A stretch of 13,608 nucleotides of DNA from Promethearchaeota archaeon (GCA_019894975.1 JAGXNO010000071.1:1-13608); one strand, 5' to 3'; positions 1-13,608 are shown, numbered from the stretch's first letter. Program-made: numbers and translations. Notes: a model not told the origin generated them from the sequence alone.

Positions 1-1671
1 GGAATAGCCGGAGCATTAGTAAATATTAGTATAAGTAATACTTCTTTATATTCTATTGTTGATGAAAGTGCTGGAATATATAATATCGAATTTAGCACTC
101 TTTTTATTGATACCATTGGAATCTATCAGCTAAGCATTAATTTCTCTGCTGTAAGCTATGAACCACAATACTATATTTATCAATTTCAAATAACAAAGCA
201 GTCAGTAAATCTATCTACTTATTTCAATTCTGTAGAAATAAGCGAAAATTCTCTTATGGAAACAGTATTTAACCAAGAGCTTAATATATCTGTAAAAGCA
301 ACTTCAATTATAGATCGAGAAGATCTAAGTGTTGGCGTGATAACTTTCATAAGCGGTACTTATCAGAAAAATTTAACAATACAACCCAACTTCTGGTATA
401 ATAGCTCTATTATTTGCTCACCTGGCAACTTCTCCTTAGGAATTAATTTAGTTTATCTGCAATTTACTGATCCTAATTATAAGACAGCCACGTTTGGTTT
501 TCAATTATTAGTTAATCAAATAGATATAGATGTTGATCCTATTGGTTTCGAAGATACTATAAACGCTGAAATTGGTCAAACAATAAATATTGAACTGCAG
601 TTATCAGATCCTAATACAGATGATCTAATTGAAGATGCTATTATAACGTATACTTGGAGTTATGGAATCGGCACAATTAACCAAACTATTCCGGGAACTT
701 ATGAAATCAATGTAAAACTCCCAGAAGGATTACAAGGAAATTATAGATTTGATATTATCATTACACCTAATAGTTCAATATATAAATCAACTCAATTTTC
801 ATTTATAGTGGTCATTGGTGAACCTGTTATCGGTGGAAATGATTTTCCAAGTCTACTATTATGGATAATTATTGGTGTTTTAGTGTCAGTAGCAAGCGTT
901 CTTGGAGTGTTAAGTCTAAGATCTTACGTAATCTTACCAAGAAAGAGGAAGAAGGAAGCAGAATTGTTATCAAAAACGCAAAGATTTAAAGATCTTAAAA
1001 ATATCCAAGCTATTGTAGTAATACATAAAATGAGTGGTATCCCAATTTATTCAAAGGCTTATTCAATCTTAGAAAAACATAAAAAAGAACTGTTTTCAGG
1101 ATTTATCCAAGCAATAACGACCGTAGGAGAAGAATTTTCTGAAGAAGATAGAGATGTACAAGATTCTAAGGATTCTCCAAGTTTTTATGGTACTGAGAAG
1201 ATTCTTGAATTAGATTTCAAATATTTCTACTGCCTAATCGCGGATAAAGAAGATGTAAGAGTTGTTTTTGTGCTTAGAAACAAGTCCTCTGAAAGATTAA
1301 GAAGTCAGGTTTCTAATTTAATTCTAGCCCTAAATCTAAAAATATCAAGAGAATTGGAAAATTGGGATGGTTCATTAGATATTTTCGAAGCAACCGTCCC
1401 TTCAATAATAAATGAGTACTTTGAATTATATTATAAAGGTTCTTTTAGGTTGTCTACTAAGATTGATCTCCTTACATTAAGAAAAGATAAGAGCTTCTCA
1501 AAATTGGAAATCCGTGCATTAAACGTAATTCAATCAGTATCAAAGCGGAACAATAATATTGTCAATTTGGATGACATCATAGAATTAGTGAGTGAAGAAA
1601 ATAAAGATCTCATCATAGAAGCTATTGAAGTATTAATTGAACGGAAAATGATTACACCTATTAATCCTTAA
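1..1671 (+). CDS. Single-pass membrane protein, 5'-truncated by window: beta-rich (Ig-like) ectodomain, TM helix, cytoplasmic longin-like domain, C-terminal winged-helix-like domain
   Basis: The frame is open from base 1 (GIAGALVNISISNTSLYSIVDESAGIYNIEF...), so ATG 256 is internal. There are many N-x-S/T sequons and alternating beta-strand patterns. TM LLLWIIIGVLVSVASVLGVLSL is followed by basic RKRKK. Longin pattern IQAIVVIHKMSGIPIY...LFSGFIQAITTV. C-terminal LEIRALNVI...LDDIIEL...IIEAIEVLIERKMI looks wHTH-like. Confidence 0.8.
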   Translation, partial: GIAGALVNISISNTSLYSIVDESAGIYNIEFSTLFIDTIGIYQLSINFSAVSYEPQYYIYQFQITKQSVNLSTYFNSVEISENSLMETVFNQELNISVKATSIIDREDLSVGVITFISGTYQKNLTIQPNFWYNSSIICSPGNFSLGINLVYLQFTDPNYKTATFGFQLLVNQIDIDVDPIGFEDTINAEIGQTINIELQLSDPNTDDLIEDAIITYTWSYGIGTINQTIPGTYEINVKLPEGLQGNYRFDIIITPNSSIYKSTQFSFIVVIGEPVIGGNDFPSLLLWIIIGVLVSVASVLGVLSLRSYVILPRKRKKEAELLSKTQRFKDLKNIQAIVVIHKMSGIPIYSKAYSILEKHKKELFSGFIQAITTVGEEFSEEDRDVQDSKDSPSFYGTEKILELDFKYFYCLIADKEDVRVVFVLRNKSSERLRSQVSNLILALNLKISRELENWDGSLDIFEATVPSIINEYFELYYKGSFRLSTKIDLLTLRKDKSFSKLEIRALNVIQSVSKRNNNIVNLDDIIELVSEENKDLIIEAIEVLIERKMITPINP

Positions 1672-1718
1672 TTTAATAATAAAAAAATTCAAATTTTTAT
1701 TTTCTTTTTCTATTTTTA

Positions 1719-2339
1719 ATGGATAATCCTAATGAATTAAGATTCGTCTGTACTAGATGTGGAAACTGTTGTACGGATAGAAATACACTTGTAAATGTGA
1801 CTTCTTTAGATATCTTGAGGATTATCAAGGGATTAAAATTAGATCTCACTGAAGCACTTGAAATCTTTGGATTCTATGTTTTTGATAAAACCCTAACTAC
1901 TAGCGACTTCAAAAAAATGGTAATCCCTCCAGCAAAAACTGAAAGAGGGTTAGCATTTTTGGGTCTTATGAAAAATAGTCAAGGTAAGTGTTGTTTTTAT
2001 GATCTTACAAAAAAAAAATGTTTGATATATGAATTAAGGCCAATTTTTTGTAAATCTTTCCCATTTACATTTTACCCCTCTCTGGATAAAGAAATAAGTA
2101 GTAAAGAAAGTGCTGCTATTTGCTATACTGAAAAAGCTAAGGAGTATTGTCCTGGAATAGATGGTGACTCTCCTTTAGTTGACTTTAATTATTTAGTCGA
2201 TTTAGCACAAAAAACCTTAAAAGAATTGAGAGACAACCACTCTTTTATTGAACACTGGAATAAAGAAGTTAGTAATAACCAAATATCTCCTTCAGCTAAG
2301 AATTTTCTAAAAAATATTTTTAATATAAGTGAAGATTAG
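1719..2339 (+). CDS. YkgJ-family CxxCxxCC cysteine-cluster protein (putative Zn/Fe-S binding)
   Basis: FVCTRCGNCC, CCFYD....CLIYELRPIFCKSFPF and a later CPG match the CxxCxxCC family pattern. Confidence 0.88.
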   Translation: MDNPNELRFVCTRCGNCCTDRNTLVNVTSLDILRIIKGLKLDLTEALEIFGFYVFDKTLTTSDFKKMVIPPAKTERGLAFLGLMKNSQGKCCFYDLTKKKCLIYELRPIFCKSFPFTFYPSLDKEISSKESAAICYTEKAKEYCPGIDGDSPLVDFNYLVDLAQKTLKELRDNHSFIEHWNKEVSNNQISPSAKNFLKNIFNISED

Positions 2340-2381
2340 GACACTAAACTTGAACATCTGTATCAATTATGTAATGGAAAA

Positions 2382-4151
2382 TTAAAAATTAACTATATTA
2401 TTAGGAGAGTATTGAGTACAAGCTAATAAAGCCCAAAACAACATCCTTAACTCAATTTTATAAGCGATCTTATCAATGCGCCAATTAAAATCCTTTTCAA
2501 GATTGTCAAGGGTAAAGAAATCAGTAGTATTCATAACATATTGAAGCAACCGACTACACAATACGGACTCTTGATCTTTTAAATCAAGTAAATCTAAAAT
2601 TAATAAAGTTCTGGCAGAATCAGTTATTTGATCCCCAATCGATCCTTTAGAAGTTAACCTTTTCTTAATTTCATCAATATAGGGTGTTTTGAATCTAGAT
2701 AAATTTACATTTTTGTCCAATATACTAAGGATAGAGAGGTGACTATATATATCAAGGGTGGGGCTAATATTTTTCATGTTTAACACATCTAAATTTAATA
2801 ACTGATTAATTAAATTGCCTTTCCTTGATGATATTATTTCACTTTTCGCTAACAGTTTCAGGCTAAGGAAAGTGTGGTAGTTCGTTCTTAATTTGTTAGG
2901 CATAACATTTATAATGTTCCTTTTGAGAAATTCTTCTGTTGAATTAAGATTTATGATATTAGTTCGATGTATAAGATCCAGTTCAGTTATTATTGATAAT
3001 CCATAAAAAATACTAATTGAATCAGATACCGAATATCTTGAGGTACTAAAAGTCATTTCATTGACATAATTTCTTAGAAAATCAATAATCTCAATAGGAG
3101 CGAAAGGAAATTCTATTGCTGCCATTTTTAGGATTGATACGTAGTAAAACATGATTTCTAAATCTAAAAAATCAGGATTAACAATCCTTGAGTTTAGTAA
3201 ATTTGTAATGTTTATTCTAAATTTGTTTAGGAATTCACTATGAACAGTGGGGAGATTACCAAAATAATCAAGGAAATTCTTTTTGGCACTTTCAAAAGTT
3301 ATATCTTTTTTTATCAAATTAGAATTTATTAGATTAGTTTGGGGCATTGACGAGGGAGGCAAGTTAACATGTTCCATGGATTTAGGGGTTTCTGATTGGT
3401 TTAAAGTAGTTTTTAATTGTTCCAAAGAAGATGTTAATAATTTTTTTTTAGGTATTTTAAGTGTTTCGATTATATCTTTCTTCGCTTCTTGTAGTTGAGT
3501 CAAAATATTGGGTTCTTCCCCAGTTTTTTTACCTTCTTTATTTTTTTCTTCTTCTGTATTCATATTGTTATTGTTTTGTGTGTTTGGATTTAGGTTATAT
3601 GATTTTATGTTAATAGATAAATCTGAGAAATTTAAATTTTCTTCAATAGCTGGAAATGAAAAAAAAGATTTTGTCCTCGAATTTACAAAAGTTTCCTTAA
3701 ACTCATGTAACCCATCAATAAAGTTCTGTGGAATCAGTTTGAATAACTTTAACGTTTCTATTTTCTTTGCATCCGTGTCCAAGACAAAATCAATTAAAAT
3801 TTCAAAGAGAATTTTATTAATATAACTTTTCAGGTATAACTCTAAGAAAGCACCATAATTATGCAACTCCGTTCTCTTTGTTTCCACTTCCTTCAAGTAA
3901 ATATTCTGAATTTTTGATAGTTTATCAATTGGTACCCCAATAGTATTTAAACCCGTTTTAACGGACTTCAACATTAATAAAAGTGTAGTTTTTATACTTT
4001 CTTCAGTCTGTTCTAATGTTTCCTCTTTTAGATCAATGTTTTTATATGAAACAAGATCTTTGAGATACAGGTGAGTTTTATCATAATATTCTAAAACCTC
4101 GTTTCGTAATGATTGAAGAAACTTTGTAAGTAAGACAATCCGTTCTTCCAT
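2382..4151 (-). CDS. Hypothetical protein: N-terminal helical domain, low-complexity linker, C-terminal prenyltransferase/terpenoid-cyclase-like alpha/alpha toroid
   Basis: 589-aa ORF with AGGA just upstream of the ATG. Six periodic hydrophobic helices (IMFYYVSILKM, SIFYGLSIITEL, TNYHTFLSLKLL, DIYSHLSILSIL, DSARTLLILDLL, RMLFWALLAC) alternate with amphipathic helices. The CDS is secure; the fold is inferred. Confidence 0.6.
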   Translation of the reverse strand: MEERIVLLTKFLQSLRNEVLEYYDKTHLYLKDLVSYKNIDLKEETLEQTEESIKTTLLLMLKSVKTGLNTIGVPIDKLSKIQNIYLKEVETKRTELHNYGAFLELYLKSYINKILFEILIDFVLDTDAKKIETLKLFKLIPQNFIDGLHEFKETFVNSRTKSFFSFPAIEENLNFSDLSINIKSYNLNPNTQNNNNMNTEEEKNKEGKKTGEEPNILTQLQEAKKDIIETLKIPKKKLLTSSLEQLKTTLNQSETPKSMEHVNLPPSSMPQTNLINSNLIKKDITFESAKKNFLDYFGNLPTVHSEFLNKFRINITNLLNSRIVNPDFLDLEIMFYYVSILKMAAIEFPFAPIEIIDFLRNYVNEMTFSTSRYSVSDSISIFYGLSIITELDLIHRTNIINLNSTEEFLKRNIINVMPNKLRTNYHTFLSLKLLAKSEIISSRKGNLINQLLNLDVLNMKNISPTLDIYSHLSILSILDKNVNLSRFKTPYIDEIKKRLTSKGSIGDQITDSARTLLILDLLDLKDQESVLCSRLLQYVMNTTDFFTLDNLEKDFNWRIDKIAYKIELRMLFWALLACTQYSPNNIVNF

Positions 4152-4218
4152 ATCCTAAATCCCTAATATAATCATTAATATATATTGAAAATTATATATC
4201 ATATTAAGATTTATATGT

Positions 4219-4235
4219 AAAAAGCAATTTTAAAT
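4219..4235 (+). promoter_or_regulatory. Putative BRE+TATA for the methyltransferase gene (probably leaderless transcript)
   Basis: AAAAAGCAA-TTTTAAAT ends 24 nt before ATG 4260, and there is no SD. The AT-rich background lowers specificity. Confidence 0.4.
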
Positions 4236-4259
4236 CCAAAAACTAAAATTTTTCATTTC

Positions 4260-5000
4260 ATGGAGGATCATAACTACAACCAGATTGCTAAGGATTATCA
4301 TTCAAAAAGAAGAAAGCCATGGAGACCCCTAGAATTCTTTATGACCTATTTAGAACGCAAAAAATATGATTTTGGGGGAATAGGATTAGATTTAGGATGT
4401 GCTAATGGTAGAAATTTTAAAATTTTAGGAACTTCCCCAAAAAAACTGGTAGGGGTTGATCTCTCTCTTGAATTCCTAAAAATTGCCAACAATGATTTAA
4501 AAAATTCTTCTCATTATTCAAAAACCGACTCAAATTTAATTCAACTTCTTCTAGCGGATATAAGATATCTCCCAATTAGGAAAGAATCAATCCAAAATAT
4601 TTTCTCAATAGCCACAATTCATCATATTAAAAATAAAGCAGATAGAAAAGATTTAATATCACAAATAAAATGTATCTTAAAAAAGGATGGTAATCTAATT
4701 GTAACGGTATGGCGCAAATGGCAAAATAAATATAGAAGTTATTTCCTCTTAGATGGATTTAAAAGAAGGTTTATGAAAAAATATAGAGAATTGCAAAAAA
4801 TCGACGGATTAAAGGAATACGGAGATAAGATTGTCCCATGGACACTTTCAAAGGAAAGAAAAACATATCATAGGTTTTACCACTTCTTCTCTAAACGTGA
4901 GATCAAGAAATTATTAAAGAATTTTGAACTAAAAGAGTTTAAAATAATGGGAGGCGCGAGTGATAACGATAATTTCTTTATCTTCGTTCAAAAAAGATAA
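4260..5000 (+). CDS. Class I SAM-dependent methyltransferase, Trm9/ALKBH8-like (putative tRNA cm5U34 carboxyl methyltransferase)
   Basis: YNQIAKDYHSKRRKPW (Trm9-type Y..IA..F...R.KPW), motif I LDLGCANGRN, SIATIHHI, IVPW and YHRFYHFF, in the order seen in Trm9. Confidence 0.8.
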   Translation: MEDHNYNQIAKDYHSKRRKPWRPLEFFMTYLERKKYDFGGIGLDLGCANGRNFKILGTSPKKLVGVDLSLEFLKIANNDLKNSSHYSKTDSNLIQLLLADIRYLPIRKESIQNIFSIATIHHIKNKADRKDLISQIKCILKKDGNLIVTVWRKWQNKYRSYFLLDGFKRRFMKKYRELQKIDGLKEYGDKIVPWTLSKERKTYHRFYHFFSKREIKKLLKNFELKEFKIMGGASDNDNFFIFVQKR

Positions 5001-5492
5001 CTAATGACACTCAACAGTTTGATATGATTTTATTATGTAAGGTTCATAATTTTCATACATACTATCTATTATAGAGGTATGAAGGTTTACTAATCTTTCA
5101 GATGATTCACAGTAAAAAATACCGTGTATTACTTTTTCAACATAGTACCTTTTTCTAATCATTTTCCTTCGGTGACCAAACCAATATGTGAATTCATGAC
5201 TCATCAACCAGTCTCTATCTTTTTTCGTAACCACTATACCGATTGCATTATATATTTCAATACTATTCTCCACTTCTTTATAATAAAACAAGTTTGCCCT
5301 ATCTTTTTTTTCCCATTTTATCTCAAATTTGGTGTTTGAACCCCAAATTTCATCATAGTCATCTTGAGAATGTAAAATTATATATCCATTATTTTCGTCA
5401 CCATTATATTCTATTTCTTTAAACCAAATGGGCATTTTGTTGACAATTAGATTACACTCTGGTTTATTATAAACGAAATAATTATATTCCAT
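5001..5492 (-). CDS. Hypothetical protein (163 aa) ending in Cys-His
   Basis: The ORF track starts it at TTG 5513. ATG 5492 is preferred because GGGAGA lies immediately upstream. A TTTTATAAA box lies at about 5558-5566 on the minus strand. Confidence 0.75.
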   Translation of the reverse strand: MEYNYFVYNKPECNLIVNKMPIWFKEIEYNGDENNGYIILHSQDDYDEIWGSNTKFEIKWEKKDRANLFYYKEVENSIEIYNAIGIVVTKKDRDWLMSHEFTYWFGHRRKMIRKRYYVEKVIHGIFYCESSERLVNLHTSIIDSMYENYEPYIIKSYQTVECH

Positions 5493-5638
5493 ATATCTCC
5501 CTGTTGTGTGCAATTTTGTTTTAATTGAATAATCTTACTTCTAAGATAAATTAAGTATTTATAAAACTTCTGATATATGATAATCCTTTCAAATTAAAAA
5601 TTTAATAAGGGTTTTAAGAAGTAGAATAATTAATTTTA

Positions 5639-6238
5639 TTATTTGACTATTTCTTTCCCATCTTCAATCCAATTTTTACACCTATCAACAGAAACACCTT
5701 TGATCAATGGAGCGATTTCTTCAGGATTCTCTTTACATAGATCTTCAACAGAAGTTATCCCAAGTTCAATAAATTTTTTCGCAGTAGCTGCTCCCAATCC
5801 AGGTAGTTCAGTCAGAGGAGTACCCTTTTCTTCAATCTTGGTTTTTTCAGCTTTTGCAGATTTTACTTTCTCTTTTTTTACTGTTTTTGGTTTTTCTTTG
5901 ATAGTGGGTTCTATAGGCGCTTTAGTTAAAACTTTTCTGGGCTTTGTTTTAGGCTCATCTTTCATTGGCTTAAAAGGGGTCCTTTTCCTCTCCTTTGGGA
6001 TGAAAGGCTTCCTTTTATCTTTGGTTTTATCATCGATTTTTAAAGTTTTAAGGACTTCAATATTTTTTTGATAAGTAGATTTTCTGAAATAATCTATATC
6101 AATATTGAGTTCTTTCAGTTGAGCTAAATCTCTTCCTGATTGTCTAATCTCTTCCAAAGAAAAGCCTTTAGCTTTTCTCCAATCTGAAGTCTTCGAGGGG
6201 CTTTTTACCGTAGCAAATACTTCTGCGTTACTCACCAT
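5639..6238 (-). CDS. rpl13e: Ribosomal protein eL13 (L13e) fused through a Lys/Pro/Glu-rich linker to a C-terminal tandem helix-hairpin-helix domain
   Basis: WRKAKGFSLEEIRQSG...LNIDIDYFRKSTYQKNIEVLK matches archaeal eL13 (R.GRGFS..EL..AG...GI.VD.RR.S...N...L). LTELPGLGAATAKKF.ELGITSVEDL...IKGVS is a HhH-5/RadA-N-like domain. Start placed at ATG 6238; GTG 6247 or 6235 are alternatives. Confidence 0.82.
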   Translation of the reverse strand: MVSNAEVFATVKSPSKTSDWRKAKGFSLEEIRQSGRDLAQLKELNIDIDYFRKSTYQKNIEVLKTLKIDDKTKDKRKPFIPKERKRTPFKPMKDEPKTKPRKVLTKAPIEPTIKEKPKTVKKEKVKSAKAEKTKIEEKGTPLTELPGLGAATAKKFIELGITSVEDLCKENPEEIAPLIKGVSVDRCKNWIEDGKEIVK

Positions 6239-6300
6239 AATAATCACATAATAATAATGTAATTTTGATAAATTAGGGAAACTTTTATTTTTTTCTATTT

Positions 6301-6314
6301 ACTGAATATTCAGT
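6301..6314. promoter_or_regulatory. Perfect 14-bp palindrome ACTGAATATTCAGT upstream of rpl13e
   Basis: Exactly self-complementary, intergenic, and overlapping the edge of a TTTAAA box at 6314-6319. Function is inferred. Confidence 0.4.
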
Positions 6315-6375
6315 TTAAATTAATCTGGTATAACACCATTTCATTTAGTTCTTAAGAATAATGTAGAAATATATC

Positions 6376-7011
6376 TTAAATATTTATAACATCTAATTTT
6401 TCTAACTTTTTAAGAGAATCAAATATCTCATTTTTCTTTTTTTTAAGTATTCTTGAAATCTTCAAGGGAGAATTCTCTCCGGTGCATAGTAACGCGATTT
6501 CAAAATCAAGTTGTTCGATTGTTCCCATTAAAATAACCTTTTCTAAGACATTTTTTGCAACAAGTAATTTTGGAAAAACTTCCCCTATTTTTCCCCCCAT
6601 AGTGAGATTTTCTATATCAGCATTCAGTGTTTGAAACCTCCCTTTTTCTGTGGTGGTCCTGAAAATCTTGAGATCTGACTGATGTTTTTTCCAAAATCTA
6701 TTTGCAATTTTATGAATTACCCCTTTTATCTTGTCAGTATCATCATCAGCATCTGAAATCGAACAAAACATTATTCTTGATAAAGGATGGTAATAAATAA
6801 GAATCGTTGAGTCTTCGGATTCAACCAGTCGATTCATTTCATTTACTCGTCTTCCCTTAGCCATAGATTCTTGTATTATATCAATAGTTTTATTGATAAT
6901 ATTAAAGAATCCTGTCAAAGTAATATCTTGAATTTTCTTTAATTTCTTAAATGTCGTCTCAAAAAGTGCTATACCATTATCAGCATCTATTAGATATACC
7001 TTATAGATAAT
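6376..7011 (-). CDS. Soluble longin-like domain protein with C-terminal winged-helix domain; probable non-canonical (ATT) start
   Basis: The frame is open upstream of TTG 6918 to a TAG at 7024-7026. It encodes IIYKVYLIDADNGIALFETTF...TLTGFFNII, the longin beta1-beta2-alpha1 pattern. C-terminal LDFEIALLCTGENSPLKISRIL....EIFDSLKKLEKLDVI is wHTH-like. Confidence 0.75.
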   Translation of the reverse strand: MIYKVYLIDADNGIALFETTFKKLKKIQDITLTGFFNIINKTIDIIQESMAKGRRVNEMNRLVESEDSTILIYYHPLSRIMFCSISDADDDTDKIKGVIHKIANRFWKKHQSDLKIFRTTTEKGRFQTLNADIENLTMGGKIGEVFPKLLVAKNVLEKVILMGTIEQLDFEIALLCTGENSPLKISRILKKKKNEIFDSLKKLEKLDVINI

Positions 7012-7017
7012 TAGATT

Positions 7018-7070
7018 CTCAACCTACCTTTTATTGGTTCAAAATTTTAATTTTTAAAAATAATTTTCTC
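7018..7070 (-). promoter_or_regulatory. Putative TATA box and SD-like element for the longin-wHTH gene
   Basis: Minus strand reads GAGAAAATTA-TTTTTAAAAA (7070-7051), then AAGGTAGGTTGAG (7030-7018), ending 6 nt before ATT 7011. Confidence 0.4.
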
Positions 7071-7104
7071 AATAAAAACATATAAATATCCAATAATAAA
7101 AATA

Positions 7105-7135
7105 TGTGAAAATGATCTTGGGATATATTTTCACA
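7105..7135. repeat. Inverted repeat TGTGAAAAT-N13-ATTTTCACA in a divergent promoter region
   Basis: Perfect 9-bp arms at 7105-7113 and 7127-7135. The spacer has additional ATC/GAT complementarity. Confidence 0.6.
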
Positions 7136-7217
7136 CGATATTTCCTAAAGAAATAAAATTATAAGTCGAAAGTTACATACATTTTATAATAATTATATAT
7201 ACTCAGCCATTTTAATT

Positions 7218-8468
7218 ATGAAAGCCAACATTAAGTTTTTAATACTATTTCTGGTTTTTTTCCCTGTAGGATTCTTTACATATTCATCAACAATCCAATC
7301 TCGAACTATGAATAGTTCATTTCCTCTAGTTTCCACCCCTTATTATGGGGTTTCGAATTATAATATTACTCAAAGTGTGACTTATCAAGTAGAAGTGAAC
7401 TTTTCTTTAACCCACAATTCAGGAGGGAGTAATTATTATTTTAAATTTGCTCGATTAAATAATAGAATGCCTAATTCAACACAAACCAGATTTACACCGC
7501 CCTATCAAGAGAGTGAACTTCTTTATAATAATGTAACAGGATACAATCCCGCGCAAATAATAATGGGGAGAAATGATCAGTTTAACAACACTTATGATTT
7601 ATTCAATGCTACTCTGGCACCGGCAGCGGAGGTTACACTAGATCAAAAGTATAGAGTTGAATTAAATACAATCAAATTTCAAGATATAGGTGATTCGGAA
7701 ATTGGTACTTATAATATGTCTGATGAAATTTTTACGTTATACTGTAATAACTCAGAACCTTATTACGAACGAGACGATGCATCATTAATTTCTTTATCTA
7801 ATAGCATCGTTGATCCAGGAGATAATCCTGTTGAGAAAGCTAAAAAGATATATGATTGGGTTTCAGATAATCTTGTTTATAATGGGGGACTTCCTGCACA
7901 AGAAATGGGTGCATTATGGGCTTATACTAACCTACAAGGAGACTGTAGTGAATACTCGAGCCTAATGATTACTTTATTGCGGATACAAGATATACCTGCT
8001 CGTAAAGTCACAGGTTTCTTAATATCTAACAATCCGTCCTTACGCCCAAAAGCAGGAGATGTATGGAATTTCTACGCATCTGACCTAGGATCTAACATGC
8101 TAGGACATGCCTGGATGGAATATTATGTACCAGATATTGGATGGATTGCATGTGATCCGACGTGGAGTAGTGCAACAGGTTATTTTAATAGCATCGATTT
8201 TCTCCGTTTTAATCTAAATGTAGGTGCTAATTTCTTCTTTCCTCCTTCATTTACAATGAGCGAGTTTTCAAATCCCGTTTTCGTACATTCAGGTGGTTTA
8301 TATAACTTTAACTATGATATTAAAATAACAGTACTTGCATCGAATCTTTTACCTTCAGGATCATTTCCAATATTACTTATTGTATTTATTGCTGTAGGGG
8401 TAGCAGCAGTATTGATTACTCTAATTATAATCATCAAAAGAAGTCGCAAAAAAGAAGGTGCCTATTAG
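7218..8468 (+). CDS. Secreted, C-terminally membrane-anchored transglutaminase-like (Cys-His-Asp) protein
   Basis: N-terminal signal peptide or anchor (MKANIKFLILFLVFFPVGFF). Triad motifs GDCSEYS, GHAWME and CDPTW, plus DIPARKVTG. Many sequons. C-terminal TM followed by KRSRKK. Confidence 0.9.
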   Translation: MKANIKFLILFLVFFPVGFFTYSSTIQSRTMNSSFPLVSTPYYGVSNYNITQSVTYQVEVNFSLTHNSGGSNYYFKFARLNNRMPNSTQTRFTPPYQESELLYNNVTGYNPAQIIMGRNDQFNNTYDLFNATLAPAAEVTLDQKYRVELNTIKFQDIGDSEIGTYNMSDEIFTLYCNNSEPYYERDDASLISLSNSIVDPGDNPVEKAKKIYDWVSDNLVYNGGLPAQEMGALWAYTNLQGDCSEYSSLMITLLRIQDIPARKVTGFLISNNPSLRPKAGDVWNFYASDLGSNMLGHAWMEYYVPDIGWIACDPTWSSATGYFNSIDFLRFNLNVGANFFFPPSFTMSEFSNPVFVHSGGLYNFNYDIKITVLASNLLPSGSFPILLIVFIAVGVAAVLITLIIIIKRSRKKEGAY

Positions 8469-8498
8469 AGCGAAAAATAAAACTATATTTTAAATTCC

Positions 8499-8507
8499 TT
8501 TTTTTTT
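8499..8507 (+). terminator. Oligo-T archaeal intrinsic terminator candidate
   Basis: T9 run 30 nt after the stop of the transglutaminase-like gene, between convergent genes. Confidence 0.5.
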
Positions 8508-8511
8508 AATG

Positions 8512-9978
8512 TTAAATATATGCATGCATCAATTCAATTAGGTTTTTAGAGAAATCAGGAAGATTTTTCTCAATTTTATTAATTTGGGCCGACTTTTCGA
8601 TAAGCAGTAGCAGATACAAATTATATTTTTCAACTTGAATTTTTTTAAATACTATTTTTTTAGATTCATCAGCAATCCCAGAAGATACCAGAAAATCTTG
8701 TTTTAAAATCTTATATTCCTTAAAAGTTCGATACAACTCTTGGAAGTGAGGTGCCGAGATTTCAAAAACTTTCTGGGAAATTTCATCTTTTGAATAATTT
8801 GAAAGAATTATTCCATTCTCATTTAATAATAAAATTGCGTCTGAGTTAGTTTTTTTAGCAAACTTCTTTAATTGAGTCCTGAATAATTCGCGATTAGGAC
8901 TTAGTTGAGATAGCCCAAAGGAATATGCCGTGACGAGACTCCAATGATCAAAAATACTGGTTTGAAATATTTTGATTAAAAATCTATCAGAATTTTGTTC
9001 TATTTCATCAGCGATTATCTCTAAATTCTTGAAAATCTCTTTTGAGCCTTTTAAATCAGGATCAAATTTATTTAAGCAAATTACCATCGGAGGAAATTCA
9101 TCCAAATCGATTAAAGAAGTCACAATTTTTCTAAATAGTTCGAGAGCCTCTCCAATTCTCTCTACGTCTTGGATATCGATAAAAAAGAAGATTAAATCAA
9201 CATTATACAAGTAAATTTTGCTTTGCTCAAGAAATCTTTCTCGATACTGCTTCTGACCTCCTAGATCCCAAAGAGATATAACAGAATTTTGTTCTTCAAA
9301 AAGGTTTTCCTCAGTTCTGTCCACTCCTCTTGTTGGCAAAGATTTAATAATTTCAGAATACCTTCTTCTTATTCCCAACAAAAAACTTGATTTACCTGCT
9401 TTGTCTAAACCCGTTAATAATACTTTAATTTGCCTCCTTGTAGAAAAAGGATCTTTTAAATCCTTTGTGAATTCAAATAATTCACTTCTAACATTTTTCA
9501 TAATTTTTTCTTGATTATCAGATTCCTTATCTGCTTGTATCTGACTGGCTGCTTTATCAATTATTATTCTTAAATATTTCATATTTTCATAAAAAAATAC
9601 TCTGTCATCCTCGTTGATTAATACAGTAATAGTAGCCGCTAATGCTTGACCTCGAGCTGTTTCATCAGGGATGAGAAAGAAATATGTTAATCCATTCAAA
9701 CTTAAGTCAGGAAATGGTAAAATACCGAAATAATTGACTCCTGCATCTGAGCCTTGTGAATCTTGATAAACGGAATCACCCATAAGTAAACTGATAGTTT
9801 TCATCGCAATTAGAAGTCCCGCTTTTTCTTCTAGATCACTTGGCCATACAATTTTAGGGGTGGGACCTTTTTCATCAAAAATACTTAATACGATAGCTTT
9901 AATTAGATTTATATTATTATTATCTTCAATATCTCCATTTAAATGTTCCCTATTCGATTTAGAGTTGTTATCAGTCAC
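8512..9978 (-). CDS. Ras-superfamily GTPase (Arf/Rag-like) with N-terminal uDENN/longin-like domain and C-terminal roadblock-like domain
   Basis: G1 GLDKAGKS (9388-9411), G2 PTRG, G3 WDLGGQ (9253-9270), G4 NKFD, G5 TSI. N-terminal IVLSIFDEKGPTPKIVWP resembles the uDENN/longin F.....GP.....P opening. C-terminal NSDAILLLNENGIILSNY is roadblock-like. GTG start preceded by GGGGA. Confidence 0.88.
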   Translation of the reverse strand: MTDNNSKSNREHLNGDIEDNNNINLIKAIVLSIFDEKGPTPKIVWPSDLEEKAGLLIAMKTISLLMGDSVYQDSQGSDAGVNYFGILPFPDLSLNGLTYFFLIPDETARGQALAATITVLINEDDRVFFYENMKYLRIIIDKAASQIQADKESDNQEKIMKNVRSELFEFTKDLKDPFSTRRQIKVLLTGLDKAGKSSFLLGIRRRYSEIIKSLPTRGVDRTEENLFEEQNSVISLWDLGGQKQYRERFLEQSKIYLYNVDLIFFFIDIQDVERIGEALELFRKIVTSLIDLDEFPPMVICLNKFDPDLKGSKEIFKNLEIIADEIEQNSDRFLIKIFQTSIFDHWSLVTAYSFGLSQLSPNRELFRTQLKKFAKKTNSDAILLLNENGIILSNYSKDEISQKVFEISAPHFQELYRTFKEYKILKQDFLVSSGIADESKKIVFKKIQVEKYNLYLLLLIEKSAQINKIEKNLPDFSKNLIELMHAYI

Positions 9979-10146
9979 TTAATCCCCATTTATGTTGCTA
10001 TTAGTTAAAAGTTTTAAAATTGCCTTACTATATTCCTTAGATGATAATATAATAAAATCAAGATATTACTTTAATATACTCAAAATAATAATTACTATTA
10101 AATCATTACTTTTAGTTCCCAAGACTCAAAATAATTAAGTAGACAA

Positions 10147-11943
10147 TCAAGTGAACTTCAATCTTTCAAGTTTAGAAGGTATAAATCTTTCATTGATAAA
10201 ATCTACTAAATCATGATTATTTCTCTGAAGATCTTCTAAGGAAACATATTCTATTGCTCCATTTTGAATAAAGCCTTGAAGTTTTTCTTGTTTCTTAACT
10301 CTTTCTATAGGATCAATTTCAACATCTTCTCTAAAATGAAATGAATTAGTATAATAAGGATCTTCTCCATTGGACTGATGTAATGCAATTTTTGGAAAAT
10401 GTTTCATATCCAATCTCGCAAAACGATATACGGCTTTCTTTGTTATACTTTCACTTAAAAGAACTAGTAAATTGTTATTCTCACTAAATCTTTTACAGAT
10501 ACTATTCATATCATTTAAGATTTTTACTCCCAAATTAAGAGCATCATTATGTTCATGGAGCTCGGAATGTGTAAGAAATTTTACTGTTTCGTTTAATCCT
10601 ATAAAGCTAATTGAGAATATCTGATTTTTTAAGTTATAGAGAGGTTTATTATTGATAATTCCACTACATAAAGGCAAGTGATTAGACTTCAACCTTTTTT
10701 CTATTATTTTATATTTCTTTATTAAAATCTGATTAGAAAGTATTAATTTTTCATTCAATAACTCAAGAAATTTGGTTTCGTCCTTAGTAGTATATGCAAA
10801 TCGTGGAAGGTTCAGGCAAATTTCTTGAAGAATTCCTGAACTCTGATAATTATTTGACTTTAAATTTTTATCTTTAAGAGAAGAAGTGTCTGATTTTATT
10901 AAGATCGACGATTTCATTGAATTAATTTCTTCCCATACATTCCGATAAGCACTATTAAATTTGTTCAACCATGCTCTACTTACCATAATTTCATGAATTG
11001 GAGTTCTAAATGAATTTTTACCATCATCTCCGTCCTTAAAGGCGCTTACTAAGGCATTAAATAATGCTAAACATTCCTCTTGATATTCTCCATAATTTCC
11101 AATGGTTTTATCATGAAATCCTATAATAGGGACATCTGAAAATGATTCTAAGTTAGTAGGACCTGTTTGGATTGAACTTGAAGATACGGTACGACCCGTC
11201 ATAACCGATAAATGATTCAATTCATAAATCAAAGTCTTCATTAACCGTTTTAGTTCCGGAACACTGATTCCTCTTACGTAAGGAGATAAAAATAGAGTTA
11301 AGTAATTAAAACCTTGATTTCCACAGAATTCATTTTGAGTTAGTGCTAACCATCTAACAAGATGATGAATAGCCTCTTTTAAATTTAGAGCTGGCTTTAA
11401 TTTACAGCAAGAGATAAAATTTGGTATGGGAGGTAAACCATGGTCTAAAATTATACGAGAATCCCAAATTTGGGTTAAAGGTCTTAAATCAAAATACCTT
11501 AATTTATGAATATGGATGTCCCCATATAGATGAGCTTTTGATTCCTCGTTATTTAAAATTCTTAAATGAGCATATTCTTCAGATATACGATTAGCAGCCC
11601 AGGTATGGATCTTTTCAGGATTCATTATTCTTTTGGGATGTTTAAGCGACCCCTTTTCAAGAATCTCTTCGTAATCCATCAAAGGAATTCCGATTCGGGT
11701 ATATAATTTTCGCTCACTCTCAAAATGCTGCTCAGAAAGTATTGAGCACACTATTTCTCTAATGTGTGGCCCTGAAAGAAATCTTATCCCAGAGCTAATA
11801 ATTCTTCTTACCACAAGTTCAGTAATTTTATTTGCATTAGGTTCACTCATTCCCGTTTCTTTTAGAATACTATCAAGAATCCTCGAAGAGTCAAACTCTG
11901 CTAAATCTCCTTCAGTCCTAAATACTTTTGGGAGTAAGTCCAT
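10147..11943 (-). CDS. ATP-cone-containing class III ribonucleotide reductase (NrdD) homologue, apparently catalytically inactive
   Basis: ATP cone KVFRTEGDLAEFDSSRILDSILKETG...IREIV. NrdD landmarks AHLYGDIHIH, KPA, LNLPR, IGLNE and YYTNS are present. There is no active-site NC, finger-loop MGCR/CCR, C-terminal CxxC pairs or RxxGY. Confidence 0.85.
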   Translation of the reverse strand: MDLLPKVFRTEGDLAEFDSSRILDSILKETGMSEPNANKITELVVRRIISSGIRFLSGPHIREIVCSILSEQHFESERKLYTRIGIPLMDYEEILEKGSLKHPKRIMNPEKIHTWAANRISEEYAHLRILNNEESKAHLYGDIHIHKLRYFDLRPLTQIWDSRIILDHGLPPIPNFISCCKLKPALNLKEAIHHLVRWLALTQNEFCGNQGFNYLTLFLSPYVRGISVPELKRLMKTLIYELNHLSVMTGRTVSSSSIQTGPTNLESFSDVPIIGFHDKTIGNYGEYQEECLALFNALVSAFKDGDDGKNSFRTPIHEIMVSRAWLNKFNSAYRNVWEEINSMKSSILIKSDTSSLKDKNLKSNNYQSSGILQEICLNLPRFAYTTKDETKFLELLNEKLILSNQILIKKYKIIEKRLKSNHLPLCSGIINNKPLYNLKNQIFSISFIGLNETVKFLTHSELHEHNDALNLGVKILNDMNSICKRFSENNNLLVLLSESITKKAVYRFARLDMKHFPKIALHQSNGEDPYYTNSFHFREDVEIDPIERVKKQEKLQGFIQNGAIEYVSLEDLQRNNHDLVDFINERFIPSKLERLKFT

Positions 11944-11972
11944 GGTTAATTTAAAAGGAAGTAATTATTTAC

Positions 11973-11991
11973 TTTTTAAAAGTTTCTTTTG
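11973..11991 (-). promoter_or_regulatory. Putative BRE+TATA for the NrdD-like gene
   Basis: Minus strand CAAAAGAAAC-TTTTAAAAA, about 30 nt upstream of ATG 11943. No SD is visible. Confidence 0.45.
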
Positions 11992-12213
11992 AATTATTAT
12001 ATTCAAGAGATTTAAAAAACTAAATTATTAATGGGTTAAATAGAAGAAATTTACTTGATTATATAAAAATGTAAGGAATTGGCTAAATTTATAAAGAAAT
12101 TTCATTTTTAACGTGACCTAGTGAGAAATTGGTTCATTTTAGTTGTATTTTGATTTTTCCAGTATTTCTATTGTCTCTAAGAATTAATTTATAAAATTGA
12201 ACATCTGAAAGAT

Positions 12214-13002
12214 ATGTTAAAACTATATTCAGAATCTTCTCTAAGATATTTTTTTACAGAGATTTACCAAATCTTAAGAGATACTGATCCTAAATTAACA
12301 GAAATTTGGTGTGAGATACCCAAAATCTCTTTTTTTGAGGGAATGAAAAAAACAGAATTAATTCACTTTATAGAAAATTTTAACTTTATTTCTTTGAGAA
12401 AAGGAAATTATATCTTTTATATTGTAATAGAGAAAATTCTGTTTATTATTGATTGTATTAAGTTCTTGAAATATGATATAGCCCATTTATCTGAAATATT
12501 GGATTATTCTGGTTTTGAAGCTCTAATTAATGAAATATTATCAAAAAATAACTATCATACAACCACTAACTTTAGATTCTCGGAAAATTCAGATTTGAAA
12601 TCGAGTAAATCTCAGAAAAGATATGAAATTGATGTTATTGGAATTTACTCAAACTACATCTTGATTATAGATGCGAAGCAGTGGAAGCGTAAGGATTCAT
12701 ATGGCACTATAAGTAAAGCAGCAAATTTACAATATGCCCGTGTTAAGGCGTTAAAACGAAATCCAGATTCTTTTTTAAAACTAATTTCACTACTTATTGG
12801 AGAGGATCCAAGTATAAAAAAGCGTTTACCTTTCACGCTTATCCCAATAATGGTGACTCTCGAAGATAATAGCACTAAATTAAATGAAAACCAGATACCG
12901 CTTGTTTCCATATATGAGTTTAATGCGTTTTTACAAGAATTATTATATAATTTACATTATTTTAAATCAGTTCAAATTGGAAAATTAGTTAGACAAAACT
13001 AA
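12214..13002 (+). CDS. Solitary PD-(D/E)xK nuclease-fold protein (Mrr/NERD-like)
   Basis: GFEALINEILSKNNY (Mrr-like FE helix), YEIDVIG and IIDAKQW form an E...D...DxK active-site set. Confidence 0.75.
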   Translation: MLKLYSESSLRYFFTEIYQILRDTDPKLTEIWCEIPKISFFEGMKKTELIHFIENFNFISLRKGNYIFYIVIEKILFIIDCIKFLKYDIAHLSEILDYSGFEALINEILSKNNYHTTTNFRFSENSDLKSSKSQKRYEIDVIGIYSNYILIIDAKQWKRKDSYGTISKAANLQYARVKALKRNPDSFLKLISLLIGEDPSIKKRLPFTLIPIMVTLEDNSTKLNENQIPLVSIYEFNAFLQELLYNLHYFKSVQIGKLVRQN

Positions 13003-13068
13003 TTGGATAATTTTCACATTAAAGGTTAATATAAAATATAAACAGCTTTACTATTTTGAGGATAGTTA

Positions 13069-13608
13069 TTACTGTTCTAAGCCCATGTAATATTTTATCT
13101 GTTTCTTTATGACATTAATAGCAATAGAAATAATACCACTTTTAACTTTAGGGTGAGAAAACATAATTAATATCATATCTTTTAAATTAGGGGATTCTGT
13201 ATCAATGGGTGCGAGATCTAATATCCCTTCACTTCCTTTAACGCTAATAGACTTTAGTGCTCCTGCGCTCAGGCCATGGAGGATATCAGCCCCGATCATT
13301 GAAAGATTCATACCAATTGTGCTAAATAATGATTCTGATATTCTGCTTGATATCGCTGAAGCTAGCATTGTTCCATCGGTCTTTATGATCGCTGAAGCCT
13401 CTATTCGAGAATCAAGAGTAATGAGCTCGTTTAAAATTTCATTCATACTTGCAGGTGGTATTTTCTTTTCTGGTCCCTCCTTAGGACGAGGAGAAGCAAC
13501 CTTTGAATCCAATTTCTTTACCGATATTTTTTTTGATAAAAAGCTTAACACTTCAGACATATCTTTTTCTAATCTTTTCTGTTTGAAGGAAGATTCCGTA
13601 TTCTCTGC
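13069..13608 (-). CDS. Protein with C-terminal roadblock/LC7 (MglB/LAMTOR-like) domain, probably 5'-truncated by the window
   Basis: MNEILNELITLDSRIEASAIIKTDGTMLASAI...GALKSISVKGSEG...KSGII is a typical roadblock pattern. The frame is open past ATG 13560 to the window end (AENTESSFKQKRLEKD-MSEV), followed by a Lys/Pro-rich linker. Confidence 0.85.
   Translation of the reverse strand, partial: AENTESSFKQKRLEKDMSEVLSFLSKKISVKKLDSKVASPRPKEGPEKKIPPASMNEILNELITLDSRIEASAIIKTDGTMLASAISSRISESLFSTIGMNLSMIGADILHGLSAGALKSISVKGSEGILDLAPIDTESPNLKDMILIMFSHPKVKSGIISIAINVIKKQIKYYMGLEQ

Follow-up and report, generated by a model that had tools for sequence, protein, structure and literature searches.

The window, the whole 13,608-nucleotide stretch of Promethearchaeota DNA analyzed here, encodes a paralogue of the class III ribonucleotide reductase (RNR) NrdD. 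As judged from its sequence, this protein cannot be a ribonucleotide reductase. It meets the criteria for a pseudoenzyme, being an enzyme homologue in which essential catalytic residues are gone, that is under purifying selection, and that is conserved across species. It probably derives from the lineage's own class III RNR and was kept for a noncatalytic job based on its ATP-cone, although this reading is not secure and the function is inferred.

RESULTS

Source genome and overall fold

The window is an entire 13.6-kb contig from an Asgard metagenome-assembled genome (MAG) of 3.9 Mb with a GC content of about 30%. The MAG was 95% complete with 8.6% contamination. The initial annotation had described an uninterrupted 598-codon open reading frame (ORF). 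This ORF is real, and it lies on the minus strand (Table 1). The Pfam NRDD profile (PF13597) matches the protein with 230 bits, over profile positions 8 to 492 of 562 only. Its score for the TIGR02487 equivalog is 230.3 bits, below the cut-off of 326.35, and it falls far under the cut-offs of the remaining NCBIfam NrdD equivalogs.

A structure prediction had been suggested as a check. The AlphaFold2 (AF2) model, built from an alignment of 95 relatives, is confident (pLDDT 86.8, pTM 0.85) and has the NrdD fold. Foldseek matched it to 8p2c, 9d3x, 4coj, and 1h78 with a probability of 1.0 and TM values of 0.64 to 0.75. The top structural matches are the class III reductases of P. copri, S. thermophilus, T. 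maritima, and phage T4. Membership in the NrdD family is met by the PF13597 and Foldseek matches. An Rfam scan of the window matched nothing.

Table 1. Features of the window, with positions counted from its first nucleotide
Feature	Position	Strand	Evidence or remark
GTPase, 488 aa, longin/folliculin-like N-domain and Gtr1/RagA-Arf G domain	8512..9978	-	Pfam
Conserved block of ~70 nt in the spacer	10046..10113	-	Aligned across loci whose short NrdDs are only 60-68% identical
Radical-dead NrdD paralogue, full ORF	10147..11943	-	598 aa plus stop, ATG start
C-terminal tail SKLERLKFT, last barrel strand	10150..10176	-	Conserved; ends ahead of the Zn ribbon
SESITK (aa 497-502) where canonical NrdD has WEQPAE	10438..10455	-	Substrate-bridging Glu replaced by K502
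N-L-P-R strand, kept	10801..10812	-	Alignment; invariant
Finger-loop remnant, aa 346-370, without Cys, ~24 aa under canonical length	10834..10908	-	Alignment
Specificity-site motif Y-E-x-N, kept, then changed loop 2	11176..11229	-	E241 at least 90%, N243 invariant
HxH motif and beta-1 strand, GDIHIHKLRYFDLRPLTQ, T157 replaces catalytic Cys	11470..11523	-	Alignment
NxN substrate-flap remnant, aa 96-108, EKGSLKHPKRIMN	11620..11658	-	Alignment
ATP-cone and linker, aa 1-95, most constrained region	11659..11943	-	dN/dS, column comparison
NERD-like gene, 262 aa, divergently transcribed	12214..13002	+	Pfam NERD, 24 bits; syntenic in most loci
Roadblock-domain protein, C-terminal part, ORF runs off contig end	13069..13560	-	AF2 model; syntenic

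Lost catalytic elements

The window protein was aligned with P0002, the complete NrdD of its own genome (711 aa, 48% identity). A second alignment held 112 short relatives and 13 canonical NrdDs. Two sources supplied the landmarks: the P. copri structure described in PMC11226230 and alignments of solved structures made with HMMER. Every motif that the initial annotation had quoted was found at the coordinates checked.

The catalytic Cys of strand beta-1 is C180 in P0002, C125 in T. maritima, and C171 in P. copri. This column is C in all canonical NrdDs and S, T, or N in the short clade, with S or T in about 90% of members. The corresponding residue of the window protein is T157, within residues 141 to 158 (GDIHIHKLRYFDLRPLTQ); TQ does stand in place of the NC or YC of NrdD. 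The same annotation had pointed to K for D in the preceding HxHD motif. The K is present (H-I-H-K), but it has no diagnostic value and was rejected as a mark of inactivation, since the functional paralogue carries M there (HIHM).

The finger loop, including the CC pair with the thiyl Cys, is present in P0002 and deleted in the window protein. The absence of an MGCR/CCR-type loop ahead of GILQEICLNLPR (residues 370 to 381) thus reflects a deletion relative to P0002 that takes out the loop and the Cys pair together. No conserved Cys was found in the loop remnant among the 112 short-clade members. The AF2 pLDDT is <50 at residues 355 to 360 of this remnant.

The NxN substrate flap, whose function is taken from PMC11226230, reads ENANQD in P0002 and is conserved in 13 of 13 canonical sequences. 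It reads LKHPKR in the window protein and is variable in the short clade. The TPAE-type motif is altered as first described, and the Glu that bridges to the substrate (Glu581 in P. copri; PMC11226230) falls in a column that is K, E, or N in the short clade. The protein also stops at LERLKFT, as had been noted. It finishes on the last barrel strand, and the Cys4 Zn ribbon (CxxC...CxxC) and the R-V-T-G-Y glycyl-radical loop are missing. No NrdD-type radical domain is encoded elsewhere in the genome outside the canonical gene. All radical elements are lost from the window protein and from all 112 clade members examined.

Retained parts

The ATP-cone had been called well formed. Its topology supports this: the AF2 model has strands at residues 6 to 8 and 14 to 16 and helices at residues 19 to 30, 34 to 51, 58 to 71, and 75 to 81. 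These make up the beta-hairpin roof and four helices of a cone at the N-terminus. The best Foldseek matches of the model are NrdD structures with ordered cones. The Pfam ATP-cone score does not support it, at 18.7 bits against a gathering cut-off of 25.8 (PF03477). The cone of the canonical paralogue is also below threshold (18.0 bits), and some clade members reach 25.3 bits. A phmmer search of the PDB with the cone alone gave no match.

Invariant basic and aromatic residues of the cone are R46, R47, R62, R78, K79, Y81, and R83. The usual K-R pair is incomplete in the window protein, with Thr at one of its two basic positions. Binding of ATP or dATP by the cone is inferred; there are no binding data. 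An NrdR-type arrangement was not met, as a Pfam scan found no domain N-terminal to the cone in the window protein.

The Y-E-x-N motif of the specificity site is kept (Table 1), and the constraints on loop 2 are absent from the short clade in the column comparison. N298 and loop 2 of P. copri were used to map this site (PMC11226230). HxH, N-L-P-R, E498, R507/F508, and Y-T-N-S-x-H are all still conserved in the short form.

Other RNR genes in the source genome

P0002 is encoded on another contig. It has the beta-1 Cys, the CC finger loop, the PAE motif, two CxxC pairs, and R-V-T-G-Y. The genome contains one NrdG (168 bits; cut-off, 131), which presumably serves the canonical NrdD. The nrdG gene is also outside the window, which, as the initial annotation had stated, contains none. 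A second, complete nrdD with an nrdG, which it had proposed to look for, is therefore present. The source genome yielded no RNR of class I or class II. A third paralogue, P0003, is a fusion of a winged helix (wHTH), a cone, and a dead NrdD.

An old clade of short forms

A protein search returned about 100 clusters of 590 to 625 aa with 50 to 92% identity, ranked ahead of the first full-length NrdD. The ending S-K-[LI]-x-x-[LV]-K-F is clade-wide. The Zn ribbon, the glycyl loop, and the loop cysteines were found in none of the approximately 100 short clusters. The short forms are monophyletic, with a support of 100 in FastTree and an SH-aLRT of 100 in IQ-TREE. They branch next to the canonical NrdDs that their own GTDB family encodes, within the Asgard NrdD radiation. 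For the same genome pairs, identity is 82 to 88% for the canonical NrdD and 49 to 56% for the short form.

Compared with the DNA of the closest orthologue, the whole gene has a dN/dS of 0.22. The value is 0.015 for the cone, about 0.28 for the barrel, and 0.65 for the loop remnant. The orthologues examined have no frame disruptions. Within residues 1 to 95, 57 columns are invariant in both short (n = 112) and canonical (n = 13) sequences, and none is lost. The constraint on residues 109 to 172 is mostly common to both sets. Constraint is gone from the short clade at the flap, loop 2, the finger loop, the PAE loop, and the C-terminus. Three columns gained constraint relative to the canonical set and three switched, with no new invariant polar cluster. 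Synonymous sites in the cone are saturated between the paralogues (pS 0.74). The likeness of the two cones is therefore due to selection, and gene conversion was rejected as the source of their near identity.

By these estimates, the short NrdD is old, widespread in one Asgard family, and under purifying selection. Selection falls mainly on the cone, linker, and N-core, a pattern compatible with a part in nucleotide sensing or regulation. A shared end point and a dN/dS of <1 among Asgard orthologues had been suggested as tests, and the clade has both. A neutrally evolving copy among full-length close orthologues would have refuted the initial proposal. This did not occur, the approximately 100 clusters being equally short. 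A recent pseudogene and an assembly error were both rejected on the common length and end of these clusters and on the dN/dS of the gene.

Neighborhood of the short NrdD gene

The next gene downstream, on the same strand and after a spacer of about 165 to 168 nt, encodes the 488-aa GTPase. Its Pfam matches are Gtr1_RagA (85.6 bits), Arf (61.7 bits), and, weakly, Folliculin. The short NrdD gene lies directly upstream of an orthologue of this GTPase in 17 of the 17 family genomes that carry it. The same adjacency was found in metagenome loci down to 51% identity, one of which has its other flank rearranged. The model of the roadblock-type protein (pLDDT 76) matches Asgard roadblock, MglB, and Ragulator LAMTOR structures with a probability of 1.0. 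A Pfam scan of this protein gave no match. Relatives have a second Arf/Rag-like GTPase just past the roadblock-type gene. According to PMC10933270, neither the roles nor the inputs of the many Asgard Rag-like GTPases are known.

The conserved block in the spacer also occurs upstream of the GTPase in genome G150, where the adjoining gene is a different one. Because the block precedes the GTPase even there, the GTPase probably has its own promoter. The block is probably the promoter or leader of this downstream gene. The same recurrence leaves a strict operon of the short NrdD and the GTPase unsupported. Dependence of the GTPase on the short NrdD was rejected, since 42 of 46 family genomes proved to have a GTPase orthologue.

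Eight genomes without the short gene encode an intact ORF of 135 to 170 aa, consisting essentially of a cone and linker, beside the same GTPase. In four genomes, all of genus g3, this mini-cone gene points the same way as the GTPase gene. G138 and G144 have an NrdD-type cone there, preceded by what is left of a short-clade start, and the orientation of the mini-cone gene is divergent in G150 and G071. Adjacency to the GTPase recurs with three different kinds of cone carrier. Three genera (g2, g5, and g7) have the GTPase orthologue with no cone gene adjoining it. The adjacency of the short NrdD and the GTPase could be historical.

Repeated loss of the radical elements

The sole strong NrdD match in G138, G144, and G212 (99%, 98%, and 82% complete) is a protein of 624 aa in which the canonical N-terminal extension and beta-1 Cys persist and the finger loop and radical domain are gone. 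The genes flanking it are collinear with the canonical nrdD locus of the source genome and of a sister genome, and for this reason we take it to be a canonical nrdD truncated in place. No PF02867 RNR and no NrdG above the cut-off were found in G138, G144, or G212. Two sister genomes, G209 and G215, do encode NrdG. The dN/dS of the 624-aa ORFs is 0.16 to 0.24.

The truncated forms L028, L030, and L031 group with the short clade in an IQ-TREE quick tree (SH-aLRT 96). Synteny places them at the canonical nrdD locus, and a single origin of all truncated forms was rejected on that basis. They are interpreted as an independent loss, with a common origin followed by relocation not fully excluded.

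Further dead forms retain the Zn ribbon, with either a deleted loop or a substitution of the radical Gly (P0108-type, P0095, L041, P0252, P0282, and P0379). Some of the dead NrdDs that keep the Zn ribbon have two cones or an N-terminal winged helix. At the level of predicted proteins, dead NrdD bodies are shown to have been kept repeatedly, even where no RNR system was found.

DISCUSSION

Proposed function

The short NrdD most likely serves as a sensor of nucleotides or an adaptor and not as an enzyme, although this role is inferred. A duplication inside one Asgard (Lokiarchaeia-like) family would have given rise to it. Having lost its thiyl loop, beta-1 Cys, and substrate flap, and with nothing of the Zn/glycyl-radical domain remaining, it would be unable to reduce nucleotides. 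The part under selection would be the N-terminal ATP-cone, the linker, and the first core helices. The barrel would be a faster-evolving scaffold with the Y-E-x-N specificity-site motif still aboard. ATP or dATP would bind at the cone, and dNTPs may bind at the old dimer-interface site; both are inferred without binding data. The adenylate or deoxyadenylate status would be turned into a conformational or oligomeric signal that is read by a partner protein, which is likewise an inference. Candidate partners are the adjoining longin/Rag-like GTPase-roadblock module and the canonical NrdD, and the choice between them is unresolved.

The barrel, with a dN/dS of about 0.28, has kept several residues that line the active site (HxH, NLPR, and YTNS-H). 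Because of these two properties, a role for it past that of a passive scaffold is possible. That dead NrdDs can be of use is supported independently by the truncated genes of G138, G144, and G212, which are still under selection, and the stand-alone mini-cones beside the GTPase speak for a function centered on the cone.

The initial annotation had proposed a sensor, a scaffold, or a regulator of a real NrdD. The cone-focused selection speaks for this idea; the ligand and the output are inferred. The option of an NrdD regulator loses some weight, because an NrdD that died independently is maintained by selection where neither NrdD nor NrdG was found.

Alternative explanations

In the specific form of that option, the short NrdD would be a subunit whose job is to regulate the real NrdD. 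It would pair with the enzyme as a heterodimer via the conserved N-core and dimer helices, or as a co-oligomer via the nearly identical ATP-cones, and would tune it or inhibit it with dATP, much as if a dead RNR subunit worked alongside a live one. Selection has kept the two paralogues nearly identical in cone, linker, and N-core, and ATP-cones make dimer and tetramer contacts in solved NrdDs (PMC11226230). The canonical NrdD co-occurs in 14 of the 17 short-form genomes. However, G207 (96% complete) has the short form, and no canonical NrdD was found in it; conversely, many family genomes have the canonical enzyme without the short form. The short gene never adjoins nrdD or nrdG and always adjoins a GTPase gene. 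Together with the dead NrdD maintained where no NrdD or NrdG was found, these observations leave this explanation unlikely, though with real support.

A further, doubtful reading, which we offer only tentatively, has two related parts. ATP-cone carriers would be the nucleotide or energy-status input of the Asgard Rag-like GTPase/longin/roadblock module. The carrier may be a dead NrdD or, elsewhere, a stand-alone mini-cone in the same genomic slot. NrdD in these archaea may also have a second, radical-independent function. Such a function would explain why the body is kept in lineages lacking all ribonucleotide reduction.

A new, nonradical enzyme could act on nucleotides with the leftover active-site residues, which are still conserved in a barrel with a dN/dS of about 0.28. 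The substrate-holding elements, namely the flap, loop 2, finger loop, and PAE Glu, are nevertheless lost or variable. The few columns that gained or switched constraint (three of each) form no new invariant polar cluster, and cone-only mini proteins seem able to fill the gene's genomic place. We consider such an enzyme very unlikely.

There is very little room for a functionless relic, either a slowly decaying duplicate or an artifact of assembly or annotation. The short form does evolve 3 to 4 times faster than the canonical enzyme, and some genera have lost or reduced it. Against this stand the age of the clade, its roughly 100 intact orthologue clusters of equal length and end, the absence of frame disruptions in the orthologues examined, and the dN/dS values (0.22 for the gene, 0.015 for the cone).

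A split reductase, of which the short NrdD would be one half and for which the radical domain and cysteines would come in trans, is scarcely credible: the genome does encode a 116-aa stand-alone PFL-type Gly_radical ORF and several glycyl-radical enzymes, but neither the cysteines in a shifted register nor the separate NrdD glycyl-radical subunit that would have refuted the initial proposal was found, and with the thiyl Cys and its loop missing from the barrel, a radical domain in trans would have nothing to oxidize.

Comparison with known systems

The preferred reading, a pseudoenzyme with a cone-based job, has partial parallels. The short form shares with the canonical NrdDs of P0002, T. maritima, P. 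copri, and T4 the fold, the N-terminal ATP-cone, HxH, Y-E-x-N, and N-L-P-R. Unlike them, it has neither catalytic Cys, no flap, no PAE Glu, no Zn ribbon, and no glycyl loop, and it scores below the equivalog cut-off.

NrdR is a bacterial repressor of RNR genes made of a Zn ribbon and an ATP-cone, and its cone is purely an ATP/dATP sensor. It resembles the window protein in carrying an ATP-cone in a noncatalytic protein. NrdR has a DNA-binding Zn ribbon and no barrel, whereas the window protein has a whole barrel and no DNA-binding domain. The nearer analogue of NrdR is P0003 of the source genome.

Yeast Rnr4, a class I beta-subunit paralogue without catalytic activity, serves cofactor assembly as an obligate heterodimer partner. 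Like the window protein, it is a dead RNR-subunit paralogue kept by selection beside an active one. Rnr4 is a class I beta protein, whereas the window protein is a paralogue of the class III catalytic subunit and its partner is unresolved.

SAMTOR and Sestrin2 are small-molecule sensors of enzyme origin that act upstream of the eukaryotic Rag GTPases. To our knowledge, Asgard archaea have no TORC1. The likeness lies in an enzyme fold that has lost catalysis and kept ligand binding, here with a genomic tie to a Rag-like GTPase/longin/roadblock set. The difference is that no physical or regulatory link has been shown for the window protein, and the adjacency may be historical. PMC10933270 is a partial source for this comparison with eukaryotic Rag sensors.

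Significance

Full-text literature searches turned up no account of radical-dead NrdD homologues from Asgard archaea or any other organisms. The short clade appears to be an undescribed family of class III RNR pseudoenzymes. Where its members are named, they are called "anaerobic ribonucleoside-triphosphate reductase" by NCBI and "ribonucleoside-triphosphate reductase" by JGI. Counting the short forms as enzymes would overstate the RNR content of Asgard archaea. It would also mask some near-complete genomes without any recognizable RNR.

The family is a natural experiment in which the function of the ATP-cone is separated from catalysis. The conserved pairing of a cone protein with a GTPase is a concrete and testable lead to the inputs of Asgard Rag-like GTPases. 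If the tentative reading of cone carriers as inputs of the GTPase module is true, it would represent a prokaryotic forerunner of the eukaryotic pattern in which a former enzyme serves as the sensor for a Rag GTPase.

Gene neighborhood of the radical-dead nrdD

The GTPase encoded next to the radical-dead nrdD combines a longin/folliculin-like N-domain with a Gtr1/RagA-type G domain. Its conservation is high, at 72 to 89% identity across 120 clusters. The noncoding block in the spacer between the two genes is kept across loci in which the flanking proteins are only 60 to 85% identical. It matched no Rfam family and is probably the promoter or leader of the GTPase gene. Relatives carry a GTPase paralogue of ~500 aa (33 to 38% identical) 8 to 20 kb away, as well as a 324-aa Arf/Rag-like GTPase adjoining the roadblock gene. 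The window's own roadblock-fold ORF has relatives of 275 to 371 aa. It had no Pfam match, and its predicted model adopts a roadblock/LC7 fold, with Asgard roadblocks, MglB, and LAMTOR2/3 as top matches. Taken as a group, the GTPase, its paralogue, and the Arf/Rag-like GTPase beside the roadblock gene look like a Rag/Ragulator-like gene neighborhood.

Features of the window, the source genome (G000), and related loci (C, contig; L, locus)
Feature	Location	Strand	Description
GTPase	window 8512-9978	-	488 aa
Spacer block	window 10046-10113	-	~70 nt, noncoding, between dead nrdD and GTPase gene
Roadblock-fold ORF	window 13069-13608	-	runs off contig end
Third NrdD-like gene	L003:1459-3447 (G000:C107)	-	662 aa
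Mini ATP-cone ORF	L056:3372-3815	-	
Mini ATP-cone ORF	L058:4477-4914	+	
Mini ATP-cone ORF	L060:1686-2183	-	
Mini ATP-cone ORF	L064:1349-1774	-	
Gly_radical ORF	G000:C17:3974-4261	-	116 aa, PFL type, stand-alone, 112 bits

Other ATP-cone proteins

In the third NrdD-like protein of the source genome, a winged helix (DUF7347/HTH_45) at the N terminus is joined to an ATP-cone and to an NrdD body that is very degenerate (PF13597, 54 bits, profile positions 283 to 500 only). The Cys, Zn ribbon, and glycyl loop are all absent from this protein. The fusion is a candidate for a nucleotide-responsive, NrdR-like transcription factor, and nearly all genomes of the family have similar genes.

A stand-alone mini ATP-cone protein family (135 to 170 aa, cone plus linker) is also widespread in the family. 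Its genes often adjoin the Rag-like GTPase gene and are found elsewhere too. The source genome encodes one, on contig C3.

Other glycyl-radical genes and long nrdD frames

The stand-alone Gly_radical ORF resembles a GrcA-like spare-part protein. The source genome additionally encodes five PFL-like glycyl-radical enzymes, each ~800 aa. Some canonical nrdD open frames span 1,200 to 1,700 aa (G168:C45, G213:C21, and G220:C111; P0244, P0251, and similar proteins). Their NrdD matches are broken into 2 to 4 stretches, and inteins probably interrupt these nrdD genes.

Loss of radical chemistry in other NrdD homologues

More radical-dead NrdD architectures were present in metagenomes (P0252, P0275, P0276, P0282, P0283, P0297, P0309, P0379, and P0387). 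Among them are forms with two N-terminal cones and no radical domain, forms that keep the Zn ribbon but carry D, S, T, or A in place of the radical Gly, and one HTH fusion. Because these further dead architectures exist, the loss of radical chemistry among NrdD homologues is a broader, repeated event.

Neither NrdG nor a recognizable RNR, whatever its class, was found in three related genomes, G138, G144, and G212 (82 to 99% complete; loci L028, L030, L031, and L063). Their canonical nrdD is truncated in situ, with the finger loop and radical domain gone, and is still under purifying selection (dN/dS of 0.16 to 0.24). These organisms may be dNTP auxotrophs, or they may possess an unknown deoxynucleotide route.
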